From assembly GCA_963848295.1 (NCBI GenBank), contig CAWKDB010000011.1, positions 32,001 through 96,000 of the forward strand: 64,000 nucleotides of DNA, read 5' to 3'. The position numbers and the translations under genes were made by a program. Position 1 is the stretch's first letter. The number at the start of each line of letters is the position of its first letter. Below the pieces are notes generated by a model that had not been told where the DNA came from, searched no databases, and saw only the letters and a list, made by a program, of their open reading frames with translations. Shown here in pieces: positions 1 through 64,000 of this stretch. This DNA comes from an uncultured delta proteobacterium (GTDB lineage Bacteria > Myxococcota_A > Polyangia > Haliangiales > Haliangiaceae).

Positions 1-273
1 CGCACGATCCTGGGCTTCGACGTCCGCGACATGACCGCCGGCTTCATCTGCTGGCGACGCTCGGCGCTCGAGGTGATCGATCTGCCGACGATCAGCTCGA
101 ACGGCTACAGCTTCCAGATCGAGATGAAGTACCGCGCTCACAACTGCGGCCTGCGGCTGGTCGAGACGCCGATCGTGTTCGTCGACCGCCGCGTGGGACA
201 GTCGAAGATGTCGCGCGCGATCTTTGCCGAGGCGTTATTGAAGGTGTGGGCGTTGCGCTTCGGCCGCCGTTGA
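1..273 (+). CDS. Polyprenol monophosphomannose synthase / GT2 glycosyltransferase, C-terminal part (truncated by window edge)
   Basis: D-M-T-A-G-F, SNGYSFQIEMKYR, ETPIVFVDRRVGQSKMS motifs typical of Ppm1/DPM1-like GT2. Confidence 0.85.
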   Translation, partial: RTILGFDVRDMTAGFICWRRSALEVIDLPTISSNGYSFQIEMKYRAHNCGLRLVETPIVFVDRRVGQSKMSRAIFAEALLKVWALRFGRR

Positions 274-319
274 ACACGGTCCGAGGTGGCGCCGAGCCCA
301 AAGGTCTTGCTACGGTGGC

Positions 320-946
320 GTGCGGATGGTGATCCTGAAGCTACGGCTCAAGACGGCGGACGAGTGGCGCGAGCTAGCTCCGAGCGAAACCGTCATGGAG
401 CCGCTGTTCGTGCCGACCACCGACGCTCTCGAAGCGGGCCAGGCCGTGATCGTCGAGGTCGCCTCGAACCTGCTCCCCAACAAGGTGCTGATCCGCGGAG
501 TGGTCCAGAGCTGGCGGCCGGCCCTGCCTCGGATGCGCGTGCGCGCGGGCGCGACGATCCAGCTCGACAGCGAAGAGCAGACCAAGCTGACGTTCCTGCA
601 CGAGGTCCTGTCCGGCAAGCGGACCGATGTCGCGCGCCGTCGCCATCACCGGCTGCCGGTCTCGGTGCCGTGTCGCTACCGGCTCACGAACAGCTCTGCG
701 TTCGTCGACTCGGCGATCTCGGAGATCGGCGTCGGCGGTGCGTTGCTCACGACGACCACGCCGATTCCGATCGAGACCGAGCTGACCCTCGAGGTCACGC
801 CGCCGGGTGGCGCGGCGCCGATCGCGATCGCGGGTCGCGTCTCGTATCACGTGCCGTCGGGTGGATCCGGGTTGCGGTTCGTCAGTCGCGATGGCGATGG
901 CGATCGCCGACTGCGCGAGCTCATTCGGCGGCTACGAGCGTCGTGA
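320..946 (+). CDS. PilZ-domain protein (probably tandem PilZ-like)
   Basis: RRRHHRLPV (RxxxR) followed by EIGVGGALL and C-terminal G-L-R-F strand. Confidence 0.7.
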   Translation: MRMVILKLRLKTADEWRELAPSETVMEPLFVPTTDALEAGQAVIVEVASNLLPNKVLIRGVVQSWRPALPRMRVRAGATIQLDSEEQTKLTFLHEVLSGKRTDVARRRHHRLPVSVPCRYRLTNSSAFVDSAISEIGVGGALLTTTTPIPIETELTLEVTPPGGAAPIAIAGRVSYHVPSGGSGLRFVSRDGDGDRRLRELIRRLRAS

Positions 947-1449
947 AGCGCACAGGCCGGCGGGGCCCTCCGCGCGCGCTCGAGACCCGTAGCGCCGGCG
1001 CGGCGCTCGCAGACGTGCTCCAGTTGCGCGGGATCTCCGACGATATCCGCGCGCGCCGAGTGATCGTCGAGTGGAGCGAGCTCGTCGGTCCGCGCATCGC
1101 GCAACGCACGCGTCCCGATCGGATCGACGACCGCGTGCTGATCATCGAGGTCGCGAGCTCGGCGTGGCTCCACGAGCTGAACCTGCTGCGCGCGCAGATC
1201 CTCGAGGGCCTGCTCGGACGCATCGGCGAGCCGCGGTTGTTCGACGACCTCAAGCTCCGGCTCGCCGGGCGGTCGCGGCGAGAGCCGATCGTCGCCCCGA
1301 GACCGCGCCCGCGTGGCCCGGCGAAGCGCGCGGCGAGCACGCCGGCGACCGGCGCTGCCAGAGAGGCGATCGTGCGCGAGACCTCGCAGATCGACGACGA
1401 CGAGCTGCGCGAGCTGATCGCGCGCGTGCGGATCGCGCACGGCCGCTAG
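943..1449 (+). CDS. DUF721/DciA family protein
   Basis: WSELVGPRIAQRTRP..IDDRVLIIEVASSAWLHEL motif; GTG start overlaps upstream TGA (GTGA). Confidence 0.8.
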   Translation: MKRTGRRGPPRALETRSAGAALADVLQLRGISDDIRARRVIVEWSELVGPRIAQRTRPDRIDDRVLIIEVASSAWLHELNLLRAQILEGLLGRIGEPRLFDDLKLRLAGRSRREPIVAPRPRPRGPAKRAASTPATGAAREAIVRETSQIDDDELRELIARVRIAHGR

Positions 1450-1482
1450 GACGGCGTCGCGCGGCGCCCGTACTATCGCGCC

Positions 1483-2505
1483 ATGCACGCGTGCATTCTC
1501 GACGGCGACAAGATCCGCACCTCGACCGACCCGCTAGCGATTCGCGCCGCGATCGACGCCGGAACGCCGATCTGGGTCGAGCTCGAGCGGCACGATCACG
1601 AGTGCGACAAGCTGCTCGCCGATACGCTGCACCTCCACCCGCTGACGATCGAGGACATCTGGTCCGAGCGCTCGGCCCCTAAGCTCGAGGACTACGGCAG
1701 CTACCTCTACATCATCATCCACGGGATCCGCACCGCGCAGCGCGACGCGTTCGACCTCGTCGAGCTCGACATCGTGCTCGGCAAGACGTTCGTCATCACT
1801 CACGATCCGAATCGGCTGGTCGAAGATGTTCGCGCCGACCTCGAGCGTACGCCGCGGTTGCTCGCGAAGGGTCCGGCGTGGCTCGCGCACGCGCTCCTCG
1901 ATCACGCGGTCGACAAGTACCTGCCGGTGATCGACGACCTCGACCGCGAGATCGAGGAGCTCGAGAACCAGGTGCTGCGCTACGCCGGCACGAAGCAAGG
2001 GCCGCCGATCCTGCGCCGGATCTTGAAGTTCAAGCGCATGCTGCTCGAGCTGCGTCGGATGAGCATCCACCAGCGCGAGATCCTGCTGCGGCTCGCGCGC
2101 GGCGAGCTGCCGGAGATTCCGCCCGACGCGACGCCGTTCTTCCGCGATGTCTACGATCACTTCCTGCGGGTCAACGATCTGGTCGAGAGCTACCGCGACC
2201 TCGTGACCAGCGCGCTCGAGGCGTACCTCAGCGTGCAGAGCAATCGCATGAACGACATCATGAAGACGCTGACGCTGATCGCGACCGTGATGTTGCCGAT
2301 CACCTTCATCGCGGGCGTGTACGGCATGAACTTCGACCACATGCCGGAGCTCCACACGACCTGGGGCTATCCCGCCGCGCTCGGGCTCATGCTGGTCGTC
2401 GCCGCCGGCTGCCTGTGGTGGTTCCGCCGCAAAGGCTGGATCGGCTCGCGCGAGCTCGACGTGCCGGAGGATCTCGACGCCCGCGACCCCGCTCCAAAAG
2501 CGTGA
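1483..2505 (+). CDS. corA: Magnesium/cobalt transporter CorA
   Basis: LHPLTIED, FFRDVYDH, YGMNF signature, MPEL loop, two C-terminal TM helices. Confidence 0.95.
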   Translation: MHACILDGDKIRTSTDPLAIRAAIDAGTPIWVELERHDHECDKLLADTLHLHPLTIEDIWSERSAPKLEDYGSYLYIIIHGIRTAQRDAFDLVELDIVLGKTFVITHDPNRLVEDVRADLERTPRLLAKGPAWLAHALLDHAVDKYLPVIDDLDREIEELENQVLRYAGTKQGPPILRRILKFKRMLLELRRMSIHQREILLRLARGELPEIPPDATPFFRDVYDHFLRVNDLVESYRDLVTSALEAYLSVQSNRMNDIMKTLTLIATVMLPITFIAGVYGMNFDHMPELHTTWGYPAALGLMLVVAAGCLWWFRRKGWIGSRELDVPEDLDARDPAPKA

Positions 2506-2550
2506 TCGGTTCTTGCCCGCACCGGTGCTTTCGTTGCAGAGTCGGGTTCG

Positions 2551-3030
2551 ATGCGTCGGTTCGCGGTGATCGTCCTTGTCGTCTGCGCCAGCGGCGTGGC
2601 GACCGCACGGACCGGAGCCGGCTACGTCGATGGCGAGAAGATGACGGTCAAGCTCACCGACGTCAACGGCAAGGACGTCGAGGTCCGCACCGCGAAGGCC
2701 TTCCGCGCGATGCAACGCGCCGCGCGCAAGGCCGGGGTCCATCTCGCGATCGGCAGTGGGTTTCGCAGCTACGCGAAGCAAGCGAAGCTCTACAAGGACT
2801 ATTGCCGCGGCAAGGGCAACCTCGCCGCGCCGCCAGGCTACTCGAACCACGAGAGCGGGCGCGCGCTCGATCTCGTACTGACCGACCCCGACGCCTATAA
2901 GTGGCTACAGAAGCACGGCGCGAGCTACGGCTTTCACCGCACGGTTCCGGGTGAGGCGTGGCACTGGGAATACCTCGGGGATGAGGCGCGCCCGGTCTCC
3001 CATTCAAAGCACGACAAGCCTCAATCCTAA
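2551..3030 (+). CDS. Secreted M15B D-Ala-D-Ala carboxypeptidase (VanY-like)
   Basis: Signal peptide; SGFRS..Q, APPGYSNHESGRALD, EAWHWEY motifs. Confidence 0.9.
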   Translation: MRRFAVIVLVVCASGVATARTGAGYVDGEKMTVKLTDVNGKDVEVRTAKAFRAMQRAARKAGVHLAIGSGFRSYAKQAKLYKDYCRGKGNLAAPPGYSNHESGRALDLVLTDPDAYKWLQKHGASYGFHRTVPGEAWHWEYLGDEARPVSHSKHDKPQS

Positions 3031-3062
3031 GAGGTGGTGCGCCGCTGCGCGGCGCTCCTTGT

Positions 3063-4688
3063 CTACTTCGCAGCACCCGCCAGAGCTGATCCTCCGACCG
3101 CCAGCAGCGCGGCCAGATCCTCGTCGTTGAACTTCAGCATCGCGCCGAAGAAGTAGTCCCGCCCGTAGTGGAACGTGCCGAAGTCGACCGGCACGCCCGA
3201 GTCGCCGCTCGCGATCGGCAGGGTCTCGGGCTTGTTCAACAGCTCGTCGACACCACCGAGCACGTAGATGTGACGGAACAGCTCGTAGGCGGCCGCGAGC
3301 TTCACCCGCGGATACGTGTCCCAGCTCGCGTCGAACACGTCGGCGCTGAACTTGAGGTCGTGATCCCACCAGTTGAAATCGGCATCGGCGCCGACGCCGC
3401 CAGTCGACTCTTTGACGCCGTAGCGCAAGGTCAGCCAGCGGAACCGCTTCGCGAATTGGAACGTGAACCGCACGGTGTCCGAGATGACGGCTTTACGGAT
3501 CCAGTGATTCGGATCGACGGTCGGGTCGTAGGTCAGCGTGATATCGGGGTAGTTACCGCGCGGGCCCTTCTCGACCTCGATCAGGTAGAACTTGTCGGGT
3601 CGGGTGTGGAGCTCGACCGTGACGTAGTTGTTCAGGCCCTGGGCCTTGATGTCGTACTCGCTGCGCAGCCCGACGTAGGCCTTCATCGTGAATAGCGTGC
3701 CGAGGAAGCCCTTCGCGTCGTCGGTGATCTGCTCGACGTTGTCGGCGATCGTCGGATCGTTGACGAGCCGACCGAGCGTGCCTTTGTCGTCGTCGATCTT
3801 CTCGGTGATCGACCGGGTGTTGTCGAGCACGCCGTCGAGCTTGTCGAGCTTGCTGCGCAGCGCCGTCCCGGTCTGCTGCAGCTCGGACTTCGCGGTCGCG
3901 ACGAGATCCTTCGCGTCGGCCGAGGCCGCGTCGAGGTTGTCGAGCATGGTCTTGATTCGGGGATCGGAGGACTTCGAGATCTCGCGCAAGTCGTTCGTGA
4001 TCTGCTCGATCCGCGCCATAGACCGATCGGCGCGCTCGATGATGTCTTGCACGTTGCCGGCTTCGCGCTGGACCAAGCCATCGACGCGTTGCGCGACCGA
4101 GTTCAGCGGTCCATTGACCACGCGCCGCATGTCCTCGGACAGATCGCGCACGCTCTCGAGCACGCGATCGACGTTCGGCAGCGTCTGCTCGATCCGGTGC
4201 AACAGCTGATCGGTCGTCGTTGCTTCGACGACGTTCTGGACCTGCCGGCACGCATCGCGCTTGGCGGTGTCCTCGGATTCGTAATCCGCGCAGGCCTTGC
4301 CGAGCCGGGTGAACGTGCGCGCGGTGCCGTCCGGCGCCTGCCGGGTTTGCTCGCCCGGATCGATCTCGAGATAGTTCTCGCCGAGCAGCGACGTGGCCTT
4401 CTTGATCACGACCGCGCTCGTCCACACGGGAATGTCGTCGCTGAGCTTGAACGTGACCTTCGCGTAGCGACCTACGACCTGGAGCTCGGTGACCTCGCCT
4501 TTACCGAGACCAGCGACGACGACCTTGCTGCCCTTCGGCAAGCCCGACGCGTCGCGGAACATCGCGAACAGCATCTGCACGTTCTTGCCCGCGGGGTTCT
4601 GGCCGAGGCTCTTCCACACGACGTAGCCGCCGACGGTGAGCAGGATGAACAGCACGGCGACGCGGACGCCGGCCGATAACCGCTTCAC
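3063..4688 (-). CDS. MlaD/MCE family protein with long helical region
   Basis: N-terminal TM, DASGLPKGSKVVVAG..G.V, SLLGENYLEIDPG MCE motif; downstream of mlaEF. Confidence 0.9.
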   Translation of the reverse strand: MKRLSAGVRVAVLFILLTVGGYVVWKSLGQNPAGKNVQMLFAMFRDASGLPKGSKVVVAGLGKGEVTELQVVGRYAKVTFKLSDDIPVWTSAVVIKKATSLLGENYLEIDPGEQTRQAPDGTARTFTRLGKACADYESEDTAKRDACRQVQNVVEATTTDQLLHRIEQTLPNVDRVLESVRDLSEDMRRVVNGPLNSVAQRVDGLVQREAGNVQDIIERADRSMARIEQITNDLREISKSSDPRIKTMLDNLDAASADAKDLVATAKSELQQTGTALRSKLDKLDGVLDNTRSITEKIDDDKGTLGRLVNDPTIADNVEQITDDAKGFLGTLFTMKAYVGLRSEYDIKAQGLNNYVTVELHTRPDKFYLIEVEKGPRGNYPDITLTYDPTVDPNHWIRKAVISDTVRFTFQFAKRFRWLTLRYGVKESTGGVGADADFNWWDHDLKFSADVFDASWDTYPRVKLAAAYELFRHIYVLGGVDELLNKPETLPIASGDSGVPVDFGTFHYGRDYFFGAMLKFNDEDLAALLAVGGSALAGAAK

Positions 4689-5515
4689 GCGCGGCCTCCG
4701 GCTTCTTCGCTCGCCTTTTGCACCGCGCCGACGCCCGACGCGCGCAAGAACTCGTAGACGTACGGATCGGTGCTCGCCGCGATCGTATCCGTCGGCCCGG
4801 CGACGAGGATCCGCTTGTTGTGCAACATCGCGATCCGATCCGCGACGCGGAACACGGATGCCATGTCATGCGAGATCACCACCGAGGTCACCTTATAACG
4901 CTCGCAGGTCGACAGGATCATCTCGTCGACGTTCCGGGTCGCCAGGGGATCGAGCCCGGTCGTCGGCTCGTCGTACATCAAGATCTCGGGCTCGAGGACG
5001 AGGGCGCGCGCGAGGCCGACGCGCTTGCGCATACCACCGGACAGCTCGCCCGGAAACTTCCGCTGGGTCCCGGCGAGCCCGAGCGCCCCGAGCCGGTCCG
5101 CGACGATCGCGCGAATCTCGGAGCTCGACTTGTTGGTGTGCTCGCGCAACGGAAACGCGCAGTTCTCCTCGACGTTGAGCGAATCGAATAGCGCCGCGAA
5201 CTGGAACACCAAGCCGAACTTGCGGCGGAACGTCGCGAGGTCCTTGGGCGACAGCGCCATCACATCCGTGCCATCGACCCAGATGTGGCCAGAGTCCGGC
5301 CGGAGCAGGCACATGAAGTGCTTGATCAAGACGCTCTTGCCGGCACCCGACGCGCCCAGGATGACGTTGACCTTGTAGCGCTCGATGTCGAGGTCGAGCT
5401 TGTCGAGGACGAGGTTCGTACCGAATGACTTCGTGAGCTGGCGGACCCGAATGTGCCACCGCGGATCGACCTGATCGGCCGGCGACTCGCCGATGATCTC
5501 GTTGAGCACGCTCAT
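4685..5515 (-). CDS. mlaF: ABC transporter ATP-binding subunit (MlaF-like)
   Basis: GASGAGKS Walker A, LSGGMRKRVGLARAL, YDEPTTGLDP; ATG at 5515 overlaps mlaE stop. Confidence 0.9.
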   Translation of the reverse strand: MSVLNEIIGESPADQVDPRWHIRVRQLTKSFGTNLVLDKLDLDIERYKVNVILGASGAGKSVLIKHFMCLLRPDSGHIWVDGTDVMALSPKDLATFRRKFGLVFQFAALFDSLNVEENCAFPLREHTNKSSSEIRAIVADRLGALGLAGTQRKFPGELSGGMRKRVGLARALVLEPEILMYDEPTTGLDPLATRNVDEMILSTCERYKVTSVVISHDMASVFRVADRIAMLHNKRILVAGPTDTIAASTDPYVYEFLRASGVGAVQKASEEAGGRA

Positions 5516-6445
5516 CCGCCTCGCACGTTCGGCATGAGGGTGAGCAGGATGTCCGACAGGAAGTAGTCCATGACCAGCGTCGACACCGATGCGATCACGA
5601 CGGCGCGCGTCGTGCCGATGCCAACGCCGCGCCCACCGCCGGTCGCGTGGAAGCCCTGATAGCAACCGACGAGCGCGACCATGAAGCCGAAGAACACGGC
5701 CTTGATCAGCCCCTGCACGACGTCCTGGGTGTGGACGATGTTCTGGAAGTTCGCATACCACTGCCCCTGATCGACGTGGAGCAGCACGACCGCGACGAGG
5801 TACGCCCCGCCCATCCCGACGACGAAGAACAGCAGCGCGAGGATCGGAGCGACGACCATCGCGGAGATCAACCGCGGCAACACGAGGTACTGGACGGGAT
5901 TGACCGCCATCGATTCGAGCGCATCGATCTGCTCGGTGATCCGCATCGTGCCTAGCTCGGTCGCGATGCCGGCGCCGGCTCGGCCCGCGAGCATCAGCGA
6001 CGTCATCACCGGCCCGAGCTCGACCGCGAGCGCCTTGCCGGTCGTGCCGCCGGCGAACGACTCGAGGCCGAACTGGCGGAACGCGTTGACCGATTGCAGC
6101 GATAACACCATGCCGGTGAACGCCCCGACGAGCAGCACGATCGGCAAGCTGCCGAACCCGATGTACTCGGCGCCGTCGAGGTAGTTGCCCATCCGAAACG
6201 GCCGGCGCGGCAGCCACGACAGCGCGCGTCCGACGAGGATCAGGTGCCCGCCCACCATGTCGAGAAACCGGCCGACCGGAGCGCCCGCGTCCTTGACCCC
6301 GACCCAGATCGCGCCGCGCACGCCGAGCTTCGGCCCGCCGTCGTCGTCGCTCGGGCGGCGGTGGTGGCGGCGGCGGTCCGCCGGGCTTGACCTGGGTCGG
6401 CTCCTCATCGGGTCCCGGGGCGACCGGCGGAATCGTCGGATTCAC
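5512..6445 (-). CDS. mlaE: ABC transporter permease MlaE
   Basis: ELGPV..LMLAGRAGAGIATELGTMRITEQIDAL, GARGVG-like motif; likely GTG start at 6445 with an apparent frameshift in the Pro-rich N-terminus near 6350-6400. Confidence 0.85.
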
Positions 6446-7582
6446 GCGGCGTCTCCGACGTAGGTGCGCGGCACGCGCTTGCTCATGCCGCACGTGACCT
6501 CGTATTCGGACAGGCCCGACCAACCGCCGTACTCGGCCGCGGTGATCGTCGCCCCGTCGCTCGCCCGCCCGAGCAACACCGCCGCATCACCGACCGCGAC
6601 TCCGTCGAGCCCGGTGACGTCGGCGAGCGCGATGTCCATGCTGACGAGCCCCACGAGCGGGCACGCGTCTGCCGCGAATCGCGACCTCCGCGTGGCCGCT
6701 CGCGCGCCGCGGCAAGCCATCGGCATAGCCCACCGGGAGGATCGCGATCCGGCTGTCGCGTTCAGCGCGCCAGGTCGCGCCGTAACCGACCGAGCTGCCC
6801 TTGCCGATCGAGCGGAGCTGCGCGATCGCGGTGACCAGCCGCATCGCCTGCTGGCGCGGCTTGGCGAGGCGAACGTCGCTTGCCCAGGTTGCGTTGCCGT
6901 AGATCGCGATGCCGCAGCGCACGAGATCGAAGCGCGCCTCGGGGAACAGCATCGCAGCCGAGCTGTTCGCGGCGTGGCGCACCCGTAGCGCGCGCTCCGG
7001 CCGCGGTGACTGCGCGATCGGCCTCGGCGAAGCGGCGCAGCTGGTCACGCGTCATCGACCGCGGATCGGCCGGGTCATCGGTGTCGGCGCACGCGAAGTG
7101 CGTCATCAGGCCGACGATCGCGATGCCGTTGTGGGCGGCGGCGGCGACGAGCTCGGGCGCGTCACCGACCGCGGACGCCGAGCCTGCCCATCCCGGTGTC
7201 GACCTTGAGGTGAGCCTCGATCGTCACGCCGCGGCGGCGCGGCGACCTGTGCGAGCTCGGCGACCTCGCCGCGAGATGACACGACAGGCGTCAGCCGGTT
7301 CGCGACGACCTCGTCCTCGCCGCCGAGCTGGCTCGGGCCCATGACGAGCACCGGGGCGGTGATCCCGGCTTCGCGCAGCGCGACGCCCTCCTCGACCAAG
7401 CTGACACAGAAACCATCGGCGGCGCGCGCCCGCTCGAGCGCGCGCGCGACCTCGATCGCGCCGTGGCCGTAGCCGTCGGCCTTGACCACCGCGTACAGCG
7501 CGGTCGCGGCAAGCTCTCGAACCGCGCGAGCGTTGCTGACGATCGCCGCGAGGTCGATTTCGACTCGCGTACGTCGGATCAT
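6442..7582 (-). CDS. alr: Alanine racemase (split over several frames by apparent indels)
   Basis: AVVKADGYGHG PLP-lysine motif, MTHFACAD, HAANS, VGYGATW, PVGYADG, VSMD, YEVTC..SKRVPR in successive frames. Confidence 0.9.
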
Positions 7583-7632
7583 CGCGCGATCGGCCACCGG
7601 GGCGAATTTACGCGATCCGCACCGGAAAACCG

Positions 7633-8409
7633 TTATGCGGCCTTCTTCTTTTCGGCGCGCTCGATCAGAGCCGGCGTCACGACCAGCGACCGGCCGCGCG
7701 GAATGATCAGGCCATCGCGCGCGAGCTGGTTGAACGCGCGCGAGATCGTCTCGCGGCAGCTGCCGATCATGTTCGCCAGCTCTTGCTGGGTCGGGCGGCG
7801 GCGAACGACGAGCCCATCGGGGCCCGACGCGCCCTCTTCGCGAGCGAGGCCGACCAGGCGATGGATCAGGCGCTCGTTGACGTCGCACAGCGCGAGCTGC
7901 GCGATCGTTTCATCGGCGCGGCGCAGCCGGCGAGCCATCTCGCCGAGCAAGTTCATCGCGGTACGCGGGTGCGCCTGCATGTGGCGCATCAGATCCTCGC
8001 GCGACAGCACGAGCAGCGTCGTGGGCTCGATCGCGAGACAGTGCGCCGAGCGCGGGCCCTGGTCGAACAGCGACATCTCGCCGAACGAATCGCCGGCGCG
8101 GAGCAGCGACAGCGTGACCTCACGGCCGCTCTCGCCGAACATCACGACCTTCACGCGGCCGGACATGATCACGAACATCGAGTCGCCGGGCTCGTCCTGC
8201 GTGACGACCGCGGCGCCGACCGCGACCTTGCGGATCGCGATCCGCGCGGTGAGGTCCTCGATCGCCGAGATCGGGAGCGCAGCAAACAGCGGCGCGCGCG
8301 CGATCGTGGCGCGGATCCGAGCGGGGTCTTCGCCTCCGCGCAGCTCCGCCATGGGGCGAACTGGGATCGCAGGCGAAACTGATGGGCGAGCGATTCCAAC
8401 GAGCGTCAT
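7633..8409 (-). CDS. Crp/Fnr family transcriptional regulator
   Basis: cNMP domain ([17 protein letters not shown]) plus HTH ([18 protein letters not shown]). Confidence 0.95.
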
Positions 8410-8680
8410 AAGTAAGGCTCCTCGAGGTCGGGGATGGTCGACCTCGACTGCGTCGTATTGCGAGGGTCGTGCCCGTGACCGAGATCGCGTTCCCCGGGCA
8501 TGGTTCCGACCAGTTGCCGGTATGACCCCTCAGAGAACCGTGACGGTTGCTTCACATTTTCGAGGCTCACCGTGGCGCGGATGTCGCGGTCGTCACACGC
8601 GGCTTCACGCGTCATTGACAACGAACGGATCGTTCCCCCGGGGCGAGCCACCCCGGACCTGCGTGGTACGGTCCGCAGCG

Positions 8681-8895
8681 ATGTCCGCGAGCATCGACAT
8701 CGTCATCAACGGACAGACCCGCACCGTCGTACAAGGTACGACCGTTGCCATGCTGATCGCCGAGCTTGGCCTCGGCGACCGACGCGGTGGCGGTCGAGCG
8801 CAATCGCACGGTGGTGCCGCGCGCGGAACACGCGTCGACCCAGCTGACGCGCTGGCGATCGGGTCGAGCTCGTCACCTTCGTCGGCGGAGGATAG
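8681..8895 (+). CDS. thiS: Sulfur carrier ThiS (apparent frameshifts)
   Basis: IVINGQ..., [12 protein letters not shown], terminal [13 protein letters not shown]; directly upstream of thiG. Confidence 0.85.
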
Positions 8896-8897
8896 CC

Positions 8898-9677
<780 letters not shown>

Positions 9678-10313
9678 CTGCACGTCGTCGTCATCACCGA
9701 TCGCCGGTTGTGGGCCGGCGAAGAGCTCGCGAGTCGGGTCGAGCTGATCCTGCGCGCGGTGCCGCGCGGCTCGGTCGCGATCCAGGTGCGCGAGAAGGAT
9801 CTCGATGGCGGCCCGTTGCTGCGGCTCGCCAGGGAGATCGTCGAGGTCGCACATCCAGCGGGCGCGCCGGTGTGGATCAACGGGCGCGTCGATGTCGCGC
9901 TGATCGCGGGCGCGGATGGTGTCCACCTGCCGGAGCGCGGCATCTCGATCGCCGACGCGCGCGCGGTCGGCCCGAAGTTGCTCGTCGGCGCGTCTCGCCA
10001 CACGCCGCCGGCGACCGAACGCGCCGGTGCGGCCGGGTTCGATGTCGTCCAGCTCGGCCCGATCTGGGCGGTGCCGGACAAGGCCGCGCCGATCGGCGTC
10101 GTGGCGCTCGCGATCCGGCGTTCACTTCCGGAGACGACGACGCTCGTCGCGGTCGGCGGCATCGACTCTCCCGAGCGTGCACGCGCGGCCGCCGCCGCCG
10201 GCGCGGATGCGGTCGCGGTGGTGCGCGCCGCGTGGCTGAGCCCCGATCCGGGCGCGGCGCTCGCCGCGCTCGTGGCGGCGGTCGACGCCGGCATGGCCGA
10301 TCGCCATCGTTGA
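9678..10313 (+). CDS. thiE: Thiamine phosphate synthase ThiE/TenI-like
   Basis: VITDR, IQVREKDL, INGRVDVA..GADGVHL, VGASRH, VAVGGI; start uncertain (CTG 9678 or TTG 9708). Confidence 0.8.
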   Translation: MHVVVITDRRLWAGEELASRVELILRAVPRGSVAIQVREKDLDGGPLLRLAREIVEVAHPAGAPVWINGRVDVALIAGADGVHLPERGISIADARAVGPKLLVGASRHTPPATERAGAAGFDVVQLGPIWAVPDKAAPIGVVALAIRRSLPETTTLVAVGGIDSPERARAAAAAGADAVAVVRAAWLSPDPGAALAALVAAVDAGMADRHR

Positions 10314-10396
10314 ACCGCGCGCGTTCCGGATCCCGGCGGGTCACCGTCGTCGCGTTGTTGCTTGACCTGCGCGGCGCGTCGCACTAAGCCAGGCGC

Positions 10397-11770
10397 ATGT
10401 CTTGGCCGCTGATCGTCGTGCTCGCACTGGTCGGGCTGATCGCGATCGTCCCGGTGACCCGGCGCGCGGTCGTGCTGTGGTTCGTGTTCTCGCGCCGGTT
10501 GCTGCCGGTGCTCGGCCGCAAGCTCCACCTCGTCGATCGCGAGTACACGACCGCGCGCGCGTTGCGCCTCGCGTTCGAGGACCTCGGACCCGCGTACATC
10601 AAGTTCGGCCAGATGATCGCGTCGAGCCCGACCGCGTTCTCGAAGGCCACCACGGAGGAGTTCGCGCGCTGCCTCGACAACGTCCGCCAGATCCCGAACG
10701 CGCGCGTGTGGCGGACGCTCGAGCAAGAGCTCGGCAAGCCGCCGGCCGAGATCTTCGCGACGATCGACGCGGCGCCGCTCGCGTCCGCCTCGATCGCGCA
10801 GGTCCACACCGCGACCCTGCCGGACGGTGCCGAGGTCGTCCTCAAGGTCCAGCGCCCGGGCGTGCGCGGCCGGATCGAGCAAGACCTCGCGTTGATGGGG
10901 ATCGTCGCGTCGATCGGCAGCGCGGCGAGCAAGCTGCTGCGGCGCGCGAACCTGCGCGGCATCGTCGCCGACTTCCGCACGACGATTCGCGAGGAGCTCG
11001 ACTTCGAGCTCGAGGCCGATCACATCGAGGAGTTTGGCGCGCTACTCGAGCGCGAAGGCCTGACGAAGCTCGCGACCGTGCCGCGGGTCTATCGCGAGCT
11101 GACGACCAAGCGCGTGCTCGTCATGCAGCGGTTCTACGGCTGTCGGATCGACGACAAGGCGGGCGTCGACCAGCGCGTCGCCGAGGTGATCGAGACGATG
11201 CGCGCCACCAGCGAGGTGTTCTGGACCTGCGTGTTCCTCGGCGGGTTCTTCCACGGGGACATCCACGCCGGCAACATCATGATCCTCGACGATGGCCGGC
11301 TCGGCTATCTCGACTTCGGCATCTTCGGGCGATTCTCCGACGTCCATCGCGCGGCGCTCGCGGATTGGGTCGGCGCGCTCGTCTCGGGGAGCGGCGAGCA
11401 GATGGCGCGCGCCCTCGTCGCGATGGGCGCGGTCGGCGAACACGTTGACTGGGACGCCTTCGTCCGCGACTGCACCGAGGCGTTCATTCCACTGCGCGCG
11501 ATGACCGTCGACAACCCCGAGATGCTCGAGGCGTTCTTCCCGAAGCTGCTCGCGATGGCGCGGCGCCACGATCTCAACTTGCCCTCGCAGTTCGCGCTGA
11601 TCTTGAAGCAGCTGACCTATTTCGGCCGCTACGTGATGATCCACGCGCCGCACTACAACGAGAACCTCGATCCGAAATCGCAGCAGACCTTCGTCAAGAT
11701 CTTCTTGAAGTTCAATGCCTGGCGCCAGGGTCGCGGCGATACGGCGATCGAGATCCGGCCGGCGGCGTGA
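10397..11770 (+). CDS. AarF/UbiB (ABC1) atypical kinase
   Basis: LGPAYIKFGQ, PLASASIAQVH, VVLKVQRP, FFHGDIHAGN, LDFG. Confidence 0.9.
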   Translation: MSWPLIVVLALVGLIAIVPVTRRAVVLWFVFSRRLLPVLGRKLHLVDREYTTARALRLAFEDLGPAYIKFGQMIASSPTAFSKATTEEFARCLDNVRQIPNARVWRTLEQELGKPPAEIFATIDAAPLASASIAQVHTATLPDGAEVVLKVQRPGVRGRIEQDLALMGIVASIGSAASKLLRRANLRGIVADFRTTIREELDFELEADHIEEFGALLEREGLTKLATVPRVYRELTTKRVLVMQRFYGCRIDDKAGVDQRVAEVIETMRATSEVFWTCVFLGGFFHGDIHAGNIMILDDGRLGYLDFGIFGRFSDVHRAALADWVGALVSGSGEQMARALVAMGAVGEHVDWDAFVRDCTEAFIPLRAMTVDNPEMLEAFFPKLLAMARRHDLNLPSQFALILKQLTYFGRYVMIHAPHYNENLDPKSQQTFVKIFLKFNAWRQGRGDTAIEIRPAA

Positions 11771-12450
11771 TACGACAAGGTATGCGCTTCGCCGCCGCCG
11801 CGCTGCCCGTGATCGTCGCCGCGTGCTGGACCGACGCGAAGCTACCGCCGCAGACTCCGATCGGCGCGGTCGAACCGACCGCGAAGCGCAAGATCGCCGA
11901 GCCACCCGCGGACGACAGCCCGCCACCTGTCGCGGAGATCACCGGCACCGACGACGGCATTTTTGATCTCGACGACACCAACATCTACGGCGGCCTCGTC
12001 GGCAACCTCAACGGCGGTGCGATCATCAGCGGCGGCACCGGCGCGACGGTGGCCGGCGGCGGCGCGGTGTTCGGCGGGGGCGGCGCCGGCCAGGGCTACG
12101 GGCTGTCGAACACGCAGCCCGGCGCCAAGCCGCTCGTGAAGCTCGGCGTCCCGATGATCTCCGGCCTGTACCTGCCCGAGGTCCTCCGCCGGTTCATCCA
12201 TCGCCAAGTCGCCGCGATGGAGTTTTGCTACGAGCAGCAGCTCGTCGTCATGCCGACGCTGAGCGGAACGATCACGCTGCGGTTCACGATCGGCGCCGAC
12301 GGCAAGATCGCCGGTGCCGCGGCCGACAGTCCGCCCGCGATGCACGTGCTCGCGCAGTGCGTGCAACGCCAGATCAGCGTGATCCAGCTGCCAAGCCCGA
12401 CCGCCGGCGCGGTGCAAGTCATCTATCCGGTCATGTTCTCCGCGCCCTAG
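11767..12450 (+). CDS. Lipoprotein with AgmX/PglI (TonB-C-like) C-terminal domain
   Basis: Lipobox-like VAAC, Gly-rich linker, CYEQQL..P.LSG.I.LRFTIG.DG...CV...F/LP.P..G.V...YP. Confidence 0.7.
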   Translation: MIRQGMRFAAAALPVIVAACWTDAKLPPQTPIGAVEPTAKRKIAEPPADDSPPPVAEITGTDDGIFDLDDTNIYGGLVGNLNGGAIISGGTGATVAGGGAVFGGGGAGQGYGLSNTQPGAKPLVKLGVPMISGLYLPEVLRRFIHRQVAAMEFCYEQQLVVMPTLSGTITLRFTIGADGKIAGAAADSPPAMHVLAQCVQRQISVIQLPSPTAGAVQVIYPVMFSAP

Positions 12451-13451
12451 CCGCGCGCGATCGCTTCGACGAGGCACGGCAAGCTCGCATCGTAGCGGTA
12501 CGCGATCGCCATGTGGCCGTCGTCGAACTCCTCGTGCCGCACGGCGAGCCCGTGGGCGCGCAGCTTGGTGACGAGCGCACGCGCCCCCCAATGCAGCGCG
12601 AACTCGTCGCTCGTCCCACAATCGATGTAGATCGCGGCGAGCCGGCGGAGGTTCGCCGCGTTCGCCTCGACCATGTTGACCGGATCGACCGCGCGCCAGC
12701 GATCCCAGACCGCCGCGCGAAACTCACCGGTCTCGAGATCGAACGGCCAGTCTATGTGCGCGTGGGCCGCCGGCGCCGCGGCGTTCGGCGAGTAGTGCGT
12801 CGCCATCCCGATCACGTTGAGCGGCTTCATGTGCCGCGTGCGATGGCGATTGTCGTCGGCCCAGTAGCGATCGAGCCATGCCGCTGGTCCACCGGCAGCG
12901 CGATACGCATCGAGTGCGGCGGGGAAGTCCGGGATGTAGCAGAGCTCGAACCCGGCATCGCCCGAGTGATCGGCGAGCGCGCAGAACACGTCGGGCCGGC
13001 GCATGCCGAGCACGATCGAGCCGTAGCCGCCCGACGACTTGCCGAACACGCCCCACCGGCCGCGCGGGACCGTCCGGTACGTCGCATCGACGAACGGAAT
13101 GATCTCGTCGACGAGGTAGTCTTCGTAGCAGCCGGTCCCCGCGCTGTTGAAGTACTGGTTGCCGCCGACGCGGGTAAAGCAGTCCGGCGCGGCGACGATG
13201 CACGGCGGGCACGCGCCGGCCGCGATCAACCGATCGAGGCGACGATCGAGCGGTTCGGCGAGCCGATCGACGTTGAACAGCGAGCCACCGGTTCCGGTGA
13301 AGCCGACGATCGCGAGCAGCGTCGGATAGCGCCGATGCGCGTCCCCATCGTAGCCCGGGGGCACGTAGACGTAGAGGTCGCGCTCGATCGGATCGCCGAG
13401 CGGGTTACCGACGAGCACCCGGCTCGTCAGGCGATGGCGAATAACGGGCAT
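12447..13451 (-). CDS. Alpha/beta-hydrolase esterase (enterochelin esterase-like)
   Basis: VYVPPGY, GKSSGG nucleophile elbow, DCGTSDE, FDDGH. Confidence 0.85.
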   Translation of the reverse strand: MPVIRHRLTSRVLVGNPLGDPIERDLYVYVPPGYDGDAHRRYPTLLAIVGFTGTGGSLFNVDRLAEPLDRRLDRLIAAGACPPCIVAAPDCFTRVGGNQYFNSAGTGCYEDYLVDEIIPFVDATYRTVPRGRWGVFGKSSGGYGSIVLGMRRPDVFCALADHSGDAGFELCYIPDFPAALDAYRAAGGPAAWLDRYWADDNRHRTRHMKPLNVIGMATHYSPNAAAPAAHAHIDWPFDLETGEFRAAVWDRWRAVDPVNMVEANAANLRRLAAIYIDCGTSDEFALHWGARALVTKLRAHGLAVRHEEFDDGHMAIAYRYDASLPCLVEAIARG

Positions 13452-13520
13452 GCCCCGAGCATCGCTTTTCGGGCCGCGCTTGCAATCGCCGGGCGTGTCG
13501 GTTACGAGATAGCCCCTACC

Positions 13521-13592
13521 GCCGCTGTAGCTCAGTGGTAGAGCAATGGTTTCGTAAACCATAGGTCCCCGGTTCAAACCCGGGCAGCGGCT
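13521..13592 (+). tRNA. tRNA-Thr(CGT)
   Basis: GCCGCTG/CAGCGGC acceptor stem, TAGCTCAGTGGTAGAGC D arm, ATGGT-TTCGTAA-ACCAT anticodon arm, GGTTCAAA T loop. Confidence 0.97.
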
Positions 13593-13683
13593 CGGAACAA
13601 GGTTGCTCGTGCGGCCGGCGACCTCGCATTAAGCTTCGATCGGGACGGGCCGCACTCGCGCAGCGCGATGTTACGGTGGCGCG

Positions 13684-14403
13684 ATGTGGCGGCAACTCGC
13701 GGTGGCAATCGCCTTCGTAGGTGTGACGTCCCCCACCGAATCGTTCGCGTACCGGCCGTTCGATCAGACCGACGCCGATACGGCCGAGGACCACACGATC
13801 GAGCTCGAGCTCGGGCCGCTCCGACTGGACCGCGGCCACGGCTACACCGAGTACGAGCCCGGCCTGGTGTTCAACTACGGATTCTCGCCAGGCTGGGAGC
13901 TCGTGGTCGAGGTCGATGACTTCTCGCCGCTCGTCCGCGGCGCCGACCCGTACGTCCAGGCGGACGTGCTCGTCAAATGCGTCGTGCGCTCGGGGAGTTT
14001 GCAAGACAAGGCAGGTCCGAGCGTCGCGATCGAGCTCGGGCCACTGCTGCCGACCGTGCCGCAGTTGTCCGACGAAGCCGGCTGGTCGACCGCGTTGATC
14101 GTGTCGCAGCGTTGGGCGCCCCTCACCGTGCACGTCAACGCGCAGGTCGAGTACACGCGCGACCGAACCGTCGAGCTCGTCGGCGGCGCGATCGTCGAGG
14201 GCCCTGATCGCTGGCGCGTTCGGCCGGTCGCCGAGGCGTACCTCGAACGAAACGAGGGTGTGAACCTCGAGTCGGGGTTGGTCGGCGCGATCTGGCGGGA
14301 GCGCAAGACGCTGTCGTTCGATGCCGCGGTGCGCGTGTTCCGCGAGAGCGGCGCGACCACCGGCGAATTGCGCGTCGGCGCGACGTGGGTGTTACCGACG
14401 TAG
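13684..14403 (+). CDS. Exported protein, probable outer-membrane beta-barrel
   Basis: Signal peptide, YRPFDQTDA start, alternating amphipathic strands, C-terminal RVGATW. Confidence 0.6.
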   Translation: MWRQLAVAIAFVGVTSPTESFAYRPFDQTDADTAEDHTIELELGPLRLDRGHGYTEYEPGLVFNYGFSPGWELVVEVDDFSPLVRGADPYVQADVLVKCVVRSGSLQDKAGPSVAIELGPLLPTVPQLSDEAGWSTALIVSQRWAPLTVHVNAQVEYTRDRTVELVGGAIVEGPDRWRVRPVAEAYLERNEGVNLESGLVGAIWRERKTLSFDAAVRVFRESGATTGELRVGATWVLPT

Positions 14404-14421
14404 CAGCCGCGCCCGCGGTCC

Positions 14422-14472
14422 TTCGTGACCCCAAGAGGAATCGAACCTCTGGCCTACGCTTTAGGAAAGCGC
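14422..14472. repeat. Left att site: duplicated 3' part of tRNA-Arg(CCT)
   Basis: TTCGTGACCCCAAGAGGAATCGAACCTCTGGCCTACGCTTTAGGAAAGCGC identical to 26101-26151. Confidence 0.97.
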
Positions 14473-14544
14473 GGGGCGCGCTCGTTCGGTTAGTTGCCAT
14501 GATATGGCACGGCATGTTTTCTCGACGGCGGCCGGTGGTTTATA

Positions 14545-14597
14545 GGTGACTAGACATGGCGTGATATGCGACGATTGGTGACTAGAATGGTGACTAA
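14545..14597 (+). promoter_or_regulatory. Putative integrase arm-type sites (TGGTGACTA repeats)
   Basis: GGTGACTAG 14545, TGGTGACTAG 14576, TGGTGACTAA 14588; same motif twice at the other end. Confidence 0.7.
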
Positions 14598-14618
14598 TCA
14601 CCGCCATCGGAGGTCGCC

Positions 14619-15959
14619 ATGAAGCGAAGGTTCAACGAGAAGTCGGTCGCCGCTCTCGCGCTGCCGCCGGGCAAGGCGCAGCTCGTCGTCTGGGACACCG
14701 AGGTCACCGGGTTTGGCCTCGTGATCGGCAAGGAAACGCGGACGTTCATCGCCGAAGACCGCATCGACGGCGTGAAGGTCCGCCGCAAGGTCGGGACACT
14801 CGGCCGCGTTCGCGACGACGGGTTGCCGTGGAGCGTCCAGCTCGCCCGAGAGCGCGCAAAGGAGCTGCTCGGCGGCATGGCGGGCGGCATGGCGCCGAAC
14901 GGCCTACGCACGCGCGCAGGCGGCCCGACGCTGCGCGAGGCGCTCGACTTCCACGTCTCCAAGATGGAGCGAGGCGAGAACCGCCGCGGTAAGGTTTGCT
15001 CCCCTCGATCGATCGCTACGCTGCGCGGGTGCGTCGAGCTCCATCTCGCTGACTACCTCGGTCGGCCCCTTCTCGGCCTCACTGCCGATGTGCTCGACGA
15101 CATTCGCATGGCGATCGAGCGAGAAGCCGAGCGGATGGGCGGATCGAATCCGGCGAACCCGCCGGGACGTGCGACGTCGAATCGCATTCTCGCCAACGTG
15201 TCGGCGATCTGGCGCTCGTGGCATCGACGGCATGGGCTTCCGGCATCAAACCCCACCGAGCGGTTGATCGCCGGCGCGCTCAAGCCGCGCAACAACCGGA
15301 TCGCGAATAGCGCCCTACCCGCGTGGCACGCGAAGGTGCTCGCGATGAAGAACCACGTCCGTCGCGACCTGCAGCTCGTCGCGCTGTTCACCGGCGTGCG
15401 AACCGACGGCGTGCGCAACCTGCGATGGGACGATATCAACTTCGACGAAGATCAGCTCCACGTCGCGCGAGCGAAGGGCGACCGACCGTACACACTGCCG
15501 TTGGTCGGAACCGTGCGCGCAATCCTCGAAGCGCGGCGTAAGGAGAACGCGAAGAAATTCAAGGAAGACGGTGGCGACCGCGGGTTCGTTTTCCCGACGT
15601 GGGCGCGTGACGGTAAGAAGGTGATCGCGACGGCCGAGGCGAAAGAGCGCTGTAATGTCCTCGACGCGCGCGGGAACCCGAAGCGCACCGAAGACGGCGA
15701 CTACGTGCGCGAGACGTACCTGCCGGGGATCCAGGCGACGCGTAAGACGTTCAACAGCGTGGCGATCGAGATTGGCGTACCGCTCGAAGCGCGTGAGGCG
15801 CTGATGAATCACGAGGGTCACGGCGTGAACGTGAAATCGTACGGCTTCCCGCAGAACTGGGACTACCTCGCCGAGCAAGCCGCTTTGATCGAGGCCGCGC
15901 TCTGGAAGCGGTTGAAGGCGGACCCGAAGGCGAAGCGCGCGAAGCTGCGTGCGGTATGA
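14619..15959 (+). CDS. int: Tyrosine recombinase/integrase with N-terminal arm-binding domain
   Basis: WDTEVTGFGL..GK..RTF arm domain; LFTGVR, AKGD, ATRKTF, LMNH, Y; SD GGAGG at 14609; adjacent to att. Confidence 0.92.
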   Translation: MKRRFNEKSVAALALPPGKAQLVVWDTEVTGFGLVIGKETRTFIAEDRIDGVKVRRKVGTLGRVRDDGLPWSVQLARERAKELLGGMAGGMAPNGLRTRAGGPTLREALDFHVSKMERGENRRGKVCSPRSIATLRGCVELHLADYLGRPLLGLTADVLDDIRMAIEREAERMGGSNPANPPGRATSNRILANVSAIWRSWHRRHGLPASNPTERLIAGALKPRNNRIANSALPAWHAKVLAMKNHVRRDLQLVALFTGVRTDGVRNLRWDDINFDEDQLHVARAKGDRPYTLPLVGTVRAILEARRKENAKKFKEDGGDRGFVFPTWARDGKKVIATAEAKERCNVLDARGNPKRTEDGDYVRETYLPGIQATRKTFNSVAIEIGVPLEAREALMNHEGHGVNVKSYGFPQNWDYLAEQAALIEAALWKRLKADPKAKRAKLRAV

Positions 15960-15978
15960 GCACATACCGCATCATGTC

Positions 15979-16006
15979 TTGACATATCGTCAATCCTTGT
16001 TAAGAT
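15979..16006 (+). promoter_or_regulatory. Sigma70-type promoter with palindromic operator for TA operon
   Basis: TTGACA-16 nt-TAAGAT with extended TG; inverted repeat TTGAC-N5-GTCAA (15979-15993) overlaps -35. Confidence 0.7.
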
Positions 16007-16016
16007 GGACTCGACG

Positions 16017-16298
16017 ATGAGGGAGCCGCTCCCACCGAGTACGGTCAAGCGGCTGCTCGTCGCCATCCTGGCGGGGGGCATACTCGCGTTCACGAAACAT
16101 GCGTACGAGGAGATGGCAAAGGACAACCTGACGGAGATCGACGTGCGCAACACGCTACGCGCCGGCACGGCGAGTCCGGGCGAGCTCGAGCGAGGCACCT
16201 ACCGCTACCGCGTCAGGACGTCGCGCATGGCCGCCGTCGTCGCGTTCCGGTCGGAGTCACATGCGGTCGTCGTCACGGCGTGGAGATTCAAGAGCTAG
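16017..16298 (+). CDS. DUF4258-family putative RNase toxin
   Basis: FTKHAYEEM..DNL...DV.N.L..G, YRYRV, VVVTAWR; precedes MqsA-like gene (alternative start 16005). Confidence 0.75.
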   Translation: MREPLPPSTVKRLLVAILAGGILAFTKHAYEEMAKDNLTEIDVRNTLRAGTASPGELERGTYRYRVRTSRMAAVVAFRSESHAVVVTAWRFKS

Positions 16299-16336
16299 AT
16301 CCCAAACAGCGGACGTAACCCGCGGAGGGAAACAAG

Positions 16337-16882
16337 ATGAAGTGCTTGCCGTGCGGTCACGCGATGACCACCAAACGAGAGAACGTGCCGTACACGGCCC
16401 TTCCGGGGGCCGTGCTGGTCGGCGTGCCTGTGAGCCGTTGCCCGAGCTGCGGCGAGTACGAGGTTGCCATCCCGGCGATCGACGAATTGAACCGCGTGCT
16501 CGCTGCCGCGGTGGTACGCAAGCCGACGCGACTGAGTGGCGGTGAGGTTCGTTTTCTGCGTACGTACCTCGGCTATTCGGGCGCGGACTTCGCCAAGTTG
16601 ATCGGCAGCGATCCGGCCACGGTCTCGCGATGGGAAGGCGACAAACAGCCGCTCGGCCATCACACTGATCTGCTCTTGCGCGCGCTCGTGGTGCTCGACA
16701 AGAAGGTCGACCAATACCCGATTACCAAATTCGCCGAGATCGGCGACGCCGCGGCCGCCACGCTGCGCTACGCGTTCAAGCCCGCGGCTAAGAAGTGGAA
16801 GCCGACGGAATTGCTCGGCCGCGTGAGCAGGCCGTTGTTAGCACTCGCGCCCGATCCCGCCGCTGTCAGGGTGTTGCGGTAG
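16337..16882 (+). CDS. MqsA/YgiT-type zinc-finger + XRE-HTH antitoxin
   Basis: CxxCG...CxxCGE then EVRFLRTYLGYS..DFAKLIG....TVSRWE. Confidence 0.88.
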   Translation: MKCLPCGHAMTTKRENVPYTALPGAVLVGVPVSRCPSCGEYEVAIPAIDELNRVLAAAVVRKPTRLSGGEVRFLRTYLGYSGADFAKLIGSDPATVSRWEGDKQPLGHHTDLLLRALVVLDKKVDQYPITKFAEIGDAAAATLRYAFKPAAKKWKPTELLGRVSRPLLALAPDPAAVRVLR

Positions 16883-16998
16883 GGTCTTCGTGTCGCACTC
16901 GGAGGTCTGATCCACCGACGAGCCGGTTCCAACTACCTCGCTGGGCCGGGCGCGGCACCCTTTCAAGGGTCGAGCGCCGAGGGTGAAGCGAGGCACCT

Positions 16999-17637
16999 TT
17001 GGCAGTTCTGAGACCGCCCGAACGACCCGACGCACGACAACCGATCGCTAACAGGCGAAGCGCGACGATCGAGACGCGGCATTGGTGGGACAAGTTCACG
17101 ATGGAGTGGGCGTGGCTCGCAGTGCTGCCAATGGCACAACGACTCGTCGACGAGCGCGCGCGGCACATTCGCGTGTGGAACTATCGCAACGAGCTCGCGG
17201 ACGCGTGCAACGCTGTCGCCGCGTTTCATGGTGACGCCGCGATCCGCGAGCCAGTATTCGTCGAGCTTCATCGCGAATTCCTCAAGGCGGATGCGGAGGC
17301 TGCCCCGTACACGGCGAAGCACTCTGGGCTCGAGACATTTCGCGAGCGAGCGTTCGACGAAGACGACACCGTCGAGAAAGCAGCGCGCACGTTGCTCGCC
17401 CAGCACGGCTTTAGCCCAGCGCGGCTTAGGCGTGGTGCCGAGCGCGACAAGACCGCAGAGCGGCACTCCGTGGCCCTGCGCGAGAAATACGAGGACGAGC
17501 GCGCCGTATGGCAGGGACTTCTTGGTGAGGTGACAGCCGGTCGGCGCTACAACGCGGGCGGCGTCCCATTGACGTCAGCACGAATCGAAAAAATGATCGT
17601 CGCGCTCGATGCAAAGCTAAACGCGCTGCCTGCCTAA
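16999..17637 (+). CDS. Hypothetical protein (element cargo; start may be 17101)
   Basis: Open frame with normal amino-acid composition between TA pair and alpA-like gene; no motif recognised. Confidence 0.55.
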   Translation: MAVLRPPERPDARQPIANRRSATIETRHWWDKFTMEWAWLAVLPMAQRLVDERARHIRVWNYRNELADACNAVAAFHGDAAIREPVFVELHREFLKADAEAAPYTAKHSGLETFRERAFDEDDTVEKAARTLLAQHGFSPARLRRGAERDKTAERHSVALREKYEDERAVWQGLLGEVTAGRRYNAGGVPLTSARIEKMIVALDAKLNALPA

Positions 17638-17721
17638 TCAAAAAGGCGGATAGCGAACCGGGGACAGATCTCGATCCTCGCTGTCCGTAGTTCGGATCAC
17701 GCGACTGCCCGACAAAAGGGC

Positions 17722-17952
17722 ATGTCCAAGCGTCAGACCGACGAAGAACCAACGCCGCTAGACCTCGAGCGAGCGGTCGACATCCATGAGGTGTCGGAGC
17801 TGCTCGGTCTCGCCGAGATCACGATCCGGCAACAGCACGCGCGCGGCGTGGGGCCGCGGGCATTCCGCATCGGCCGCGCGATCCGGTGGCGCCTTGCCGA
17901 CGTCCTCGCTTTCCGCGACGCGCGCATGGTCGGAAAGCGAGTGGCGCCGTGA
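17722..17952 (+). CDS. AlpA/excisionase-like HTH protein
   Basis: VDIHEVSELLGLAEITI......GPRAFRIGRAIRWRLADV. Confidence 0.85.
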   Translation: MSKRQTDEEPTPLDLERAVDIHEVSELLGLAEITIRQQHARGVGPRAFRIGRAIRWRLADVLAFRDARMVGKRVAP

Positions 17953-18158
17953 CCTCGCTCGGTCCGCTCGCGACGATGCTGATCGAGCGTTTGCGTTGCG
18001 CGCTTGCGCTCGTCGACGATCTTGATCCCGCCGAGCAAGATGCGGTGATCGGTGCGCTCGTCAGCGATCTGCGCGCTCGTCGCCCGGTTGCCGTCGCGCC
18101 GCTCGGGGTTCTTCCACCGCCGACGGATCCGATTCGAGACCCGCGAGGTGTGCGATGA
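17949..18158 (+). CDS. Small hypothetical protein
   Basis: GTGA and ATGA overlaps with both neighbours suggest translational coupling. Confidence 0.55.
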   Translation: MTSLGPLATMLIERLRCALALVDDLDPAEQDAVIGALVSDLRARRPVAVAPLGVLPPPTDPIRDPRGVR

Positions 18159-18631
18159 GCAACGACGACGATATCCCGTGGCCGACGCACACCGAGGTCG
18201 ACGAGATCAGTCGCCGCAACGTCGCCGAGGCGGTCGCCGAGGCGGAGCAAGAGCGAGCCGAGTTGATCGACGACGATATGGCCGAGCTGTCGATCGCCGT
18301 CGCCGCGCTCAAGGAGCTGCGCGAGATGGACATGTCGGCGTTTGCGCCGGAAACGCTTGTCGCGATCCTCAAACTCGCTCAAGAGACAATCGATGTCGCC
18401 GGTAGCGTGCGCCTCGATGGGCTGCGAGGACTCGGTGGGTGCCTCGAAGATCTGACACCACGCGAGATGTCTCGCCTCGACGTCTCGAGGCGAGACGAAT
18501 CGACGGCGCGTCAGATGGCCGAGATGCCCGATGATCTCTACGAGCAGGTCAAGACGGGCGCGATGAAGCCGCGCCGCGCACAGCAACTCATCAACCGCGC
18601 TCGCATCCGCGCGATGTACGGGACGCCGTGA
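18155..18631 (+). CDS. Hypothetical acidic helical protein
   Basis: SD GAGG upstream, overlapping start/stop with neighbours. Confidence 0.6.
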   Translation: MSNDDDIPWPTHTEVDEISRRNVAEAVAEAEQERAELIDDDMAELSIAVAALKELREMDMSAFAPETLVAILKLAQETIDVAGSVRLDGLRGLGGCLEDLTPREMSRLDVSRRDESTARQMAEMPDDLYEQVKTGAMKPRRAQQLINRARIRAMYGTP

Positions 18632-19683
18632 CCATCAACGTCGACGCCATCCGCGCGGCGCTCGCGCCGATCGCGATCTTCGAGTCGCAAGGCGTCGACG
18701 TTCTCGATCGCGGCGCTGAGCTGCGCACGAACCTCTGTCCGATCTGCGGCGAGCGTTCGCGCCGCGCGGTCAAGGTGAACACTGAAACCGGCGCGTGGAA
18801 GGATCACGCGAAGGGTTGCAAGGGCGACATCTTCCGGTTGCTCGCGGGCTACGCCGGGCTCGACGTTGCTCGCGAGTATCCGCGCGTCCTCGAGCTTGCG
18901 GCGCAGATCGCCGGCATCGCGAATATCACCAGCCCTGAGATCGAGAAGCTCGTTGCCGAGCGGCGTCGCACGTCCGCCGAGCGGCGTGAACGCAACGAAG
19001 TCGCGCGTGCCGCAGCTCGAGCTCGCATGCCCGGGGTCTGGGCCTCGCTCGCGACCCGTCACGCCGGCGGCGAGGCGTACCTGCGCGACGATCGCGGCAT
19101 CAACCCTGCGACGTTGCGCGATCACGGCGACGTCGTGCGGTACTCGTCGCGCGGCGAGCCCGCGGTAGCGCTTCGCGACCTCGAGAGCGGCGACGTCGTC
19201 GGCGTGCAGTACCGCCGCGTGCTGCCCGGCGATCCGAAGACCCCAGCTGAGACCGGCTCCCAGTTCGCCGGCTCGTGTCTCTACGGGCGGATCGCCGACC
19301 TCGATCCGGACGGCGTCGACGTTGCGGTTGTCGTCGAAGGTCTCGCCGACACGCTCGCGGCGCGGCTGGCGTTCCCGGGCTGCGCGATCTTCGGCGCGCC
19401 TGGTGCTGGCCAGCTCGAGACGGTTACGGCGGCGGTTGCCGCGCGCGTCGCCGAGTGTCGCGGTTGGCTGCTGATCGTGCCGGACGACGACGACGCAGGC
19501 GCGGACCACACAGCGGCGGCGATCGTCGCCGCGCGAGACGCTGGCCTCACTCTCGCTGCCGACAACGCCGGACTCGAAGGCGCATCGACGGTTCGACTCG
19601 TCGACCTCGGCGAGCACCACGATCTTGCCGATGCATGGCGCCATCCCGGTTGGTGCTGGCAGTGGCCACGGAGAACGACATGA
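18628..19683 (+). CDS. Primase (Zn-binding domain + Toprim)
   Basis: CPIC...WKDHAKGC.GD Zn-finger-like; VVVEGLAD, PDDDDAG, DLAD Toprim motifs. Confidence 0.8.
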   Translation: MTINVDAIRAALAPIAIFESQGVDVLDRGAELRTNLCPICGERSRRAVKVNTETGAWKDHAKGCKGDIFRLLAGYAGLDVAREYPRVLELAAQIAGIANITSPEIEKLVAERRRTSAERRERNEVARAAARARMPGVWASLATRHAGGEAYLRDDRGINPATLRDHGDVVRYSSRGEPAVALRDLESGDVVGVQYRRVLPGDPKTPAETGSQFAGSCLYGRIADLDPDGVDVAVVVEGLADTLAARLAFPGCAIFGAPGAGQLETVTAAVAARVAECRGWLLIVPDDDDAGADHTAAAIVAARDAGLTLAADNAGLEGASTVRLVDLGEHHDLADAWRHPGWCWQWPRRTT

Positions 19684-20999
19684 GTGGAGCGAAGCGATCG
19701 CGTGCGCGTCTCGAAGTCATCGAGGCCGACGACCGGCCGACGATCACGCCTCAGCAACGCGACGAGGACTTCCGACGCGACGACAAAGGGCGGATCTACA
19801 CGACGCAAGCCAACATCGCGCTTGCGATGAGAAAGCTCGGTGTGACCGTTCGCTACGATCGGTTCGCCGGCCACGAGCTCGTCGCTGGTCTGCCGGGATT
19901 CGGACCGCGCCTCGACGACGCCGCGATGAACCGACTGCGCCTCGCGATCGACTCCGAATTCACGTTTCGGATCACAAAGGATTTCTTCTACGACGTGGTC
20001 TCTGATCGCGCGCGGCAGAATTCATTTCACCCCGTCGTCGAATACCTCGCCGCTCGCACGTGGGACAAGGTCGAGCGGATCTCCACATGGCTTAGCGACT
20101 ACGCCAGCGCCGAGAATTCGCCTTACGTGCGCGCAGTGTCGCGACTGAGTCTCGTCGCAGCCGCGCGGCGCGTGCGTGACCCAGGCTGCAAATTCGACGA
20201 GATGCTCGTGCTCGAGTCGGCGCAGGGTACGAACAAGTCGACCGCGCTGCGCACGCTCGCGGTGCGTGACGAGTGGTTCGTCGACGATCTCCCGCTCGGC
20301 GCCGACACGAAACGGCTCATGGAGGCGACCGCCGGCCGCTGGATCGTCGAAGCCGGCGAACTCAAGGGCATGAGCAAAGGCGATGTCGCGACGCTCAAGG
20401 CGTACCTGTCGCGCCAGACCGATCAAGCTCGGCTTTCATACGGTCGCAAAGAAACGATCGCGCCACGGCAATTCGTCATCATTGGCACGACGAACGAGAC
20501 CGAGGGCTACCTCAAAGACTCGACCGGCAACCGTCGATTCTGGCCAATCCGCGTCAAAGCGTTCGACCTCGACAAGTTACGGCGCGACCGCGATCAACTC
20601 TGGGCTGAGGCTGCGAAGGCCGAAGCCGACGGCGAGAGTATCCGGCTCGATCCGGCGCTGTATCAGCATGCCGAGGTCGAGCAAGACGCGCGGCGCGCCG
20701 ATGACCCGATGGTGATCTTGCTGAGCGAGCACCTCGGCGACGTGTGCGGCAAGTTGCGGACGCTCGATGCCTGGAAGGTTATCGGCGTCGAGCCCGGCAA
20801 GGCGACGCAAGATCAGAACGTCCGCCTCGGCGCAGCCATGCGCGAGCTCGGGTGGGAACGCAAGCAACGGCGGTTCAACGGCGGCGTGGAGTGGGCCTAC
20901 GTCCGAGGATCGGACGCCGAGCGCGAAGTACCGATCGAGGTTGAAGTCGAAATCGGCTTCGACAAGCAACAGCGAGTGAAGGTGCGCCGCCATGCGTAA
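19680..20999 (+). CDS. VapE (virulence-associated E) family P-loop ATPase/helicase
   Basis: FHPV..YL, PGCKFDEMLVLESAQGTNKST, WIVEAGEL, R.SYGR, GTTN..GYLKDSTGNRRFWPI. Confidence 0.9.
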   Translation: MSGAKRSRARLEVIEADDRPTITPQQRDEDFRRDDKGRIYTTQANIALAMRKLGVTVRYDRFAGHELVAGLPGFGPRLDDAAMNRLRLAIDSEFTFRITKDFFYDVVSDRARQNSFHPVVEYLAARTWDKVERISTWLSDYASAENSPYVRAVSRLSLVAAARRVRDPGCKFDEMLVLESAQGTNKSTALRTLAVRDEWFVDDLPLGADTKRLMEATAGRWIVEAGELKGMSKGDVATLKAYLSRQTDQARLSYGRKETIAPRQFVIIGTTNETEGYLKDSTGNRRFWPIRVKAFDLDKLRRDRDQLWAEAAKAEADGESIRLDPALYQHAEVEQDARRADDPMVILLSEHLGDVCGKLRTLDAWKVIGVEPGKATQDQNVRLGAAMRELGWERKQRRFNGGVEWAYVRGSDAEREVPIEVEVEIGFDKQQRVKVRRHA

Positions 21000-21175
21000 C
21001 CCCGTAACCCCCGTCAAGGGCCGTCACCCCTATCTCTACGAGTGCCCGCGAGCGGTTCTTAGCAGCTGCTATTTCTTTCTTTCTAAAAAAGGGGAGTTAC
21101 GGGGATTACGGAGCGGATCGTCGACGGGGAACGCCGTAACCAGCGGGGGTACGGCGCCCGGGTACGGGGATTACG
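20995..21175. repeat. Putative replication origin: inverted CGTAAC/GTTACG-like iterons around an AT-rich core
   Basis: CGTAACCC x2 (20995, 21003), AT tract 21070-21090, GTTACG/ATTACG/GTACGG copies 21096-21175. Confidence 0.7.
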
Positions 21176-21257
21176 CCGGATACCTCACAGCAGCAGAGCA
21201 GCAGGACCGCGGTGTAAATCGACCCGCCCAGCCGTCGCCCTCAAGCTGCAAAGCTGT

Positions 21258-21692
21258 ATGAGCGAACAGCGTCGTAAGCCGCCAAGCCGACTCGGCATGG
21301 GTCCGACGCCGGGCTCGTTCACCGCAGGCGATCCGCGGATCAACCGCAACGGTCGCCCGCGCAGCGGACTGGCGTTCGCCGAGCGCGTGCGCGAGCGGAT
21401 CGATCCCGACATGATGATCGACCTCGCGATGCGCGTCGCCGAAGACACGGGGATGACGCCTGCGGAGCGTTTGGCTGCGCTGTGGCCGCTGATCGACCGC
21501 GGATTCATCAAACCACCGGCGCAGCTCGAAGCGCACGTCACAGGCAACGCTACGCCGTCCTATGACCTATCGAAGCTGCCGCTCGACGAGCGCCGCGCGT
21601 TGCTCGAGAAGCTGCGCGCGTTGCGCACCACCTCACCAGACGAAGACCCGCGGTTACCGGAACCAGCGGTCTCCGACGACGTTAGCGAATAG
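21258..21692 (+). CDS. Terminase small subunit-like (DUF5681-type)
   Basis: SFTAGDPRINRNGRPRS resembles F..G.SGNP.GRP motif; C-terminal DLSKLPLDER; upstream of terL. Confidence 0.65.
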   Translation: MSEQRRKPPSRLGMGPTPGSFTAGDPRINRNGRPRSGLAFAERVRERIDPDMMIDLAMRVAEDTGMTPAERLAALWPLIDRGFIKPPAQLEAHVTGNATPSYDLSKLPLDERRALLEKLRALRTTSPDEDPRLPEPAVSDDVSE

Positions 21693-21750
21693 TCACCACG
21701 ATAGTCGCCACACGAACCCGCAACGACTTCCAACCCAGCGAGAACACACG

Positions 21751-22062
21751 ATGTCCGTTGTTAAAGCCGCACCCCGTGACGCGCGCGCCAATCACTGGCG
21801 CCCTGACGTCGACGGCGCAACCGGCATCACACGCCGGCGCTACCGCGGCCGACTGCGGCGTGGCCACCCGACCGCAGCGAGCGACGACGCGGTCGACGTG
21901 CGGCTCGCGATCGCCGAGCTCCAGGCCGCGCACGAGATGCTCGTGCGCTGTGACGACGCGTCCGACATCGAGCGCGAGCAGCTCAAGCGCACCGCCTTCG
22001 CCAAGATCGCGCTCGCTGGGCGCGCCGTTGACGAGGTGACGTTGCGCCGGGGTGTCCGATGA
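21751..22062 (+). CDS. Hypothetical protein
   Basis: ORF in operon, ATGA overlap with next gene. Confidence 0.5.
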   Translation: MSVVKAAPRDARANHWRPDVDGATGITRRRYRGRLRRGHPTAASDDAVDVRLAIAELQAAHEMLVRCDDASDIEREQLKRTAFAKIALAGRAVDEVTLRRGVR

Positions 22063-22307
22063 CGTTCCCTGTCACCATCGAGCGTGACGAGCGCGGCTGT
22101 CTGTTCCGCATGTCCGCCAAGGCTTGGGCCGCGGGTTGGCACATCGGTGACCGCGTGATCGTCGAGCTCGACAGCGGCGACGACGCAGGGGACGTGGTCG
22201 TGTGCGAGCTCGAGTGCGGTCCCGCCGACGAGCCGATCGCGCGGCCGTTCGCACCGCACGGGATCAAGCGCACAACCGGCGTCGTCCGGCAACCGAGGGC
22301 CGCATGA
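22059..22307 (+). CDS. Hypothetical protein
   Basis: Short beta-rich ORF coupled to upstream gene. Confidence 0.45.
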   Translation: MTFPVTIERDERGCLFRMSAKAWAAGWHIGDRVIVELDSGDDAGDVVVCELECGPADEPIARPFAPHGIKRTTGVVRQPRAA

Positions 22308-22362
22308 TCGCCGCTCGTCTGCCGCGACTGCTCGCCGCGCTGGCGTTCTTGTTGTTGTCGAG

Positions 22363-23913
22363 GTGCGTGTGAGCGACGACCTCGCACAGCTCGAGCGCGA
22401 GCTGTGGAATAGCTTGTGGCGCGACGATCCGCACAAGCGGTTTCTCATGTTCGTCGAGCGCTACTGGCCGGTCGTTACCGGTACGGCGTACGTCGCGAAC
22501 CGCGTCACGACCGCGATCATCGCCGCGCTGCAAGACGTTCTCGACGGTACGACGAGCCGGCTCGTCATCGCCAAGCCGCCAGGCTGCGGCGTGTCGACAC
22601 TGCTCGTGCTGTTCGAGGGCTGTCGCACCGCGATCGACCCGTCGTGGCGCACGATCGCCGCGAGCCACAGCTACGAGCTCGCCGCGACCGCGAGTCGTCG
22701 CGTCCGGCGCTTGGTGACGTCGCCCGAGTTTCGCCAGAGCTTCGAGGTCACGCTGCGCGACGACGCGGCGCAGGTCTCGCTCTGGGAGACGTCCGCCGGC
22801 GGTCACTTCATCGCGGTCGGTCGCGAGAGCCACGTCACCGGCCGCCGCGCCAACGAGATCGTGTGCGACGACTTGAACGCCGCCGCGGATCGTCACAGCA
22901 AGGCCGCACTCGAGCACGCCTGGACGTTCTTCGCCGAGACGCTGTCGACGCGCATCGACAACGACCGCAGCGCGATGGTCGTCTGTGCGCAGCGGACCGC
23001 CGTCGACGACGTGCCCGGCCGACTCGTGGAGCAGGGTGGTTGGACCGTGCTCGAGCTGCCGGCCGAAGACGAGCACGGCGAGCCGACGGCGCCTAACGTG
23101 CTGCCCCGCGAACGCCTCGACGCCTTGAAAGCGCAGATCGGCTCGCTCGCCTACGCGACGCAGTACCTGCAACGCCCGAGCGACGACAGCGAGGCCGTGA
23201 TCCGCCGCGTGTGGTGGCGGTTCTACCGCGCGCCGCACGTCTCCGAGCAAGCGCCGCGACCGGCGGGTTGCGACACCGAGCAACCGGCGATTGCATTGCC
23301 CGAGACGTTCGATCGCGTCGTGATCGCGTGCGACTTGACGTTCGGCTCGCTGACCGGCGACTACGCGGCGGTGCAAGCGTGGGCCGCGAAGGGCGGTGCG
23401 CGCTACCTGCTCGAACAGTGGCGCGCGCGGGCTGGATTCGAGGCGCAGGTCTCGGCGATCGCCGCGATCGCGTCACGCTATCCAGGCTGCAAGGTGCTGA
23501 TCGAGCGAGCGGCGAACGGCGCCGCCGTGATCGAGCAGCTGCGCACCGTCATCCCCGGCGTCGTCGCGGTGCGCCCGCAAGGCCCGAAGCTCGCGCGCAT
23601 CGCCGCCATGGCGCCGACGGTCGAAAGCGGCGCCTGTCTGCTGCCGCTCGGCGCGTCGTGGCTAGGCGACTTCGTCGAAGAGCTAGCCGGCGCGACGAAG
23701 CACGACGACATGGCGGACGCCGCCGCGTACGCGATCGCCGACCTGACGCGCGACTCGATCGACAACGAAGAGCCGTTCGGCGGCTACCTGTTCACCGCCG
23801 ACCAGGGCGACGCGCCGCCGGCTCCCACCGCGTCGGACGATCGCCACCACAGCGCCTTCGATTCCTTTCGTTCGCGCCGCTGCCTCGTCGGCGGCTTCGT
23901 CCCCGACGAGTAA
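22363..23913 (+). CDS. terL: Phage terminase large subunit (degenerate Walker A)
   Basis: RLVI..PP, ASHS..LA, TGRRANEIVCDD, YATQYLQRP, ACDLTF..DY, LIERAANG, K.ARI..ESG, HDDMADA nuclease motif. Confidence 0.9.
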   Translation: MRVSDDLAQLERELWNSLWRDDPHKRFLMFVERYWPVVTGTAYVANRVTTAIIAALQDVLDGTTSRLVIAKPPGCGVSTLLVLFEGCRTAIDPSWRTIAASHSYELAATASRRVRRLVTSPEFRQSFEVTLRDDAAQVSLWETSAGGHFIAVGRESHVTGRRANEIVCDDLNAAADRHSKAALEHAWTFFAETLSTRIDNDRSAMVVCAQRTAVDDVPGRLVEQGGWTVLELPAEDEHGEPTAPNVLPRERLDALKAQIGSLAYATQYLQRPSDDSEAVIRRVWWRFYRAPHVSEQAPRPAGCDTEQPAIALPETFDRVVIACDLTFGSLTGDYAAVQAWAAKGGARYLLEQWRARAGFEAQVSAIAAIASRYPGCKVLIERAANGAAVIEQLRTVIPGVVAVRPQGPKLARIAAMAPTVESGACLLPLGASWLGDFVEELAGATKHDDMADAAAYAIADLTRDSIDNEEPFGGYLFTADQGDAPPAPTASDDRHHSAFDSFRSRRCLVGGFVPDE

Positions 23914-24072
23914 ATCGACCCACCTAGCCAACCTTGCAAACCTAGTCTCACCGCCAATGTTATCCGCCACCATTTCTGACGTCGCGCCCACAACCCAAGC
24001 TCTTGGCGGTGCTTGCGTTGGCAGACTCCTGCGCTCGGGCGCGACGTCACTTCTTGTTTCAGGAGCACCGTC

Positions 24073-25719
24073 ATGAAGAAGAGCCCGTTTTCCCTCCGTC
24101 TGAAATCCCTCCGGTTCTTGTCCGCCGTTGACAGCCCGGCGCAGTCCGCGATCGCGCACGCGCTGATCTTCAAGCGCGACAGCGGCGAGGTCACGCTCAC
24201 CGCGAAGGTCGCGAAGCTGTCCGACGAGCTCGGGCTCGTGTTCGGCTACGCGTTCGCGTCATCGCTCGATGGCGGCACGACACCGTACGTCGACGCGCAG
24301 AACGACGCGATCGATCCGGACTTCCTGAAAGCCGCGATGGACTTCGTCGCAGGCGGCGGCGCGACCGACATAAACCACGACGGTCACCAAGACGGCCGCG
24401 TGATCTTTGCGTGGCCGTTGCTGCCCGACATCAACATGGCGCTCGGCATCGAGTCGAAGACCGTCGGGCTCGCCGTGGCGATCAAGCCGAGCGCGGCGAC
24501 GTTCGCGAAGTTCAAGAGCGGCGAGCTCACCGGGTTCAGCATCGAGGGCACCGGCGCTCGCGAGCCGCTCGCCAAGAGCGACGTCACGAAGCAGCCGAAG
24601 CACGTCGTGTGTTCGAAGTGTGAGAAGTCCACCGCGCCGCTGTCGTACTGCTCGAACTGCGGCAGCGCGCTGAGCGGTGACGAGAAGCCGCCGGTGGCCG
24701 CGTCTGGCGCGAGCGCCGACGAGCTCGAGGACCAGGCCGACAAGGCGATCGCCCACAAGCTGTGGGTCGCGAAGCAACTCGCCGAGCACCTCGACTACCT
24801 CGACGGCATCGCGGCTAGCAGCGGCGTCGACGCGGCGCGCACCGTCGCCGAGCGCAACGTGAGCAGCGTCGGCAACTGGGGTGCGGTGTGGCTCGAGAAG
24901 CGCGGCATCGCGTCGCAGGCTGGCGACGCGTCGTTCGCTCAGATCGTCAAGGCCGCGTTCGCCGTCAACGAAACGGCTCGCAAGGGCCACCGCGAGAAGG
25001 TCGCCGCGGCCCAAAGGACGTTCGACGGCGCGGTCGCCGAGCTCGCCACCAAGCGCGGCATCACGAACGACGCCGCGCGGGCCATCGCGATGAACTTCCC
25101 GACAATCAAGGCGCTGCACGCAGACTGGCAGGAGCTCGACCAGTCGGTGCCCGAGGGCCTCGTCGACATCGCTCAGCCGTACACGAAGGCCATCGACGAC
25201 AAGATCGGCGCACTGCAACGCGAGCGCGTCTCCCACATCGAGGCGACCGCCGCGGCTCGAAACCTCGGCATTTACGAAGCCGAGCTCGCCTTGGTGAAAG
25301 GCAAGACGGCCGACGCGGCGCACGGTCGCGAGTCTCAGCTCGGCCGACTCGAGCGCGAGATCGCCGAAGCGCAGGACGAGCGGTCGACGATTCGCACGGG
25401 CATCACCGAACGCGTCGCGGCCCTGTCGCCGCATCACATCGCCACCGATGCCGCGCAGTCCGCGCTGTTGGCCAAGCGCGCCGAGCTCGCGACCATCGTG
25501 AACGAGAGCCCGGGCGGCCGGCTGTTGCGCAAGGCCGTCGAGCGGTTCCAGAAAGAGCACAAGGTCCCGACGTACGCGCAAGCGATGGCCCGCGCGCTCG
25601 TCGACGACGAGGTCGTGCGCGAGCTGTGGCCGATGCGCGACGAGATGCCGGCAACCGCCGACATCGTCGCGGCACGCAAGGCGCTGGCCGAGCTCGACCG
25701 CGAGCAGACGAGCGCGTAA
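24073..25719 (+). CDS. XkdF-like prohead serine protease fused to Zn ribbon and long helical scaffold-like region
   Basis: LSAVDSPAQ, GLVFGYA, VDAQND.I, INHDG, FKSGELTGFSIEG; CSKC..CSNCG; SD AGGAG at 24061. Confidence 0.8.
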   Translation: MKKSPFSLRLKSLRFLSAVDSPAQSAIAHALIFKRDSGEVTLTAKVAKLSDELGLVFGYAFASSLDGGTTPYVDAQNDAIDPDFLKAAMDFVAGGGATDINHDGHQDGRVIFAWPLLPDINMALGIESKTVGLAVAIKPSAATFAKFKSGELTGFSIEGTGAREPLAKSDVTKQPKHVVCSKCEKSTAPLSYCSNCGSALSGDEKPPVAASGASADELEDQADKAIAHKLWVAKQLAEHLDYLDGIAASSGVDAARTVAERNVSSVGNWGAVWLEKRGIASQAGDASFAQIVKAAFAVNETARKGHREKVAAAQRTFDGAVAELATKRGITNDAARAIAMNFPTIKALHADWQELDQSVPEGLVDIAQPYTKAIDDKIGALQRERVSHIEATAAARNLGIYEAELALVKGKTADAAHGRESQLGRLEREIAEAQDERSTIRTGITERVAALSPHHIATDAAQSALLAKRAELATIVNESPGGRLLRKAVERFQKEHKVPTYAQAMARALVDDEVVRELWPMRDEMPATADIVAARKALAELDREQTSA

Positions 25720-25940
25720 TGCGCGACGAGTGGAGCATCGGTTTCGGCGACGCGGTCGACCTGCGCCACTCGGTCGCCGCACGCGAGCGGCTGCTCGTCA
25801 CCGTTGCTCCCTCGTGGTCGCGCGAGCGGCTCGATGGCTTCCTGCACGCGCACGAGCTCGCGCTCAACGCCCAGCGGTGCACGTGCTCGAGCTGTCCGCT
25901 TCACTCATCTTCGGGGACCGCAGGGCCTGACCTCCTGTAG
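25719..25940 (+). CDS. Small hypothetical protein
   Basis: TAATG overlap with upstream gene; Cys/His-rich C-terminus. Confidence 0.4.
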   Translation: MRDEWSIGFGDAVDLRHSVAARERLLVTVAPSWSRERLDGFLHAHELALNAQRCTCSSCPLHSSSGTAGPDLL

Positions 25941-26049
25941 CGCGTGAATGGAAGGCTCGCTCCCCAACTTTTCGACGGACGGCGAGTAGCGTTGCTACAA
26001 CGCGGCCGTCGAGCAAGCGCGCAAGACGAAGCGATGACCGACGTCGGGT

Positions 26050-26070
26050 TGGTGACTAACTGGTGACTAG
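26050..26070 (+). promoter_or_regulatory. Putative integrase arm-type sites
   Basis: TGGTGACTAA C TGGTGACTAG tandem, 30 bp from att. Confidence 0.7.
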
Positions 26071-26100
26071 CGATACGTCGCCAGTAAATTCTTCAATCAT

Positions 26101-26151
26101 TTCGTGACCCCAAGAGGAATCGAACCTCTGGCCTACGCTTTAGGAAAGCGC
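26101..26151. repeat. Right att site within tRNA-Arg
   Basis: Identical to 14422-14472. Confidence 0.97.
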
Positions 26152-26178
26152 CGCTCTATCCGGCTGAGCTATGGGGTC
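26105..26178 (-). tRNA. tRNA-Arg(CCT)
   Basis: GACCCCA/TGGGGTC acceptor, anticodon loop TTCCTAA, GGTTCGATTCC T arm. Confidence 0.95.
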
Positions 26179-26292
26179 GCGTCGTCGGACGGTGCCCGAC
26201 GGCGCGCCACACGTCAAGTCTGCCTCGGACCGCCGTTTTTCGCCGTACGAACCGCGACCCTAGGCCGGCGCTCAACTAGACTTGGAGGGCAG

Positions 26293-27549
26293 ATGGACGA
26301 GGCCGACACCATTGGCGGGCGGTATGCCCTCGACGGTCGCCTCGGCGAGGGCGGGATGGGCATGGTCTATCGCGCCCGTCACCTGCAGCTCGGCAAGCCC
26401 TTCGCGCTGAAGATCATCTCGCCTGCGTTCGCACTCGATGCCGTTGCGCGCGAGCGGTTCAACCTCGAGGCGAAGCTCGCGAGCGAGATCTCGCACCCGA
26501 ACATCGTGTCGGTCGTCGATTTCGGCGAGGACGCGAAGTACGGCGCGTACATGGTGATGGAGCTGGTCGAGGGCGAGCCACTCGTTTCCGAGGGCTCCCT
26601 GCCGATGTCGATCAAGCGCGCATGCGACGTGCTCGGTCAGATCGCCGACGCGCTCGACCACATCCACAAGCGCAGCATCATCCATGGCGACGTCAAAGCC
26701 GATAACATCATGCTCGCGGTCGAGAGCGACACGAGCAGTGGTGGGCGGCGCCGTCGGGTCGCTCGGTTGCTCGATTTCGGGCTCGCGCGCCGGCCGGGCG
26801 GCCACAATCACAACGAAGAGGAGTCGGTCAGCGGCAGCCCGCACTACCTCGCGCCCGAACGCGCCGCCGGCGGCCCTGCGACGGTCGCGACCGACGTGTA
26901 CGCGCTCGGCGTGCTCGGCTACTTGCTGATCACCGGCACGCTGCCGTTCGATGGCGAGGTCGTCGACATCCTGACCGCACAGATCAACCAGCAGCCCGAA
27001 TCGCTCACGCAGCGACGCGGCGGCGAGATCGATCAAGCGGTCGAAGCGCTGATCCTGCGCGCGCTCGCGAAGGATCCGGCGAATCGCCACAGCAGCGCGG
27101 CGCAGTTCCGCTACGAGCTCAACACCGTGATGGACATGCTCGACATGGGCAGGCGCACGCGGCGGACCGGGCTGATGGCGATCGAAGGATCGCGCGAGAC
27201 GATCGCGGCCTCGCTGTTCGCGACCTCGCGCCTGCCCCAAGCGGTGCTCTCGACCGACGGTGTCGTCAAGCTGGCGAACCGCGCGTTCGCGACGCTGCTC
27301 GGTCAGGAAGACGGCTCGGTCGAGGGCATGCCGGTCGGCGAGACGGCGCTCGCGAAGTACATCCCGGGCCTCGTCCGCGCGTTGCGCGCTGCCCATCTCG
27401 ACGGCAACACGACCGAGCGCCGCGCGCGAGTGTTCCGCGGCGCCGATCAACCGCCGCTCGAGCTCGTGTCGTGGCTGTCGCCGCTGCCGATCGGCGGCGA
27501 CATCCACATGATCGTGCGTGTCGACGAACCCGCTCGCGACGATCGCTGA
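26293..27549 (+). CDS. Ser/Thr protein kinase with C-terminal PAS-like domain
   Basis: LGEGGMG.VY, ALK, HGDVKADN, DFG, GSPHYLAPE; C-term LANRAFATLLG PAS-like. Confidence 0.9.
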   Translation: MDEADTIGGRYALDGRLGEGGMGMVYRARHLQLGKPFALKIISPAFALDAVARERFNLEAKLASEISHPNIVSVVDFGEDAKYGAYMVMELVEGEPLVSEGSLPMSIKRACDVLGQIADALDHIHKRSIIHGDVKADNIMLAVESDTSSGGRRRRVARLLDFGLARRPGGHNHNEEESVSGSPHYLAPERAAGGPATVATDVYALGVLGYLLITGTLPFDGEVVDILTAQINQQPESLTQRRGGEIDQAVEALILRALAKDPANRHSSAAQFRYELNTVMDMLDMGRRTRRTGLMAIEGSRETIAASLFATSRLPQAVLSTDGVVKLANRAFATLLGQEDGSVEGMPVGETALAKYIPGLVRALRAAHLDGNTTERRARVFRGADQPPLELVSWLSPLPIGGDIHMIVRVDEPARDDR

Positions 27550-27555
27550 GCGCCT

Positions 27556-27957
27556 CTACGACTTGGGATTGATGTTCTCGAGGCACGCGAGCATCGGCTC
27601 GCACGCGGTCTCCGCCGCCGGACAAACCTCGAGCACCCGGACTTGGCGCGACGAGTACGAATGTGACTCGCAGTCCTTGATGAACTCGGACGAGTTCTTG
27701 CGCTGGACCGCGGGCGCGGCGTCCTTGTCGAACTGCGCTTGGGTCACCTTGCCGGCGGCGACGTCCTTCTTCGCGTCCTCGACCGCACAGGCGGTGATCC
27801 GCGGTCCGAGGGCCTCGCAGGCGACGTCGCGCCGCTTCTCGATCGCGGAGCGGTGATCGACAGGCTTCGCGGGCACCGGATCGGGATCCGGGGCCGGCTT
27901 CTGGGTGCTGCCGCACGCGGCGACAACGGCGAGGGTGAGGGCGAGCTTCATCATCAT
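27556..27957 (-). CDS. Cys-rich lipoprotein
   Basis: Lipobox VAAC; several spaced Cys. Confidence 0.7.
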   Translation of the reverse strand: MMMKLALTLAVVAACGSTQKPAPDPDPVPAKPVDHRSAIEKRRDVACEALGPRITACAVEDAKKDVAAGKVTQAQFDKDAAPAVQRKNSSEFIKDCESHSYSSRQVRVLEVCPAAETACEPMLACLENINPKS

Positions 27958-28319
27958 TGGGGGGACACCTGTGGCGGCGTCGGTTTGCGCCCGAGCGCGT
28001 CACCTTCGCTGCCTTCGTCGTCGAGCGGGATCAAGCAGCGCTGCTCGAGGTCGCTGACGCTGTTGGCGCCGTCCATGCACGCCGCGAGCTTCGCGGGATC
28101 CTTGGCGCAGTCGACCATCGCCATGTGGACGTTGTCGGCGGTCTCCGTGTCGACGCGGGCCGGCTGTTGCTGCTGCGCCTCGGCGCGGTACAGGGCTTCG
28201 ACCTTCGCGCGCACGCTATCGCAGGTCGCGGCGGTCACGCCGATGGCGAGCTTGGCCGCCGGCTTCGGCGGCGGACAGCAACCGGCGAGCACCGCGACCG
28301 CGACGAGCCACAACCGCAT
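27954..28319 (-). CDS. Cys-rich lipoprotein
   Basis: MRLWLVAVAVLAGC lipobox; overlaps next gene. Confidence 0.7.
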   Translation of the reverse strand: MRLWLVAVAVLAGCCPPPKPAAKLAIGVTAATCDSVRAKVEALYRAEAQQQQPARVDTETADNVHMAMVDCAKDPAKLAACMDGANSVSDLEQRCLIPLDDEGSEGDALGRKPTPPQVSPQ

Positions 28320-28327
28320 CGTGCTGG

Positions 28328-29089
28328 TTATACACCGGCGTGGACGCGGAACCCGGGCAGCTGCCACGGCGGTCGCGAGATCCGGTCGCGATCGGTCAGG
28401 TCGAGGTGCATCGGCGTCAGGCTGCTGTGACCGCGCGCGATCGCGACGCAGTCGGTGCCCGGGATGTCGTCGTGACCGCTCGGGCCGCCGCCGACCCAGT
28501 AGTACGGGCGTCCGCGAGGATCGGCTCGCTCGGCGACATCGTCGGCGTAGATTCGCCGGCCGAGCGCGGTCCATTCGTACGCGTCGCTCTCGCCGCCGGG
28601 CATGTTGACGTTCAGCACCGAGCCGCGCGGCATCGGCTCGGCGATCGTGGCTGCGATGACCGCCGCCGCGAAGTCGAGGGCGCGGTCGGGAAACCGCGCG
28701 CGAGTGCCGAGCGAGCACGCGATGCCCGCAGAGCCACGCAGCGCACCTTCGACCGCCGCGGCGACCGTGCCGGAGTAGAACACGTCGCTGCCGAGGTTGT
28801 AGCCATCGTTGACGCCGGACACGACGACCGCCGGCGGGCGATCGCATAGCTTCAACATCGCGAGGTACACGCAATCCACCGGCGTCCCCGACAGCGAGTA
28901 CCGGCGCGCGCGGACCTCGGTCAGCCGGAGTGGCTTGTGCAACGTGATCGCGTGCGACGCGGCCGATCGCTGGCGCTCGGGTGCGACGACGAGCACGTCG
29001 GCGAAGCTCTCGATCCGCAGCGCGAGCGCCTCGAGGTGCGGGGCATCGATGCCGTCGTCGTTCGAGCACAGCACGAGCGGACGCGACAT
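28328..29089 (-). CDS. surE: 5'/3'-nucleotidase SurE
   Basis: SNDDG, VAPE.Q.S..SH.IT, GTPVDCV, SGVN.G.N.G.DV.YSGTV. Confidence 0.96.
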   Translation of the reverse strand: MSRPLVLCSNDDGIDAPHLEALALRIESFADVLVVAPERQRSAASHAITLHKPLRLTEVRARRYSLSGTPVDCVYLAMLKLCDRPPAVVVSGVNDGYNLGSDVFYSGTVAAAVEGALRGSAGIACSLGTRARFPDRALDFAAAVIAATIAEPMPRGSVLNVNMPGGESDAYEWTALGRRIYADDVAERADPRGRPYYWVGGGPSGHDDIPGTDCVAIARGHSSLTPMHLDLTDRDRISRPPWQLPGFRVHAGV

Positions 29090-29103
29090 CGTGGCGGACT
29101 GTA

Positions 29104-30231
29104 TCAGAACAGCTGATCGATGGCCGGCGACGTGGTCGCGCCCGGAATGACGCCGCCCGGCGCAGAGACGTTCGTGTCGATCGTGCCGGGCGATCCACCG
29201 CCGCCGCCCCCGCCCGCAGTGTTCGAGCTCGCGCCGAACGTCGCTTGCGTCGTGCCCGCGAAGCCGTTGCCGCCCCTGCCGCCTCCCGTGCCGCCCAGCG
29301 CCGGAGTCAGCGGCGTCACCGGATTTGGATCGAAGCCGTTGCTGGCGCCGCCGCTCGCGTTGCCCCCGGCGCCGCCCCCGCCGCCGTTCGCGATCAGCGT
29401 CGCCCCGGTCGCGGAGATCGTCGGCGTGTAGATCAAGATCGTGCCACCGCTGCCGGCGCCACCGCCGCCGGAAACGTCGTGACCGGCCGCCCCGCCGGCG
29501 CCCGACGCATTGATCGTTCCGGAGATCGTCACGGAGCCAGTCGCTACGATGAAGACCGCACCGCCGCCCGCACCGAAGGCGCCTTCGTCGCCCGCGGTTT
29601 TGATCCCGCCGGTCTGCCCGGGACAGCCGCCGAGCAGCGTGTCCGGCACCGGCAGCGATGCCCCGACGGTGCCGCCGGTCCCACCCAGGGCGCCGGCACC
29701 GCCGCCGCCGCCGGCACTCGTGAAGCTACCGCCGGCCCCACCGCCAGCGCCAATCAGGCCGTTGACCGGCGCCGTCGCGAACGGATTGCACGCCGTGCGC
29801 GCGCCCGCGCCGACCGTGCCGCCGACGTGGCTCGCGATGTCGAGCGTGCCCGCGATGTCGACCGTGTCGGACACGAGGACGAGCGGTCGTGCGCCGGTCG
29901 CGACGAACGTGCCGGTCACCACGATCGTCGAGCCGGCGACGACACAGGCCGGCGGTTGCGCAGAGCTCGTCCACGGATTGCCCGGCGCGCACGCCGCATC
30001 GGTGTCGGTGTCGAGCGTGCCGGCCACGAGGTCGACCACACCGGCCGGCGCCGTCGCGAAGCACAGCTGCCAACCGGTCGGGCCGTAGCACGCGTCCGCG
30101 CTGTCGCTCGCGCTGGCGGCATCGGCGGCAACACCATCGCCGCCCGCATCGCCGAGCCGGAAGTTGTCGATGCCGAGGAGGTTGCCGCACCCCGAGGCGC
30201 AAGCGACCAATGCCCCGAGGACGACCCGCAC
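29104..30231 (-). CDS. Glycine-rich secreted lipoprotein
   Basis: ASGC lipobox; repeated GGGGG.GG and G.I.A.G motifs. Confidence 0.7.
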   Translation of the reverse strand: MRVVLGALVACASGCGNLLGIDNFRLGDAGGDGVAADAASASDSADACYGPTGWQLCFATAPAGVVDLVAGTLDTDTDAACAPGNPWTSSAQPPACVVAGSTIVVTGTFVATGARPLVLVSDTVDIAGTLDIASHVGGTVGAGARTACNPFATAPVNGLIGAGGGAGGSFTSAGGGGGAGALGGTGGTVGASLPVPDTLLGGCPGQTGGIKTAGDEGAFGAGGGAVFIVATGSVTISGTINASGAGGAAGHDVSGGGGAGSGGTILIYTPTISATGATLIANGGGGGAGGNASGGASNGFDPNPVTPLTPALGGTGGGRGGNGFAGTTQATFGASSNTAGGGGGGGSPGTIDTNVSAPGGVIPGATTSPAIDQLF

Positions 30232-30358
30232 GACTCCACCGTAACACGACACGCCTATCGGCTCGAACAACGATCGCCTGGCCGGAGCCGCGCCGGTGCG
30301 GGCGGTTTCTCGTCGAGCTCGACGCGCCCGAGCGCGGTCGAACACGTATCCTCATGCC

Positions 30359-31144
30359 TTGCCGTTCACGCCCGCGCATCCGATGGCCGTGCTGCCGATC
30401 GTGCGCGTGCGATGGCTCGATCCCACGTGCCTCGTGATCGGCTCGATGGCTCCGGACTTCGAGTATTTCATCCACGGACAGCTCGAAGGCCGGTTCGGTC
30501 ACACGTGGCCGGGCTTGGTCGGTTGGTGTCTCCCGGTCACGCTGGTGCTCGCCGCGCTGTGGCACTTCGTTGTCAAGCGACCGCTCGCGCTCGTCGCGCC
30601 CGACGCGATCGCTCGCAGGTTGCCCGTGGAGCGGCGCTGGCCCCCGTCGATCGTCGCCTGCGGGATCTCGGCGCTCGTCGGCGGCGCGACGCACCTCGTG
30701 TGGGATGGCATGACGCACGCCCAAGGTTGGGCGCAGCGCTGGTTCCCGCACACGTTCAACCATCTGTATACCGTGCCGGTGCTCGGGCCGATTCCGCTGT
30801 TCCGGGTGTGTCAGCACGTCAGCACGGCGATCGGGCTCGCGGTCGTCGCGTACTTCATCGTGCGCGCGCTACGGCGCGGCAAGCTGCGGGCGATCGAGCT
30901 GCGCGATGGCCAGGCCAGCAGCGCCGGCACCGCACAAGCCGGTGCGCTCGATCGACGCGGGCCGCGCGCGATCTTCATCGGGTGCACGCTCGCCGCGATC
31001 GCCGCGTTGTTCGGCCGCGCCTGGTTCGTGCTCGAATCGCGCGACCCGGGCACGCTCGTCGTCGCTCCGATCTCGGGCTTGCTCGCCGGTACGCTCGTCG
31101 CCGCGGTGATCGTGCGGCTCGCGTACCCCGAGCGTGTGTGCTGA
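30359..31144 (+). CDS. DUF4184 family membrane protein
   Basis: PFTPAHP, LVIGSMAPDFEYF, GH, THLVWD..TH, QH.ST. Confidence 0.88.
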   Translation: MPFTPAHPMAVLPIVRVRWLDPTCLVIGSMAPDFEYFIHGQLEGRFGHTWPGLVGWCLPVTLVLAALWHFVVKRPLALVAPDAIARRLPVERRWPPSIVACGISALVGGATHLVWDGMTHAQGWAQRWFPHTFNHLYTVPVLGPIPLFRVCQHVSTAIGLAVVAYFIVRALRRGKLRAIELRDGQASSAGTAQAGALDRRGPRAIFIGCTLAAIAALFGRAWFVLESRDPGTLVVAPISGLLAGTLVAAVIVRLAYPERVC

Positions 31145-31196
31145 CGTTTCGGCGATAACTCGCGCACCTCAGGCGCATTCGACGTACGATCGCGAC

Positions 31197-32162
31197 GTGC
31201 GCGGGTCGAGCACGTCAAGCTTGCGGCTAACGGCTGGGCTCCTCGCCGCGCTCGGTAGCCGCGCCCTCGCCGCGCCGGCGACCGAAGCCGACGAGGCGTT
31301 CAAGCAAGGACGCGCCTTGCTCAAGGCCGGAAAGTTCGCCGAGGCAAGTGCGCAGTTCGAACGCAGCGAAGCGCTCGACCCGCAGCTCGGCACGACGTTC
31401 AACATCGCCGAATGCGATGCCCACATCGGCAAGCTCGCTTCGGCGCTCGCCGCCTATCGCGAGGTCGTGGCGCGCGACGCCAACACCGAGCGCCGTGCGA
31501 CCGCAGATGATCGCGCGAGACAGCTCGAGCCCCGCGTCCCGAAGTTGGTCGTCGAGATCGCGACCCCGCCCGCCGGCCTCGCGATCACGCTCGACGGCCG
31601 ACCGATCGAAGTGAACCATCCGATCGACCTCGACTTCGGGGACTACGCACTCGTCGTGCGCGCGACCGCGATCCGGTCGTATGCCCGCACGATCAAGATG
31701 CACGACGAGGGGCTCACGACCACGGTGAACGTCCCGCTGGTGCCCGACCGACCACCTGCCCCCGTGGGCGTCCCCGAGCCGATGCGGATCAGCACGCCGA
31801 CCCTCGTGGCGCCCGCCGGCTCGCACCGCAGGCGCTATGCCGTCGTCGCGGCTGCGAGCGGCGGCGCGGTCGTGGTTGCCGGGCTCGTCGTCGGCGTGCT
31901 CGCCCGCAACCAATGGAGCGATGCGAAGGCGGTGTGCGGCGGCACCGTGTGCGCGACCCAGGACGAGCTCGATCGCGCGACGGCGCTCGGCGATCGGGCG
32001 CGCTCGAAGGCAGGGCTCGCGACCGGCCTCGCGATCGGCGGCGGTGCCATCGCGGTGATCGGCGCGATCTTGTACGCGACCGCGCCGAGCGAGCATGCGG
32101 TCTCGGTGACCGCGCGCGTGAGCGGCCATGGCGCCGGCCTCGCCGTGCTCGGTAGGTTCTAG
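31197..32162 (+). CDS. TPR + PEGA-like exported protein
   Basis: Signal peptide, FKQGR.L...G.FAEA...FERS..LDP..GT.FNIA.C; C-terminal TM segments ending GRF. Confidence 0.75.
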   Translation: MRGSSTSSLRLTAGLLAALGSRALAAPATEADEAFKQGRALLKAGKFAEASAQFERSEALDPQLGTTFNIAECDAHIGKLASALAAYREVVARDANTERRATADDRARQLEPRVPKLVVEIATPPAGLAITLDGRPIEVNHPIDLDFGDYALVVRATAIRSYARTIKMHDEGLTTTVNVPLVPDRPPAPVGVPEPMRISTPTLVAPAGSHRRRYAVVAAASGGAVVVAGLVVGVLARNQWSDAKAVCGGTVCATQDELDRATALGDRARSKAGLATGLAIGGGAIAVIGAILYATAPSEHAVSVTARVSGHGAGLAVLGRF

Positions 32163-33194
32163 CTACGGAGTCGCGACGTTGATCACGGTCGAGTAGCCGG
32201 CGGTGATCGACACCGAGACTTCCTTGTGGACGCGCGCGACGTCGTTGACGAGCAACAGCGAGTGCGCACCCGCGGCGAGACGCAGCGATCGCTGTGGCGT
32301 GACCTTGTGAGTCGCCTTGCCGTCGACGTAGATCTCGCACGGCACGGTGGTCGAGATCTTGAGCGCGCCAACGTTGGCGGCGATCGCGGCCGCCTGGGCG
32401 GACTGGGCGGACGGCTTCGCGGAAGGTGCAGGCGCCGGAGCCGCCGCGACGCGCGGGGCAGCCGCGGCGCGAGGGGCAGTCGGCTGCTTTGCAGCGCGCG
32501 CGCCTGCCGGATGCCTCGGGGCGACGGGCGCCGGCGCGATCGCGGGTTGCGGAGGTGCCGCCGGACGAGCGGCCGGTCGCGGCGCAACTGCAGCGGGCGC
32601 GGGTGCGGCGGCGGCAGCGGGTGCGGCGACGGCAGCGGGTGCGGCGGCGGGTGCGGCGGCGGCAGCGGGTGCGGCGACGGGTGCGGCGGCGGCAACGGCA
32701 GCAGGTGCGGCAACGGCAGCGGGCGCGGGCTGCGCGACCGCCAGGGTCGGCGCTTGCTCTGCATGCGCGACGGTCGGTGCGTCATTCGTGTGCGCGGTCG
32801 CGTAGGTCAGGCCGGCGATCACGCCGAGCACCCCGACGACGAGCGCACCGCCGAATAGCACTTTGCGTCCGCGCGAGCTCGGCGCACGGCGCATCGCGAT
32901 GCGATCGCTACCGTAGTTGTCGATGTACTGCGGCGCCGCGGCGACCGGGCCCGATGGACGCATCGGCAGCGGCTGTGGGATCGCAGCGGTGCTCGGCCGC
33001 TTTGGCGGTGGCAACGACGGGCGCGACGGGCGTGGACGCGTACCATCGGCAGCTCGCGACGCGGACATCGGAACGATCTCGCTCTCGACCGCGCGGTACG
33101 TCGGTCGCCAATCTTCGGCGAATGACGGCGCGACTCGAGCCATCGGTTCGGTAACATCGAGCTCGTCCAGGTCGCCGTACGCGTTCGGTAACAT
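32163..33194 (-). CDS. Membrane protein with Ala/Pro-rich linker and C-terminal PEGA-like domain
   Basis: TM helix, AAAP repeats, G.L.IST..PCEIYVDGK..TP....L.AG.H. Confidence 0.7.
   Translation of the reverse strand: MLPNAYGDLDELDVTEPMARVAPSFAEDWRPTYRAVESEIVPMSASRAADGTRPRPSRPSLPPPKRPSTAAIPQPLPMRPSGPVAAAPQYIDNYGSDRIAMRRAPSSRGRKVLFGGALVVGVLGVIAGLTYATAHTNDAPTVAHAEQAPTLAVAQPAPAAVAAPAAVAAAAPVAAPAAAAAPAAAPAAVAAPAAAAAPAPAAVAPRPAARPAAPPQPAIAPAPVAPRHPAGARAAKQPTAPRAAAAPRVAAAPAPAPSAKPSAQSAQAAAIAANVGALKISTTVPCEIYVDGKATHKVTPQRSLRLAAGAHSLLLVNDVARVHKEVSVSITAGYSTVINVATP
32590..32730. repeat. Low-complexity tandem repeat encoding Ala/Pro linker
   Basis: GCGGGTGCGGCG(G/A)CGGCA units. Confidence 0.8.
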
Positions 33195-33359
33195 CGTGCC
33201 CTCCGAGTGGATAGACGCGCGGAGGCTATGAACAGTCGCACTGGAAGTCGAGCAAGAACCTACTTTCGACCTCATCTATTTGTAGCCCAGCTCACATCGG
33301 CCAGATCTGGCTCGGGGCGACCACAAAAAGGTGGACGGCTGGGGAAGCCGTCCGTCCCG

Positions 33360-33433
33360 TCGAGGCGACAGGATTCGAACCTGCGACCCCCAGACCCCCA
33401 GTCTGGTGCGCTACCAGGCTGCGCTACGCCTCG
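33360..33433 (-). tRNA. tRNA-Pro(GGG)
   Basis: CGAGGCG/CGCCTCG acceptor, CCAGA-CTGGGGG-TCTGG anticodon arm, GGTTCGAATCC. Confidence 0.96.
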
Positions 33434-33497
33434 GGTGGGAGTCGACCTAGTAACTGAAAATCAGACCGGGGGCAAGCCAGTCGGCGACGCGCGCTCG

Positions 33498-33797
33498 CTA
33501 GACCGGCGGCAACCCGTTCAGAATGTTCTTGAGGACCTGGCTGGGCTTGAACGTCAGCACGCGGCGCGCCGGGATCAGGATCGGCACCGCGCGCTGCGGA
33601 TCGCGGCCCATCCGGTCCTTCTTGTCGCGCACGACGAAGTTGCCGAAGCCGGAGATCTTGATCTTCTCGCCGCGCTCGAGCGTCTCCTTGACGACGTTGA
33701 ACACCGTTTCGACGATCTCGGCGGCCTCTTTCTTCGAGAACCCACCGACCTTTTCGTAGACCGACTCGATGATGTCGGCCTTGGTCATGCGTGCCAT
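33498..33797 (-). CDS. ihfA: Integration host factor alpha
   Basis: MTKADI, KIKISGFGNF.VRDK, RRVLTFKPS; position after pheT. Confidence 0.92.
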   Translation of the reverse strand: MARMTKADIIESVYEKVGGFSKKEAAEIVETVFNVVKETLERGEKIKISGFGNFVVRDKKDRMGRDPQRAVPILIPARRVLTFKPSQVLKNILNGLPPV

Positions 33798-33864
33798 ATC
33801 GCGAACTTACCACGACTCCGGATCGAGTCCGAGCAGCGCCCGCAGGCCCAACCGACGATTGGAG

Positions 33865-37344
<3,480 letters not shown>

Positions 37345-37360
37345 GGGTCCCTCAGGTCCG

Positions 37361-37391
37361 AAAACAAAACAGGCGGCTCAGGTGAGCCGCC
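37361..37391 (-). terminator. Probable intrinsic terminator after rplT
   Basis: GGCGGCTC-ACCT-GAGCCGCC hairpin followed by TGTTTTGTTTT on minus strand. Confidence 0.65.
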
Positions 37392-37420
37392 GTCGGTACG
37401 CCTAGAACAGACGGCAGCAG

Positions 37421-37759
37421 CTATCCCGCGACGATCGCCTTGAACGCGACCGGGTCGCTGATCGCGATGTCGGCGAGCATCTTGCGGTTGAGCTCGATGT
37501 GCTGGGTGCCGAGCTTGCCGATCAGCTTGGAGTAGCTGATGCCGAGCACGCGCGACGCCGCGTTGATCCGCTGGATCCACAGCGCGCGGAAGTCGCGCTT
37601 CCGCTGCTTGCGCGAGCGGTACATGTGGAGCCACGCGTGCTGCACCGCTTCGTTCGCGATCGCATGGCAGCTCGAACGCTTGCCGCGAAAACCACTCGCC
37701 CACTTGAGCAGGCGGTTGCGACGGCGGCGGGCTTTGAATCCTCGTTTAGCGCGGGGCAT
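37421..37759 (-). CDS. rplT: 50S ribosomal protein L20
   Basis: MPRAKRG, RKRDFRALWIQRINAA, LNRKMLADIA. Confidence 0.97.
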   Translation of the reverse strand: MPRAKRGFKARRRRNRLLKWASGFRGKRSSCHAIANEAVQHAWLHMYRSRKQRKRDFRALWIQRINAASRVLGISYSKLIGKLGTQHIELNRKMLADIAISDPVAFKAIVAG

Positions 37760-37768
37760 GGTCTTCCT

Positions 37769-37966
37769 CTACGAGTACGGCAGCAACGCTTCGATCTGGT
37801 GGTGATGCGCGGGCGAGACGATCGCCGCGTTGCGGAGCTGGCGTTTCCGCTTCTTGCTCCGGTTGGTCAAGAGGTGGCGCTTGAACACGCGCGCGAACTT
37901 GAATTTGCCGGTGCCGGTCCGCTTGAACCGCTTCTTGGCGCCCGAGTGAGTCTTGACCTTCGGCAT
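37769..37966 (-). CDS. rpmI: 50S ribosomal protein L35
   Basis: [20 protein letters not shown]. Confidence 0.97.
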
Positions 37967-38095
37967 GGCTAGGAGGGCTGCTCTTATGCCCCAGAAGCGA
38001 GGTCAGGACAAGAGCGGAAAAGCCCTCGAATCACGAGAAATCGTCCGCGCGGCACTGTACGGGAGAGCGGTTCGGGCCGCGCGCCGCAAATTCGG

Positions 38096-39449
38096 TCAGT
38101 TACCGTTCGAGATTTCGACCGTGACGGTCGCGACCGCCGACGGCAGCGAGCGGTTGTAGGCCGTGTCGATGGCATCGACCACGTAGTGGTAAGTCCCGGC
38201 GGCGACCGAGGAGTCGGTGAATGCCGGCGTCGTCGATACCCCGATCGCGACGCCGTCGCGATAGACGTTGTAGCTGGCGATCGCGGCGTCGGGATCGCCG
38301 GGCGCGGTCCACGTCAGCGCGACCGTAGTGCCGGTCGGCGTCCCCGCAAGCCCGCTGGGCGCAGCCGGCCCGGCCGCACGACCCTTGCTCGAAAAGTACG
38401 GCGAGACGTCGGTGGCGGCGAAGTACGGATCGGCCACCATCGCCTCGTACGTGGTGAGCCCCTGCCCCTGGAGGTCGTAGTCGACCTGGCCCATCGCGCT
38501 CCACCACACGAACGCCTTCATCGCCGGGAACTGCTGCTTGACCGTCGAGTACGCGGTGGTGATCCACTCGGTCATCGGATCGGGATCGAGCTCGGCGTTG
38601 TAGCCGGCGCCGGTCTCGGCCTGCATCAGCGGCTTGCCGAGCGCCGCGGTCAGCGCGTACCAGTTCTGCACGGCCGCGTCGGCGCTGTAATCGGCGAGCA
38701 TCGTGTCGCTCTTGTTGTAGTTGTCGTTCGAGATCCAATCGACGTAGTTGTTGCCCGGGTAGAAGTATCGCCACGTCACGTCGTCGGGCTGGTTCTTGCC
38801 GAACAGGTTCGCGGACGGGCCCCAAACCCATTGCACGTTGGTCGCGCCGGCGGTTTCGAACACGCCGACCACGTGCTGCCAGGTGGCGACGAAGATCGGT
38901 CCGGAACGTCGCGGGCTGCGACGCCGGGTTCGACGTGTTGAAGAAGCACATGTCGTCGGCGGTGTCGGTGAACTCCTTGAAGAACCGGATCATCACCGGC
39001 GTCTGCCAGCTCGCGATCGTCTGCGCCTCGGTCGTGAGCTCGGCATCGTAGACCCCGTTCAGGATGTCGGCGTACGACGCGCACGTGTTGGTGCCGTGGC
39101 TGTCCTTGTAGGCCACGGCCCACGAGATCAGCGGGATGACGCTCGTGCTGCGGTCGAGTGTCTCGTCCGCCTGGTTGAAGTCGGTGCCCCACACCTCGCG
39201 CTGGTTCTCGATCGCGACGCCTCGGCCGGTCGCGGTCGCGATGGTCGCGTTCAGCGTCTCGAACGAGTCGCTGTAGACGCCGATCAGATCCGGCAGTGGT
39301 GCGGGCGCATCGACTCGGGCCGCGTCGCCGCCCGGCGCATCGGCGCCGGCTTGGTCCGCATCGGGCGCGGAGGCACTCGGCGGCCGATAGCATGCGGCGA
39401 ACGCGGTCAACGATGTGAGCGCGACGCGGTGTAACGACTGATAAGACAT
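38096..39449 (-). CDS. GH26-like glycoside hydrolase lipoprotein with C-terminal FnIII (apparent frameshift ~38900-38930)
   Basis: PLISW, I.NG.YD, PVMIRF..E, NVQWVW.P, YPG..YVDW...D.YN, KPLM.AETG; TLTW....YNVYRDG FnIII. Confidence 0.8.
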
Positions 39450-39533
39450 TCCAGTCCGAGCCGCGGCCTCGCTTCAACGGCTCGCGCAATGTCACAATCG
39501 CTACTGCGGCGTGAGGGCGCTCACGCCACCGCG

Positions 39534-40283
39534 TCATTCGGCGGCGGCGTCATCGTCCTCGTCGTCTTCAACGTCGGCGTTGATGTCCTCCTCGGACAGA
39601 TCCTCATCGTCGTCTTCGACCGGCGGCACATGCGGCGCGACCTTGGCGCCGGGCGTGGCGTTCTTCTTCGCGGCTTCGGCGGCGATCTGCGCGGCGAGCT
39701 GAGCCTTCTTGGCTTCCTGCGCCTTGCGCACGACGCCGGGCTTCGGCGCGATCACCATGATCATGCGCCGGCCTTCCATGTTCGGCGTCGCTTCGACCGT
39801 CGCGATGTCCGCGCACATGTCCACGACCCGATTGAGCACGTTCATGCCGGTCTGCGGATGCGTGATCTCGCGGCCGCGGAACACGACGGCGAGCCGGACC
39901 TTGTTGCCGCCCTCGAGGAAGCGCCGGACATGCTTCACCTTGAAGGCCATGTCGTGCTCTTCGGTCTTCGGCCGGAACTTGATCTCCTTGGTCTCGACCG
40001 TCGAAGCGCGCTTGCGAGCCTGCTGCTTCTTCTTCGCTTCCTCGTACTTGTACTTGCCGTAGTCCATGATCCGGCACACCGGCGGAAACGCACGCGGCGA
40101 GATCTCGACGAGATCCAAGCCCCGCTCTTCGGCGAGGCGCAGCGCCTCGTGGGTCTGCATGACGCCGAGCTGGTCTTCCTCGGCGATGACCCGAACCTCG
40201 GGGACGCGAATCCGGTGGTTGATGCGAAGGCCCTGTTCGGGCCGGCGGCGATCGAATCGTCCTCCAGGCGGCCTAACGTTCAT
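39534..40283 (-). CDS. infC: Translation initiation factor IF-3 with C-terminal extension
   Basis: INHRIR.PEVRVI, LDLVEISP..PPVCRIMDYGKYKY, KEIKFRP, FRGRE. Confidence 0.97.
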   Translation of the reverse strand: MNVRPPGGRFDRRRPEQGLRINHRIRVPEVRVIAEEDQLGVMQTHEALRLAEERGLDLVEISPRAFPPVCRIMDYGKYKYEEAKKKQQARKRASTVETKEIKFRPKTEEHDMAFKVKHVRRFLEGGNKVRLAVVFRGREITHPQTGMNVLNRVVDMCADIATVEATPNMEGRRMIMVIAPKPGVVRKAQEAKKAQLAAQIAAEAAKKNATPGAKVAPHVPPVEDDDEDLSEEDINADVEDDEDDDAAAE

Positions 40284-40428
40284 CGGCCGGACCCTGGATC
40301 GTCATCACTGGCTGCATGTACTTGGAAGTCTCCTGATGCCCTTGGCAGGGCGCCGTTGTACCTCACGCCCGGCCGCAAGTCTCGCGGGAATGGCCCTCAG
40401 CGCGAGGGCCTCGCCGGTAGCTCTCGCC

Positions 40429-40707
40429 TCAAGGAACCCGTGGCTTGAGGTCGGCAATCTCGCGCTCGCACCGGTCGACGCGAGCGGTGAGGCCGCGCTG
40501 ACCAACCACGATCTTGTAAAGGCCGCGATTCACGGTGGTCAGCTCGGCGAGCTCGGTCGACAATCGCATGTCGCTCGTCACTACGTGACGGTGCAGCGAA
40601 TCGAGCCGAAGATTGGTGTCATCGATCCGCGCACTCAAGTCGGCGCGCGTGCCCCGAATCTCGTCGCGGATCTCTCGAAGGATTTGAACTGTCAGCTCGC
40701 CGTCCAT
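40429..40707 (-). CDS. Small coiled-coil hypothetical protein
   Basis: TATACT -10 and GGAGG SD upstream; heptad-like sequence. Confidence 0.65.
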   Translation of the reverse strand: MDGELTVQILREIRDEIRGTRADLSARIDDTNLRLDSLHRHVVTSDMRLSTELAELTTVNRGLYKIVVGQRGLTARVDRCEREIADLKPRVP

Positions 40708-40828
40708 GCCGCGCCTCCAGTATAGCGTTGCACTCGACGACGATGCCGCCCCAGTGGCCGCATCGACGCGTGGTCATGTCCGAAATGGCCGGCACTCGTC
40801 CGAGCTTCGGACGGCACCGGACGGGTCG

Positions 40829-40900
<72 letters not shown>

Positions 40901-41137
40901 GGGAGGCCGATCGAATACGCGATCGGCCCCGCGGTCGTCAACCGGGCGATCGGCGGAAACCGAGCCCGCCTTGCGGTTGCAGGCATGAACCGGCTGTCAG
41001 ACAGCGGTAACGCTCCCGGCTTGCCGAACCCGCGATAACGAGCGTAGCCTTGTGGGGTTAGACAACCTTATCGCCCGCTCCGCGGGTCGGATGAACGTGG
41101 GGAGTGCGCCTGACATCAGTGTCATGGCAGAGCAAGC

Positions 41138-42915
<1,778 letters not shown>

Positions 42916-42928
<13 letters not shown>

Positions 42929-43782
42929 TCATCGCGCTCGGCGTCGCGGTCGCTGCGAGCGCGCACGCGGTCCCGAGCCAGGACCTCGAGCGGGCGCGCC
43001 AAGCATTTCGCACCGGTCAGTTCGCGCTCGCGTTACCGCTCTACAACGCCCTGCTCTACCCCGAGCCCCAGCTCGCGAGCCGCGACGATCTCGCGTCCGC
43101 GTACGTCTCGCTCGGGGTGTGCCGGTTCATCGCCGGCGACATCGAAGGTGCGAAGCGCGAGTTCCGCGAGGCCTTGCGCCAGGACCCGAACCAGCAGATC
43201 GACGCGACGATCGTGACGAACCACGGCGCGATCGAGCTGTTCGATCGGACGAAGATCGAGATCGCGACCGCGGCAGATCGAGAACGGCAGCGGATCCACG
43301 ACGCCGAGGAGCTCGAGCGGCAACGCCAGATCATCGCGAACTCGAAGATCGTCACCGCACACCAGTTCGGCCTCAACCTCGTCCCGTTCGGCGCCGGTCA
43401 GTTTCAAAACCACGACTATCTCAAGGGCGCGCTGATCGCCGGTGGGGAGGTCGCGACCGCCGCGACGAGCGCCGCGATCTGGGGCGTGCTCGTCAACCGC
43501 TACGGCCTGACCAACAACCACGTGCCGTTCCCCGATGGCCCGCACGTGCGGCTGCTGCAACAGGTCGAGATCGGGACCGGCCTCGGGTTCTTCGCGATCT
43601 ACGGCTACGGCATCATCGACGCGATCCTCCACTACAAATCCGAAACGACGCGCCAGGCGAACGAGTCGGACTTCCCCGAGCTCGCGAAGCCGAAGCCCAC
43701 CGCGCCGAAGAAGACGTCTTTCCATATCGTTCCGATGCTCGCGCCGAACAGCGCGGGCATCGGCCTTGCCTGGGAGAACTAG
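42916..43782 (+). CDS. Exported TPR-containing protein
   Basis: Signal peptide AHA; TPR-like LGVC.F..GD...A..EF..AL..DP; PFGAGQFQN motif. Confidence 0.75.
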
Positions 43783-43785
43783 CTC

Positions 43786-45591
<1,806 letters not shown>

Positions 45592-45712
45592 CGGCCGTCC
45601 TATCCACCGGAGGCGATCGCCGCGACCGTCTATGACGTCGATGTCGGATCCACGCTCTCGGCCGACCCCGGATCATCGCGGTAACCCCGCGACACGATTC
45701 GTGCGATCGCCG

Positions 45713-46213
45713 ATGGCGCGCACGCTGCATGTTGTCGGGCTCGCGCTCGCCATGCTGTCCGGTTGCTTTCTCCCACCGTCGCTGTCGGTCGACACCGGGG
45801 ATGCCCAGACCGACTCCCCGCCCGCGATCCTCGCGATCAGCATCGACGGCAGCCCGGTCGCGGAGAACTCTGGGGTCGACTTCACGCAGAACGAGCCGAG
45901 CACGATGACGCTGACCCTGATCGACACCGATCTCGAAGACACGCTGTACGTCGACGTGTTCGTGAACTACACCCAGACGGACCCGAAGCCCGCGCGGGTG
46001 ACCTGCACCGCCGGCCCGGGCGCGACCTCGCAGCGCACCGCGAGCTGCAACATGATGCCGCTGTGCCAGCACGACGATGTCGGCCAGACCGAGGATATGA
46101 CGGTCGTCGTGTTCGACCGCGAGCCGTTGCAAGCGGGGACGCCGCCGTATCAAGGCACCAACGGCGGGCTGTCGACCCAGTGGTTCTTCCGGCTGGAGTG
46201 CTTCGCGCCATGA
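45713..46213 (+). CDS. Lipoprotein
   Basis: LSGC lipobox; ATGA overlap with next gene. Confidence 0.7.
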   Translation: MARTLHVVGLALAMLSGCFLPPSLSVDTGDAQTDSPPAILAISIDGSPVAENSGVDFTQNEPSTMTLTLIDTDLEDTLYVDVFVNYTQTDPKPARVTCTAGPGATSQRTASCNMMPLCQHDDVGQTEDMTVVVFDREPLQAGTPPYQGTNGGLSTQWFFRLECFAP

Positions 46214-47988
46214 CGTCCCGCGCCGCGCTGCTCGTGCTCGCGTCCGGCTGCCTCAGCGTGCCGTCGGCGTCGACCCCGGCGTGCACGGTCGACAGCGACT
46301 GCGCCGCGGGTGAGCAGTGCCAGGAGTCGACCTGTTGGGGCGATCCGCCGCCCGGCCCGTTCGTCGCGACCCTCGCGCCGCCCGCTTCGCGACCGGATCT
46401 CGCCGCGCGGGAGTATCAGTCATTCGATATCCCGCAGGACGGCAACGTCGCGGACTCGATGACCACGATGCTGCAGCTCGAATCGGCGAAGACGATCACC
46501 GGTCGGGTCGAGGCCGCATGCCCGATGGGCACGCCCTGCGATCGCACCTCGCTCGCCGCGACGATCACGGTCACCCGCGCGCCGAAGTTTGCGGGCGGTC
46601 GCGGCGTCGACCTCACGGCGAGCTCGACGCCGGGCCTCACGCCCGACGCCGGCGACTCGTTCACGGTCAACGTGCCGGAGTCCGACCCCGGCGACCCGCC
46701 GTTCGTCATCACGATCCTGCCGGCCGGACGCACGGAGGCCCCGCCGATGGACGGCACCGCGGCGGCGCAAGACGTCCCGCCGATGCGGGTCGAGCTCACC
46801 GCGGATCAGATCGGCGGCTCGCAGCTGTTCACGCTCGGCGGCGACACGCTGCCGGTGATCTCCGGCTCGTTGCTCGATACATACGGCACCGCGCTGCGCG
46901 ATTACCGCGTCGTCGCGCGCGGCAAGTTCGGCACCGACACCGACACCAACGAGGTCTCGACGATCGACTACTCGACCGACGGCTCGTTCGCGATCACGCT
47001 CGCGGCGGGCGTCGTCGGCCCGATCGAGCTCGTCGCGACGCCGTACGCCGACGGCGCGGTCGCGCCGACGCTCGAGCGCATGATGCAACCGGTGACGTCG
47101 ACCCAGAGCCTCTCGCAACCGACCGGGCTCGGCAATCAGGTCACGGTCAAGGTCGCGGTCACCGGCGTCGCGGGCGATGGCTCGGTCGGGCCGGTCAACG
47201 GCGCGCGCGTCATCGTCACCGGCACGTCGAGCACGATCGTCGACGGCAGCACGACCGCGGTGGTGACGTCGGATGTCACGACCGGCGACGACGGCGCTGC
47301 GATGGTGAGCGTGCTCGACGGCACGGCGTTCGCGACGACGTACACGCTCGACATCGTGCCGCCGGCTAATTCGAGCTCCGCGATCATCTTCGGCCAGGCG
47401 TTCGATGCGACCAAGCCGACGCTTCCCGTGCAGCTCGGCCCGCGGCTCAAGCTCCACGGCTACACGCTCGACTCGAGTGGCGCCCCGATCGCGAACGTGG
47501 CGGTCACCGTCACGCACGCGCCGCGGTTCACGTGGAATCTGCCCGCTGATCCGCAGGCGTTCCTCGCCGATATCCCGGCCTCGACCGCGGTCACCGATGC
47601 GGGCGGCGGCTTCGTCGTCTACGTCGATCCGATCGTCGATGACGTGTGGGGCGTCTATGACCTCGCGTTCGATCCGCCGACCGGCTCGGCATACCCTGCG
47701 TGGTCGCAGCTCGACTTCGAGGTCGATCACGTCCCGCTCTCGATCGAGCCCGCGATGACGGTGCCGACCACCACGATCCCCGACGCCGCGCACATCCACG
47801 GGCTGGTCACCGACACCGAAGGCGATCCCGTCCCCGGAGCCGACCTCCACATCTACCAGGTCCGCGATCAGTCGCTGTGCACGACGGTGTTGTACGCGCC
47901 GCCGGGCTGCTCTATCCCGGCGCAGGTGCTCGGCTCCGGCACCGCCGACGACATGGGCGAGGTCCGGCTCGTGCTCCCGAGGCCGTGA
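46210..47988 (+). CDS. Large lipoprotein with Cys motif and repeated beta-sandwich (carboxypeptidase-regulatory-like) domains
   Basis: ASGC lipobox, C..DSDC..G..C....C, G.V.D..G.P..GA and TD..G.F repeats. Confidence 0.7.
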   Translation: MTSRAALLVLASGCLSVPSASTPACTVDSDCAAGEQCQESTCWGDPPPGPFVATLAPPASRPDLAAREYQSFDIPQDGNVADSMTTMLQLESAKTITGRVEAACPMGTPCDRTSLAATITVTRAPKFAGGRGVDLTASSTPGLTPDAGDSFTVNVPESDPGDPPFVITILPAGRTEAPPMDGTAAAQDVPPMRVELTADQIGGSQLFTLGGDTLPVISGSLLDTYGTALRDYRVVARGKFGTDTDTNEVSTIDYSTDGSFAITLAAGVVGPIELVATPYADGAVAPTLERMMQPVTSTQSLSQPTGLGNQVTVKVAVTGVAGDGSVGPVNGARVIVTGTSSTIVDGSTTAVVTSDVTTGDDGAAMVSVLDGTAFATTYTLDIVPPANSSSAIIFGQAFDATKPTLPVQLGPRLKLHGYTLDSSGAPIANVAVTVTHAPRFTWNLPADPQAFLADIPASTAVTDAGGGFVVYVDPIVDDVWGVYDLAFDPPTGSAYPAWSQLDFEVDHVPLSIEPAMTVPTTTIPDAAHIHGLVTDTEGDPVPGADLHIYQVRDQSLCTTVLYAPPGCSIPAQVLGSGTADDMGEVRLVLPRP

Positions 47989-48235
47989 TCGTCCTTGACC
48001 GACTAGGTCCCCGCGACTATGGTTCGCGCGACTTACAGGTATCGGATGATCACTGTTTCGACGAAGACCAGAGCATGTGAGGACGAATCCGTCCCGCATG
48101 CGCTCTGTCTCGGTAGCGCCACGCTAGGCCGCGATCAGCGACGTCGCTTGGTCCCGGCGAACCCTGGCTCCACGCACCGACCAGCCCTCCGACTGGATGA
48201 TCTCGGAGACGACTTCACGTCCAAGGTTTTTCACG

Positions 48236-51077
<2,842 letters not shown>

Positions 51078-51095
51078 CTGCGTCGGCTCATAGAC

Positions 51096-51128
51096 GGGGC
51101 CCCGTTCATGCGGGGCCTCAGTCGTTTT
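51096..51128 (+). terminator. Possible intrinsic terminator after helicase
   Basis: GGGGCCCCG-TTCATG-CGGGGCCTC hairpin, then GTCGTTTT. Confidence 0.5.
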
Positions 51129-51191
51129 CGGTCTGAATCAGATCGCGTACGTGCACGATCTGCCCTCCCCGAACGTCGGGGCGTCTCTCGC

Positions 51192-51220
51192 TTGACGACT
51201 GAACATCTGCTCCGTAGGGT
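51192..51220 (+). promoter_or_regulatory. uvrA promoter with candidate SOS box in spacer
   Basis: TTGACG-17 nt-TAGGGT; GAAC-ATCT-GCTC at 51201-51212. Confidence 0.6.
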
Positions 51221-51228
51221 GTCGGTCC

Positions 51229-54169
<2,941 letters not shown>

Positions 54170-54209
54170 CCCGCTACCGGAACGCGATACACACGACCGG
54201 GTCAGCCAG

Positions 54210-54803
54210 TCATGCGCGAAACATCACGTCGCTGCGCAGCACGTACTTGACGCCGGTTCGAACGACGCTGCCCTCGTGAACGAGCATGTGCTGGAACAGC
54301 AGCGCGCTGCCGGTGGTCGGCTTCACGACCTCGTCGTAGTCGAGGAACGTCGTCTCGCCACCCGAGAAATCGTCGTTGAGATAGACCATGAACGTCAACA
54401 AGCTACGCTCGTCGCGCGAGCGCTCGAACGAGCCGTCGCGGTGCGGTGCAAACCGTTGCCCGGGCTCGTAGCGATAGCAGCGAAACCGCTCGTTCAAGCC
54501 GATCGGCTTCATGTCGCACAGCGATGCGGGCAACGACGACGCGACCCGATCGAACAGCGCGCGAGCGAGCGCAGGGTCGTCGAACATCACGCGCTTGTTG
54601 TTGCGCACGTCGGGGCGCATCACGATGCCCGCGGCGGTCGACACCGGCGCGTCTTCGGGCCCGAGCGCCTCGATCCGCTCGATGAGCTGCACGCACTGCG
54701 CGCCGGGCATTACTTCCGGCAGCGTGAACGCGAGCGGACCGCGGAGATCGAAGCTGTCGCCGTCGATGTACGGTCGTTGCATGCCGCGGATGATGACGTC
54801 CAT
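54210..54803 (-). CDS. 2OG-Fe(II) oxygenase (prolyl-4-hydroxylase-like)
   Basis: LNERFR.YRY..GQ.F.PH.DG, YLND.F.GGET.F, HEG..V..G.KY..R. Confidence 0.9.
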   Translation of the reverse strand: MDVIIRGMQRPYIDGDSFDLRGPLAFTLPEVMPGAQCVQLIERIEALGPEDAPVSTAAGIVMRPDVRNNKRVMFDDPALARALFDRVASSLPASLCDMKPIGLNERFRCYRYEPGQRFAPHRDGSFERSRDERSLLTFMVYLNDDFSGGETTFLDYDEVVKPTTGSALLFQHMLVHEGSVVRTGVKYVLRSDVMFRA

Positions 54804-54866
54804 GGCTATTCGTGTACAATGAACATTAACAAGCGCAAGCGCGATTCGAGAGCCAGCAACCGTGCG

Positions 54867-55211
54867 TCACGGCAGATTGCTCGCGATATCGTCGGCCGTC
54901 CCGAACACGCCGTCGGGACCGGCGGACGTCACGGTCAACCGCGAATTGCTGCACGCGCCGCGGAAGTGATGATTCCATTCGTCGTTCAACGAGCCGAGCA
55001 CGTGGTGGAACGCCACCACCGTCTGGTCGCAACCGGCGTGGTGGTCATGGCGCCAGTCGGACAGGCCCACGAACGCGATCCAATCCACGGTGTGCTGAAC
55101 GCCGCGGATCTGTTCGGCGAGCGATCGCTTCGCGTTGTTGCGATGGTGAACGAACCAGCCGGTGCCGGCGATCGTGACGATGATCAACAGGGTCTTCTTG
55201 AAACGGGTCAT
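54867..55211 (-). CDS. Small membrane-anchored protein with GspG-like C-terminal motif
   Basis: N-terminal TM; D.W, SAGPDG.FGTADDI. Confidence 0.55.
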   Translation of the reverse strand: MTRFKKTLLIIVTIAGTGWFVHHRNNAKRSLAEQIRGVQHTVDWIAFVGLSDWRHDHHAGCDQTVVAFHHVLGSLNDEWNHHFRGACSNSRLTVTSAGPDGVFGTADDIASNLP

Positions 55212-55349
55212 GACCGACCGTAGAGCAAGCGCGCGGCCGGCCCCGCGACCGCGATAACACCGCGATCGCACGTCGTCGAACGTGCATCAGTTGCCGAACC
55301 GGCAGATCCACCGGTCCCGTCCGCGCCACCGCGGCGCGCGGGCAGCCGT

Positions 55350-56488
55350 CTACAGCTCGTCGCCGGCGAAGGTCAGCACGTCGTCGATGGTCGGCGCGCC
55401 GGTCGCGAGCATCACGAGCCGATCGAACCCGAGGGCGATCCCTGCCGACGGCGGCAGGCCTTCGTGAAGCGCGGCGAGCAGCTTGGCGTCGAGCGGATAG
55501 ACCGGCTTGCCGCGCGTGGCGCGATCGCGCAGCTCGGCCTCGAACCGCGCACGCTGCTCGACCGGATCGGTGAGCTCGTCGAACGCGTTCGCGAGCTCGA
55601 TGCCGCCGACGTATGCTTCGAACCGCAGCGCGGTCGAAGGCGCATCGGGCTTGCGGCGGGCGAGCGCGGCGAGCGGCGCTGGCCAGTCGACGAGGAAGAT
55701 CGCATGATCGAGCTGCGCGAGCTTCGGCTCGACGCGCGCGACGAACGCGGTGAAGAACACGTCGTCCCACGCGAGGCCGTCGGCGAGCTCGATGCCGGCG
55801 GCGCGGACCTTCGCGCCGAGCGCGGCGGCCGATTCGTCTCCGCCGACCGCGACGCCCGCCCAGTCGCGCATCGCATCGCGGACCGCGACCTTGGCCCAGG
55901 GCGACGCGATCGCGATCTCGCGCCCGCCGACGCGAGCCGTGGTGCCGCACGCGGCTTGCGCGAGCTGCTCGACATCGTCCGCGATCGCGTCGAGCGACTC
56001 GTACGCGCGATACCACTCGACCATCGTGAACTCGCTCGAGTGCTGTGCGCCGCGCTCGTTCGCTCGGAAGCATCTGCAGACCTGAAGATCCGCTCGAATC
56101 CGCCGGCGAGCAGTCGCTTCATCTGATACTCGGGCGACGTGATGAGATAACCGTCGCCGGCGCGGACGGCCTCGAGATGGAGCTCGAGCCCCGGGCTCGG
56201 CACGAGCAGCGGCGTCTCGATCTCGAGAAAGCCTCGCCGCTCGAAGAACGCGCGCAGCTCGCGCAACACCCGCGCGCGCTCGCGCAGCCGATCGAGCCGC
56301 AGCCGCGGCAAGCGCATGACCTCGCTGCCGGGCGCCGGATAATCGCCGCCCGTCCACGCGCGCGCGACGCGCTCGTCGTCGACCAGGTCGCCGGGCTTCC
56401 ACCCGGGCCGTGCGGTCAGCCGCGCATCGCGACGCTCGCCACGCACGACAGCGACATCGCCATCGATCGCGAGCACCCGCCCTTTCAT
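55350..56488 (-). CDS. epmA: EF-P beta-lysylation enzyme EpmA/GenX (apparent frameshift ~56080)
   Basis: FLEIETP, LITSPEYQMKRLLA, FR..E...H..EFTM.EWY, GIELAN.F.EL.D, GLPPSAGIALG.DRL; next to efp. Confidence 0.92.
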
Positions 56489-56495
56489 CGGCGCT

Positions 56496-57062
56496 CTAGG
56501 TCTTCGTGACGCGCTCGACGTACTCGTGCGTGCGCGTATCGATCTTGATCAGGTCGCCGACCCGAATGAACAACGGCACGTCGACCGATCCGCCGGTCTC
56601 GACCGTCGCCGGCTTCTTGACGTTGCCGCTGGTGTCACCGCGCACGCCGGGCTCGGAGGCGGTGACCTCGAGGAACACGAACGTCGGGAGCTGGACATCG
56701 ATCGCGCGCTCGTTGAAGAACAGCACCGTGCACGGCAAGTTGTCCTTGAGCAGATCGGCGGCTTTGCCGACCATCTCCGCGCTGACCGAGACCTGCTCGT
56801 AGTTGCTCTGGTCCATGAGCACGAGATCGGTGCCCTCTTTGTAGAGGAACTGCATCTCGCGCTGATCGACGTTCGCGGGCTCGAGCTTCTCGCCCGATCG
56901 GATGTTGATTTCCTTGGTCTTGCCGTTGAGTAGGTTCTTGAACACCGTCCGCGTGAAGGCCGCGCCCTTGCCGGGCTTCACGAACTGGAACTCGACGATG
57001 GTCCACGGGTTGCCATCCATCAGTACCTTGAGGCCCTTGCGAATATCGGACGTGTCGTACAT
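56496..57062 (-). CDS. efp: Elongation factor P
   Basis: VKPGKGAAF, PGVRGDT, VPLFI..GD.I.IDTR..EY. Confidence 0.97.
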   Translation of the reverse strand: MYDTSDIRKGLKVLMDGNPWTIVEFQFVKPGKGAAFTRTVFKNLLNGKTKEINIRSGEKLEPANVDQREMQFLYKEGTDLVLMDQSNYEQVSVSAEMVGKAADLLKDNLPCTVLFFNERAIDVQLPTFVFLEVTASEPGVRGDTSGNVKKPATVETGGSVDVPLFIRVGDLIKIDTRTHEYVERVTKT

Positions 57063-57172
57063 GGCGCCGGGCGGTTTACCCCGCGCTGCGTGGGCCTGTC
57101 AAACCCAGAATCCGTCGAGAACGCGGGCGTTTGCGCCTTGCCGGTCGCGCGATCGTGTGCGATCTCAACCGC

Positions 57173-57694
57173 GTGGACGCCTCGTCACACTACCGCCAGC
57201 TCGTCCAGCTCGGGCGGGACGAGTTTTTGGCGGCCGCGGCGCCGGCCGCGCTCGTCCGCCACCGGGTCGAGGCGGTCGACGCGGCTGCCAGCGGAGCGTC
57301 GACGATGACGCTCGACGACCAGCTCGACGACCACAGCGAAGAGACGCTCCCCCACGGCAAGGATCTGCCCGATCAGGTCGAGCTCGAGGTCTACCCGCTG
57401 AGCAAGAAACCGGGCGCGTCGTTTCCCGATCGGATCACGATCGGACGCACCAGCAACAACGACATCGTGATCATCGACAACTCGGTGTCGCGACTGCACG
57501 CCTACGTGCGGCGCGACGGCGCGGCGTGGCTCGTCGCAGACGCCGGTTCGAAGAACGGCAGCTCGGTACGCGGTGCGACGCTCGAGCCGCGCAAAGAGCA
57601 ACCGCTAGCGTCGCGGATGATCGTTCGGCTCGGCGACGTGGACCTCACGTTCTACATCGCGGCCGATCTATATGCCGCGCTCGGAGGCGTATGA
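57173..57694 (+). CDS. FHA-domain protein
   Basis: ITIGRT.NNDI, SVSRLHA, DAGSKNG. Confidence 0.88.
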   Translation: MDASSHYRQLVQLGRDEFLAAAAPAALVRHRVEAVDAAASGASTMTLDDQLDDHSEETLPHGKDLPDQVELEVYPLSKKPGASFPDRITIGRTSNNDIVIIDNSVSRLHAYVRRDGAAWLVADAGSKNGSSVRGATLEPRKEQPLASRMIVRLGDVDLTFYIAADLYAALGGV

Positions 57695-58059
57695 CCGACT
57701 GGGATCAACGGCAACTGTGTCCAGACGGGAGCTGCACCGGGCTGATCGGCAGCGACGGCCAGTGCAAGGTCTGCGGCCGCGCCGCGCCGAACTGGGGCGA
57801 CGAGCGCACGCGCGGGCTCGCGACCGACGATGAGGACGACTCCGAGGACGAGGATGAGGACGAAGGCGATGACGACGAGGCCCCCGACGCGCAGGCCGCG
57901 GACGACGACGCAGACGAGGAAGATGACGACAAGCCACACGCCGCCGACGACGACGCCGCGTACGAGTGGTCGCGCCGCAAGCTGTGCCCGGACGAGGCGT
58001 GCGTCGGCGTGCTCGGCGCGAACAACAAGTGCAAGGTCTGCGGCAAAGGGCCGGGATGA
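57691..58059 (+). CDS. Small protein with two 4-Cys motifs and acidic linker
   Basis: W..R.LCPD..C.G..G....CKVCG repeated at both ends; SD GGAGG. Confidence 0.75.
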   Translation: MTDWDQRQLCPDGSCTGLIGSDGQCKVCGRAAPNWGDERTRGLATDDEDDSEDEDEDEGDDDEAPDAQAADDDADEEDDDKPHAADDDAAYEWSRRKLCPDEACVGVLGANNKCKVCGKGPG

Positions 58060-58724
58060 CCCGCGTCACGATCGTCGGCGCGGGCGGGCTCGGGGGCCCG
58101 ATCGCGTTCGCACTCGGAGGCGCGGGGCTCGAGCTGTCGATCGTCGACCCCGACGTCGTCGAGCTGTCGAATCTGCATCGCCAGATCCAGTTCACCGCCG
58201 CCGACATCGGCCATGCGAAGGCGCCATTGCTGGCAGCGGCGGTCGTCGCGCGTGGCGGCCGAGCTCGCGGTTACCAGCTCGCGTGGAGAGCCGAGGATGC
58301 CCACGAGCTTGCCGGCGATCTGATCGTCGATGCGAGCGACAGCCCGACCACGAAGTTCGCGGTCGCGGATTGGGCGGTGGCGACCGGTCAGCCGTACGTG
58401 ATCGCGGCGGCGCTGCGCTTCGGCGGCAATGCGTTCGCCGGCGCACCGGGGTCGGCGTGCTATCGCTGCCTGTTCGAGGAGCCCGCGATCGCCGAGACGT
58501 GCGACGGCGCCGGCGTGCTCGGTCCGGTGGTCGGCGCGATCGGCGGGGTCGCGGCCGCGTTGGCGCTCGGTCTGTCGTACGGCGAGCACGGCCACGCCGG
58601 CTCGATCTTCACGTTCGATGATCTGCGGACCTCGACCGAGCCGCGCATCGTCAAGCTCGCTCCACGCGCCGGTTGCCCGGCCTGTGCGCGCGCGCCGCGA
58701 CGGGTCGAGGCGGCGCATGCGTGA
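58056..58724 (+). CDS. ThiF/MoeB-family adenylyltransferase (lacks N-terminal RYxRQ helix)
   Basis: VGAGGLG, D.DVVELSNLHRQ, DASD, CYRCLF, TC..AGVLG, CPAC. Confidence 0.88.
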   Translation: MTRVTIVGAGGLGGPIAFALGGAGLELSIVDPDVVELSNLHRQIQFTAADIGHAKAPLLAAAVVARGGRARGYQLAWRAEDAHELAGDLIVDASDSPTTKFAVADWAVATGQPYVIAAALRFGGNAFAGAPGSACYRCLFEEPAIAETCDGAGVLGPVVGAIGGVAAALALGLSYGEHGHAGSIFTFDDLRTSTEPRIVKLAPRAGCPACARAPRRVEAAHA

Positions 58725-59124
58725 CGAGCAGGTCACACGCTACGCTCGACACATCCAGCTCGCCGACATCGGCGAAGCCGGCCAGACCGCGCTGACGGTC
58801 GCGCGCGCACGCCTGCCCTTGCGCGAGAGCGCCCCGGCGGCGGAGCTCATCGCCGCGAGCTATCTCGCCGCTGGCGGCGTCGGCACGATCGCGGTGGCGA
58901 ACGCGACCGACGAGCAGCGTGCCGCGCTCACCGCGCTCGGGCCTGATTCGCGGATCGTCGAGCGCCTCGACGACGCAGGTTCGCCTCGGGGCGGCGGCGT
59001 CGACGTGACGCTCGCGCAACGCCCGGCCTGGTGGCCGGCGGCGATCGGCGATCAGGTCGCCCTCGCGTTCTGGCGCGGTAGCGTCGCGGCGGCGGCGTGG
59101 ATGGTCGCGACCGCGAGACGGTGA
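58717..59124 (+). CDS. Degenerate ThiF/MoeB N-terminal-like protein
   Basis: RYARHIQL.DIGEAGQ..L and YLAAGGVG.I; no GxGxxG or SNLxRQ. Confidence 0.7.
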   Translation: MRDEQVTRYARHIQLADIGEAGQTALTVARARLPLRESAPAAELIAASYLAAGGVGTIAVANATDEQRAALTALGPDSRIVERLDDAGSPRGGGVDVTLAQRPAWWPAAIGDQVALAFWRGSVAAAAWMVATARR

Positions 59125-59546
59125 TGGCCGTCGTCATCTCCCCGCGAGCTCGCGCCGAGCTGTTCGAGCGAGCCGCGGCCGCGCGCAGCGTCGAGTGTTG
59201 CGGCTATCTCGTCGGGCCGCGCGGCGCCGAACAGATCGACACGGTCGTCGCATGTGACAACGCCGCCGCCGAGCGCGCGACCCGGTTCGCGTTCGGCGAT
59301 GCGGATCTGCTCGCGTTCGTGCGCAGCTTCGACTCCGACCGCCCTGCCCGCGCGATCTATCACTCGCATCCGAACGGGCGCGCGTACTTGTCCGAGACCG
59401 ACCGCGCGGTGGCCGCAACCCGAGCCGGCCCGGTCTACCCGGTCGACCACATCGTGATCGGCGGCGACGAGGCGAAGCACTTCGCGTGGTCGGCCGTCGC
59501 GAGCGACTTCGTCGAGATCGCCCGCTGGCGTGCTACGGTTTCGCCG
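59124..59546 (+). CDS. JAB/Mov34 metalloprotease domain (no stop; reads in frame into larE-like gene)
   Basis: ECCGYL, IYHSHP....LSETD JAMM motif. Confidence 0.8.
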
Positions 59547-60371
59547 ATGTCCGAGAAGCTCGACGCGCTCTCCGCCGCGCTCACCGACTATGGCCGCCTC
59601 GTCGTCGCGTTCTCGGGCGGCGTCGACTCGGCGTTTCTGCTCAAGGTCGCGATCGATGCGCTCGGCGACCGCTGCCACGCGATCACGGCGGTGTCGCCGA
59701 CGATGGCGCGCTCCGAGATCGACGATGCGCGCGCACTCGCCGCCGAGCTCGGCCTCGGCGATCGCCACCACGTCGTCGAGTCACACGAGCTCGAGGTCCC
59801 GGGATTCGCCGACAACCCCGCGCACCGCTGCGCGCTGTGCAAGACCGAGCTCATGGACATCGCGGCTCCACTCGCGGCTCGACTCGACGCGCCGGTCGCG
59901 CTCGGCACGAACGTCGATGATCTCGGCGACGTCCGCCCCGGCATCGCCGCGGCCCGCGATCGCGGTGCACGGATGCCGATGGTCGACGTGCAGCTGACGA
60001 AGCTCGAGATCCGCGCGCTGTCGAAGCAGCTCGGCCTCCGTACCTGGGACAAGCCCCAGCTCGCCTGCTTGTCGTCCCGGTTCCCGTACGGCACGCAGAT
60101 CACGCCGGACCGCCTGCGCCGCGTCGATGGCTTCGAGGACGCGCTGCGCGCGCTCGGGTTTCGTCAGGTCCGGGTCCGCTTCCATGACGCGATCGCGCGA
60201 CTCGAGCTCGACCTGGCCGAGCTGGCCCGGCTCGTCGAGCCCGGCGTGCGCGAAGCGGTCGTCGCCGCCGGCAAGAAGCTCGGGTTCACCTACGTCGCGG
60301 TCGATCTCGCCGGCTTTCGTTCGGGCTCGCTCAACGAGCTGCTGCCGCTCGGAGTCCGGAAGTCGTCGTGA
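59547..60371 (+). CDS. larE: LarE-family ATP-dependent sulfur transferase
   Basis: AFSGGVDS PP-loop, RC..CK, GTN.DDL.D.RPG, WDKP..ACLSSRFPYG, GFRSGS.N. Confidence 0.88.
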   Translation: MSEKLDALSAALTDYGRLVVAFSGGVDSAFLLKVAIDALGDRCHAITAVSPTMARSEIDDARALAAELGLGDRHHVVESHELEVPGFADNPAHRCALCKTELMDIAAPLAARLDAPVALGTNVDDLGDVRPGIAAARDRGARMPMVDVQLTKLEIRALSKQLGLRTWDKPQLACLSSRFPYGTQITPDRLRRVDGFEDALRALGFRQVRVRFHDAIARLELDLAELARLVEPGVREAVVAAGKKLGFTYVAVDLAGFRSGSLNELLPLGVRKSS

Positions 60372-60925
60372 CCCGCGCGCTGCTCGTGCTCGTCGCGATC
60401 GCGGGCGTCGCGGCCGCAAGGACGACGCCGAAGAAGCAAGACGTCGCCAAGCAGACGCATCACGGCGCGGTGCCGGTCGCTGGTACGAAGCCGGCGAAGC
60501 TCGTCAACCTCTACAACCAGTGGACGCACGAGTGGCTCGCGGTAGATCCCGCCGCGCTGCCGTCGCAGGCGACCGTCGATCATTTCCTGCGCGATCACTA
60601 CACGAACAAGTGGACGCATATGGATCCGAAGCTGCTCGGATTTCTGATCGCCGCGGCCACGAGCTTTCACGCCGACGTCGTCGAGGTCGTGTCGGGGTTT
60701 CGCCACCCGAAGTACAACTTGATCCTTCGCAAGAAGGGCCACCAAGTCGCGCGCGACAGCCAACACACGCATGGCAACGCGGTCGACTTCTACATCCCGA
60801 ACATCACGACCCAGCAGCTCCACGCCTGGGCGAAAGCGCAGCACGCCGGCGGCGTCGGACTCTATCTCGAGAGCAAGTTCGTCCACATGGACACCGGCCC
60901 GGTGCGCTACTGGTCTGGCGACTAG
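60368..60925 (+). CDS. YcbK/DUF882 (M15A) peptidase
   Basis: HFLRDH, MDPKL, VSGFR, VA..SQH..G.AVD, GGVG.Y..S.FVH.DTG..R.W. Confidence 0.9.
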   Translation: MTRALLVLVAIAGVAAARTTPKKQDVAKQTHHGAVPVAGTKPAKLVNLYNQWTHEWLAVDPAALPSQATVDHFLRDHYTNKWTHMDPKLLGFLIAAATSFHADVVEVVSGFRHPKYNLILRKKGHQVARDSQHTHGNAVDFYIPNITTQQLHAWAKAQHAGGVGLYLESKFVHMDTGPVRYWSGD

Positions 60926-60956
60926 CGCTCCGCCGCCTTCTGATCGACAATGGCTC

Positions 60957-61688
60957 ATGCGCGCAGCGCTCACCGTGCTGTTAGCGGCGTGCTCCTTTCA
61001 TCCGCCGGGCGAACAACCGCAGCTCGACGCACCGGCGCCGCACGATGTGCGCGCGAACGACAGCCGCGTTGCGGACGCCATGGGCGATTCGTTCGTCGCG
61101 CGCGACTGCGCGCTCGAAACCGACGATGGCAGCCTCGACAAGTCGGGCACGACCGGCGACAACGGCGGGTCGCCGAGCGCATCGATCGAGTGCGACGCAC
61201 CGACCGATATGATCGTCGGGATCGCGTTGCAGATCAGCAATCAGAACACCGTGTACGGCGGGAGGTCGGCGCTCGCGATCGACATCTCGTGCGCGCCGGT
61301 CACGGTCCACCCGGACCAGTCCGCGACGGTCGGCACGATCTACACGCACGAGGCGTCCGGCCTCGGCACGTATATGTGGTCCCCGGCGACGCTGACCTCG
61401 ACCGCGCAGTGCGCCGCGGACTCCGTCGTGACCGGGATCGATGCTCATACGACCGGCTCGAACGATATGTTCGAGGACGTCACGATCACGTGCTCGCAAC
61501 TCGGCCCCGACGGCGCGCTGACCGGCAGCACCGCAGCGATCTACATCGCCGGTTCGCAGACCGACGCCCAGGGCGATACGCCAGCCTCGTGCAACACCGG
61601 TGACGTGCTGCGTCGACTCGATCCCGACACAGGCGCCGGCCTCGATTCGGTCACGCTGCGCTGCGCGCCAGCGCAATGTCAGCCCTGA
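60957..61688 (+). CDS. Cys-containing lipoprotein (beta-prism/lectin-like repeats possible)
   Basis: LAAC lipobox; three repeats of C....V.G....(D)....I.C. Confidence 0.65.
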   Translation: MRAALTVLLAACSFHPPGEQPQLDAPAPHDVRANDSRVADAMGDSFVARDCALETDDGSLDKSGTTGDNGGSPSASIECDAPTDMIVGIALQISNQNTVYGGRSALAIDISCAPVTVHPDQSATVGTIYTHEASGLGTYMWSPATLTSTAQCAADSVVTGIDAHTTGSNDMFEDVTITCSQLGPDGALTGSTAAIYIAGSQTDAQGDTPASCNTGDVLRRLDPDTGAGLDSVTLRCAPAQCQP

Positions 61689-61707
61689 CCGGCGGTAGGA
61701 TGGCAGG

Positions 61708-63222
61708 ATGTCGCCGTGGGCTTGGCTAACCATCGGCTTCGCCGCATTCCTCGCGCTCGTTGCCGTGCACGACCTGACGCAGAAGCGCCATGCGATCCTG
61801 CGCAACTTCCCGATCGTCGGTCATTTCCGCTACTGGCTCGAAGCGATCGGGCCCGAGATCCGGCAATACATCGTCACCTCGAACGACGAGGAGCGGCCGT
61901 TCTCGCGCGATCAGCGGCGGTGGGTCTACTCGTCGGCGAAGAAGGAGAACAACTACTTCGGGTTCGGCACCGACAACGACATCGAACGCCCCGGCTACAT
62001 CTTGATCCGCCACAGCGCGTTTCCGATCCACGTGCCACACCCCGGCGAGCACGGACACGATCCGTCGTACAAGCTGCCGTGCATCCGCGTGCTCGGCGGC
62101 TATCGCGAACGCAAGCTCGCGTTCCGGCCGACGTCGATCGTCAACACGTCCGCGATGAGCTACGGGTCGCTGTCGTCGTCGGCGGTCGAGGCGATCAACC
62201 GCGGCGTCGAGCTGGCGGGTGCGCTCCAGAACACCGGCGAAGGCGGCATCTGCGAATTCCACCGCAAGGGCGGCGAGATCATCTGGCAGATCGGCACCGG
62301 CTACTTCGGCTGCCGCAACGCGAACGGCTCGTTCTCGATCGAGCGCTTCCTCGAGTCGGTCGCATCGGCGAAGGTCCGCGCGATCGAGATCAAGCTGTCG
62401 CAAGGCGCGAAGCCCGGGCTCGGCGGCGTCCTCCCTGCGGCGAAGGTCACGCCGGAGATCGCGAAGATCCGCGGCATCCCTCTCGCGAAGGACTGCATCT
62501 CACCGGCGCAGCACTCCGCGTTCTCCGACACGTCGAGCATGCTCGACTTCATCGAGATGATCGCCGATCGCACGGGCTTGCCGGTCGGGATCAAGAGCGC
62601 GGTCGGCGACCTCGGGTTCTGGCGCGACCTCGCCCAGCAGATGGGCAAGACCCATCGCGGTCCAGACTTCGTCACGATCGACGGCGGCGAAGGCGGCACC
62701 GGTGCGGCACCGCTCGTGTTCACCGATCACGTCGCGCTGCCGTTTCGGCTCGGCTTCACCGAGGTCTATCGCACGTTCGCGGAAGAAGGCGTGCAGCATC
62801 AGGTCGTGTTCATCGGCTCGGGCAAGCTCGGATTCCCGGAGAGTGCGCTGCTCGCGATCGGCCTGGGCTGTGACCTCGTCAACGTCGCGCGCGAAGCGAT
62901 GATGTCGATCGGCTGCATCCAGGCGCAGCGCTGCCATACCGGCCGCTGCCCGACCGGCGTGGCCACGCAGAACAGGTGGCTCATGCGCGGGCTCGATCCG
63001 ACGCTGAAGTCCGCACGGCTCGCGAACTACCTCGCGACGCTACGCAAGGACCTGACCAACCTCGCCGCCGCCTGTGGTCAGCCGCATCCGTCTCTCGTCC
63101 CGCTCGACTCGCTCGCGATCGTGCAAGACAACGGCGTGACCTCGGCGCGCGAGTTCTACCGCTATCAGGCCGACTGGGGCTTGCCACCCGCCGCCGACGC
63201 CGCCGCTCATCGCGCGGCATAG
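61708..63222 (+). CDS. FMN-binding glutamate synthase family protein
   Basis: [46 protein letters not shown]...CPTGVATQ. Confidence 0.93.
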
Positions 63223-63245
63223 TAGAATGCGCTAACGTCGCCGCG

Positions 63246-63815
63246 ATGGCCTCCAGCGACGTCTTGGTCTGGCTCGACATGGAGATGACCGGGCTCGATC
63301 CCGAGCGCGAGAAGATCATCGAGATGGCGACGATTCTCACCGACGGCGAGCTCAACGAGCTCGCGATCGGCCCCGATGTCGTGATCCATCAGCCGGACGA
63401 CGTGCTCGCCGCGATGGACGACTGGAACACGAAGCATCACGGTGCCTCCGGCCTGACCGAACGCGTACGAACCTCGACGATCACGACCGCCGACGCCGAG
63501 GCGCAGACGATCGCGTTCATCAACCTCCACGTCTCCGCGAAGGACCGCCCGGTGCTGGCCGGTAACTCGATCCATCAGGATCGTAGGTTCGTGCGCCGAT
63601 ACATGCCGGCGTTCGAGCTTCGCCTGCACTACCGGATGGTCGATGTCTCGACGGTCAAAGAGCTCGCGCGGCGCTGGTATCCGCAAGTCGCGAACAAGCA
63701 ACCGCAGAAGAAAGAGACCCATCGCGCCCTCGACGACATCCGCGAGTCGATCGACGAGCTGCGGTTCTATCGAGCGCACATCTTCGCGCCCAGGGCGCCC
63801 AGGCCGGCGCCGTGA
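63246..63815 (+). CDS. orn: Oligoribonuclease
   Basis: [43 protein letters not shown]. Confidence 0.96.
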
Positions 63816-64000
63816 AAGACACGCTCGCGATGATCATGGCCGGCGGCAAGGGCGCGCGGCTCGGGCCGCTGACCATCCACCGCTCCAAGCCCGGGGTCCC
63901 GTTCGCCGGTCGCTACCGGATCATCGACTTCGTGCTGTCGAACTTCGTGAACTCCGGCTACCGCCGGATCTACGTGCTGACGCAGTATATGTCGTCGAGC
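63812..64000 (+). CDS. glgC: Glucose-1-phosphate adenylyltransferase, N-terminal part (truncated by window edge)
   Basis: [34 protein letters not shown]...IYVLTQY. Confidence 0.93.

Follow-up and report, generated by a model that had tools for sequence, protein, structure and literature searches.

The window analysed here, a 64,000-nt stretch of DNA from a myxobacterium labelled as Kofleriaceae, holds an intact 11.7-kb element in a tRNA gene that carries its own terminase and a head protease fused to a scaffold-like module. No complete-prophage gene (portal, capsid, tail, or lysis) was found between its attachment sites with Pfam, PHROG, or tblastn searches. With a probability of roughly 60%, we consider it a helper-dependent satellite whose own terminase would pack its DNA into the procapsids of a helper phage. 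The first-pass annotation had likewise judged the element too small for a prophage and lacking in structural genes, and had preferred a helper-dependent satellite to a decayed prophage; the first judgment agrees with our searches, and the second is still the best reading of an element that a helper would presumably mobilize.

Boundaries and gene content of the element

The element is bounded by an exact 51-nt direct repeat (14422-14472 and 26101-26151; spacing, 11,679 bp) that runs from the first anticodon-stem base of tRNA-Arg(CCT) to 4 nt beyond its discriminator base, and genome-wide blastn returned only these two exact copies. Repeat, spacing, and tRNA target had all been read correctly in the first-pass annotation, as had the shared orientation of some 14 genes: a codon-trained gene caller predicts 14 on the + strand, with uninterrupted ORFs and 87% coding density, to which we add a 15th small ORF with homologues in two related elements. 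GC content is 66.4% within the element versus 68.2% for the genome. The 8-mer GGTGACTA starts at 14545, 14577, 14589, 26051, and 26062, compared with 56 copies in the 7.78-Mb genome. An unoccupied site, which the first-pass annotation had proposed looking for, is present in a genome of the same genus (G112, locus L225), where both flanking genes are joined across a single tRNA copy. Since the flanking kinase there is 99% identical to that beside the element, the element appears to have been gained or lost recently. Features are as follows, in window coordinates.

14422..14472, no strand: att core, copy of the tRNA-Arg(CCT) 3' half (exact 51-nt repeat; site empty in G112)
14545..14596, +: three GGTGACTA repeats, likely integrase arm-type sites (from repeat positions)
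14619..15959, +: tyrosine integrase, 446 aa (PF00589, phrog_1)
16005..16298, +: DUF4258 protein, likely type II toxin (PF14076, above cut-off)
16337..16882, +: MqsA-type zinc-finger/HTH antitoxin (TIGR03830, above cut-off)
17101..17637, +: 178-aa protein, no match in Pfam, PHROG, or NCBIfam
17722..17952, +: AlpA/excisionase-like HTH protein (phrog_66, E 1.6e-7)
17949..18158, +: small ORF common to related elements (tblastn, 56 to 61% in L098 and L077)
18155..18631, +: 158-aa protein, no match in Pfam, PHROG, or NCBIfam
18628..19683, +: primase, Toprim (phrog_510, E 4.6e-16)
19680..20999, +: VapE-type helicase (PF05272, E 1.9e-69; phrog_256)
20995..21257, no strand: likely replication origin (GTAAC/GTTAC/ATTAC repeats round an A/T-rich run)
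21258..21692, +: terS-like gene, DUF5681-related family (family and position)
21751..22062, +: 103-aa protein from the gene caller, no significant match (NCBIfam)
22059..22307, +: 82-aa protein from the gene caller, no match in Pfam or PHROG
22369..23913, +: terminase large subunit (TerL), 514 aa, lysine-shifted Walker A (phrog_38, E 1.6e-78; TIGR01630)
24073..25719, +: XkdF-type head protease with scaffold-like module predicted to be all-helical, 548 aa (profile and motif comparison)
25719..25940, +: 73-aa ORF from the gene caller, weakly coding, no NCBIfam match
26051..26069, +: two GGTGACTA repeats, likely arm-type sites (from repeat positions)
26101..26151, no strand: att core inside the intact tRNA (exact 51-nt repeat)
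26104..26178, -: tRNA-Arg(CCT), integration target (tRNA prediction)

Searches of the element's proteins against Pfam, PHROG, and NCBIfam profiles support the first-pass naming of the integrase, toxin-antitoxin pair, AlpA-like protein, primase, VapE, and terL. In the integrase, R261, K286, R375, and H398 are invariant among seven aligned integrases, and the first catalytic histidine is replaced by glutamine. We take the DUF4258 protein to be the likely toxin of a type II toxin-antitoxin pair; a sigma-70-like site stands at 15979-16006. The AlpA-like protein matches HTH_17 below cut-off and has no match to the AlpA Pfam profile. The putative origin holds four of the element's nine GTAAC/GTTAC copies.

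Packaging genes and the protease-scaffold fusion

Five acidic residues of TerL (D167, D168, D322, D447, and D450) are invariant among 109 sequences. In Walker A, valine stands at the canonical K75 and a lysine is present at K69; a lysine six residues upstream of the Walker A site occurs in all six TerLs that lack K75 and in none of the 103 that have it. The same upstream-lysine spacing is found in KSARVGYS of lambda terminase (PMC6379665, Table 1). The shift traces to a single origin in the TerL tree and thus counts as one event. We rejected a dead motor as the meaning of K75V given this compensating lysine, and since 6/6 K75-less sequences have the lambda-type lysine, the motor looks maintained and under constraint. 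The terS-like product clusters with that of the gene preceding terL in five phage stretches. Of 24 aligned family members, 3 match the TerS profile phrog_2538, and the element's copy is not among them. It is assigned through its homologues and is likely the small terminase subunit; its first-pass description as terS-like holds for family and gene position, with no profile match of its own.

What the first-pass annotation called an XkdF protease does contain that protease domain, but the protein also carries some 370 aa of fused scaffold-like helical sequence. The XkdF match (PF14550; 21.9 bits, below the Pfam cut-off of 24) covers only the first third of the 548 aa. In this domain H102 and S156 are invariant; the protease family differs from the HK97 type, and identity of the domain with phage-type protease-scaffolds reaches 75%. 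The following ~370 aa are predicted to be all-helical, and we therefore rejected a capsid identity for them. A Foldseek comparison of the model of the whole protein (pTM 0.39) with the PDB returned nothing at E<=0.001.

A C-terminal motif occurs once per phage scaffold and at least twice in four element-type proteins and in one of unplaced context. One copy in the element, at residues 480-520, scores 19.7 bits, where the best of 300 shuffled sequences reached 5.8, and profile comparison places a second at ~313-349 (94.7%). A third candidate (~372-425) reached only 6.9% in profile comparison and was not counted. The motif HMM was trained on 48 ends in the first round, two of which were removed for the second; the second-round model includes motif copies from elements, so that only its score for the element described here is non-circular. 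The scaffold-like module is common to element-type proteins and absent from phage scaffolds of known context, and four proteins with it have proteases from four places in the tree. By its position and by analogy, the C-terminal motif is a candidate coat-binding motif. Complex prediction for element residues 474-530 with the capsid protein of a candidate helper (L054) scored 0.28, against a mark of 0.32, and is weighed neither way here.

Related elements, candidate helpers, and known satellites

Including this one, we identified 14 att-bounded elements of 9,471 to 16,983 bp at several tRNA types; the type is frequent within the genus, where 12 att-bounded copies occur in 11 of 91 genomes. All 14 encode an integrase and TerL (the set was chosen on TerL, so the count covers TerL-bearing relatives), 11 a member of the TerS-like cluster, and 12 a recognizable primase/helicase. 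Neither portal nor capsid was found in any of them. The search, which combined 82 tblastn queries with a capsid HMM, matched 12 of 13 control phage stretches, many of these matches being self-hits. The first-pass annotation held that homologues found only in full prophages, with this copy a one-off deletion, would refute a satellite, as would a lack of homologous elements of similar size; instead there are 13 further elements of 9.5 to 17 kb with a homologous TerL and without portal or capsid, although they differ from this one in gene order and gene set. What recurs is limited to the int, HTH, primase/helicase, terS-like, and terL genes. The cargo after terL consists of assorted single virion genes, partly truncated, and includes truncated tail-tip proteins, protease-less scaffold repeats, and lone tail or neck genes. 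terL is interrupted in two of the 14 (stops in G091, split in G089). Locus L264 was excluded because a GC jump from 0.33 to 0.68 and a broken terL point to a chimeric contig end. When viral and metagenome contigs were scanned for TerL, single-protein queries found nothing and alignment queries succeeded; no complete element was found among the IMG/VR matches. The host genome also contains a 9.7-kb tRNA-Ala island (L001) with a related integrase and HTH gene and no packaging genes.

TerL trees (FastTree and a 39-row IQ-TREE) were built without eleven near-duplicate rows and without rows under 330 profile positions, G091 included. The element type falls on three TerL lineages and is not monophyletic. 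The lineage of our element comprises 18 loci: 13 portal-less, 3 portal-bearing phages, and 2 without context, with portal-less L099 sister to phage L164. Since full phages are nested within this lineage, we rejected a single satellite-exclusive TerL clade, and elements of this type do not form a clean clade of their own. Phages with terS, terL, portal, protease/scaffold, capsid, and tail genes, the candidate helpers, are present in IMG/VR and in the host genus, where their capsid family occurs in 5 of 90 genomes. Temperate siphophages of Kofleriaceae (L053-L056, L063, L065, and L164) encode a homologous TerS-like protein, TerL (25 to 37% identical), and XkdF protease-scaffold, but, unlike the element, they possess portal, capsid, neck, and tail genes and carry the scaffold motif once; we regard them as candidates for both helper and gene donor. 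Searches of the host genome (85% complete) turned up neither a portal nor a capsid nor a second TerL, and thus no helper was seen there.

To our knowledge, described satellites either use the TerL of their helper (PICI, PLE, and P4) or, in the case of cf-PICIs, combine a TerL of their own with a capsid and portal that they also encode. In the accessible text of the SatelliteFinder model paper (PMC10085698), TerL is listed as a cf-PICI marker. Gram-negative PICIs, as characterized in that text, resemble the element in ~10-kb size, tRNA attachment site, integrase, AlpA-like regulator, primase-helicase, TerS-like gene, one-strand layout, and accessory toxin-antitoxin genes beside int, whereas the element differs by its TerL, its protease-scaffold fusion, and the lack of a capsid-type morphogenesis gene. 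Of the traits that define PICIs, the element has the integrase with att sites, the AlpA-like regulator (phrog_66), and the primase-replicase module; where a PICI typically has no other structural genes and uses helper TerL, the element has its own TerL and protease, and for capsid morphogenesis it has no capsid homologue, only a scaffold-like candidate. With cf-PICIs it shares its own TerL with a likely TerS, a head protease, and similar size (cf-PICI median, 14 kb), but it lacks capsid, portal, and head-tail adaptor/connector (no Pfam, PHROG, or NCBIfam match among its proteins for the last) and so cannot build its own head. The element is PICI-like only, not a cf-PICI. Sid, Psu, and delta of P4-like satellites and PLE core genes likewise had no match in these three profile sets.

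The SaPI alternative scaffolds CpmB and Rcm compete with the helper scaffold and, like the candidate here, are helical with a C-terminal motif common with that scaffold (PMC12409344, in the sections available). In the element, by contrast, the motif is repeated and protease-fused in a scaffold that is a candidate by sequence, and SaPIs borrow TerL. Available sections on the PLE of Vibrio cholerae (10.1101/2024.04.22.590561) describe dependence on helper capsids and competition at the packaging step, as we propose here, but the PLE has no TerL and manipulates that of its helper, whereas the element brings its own. PICI-like tycheposons are also tRNA-integrated, with a modular integrase, variable primase/helicase, and packaging gene; the packaging gene of those described is terS or a capsid gene stands there instead, and neither "terL" nor "large terminase" appears in the main text as available (10.1101/2020.12.28.424599). 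Targeted literature searches returned no published account of a capsid-less, TerL-bearing satellite type and no satellite report for the host genus.

Proposed life cycle and competing readings

As a satellite, the element would excise and replicate upon induction of, or infection by, a helper, probably a temperate siphophage that shares the host genus and would be the source of empty heads. The TerS-like protein and TerL would recognize the element's own DNA, and TerL would dock on the helper portal, with tails and lysis supplied by the helper; the toxin-antitoxin pair may stabilize the element. By analogy with CpmB and Rcm, the protease-scaffold, with its two copies of the helper-type motif, might compete with the helper scaffold and shrink or divert heads, the weakest step of the mechanism and one that we advance tentatively. 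One sequencing run contains 36% of the element's words, and its low-depth Logan contigs (~2-5) match inside and outside the element; among the listed pieces, no joint is present and neither att site is bridged. This run may itself derive from the source sample, and it weighs neither for nor against excision; no circle or virion was seen.

Repeated reduction of prophages, in which portal, capsid, and tail were deleted and the remnants are immobile or move by chance only, is unlikely. It would account for the portal-bearing phages inside the TerL lineage and the pairing of L099 with L164, for leftover virion genes that are different in every element and partly truncated, for two interrupted terL genes, and for an upstream order (replication, terS, terL) like that of phages. 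However, all 14 elements lack portal and capsid yet have integrase, att sites, and TerL within a narrow size band, and the ORFs of this one are uninterrupted at 87% coding. Nor would reduction lead one to expect a scaffold-like module common to element-type proteins and not to context-known phage scaffolds, or a recent gain or loss, as the empty site beside a 99%-identical kinase indicates. Somewhat less credible is an anti-phage decoy island, in which TerL, the scaffold mimic, and the relatives' lone tail or neck genes would poison phage assembly as dominant negatives, with spread secondary or by other means. The cargo does consist of isolated assembly parts, among them the truncated tail-tip proteins and the scaffold repeats that lack a protease, and assembly-blocking anti-phage defenses have reportedly been published (PMC10884400 and 10.1101/2025.02.27.640495). 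Yet ATPase and nuclease residues would be dispensable in a poison, and here they are invariant, with the Walker A change compensated; replication genes and the TerS-like gene are retained beside TerL. Least probable is an integrative element that moves without specific packaging (by generalized or lateral transduction, vesicles, or conjugative mobilization), its terminase a passenger or packing adjacent host DNA: the tRNA-Ala island without packaging genes and the travel of tycheposons in capsids and vesicles (10.1101/2020.12.28.424599, text as available) are in its favor, whereas TerL in 14/14 and TerS-like genes in 11/14 elements (of a set chosen on TerL), and no relaxase or conjugation match in Pfam, PHROG, or NCBIfam, argue against it.

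Returning to the helper-dependent satellite, it is possible, though we hold this with less than even confidence, that the element belongs to an undescribed class, common in Kofleriaceae, with a whole packaging motor and no shell. Its members would set their own TerL on a helper portal and capture or resize heads with a multivalent scaffold made of a repeated coat-binding motif and repeatedly recruited helper proteases, while relatives would sample different lone virion genes at the same position, with recurrent origin from, and gene exchange with, full phages. If so, the cf-PICI bargain would be inverted, and phage-to-satellite transitions would be in progress. Any satellite with TerL and no portal has to fit a foreign motor to the helper portal, so that TerL-portal specificity can be tested directly. 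The repeated scaffold motif is a candidate new way of redirecting capsids, and the full phages nested among the elements offer material for studying the origin of satellites from phages.

Boundaries and gene content of the element

The element is real and intact, and we consider it, with a probability of roughly 0.62, to be a satellite that would package itself with its own terminase into the procapsids of a helper phage. The first-pass annotation described a perfect 51-bp direct repeat, giving a predicted circle of 11,679 bp, and exact coordinates bear out the repeat and its spacing:

14422-14472, left copy of an exact 51-nt repeat
26101-26151, right copy of the repeat, at a spacing of 11,679 bp
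26104-26178, minus strand, tRNA-Arg(CCT), its 3′ half being the right repeat copy

Immediately within the ends lie copies of the sequence GGTGACTA, three on the left and two on the right, compared with 56 copies genome-wide. An empty attB, proposed earlier as a check, was found in a genome of the same genus (G112), the sole locus with both flanking genes among 28 tRNA loci examined; there these two genes, at 99% and 85% identity, are joined over one tRNA copy. A gene for tRNA-Thr(CGT), a tRNA type targeted by four related elements, lies 0.8 kb from the left end (window positions 13521-13593). The host genome also carries a second att-bounded island (L001:3983-13748 on G000:C10, tRNA-Ala TGC; 9,745 bp with a 21-bp repeat), with an integrase (31% identical), an HTH gene and no packaging genes. 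A further MqsA-like gene of this genome (L002:13769-15022) neighbours tRNA-Asn and a fragment resembling an integrase.

Between the repeats, 14 genes were called, all on the plus strand (87% coding), in agreement with the earlier count of about 14 co-oriented genes; there is one further small conserved ORF. Profile matches were obtained for an integrase, DUF4258, an MqsA-type antitoxin, an AlpA/excisionase-like HTH protein, a primase, a VapE helicase, TerL and an XkdF domain. Earlier assignments of int, toxin-antitoxin-type genes, AlpA-like gene, primase, VapE and terL agree with these matches, and that of XkdF holds for the N terminus only. The integrase keeps R, K, R and H, with Q replacing the first H.

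Related elements

TerL matches were found in 26/90 same-genus and 30/137 same-family genomes, tallies that include two unpublished genomes used nowhere else; the homologues' source names are Kofleriaceae. Surroundings were inspected for most of the genome matches and for metagenome and IMG/VR matches. Fourteen elements, including the window's, have tRNA-derived repeats of 17-54 bp at their ends (in two, the contig terminates at the repeat); 12 come from 11 genomes of the host genus, and the remaining two from a different family of the class and from a metagenome contig. The first-pass annotation had called for relatives of the same gene order and size; the 13 further att-bounded elements agree in size (the set spans 9,471-16,983 bp, median ~12.5 kb) but not in the cargo after terL. 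Integrase and TerL are present in 14/14, the latter by construction since elements were chosen by TerL presence, a TerS-like cluster in 11/14, and a recognizable primase/helicase of varying type in 12/14.

As regards portal and capsid, the structural-gene lack noted earlier extends to the whole set: neither a capsid HMM nor any of 82 tblastn queries matched such a gene in the 14 elements, the window's included, and 12 of 13 control phage stretches were matched. Single virion genes downstream of terL differ between elements (two head protease families, tail-tip and hub proteins, tape measure, neck proteins). With such virion genes on one side and intact ends and recurrence at similar size on the other, we regard a decaying prophage as unlikely and keep to the self-packaging satellite.

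Several loci vary this layout. L098:2668-18544 measures 15.8 kb and likewise occupies the tRNA-Arg(CCT) site (identities of 47% for integrase, 60% for TerS-like and 48% for TerL), and its cargo comprises a tape-measure gene, truncated tail-tip genes and a gene for a 145-aa protein that lacks the protease but has two scaffold motifs. Tandem islands with three att copies share one tRNA in L028:2540-18610, and in L076 a TerL element adjoins a second att-bounded island at one tRNA. L080:1-15693 is an entire contig with a 43-bp tRNA repeat at both ends, perhaps an excised copy, perhaps a product of assembly breaking off at these repeats. Members of a small MerR-like HTH family (cluster 5), often encoded first downstream of terL, occur in L024, L031, L040, L073, L076, L080 and L084, all element-type, and in no phage stretch. 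In L144:1-4021, from IMG/VR, the gene for a TerL 55% identical to the window's precedes a 159-aa gene and then a major capsid gene, without an intervening portal; this may be a capsid-bearing variant, on a contig too short to decide.

The protease-scaffold gene

Over its first 170 residues, the 548-aa protein (24073-25719, plus strand) reaches up to 75% identity with protease-scaffold proteins, among which H102 and S156 do not vary; in phages, such genes separate the portal/minor-head block from the capsid gene. The other 369 residues, predicted to be all-helical, have only seven relatives among 1.84 billion representatives, three of them protease-less. P0260 to P0263 are relatives of this module, three of these being protease-less, and the contigs of P0260, P0261 and P0263 are as long as those of TerL relatives P0044, P0104 and P0148, which suggests linkage. 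In four proteins with the helical module, the attached proteases branch at four different places of the tree.

An HMM of phage-type scaffold C termini found one terminal copy per phage scaffold with known context and at least two copies in element-type proteins of genomes G033, G021 and G091, in that of L098 and in P0005. The window's protein has one clear copy (19.7 bits; shuffled maximum, 5.8), and profile comparison points to another (94.7%, against 0.1-0.2% for two control segments). By its position and by analogy with the SaPI alternative scaffolds CpmB and Rcm, as covered in part of PMC12409344, this motif would bind coat protein. An island that defends its host with an assembly decoy is a reading we find quite improbable alongside a conserved packaging terminase. 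For a self-packaging satellite, the scaffold mimic may divert head assembly.

Terminase, helper and relation to known satellites

The window's TerL has V in place of the canonical Walker A lysine. In an alignment of 109 homologues the lysine is kept by 103, of which none (0/103) has K six residues upstream, whereas 6/6 of those without it do, at the same spacing as lambda's KSARVGYS (PMC6379665, Table 1). These six form one branch of the tree and so count as a single event. The acidic residues of Walker B and of the nuclease do not vary across the alignment. In L085:12033-13828, terL is present as two ORFs with overlapping stop and start, possibly a working two-gene TerL. An integrative element moved nonspecifically seems very doubtful. 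A self-packaging satellite would excise and replicate when its helper is active, load its DNA into helper procapsids by means of the terminase it encodes, and receive tails and lysis from the helper.

Portal, capsid and a second TerL were not found in the host genome, 85% complete, by tblastn of 245 phage proteins and five family searches, two of which matched no control genome either. A candidate-helper capsid family occurs in 5/90 genus genomes, and related phages are present in IMG/VR.

Set against the PICI and cf-PICI definitions of PMC10085698 (sections 17 and 18), the element has the integrase, regulator and primase of PICIs, and for small terminase and morphogenesis a terS-like gene and a scaffold-like candidate with no capsid match; unlike PICIs, it carries TerL. 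The capsid, portal and connectors of cf-PICIs are absent. PLEs lack TerL in the portion of 10.1101/2024.04.22.590561 consulted, whereas the element brings its own, and tycheposons are described, in part of 10.1101/2020.12.28.424599, with terS or a capsid gene. The element is probably a PICI-like satellite variant. Targeted literature searches, with most subscription journals and supplementary catalogues outside their scope, returned only known families and no description of this element type, and none for DUF5681 as TerS; satellite catalogues in paper supplements could contain such elements.

Small elements are spread over three TerL lineages. In the window's lineage of 18 loci, 13 lack a portal after terL (7 att-bounded), three are portal-bearing phages (L164, L075 and L097) and two are without context; the phages stay nested in a maximum-likelihood tree. 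A single satellite clade is thereby ruled out. The window's copy contributes proof of an empty site, a Walker A with compensated lysine and a scaffold motif in more than one copy to an element type that, given its three lineages and the nested phages, is a recurring architecture exchanging genes with phages, or one of several origins.
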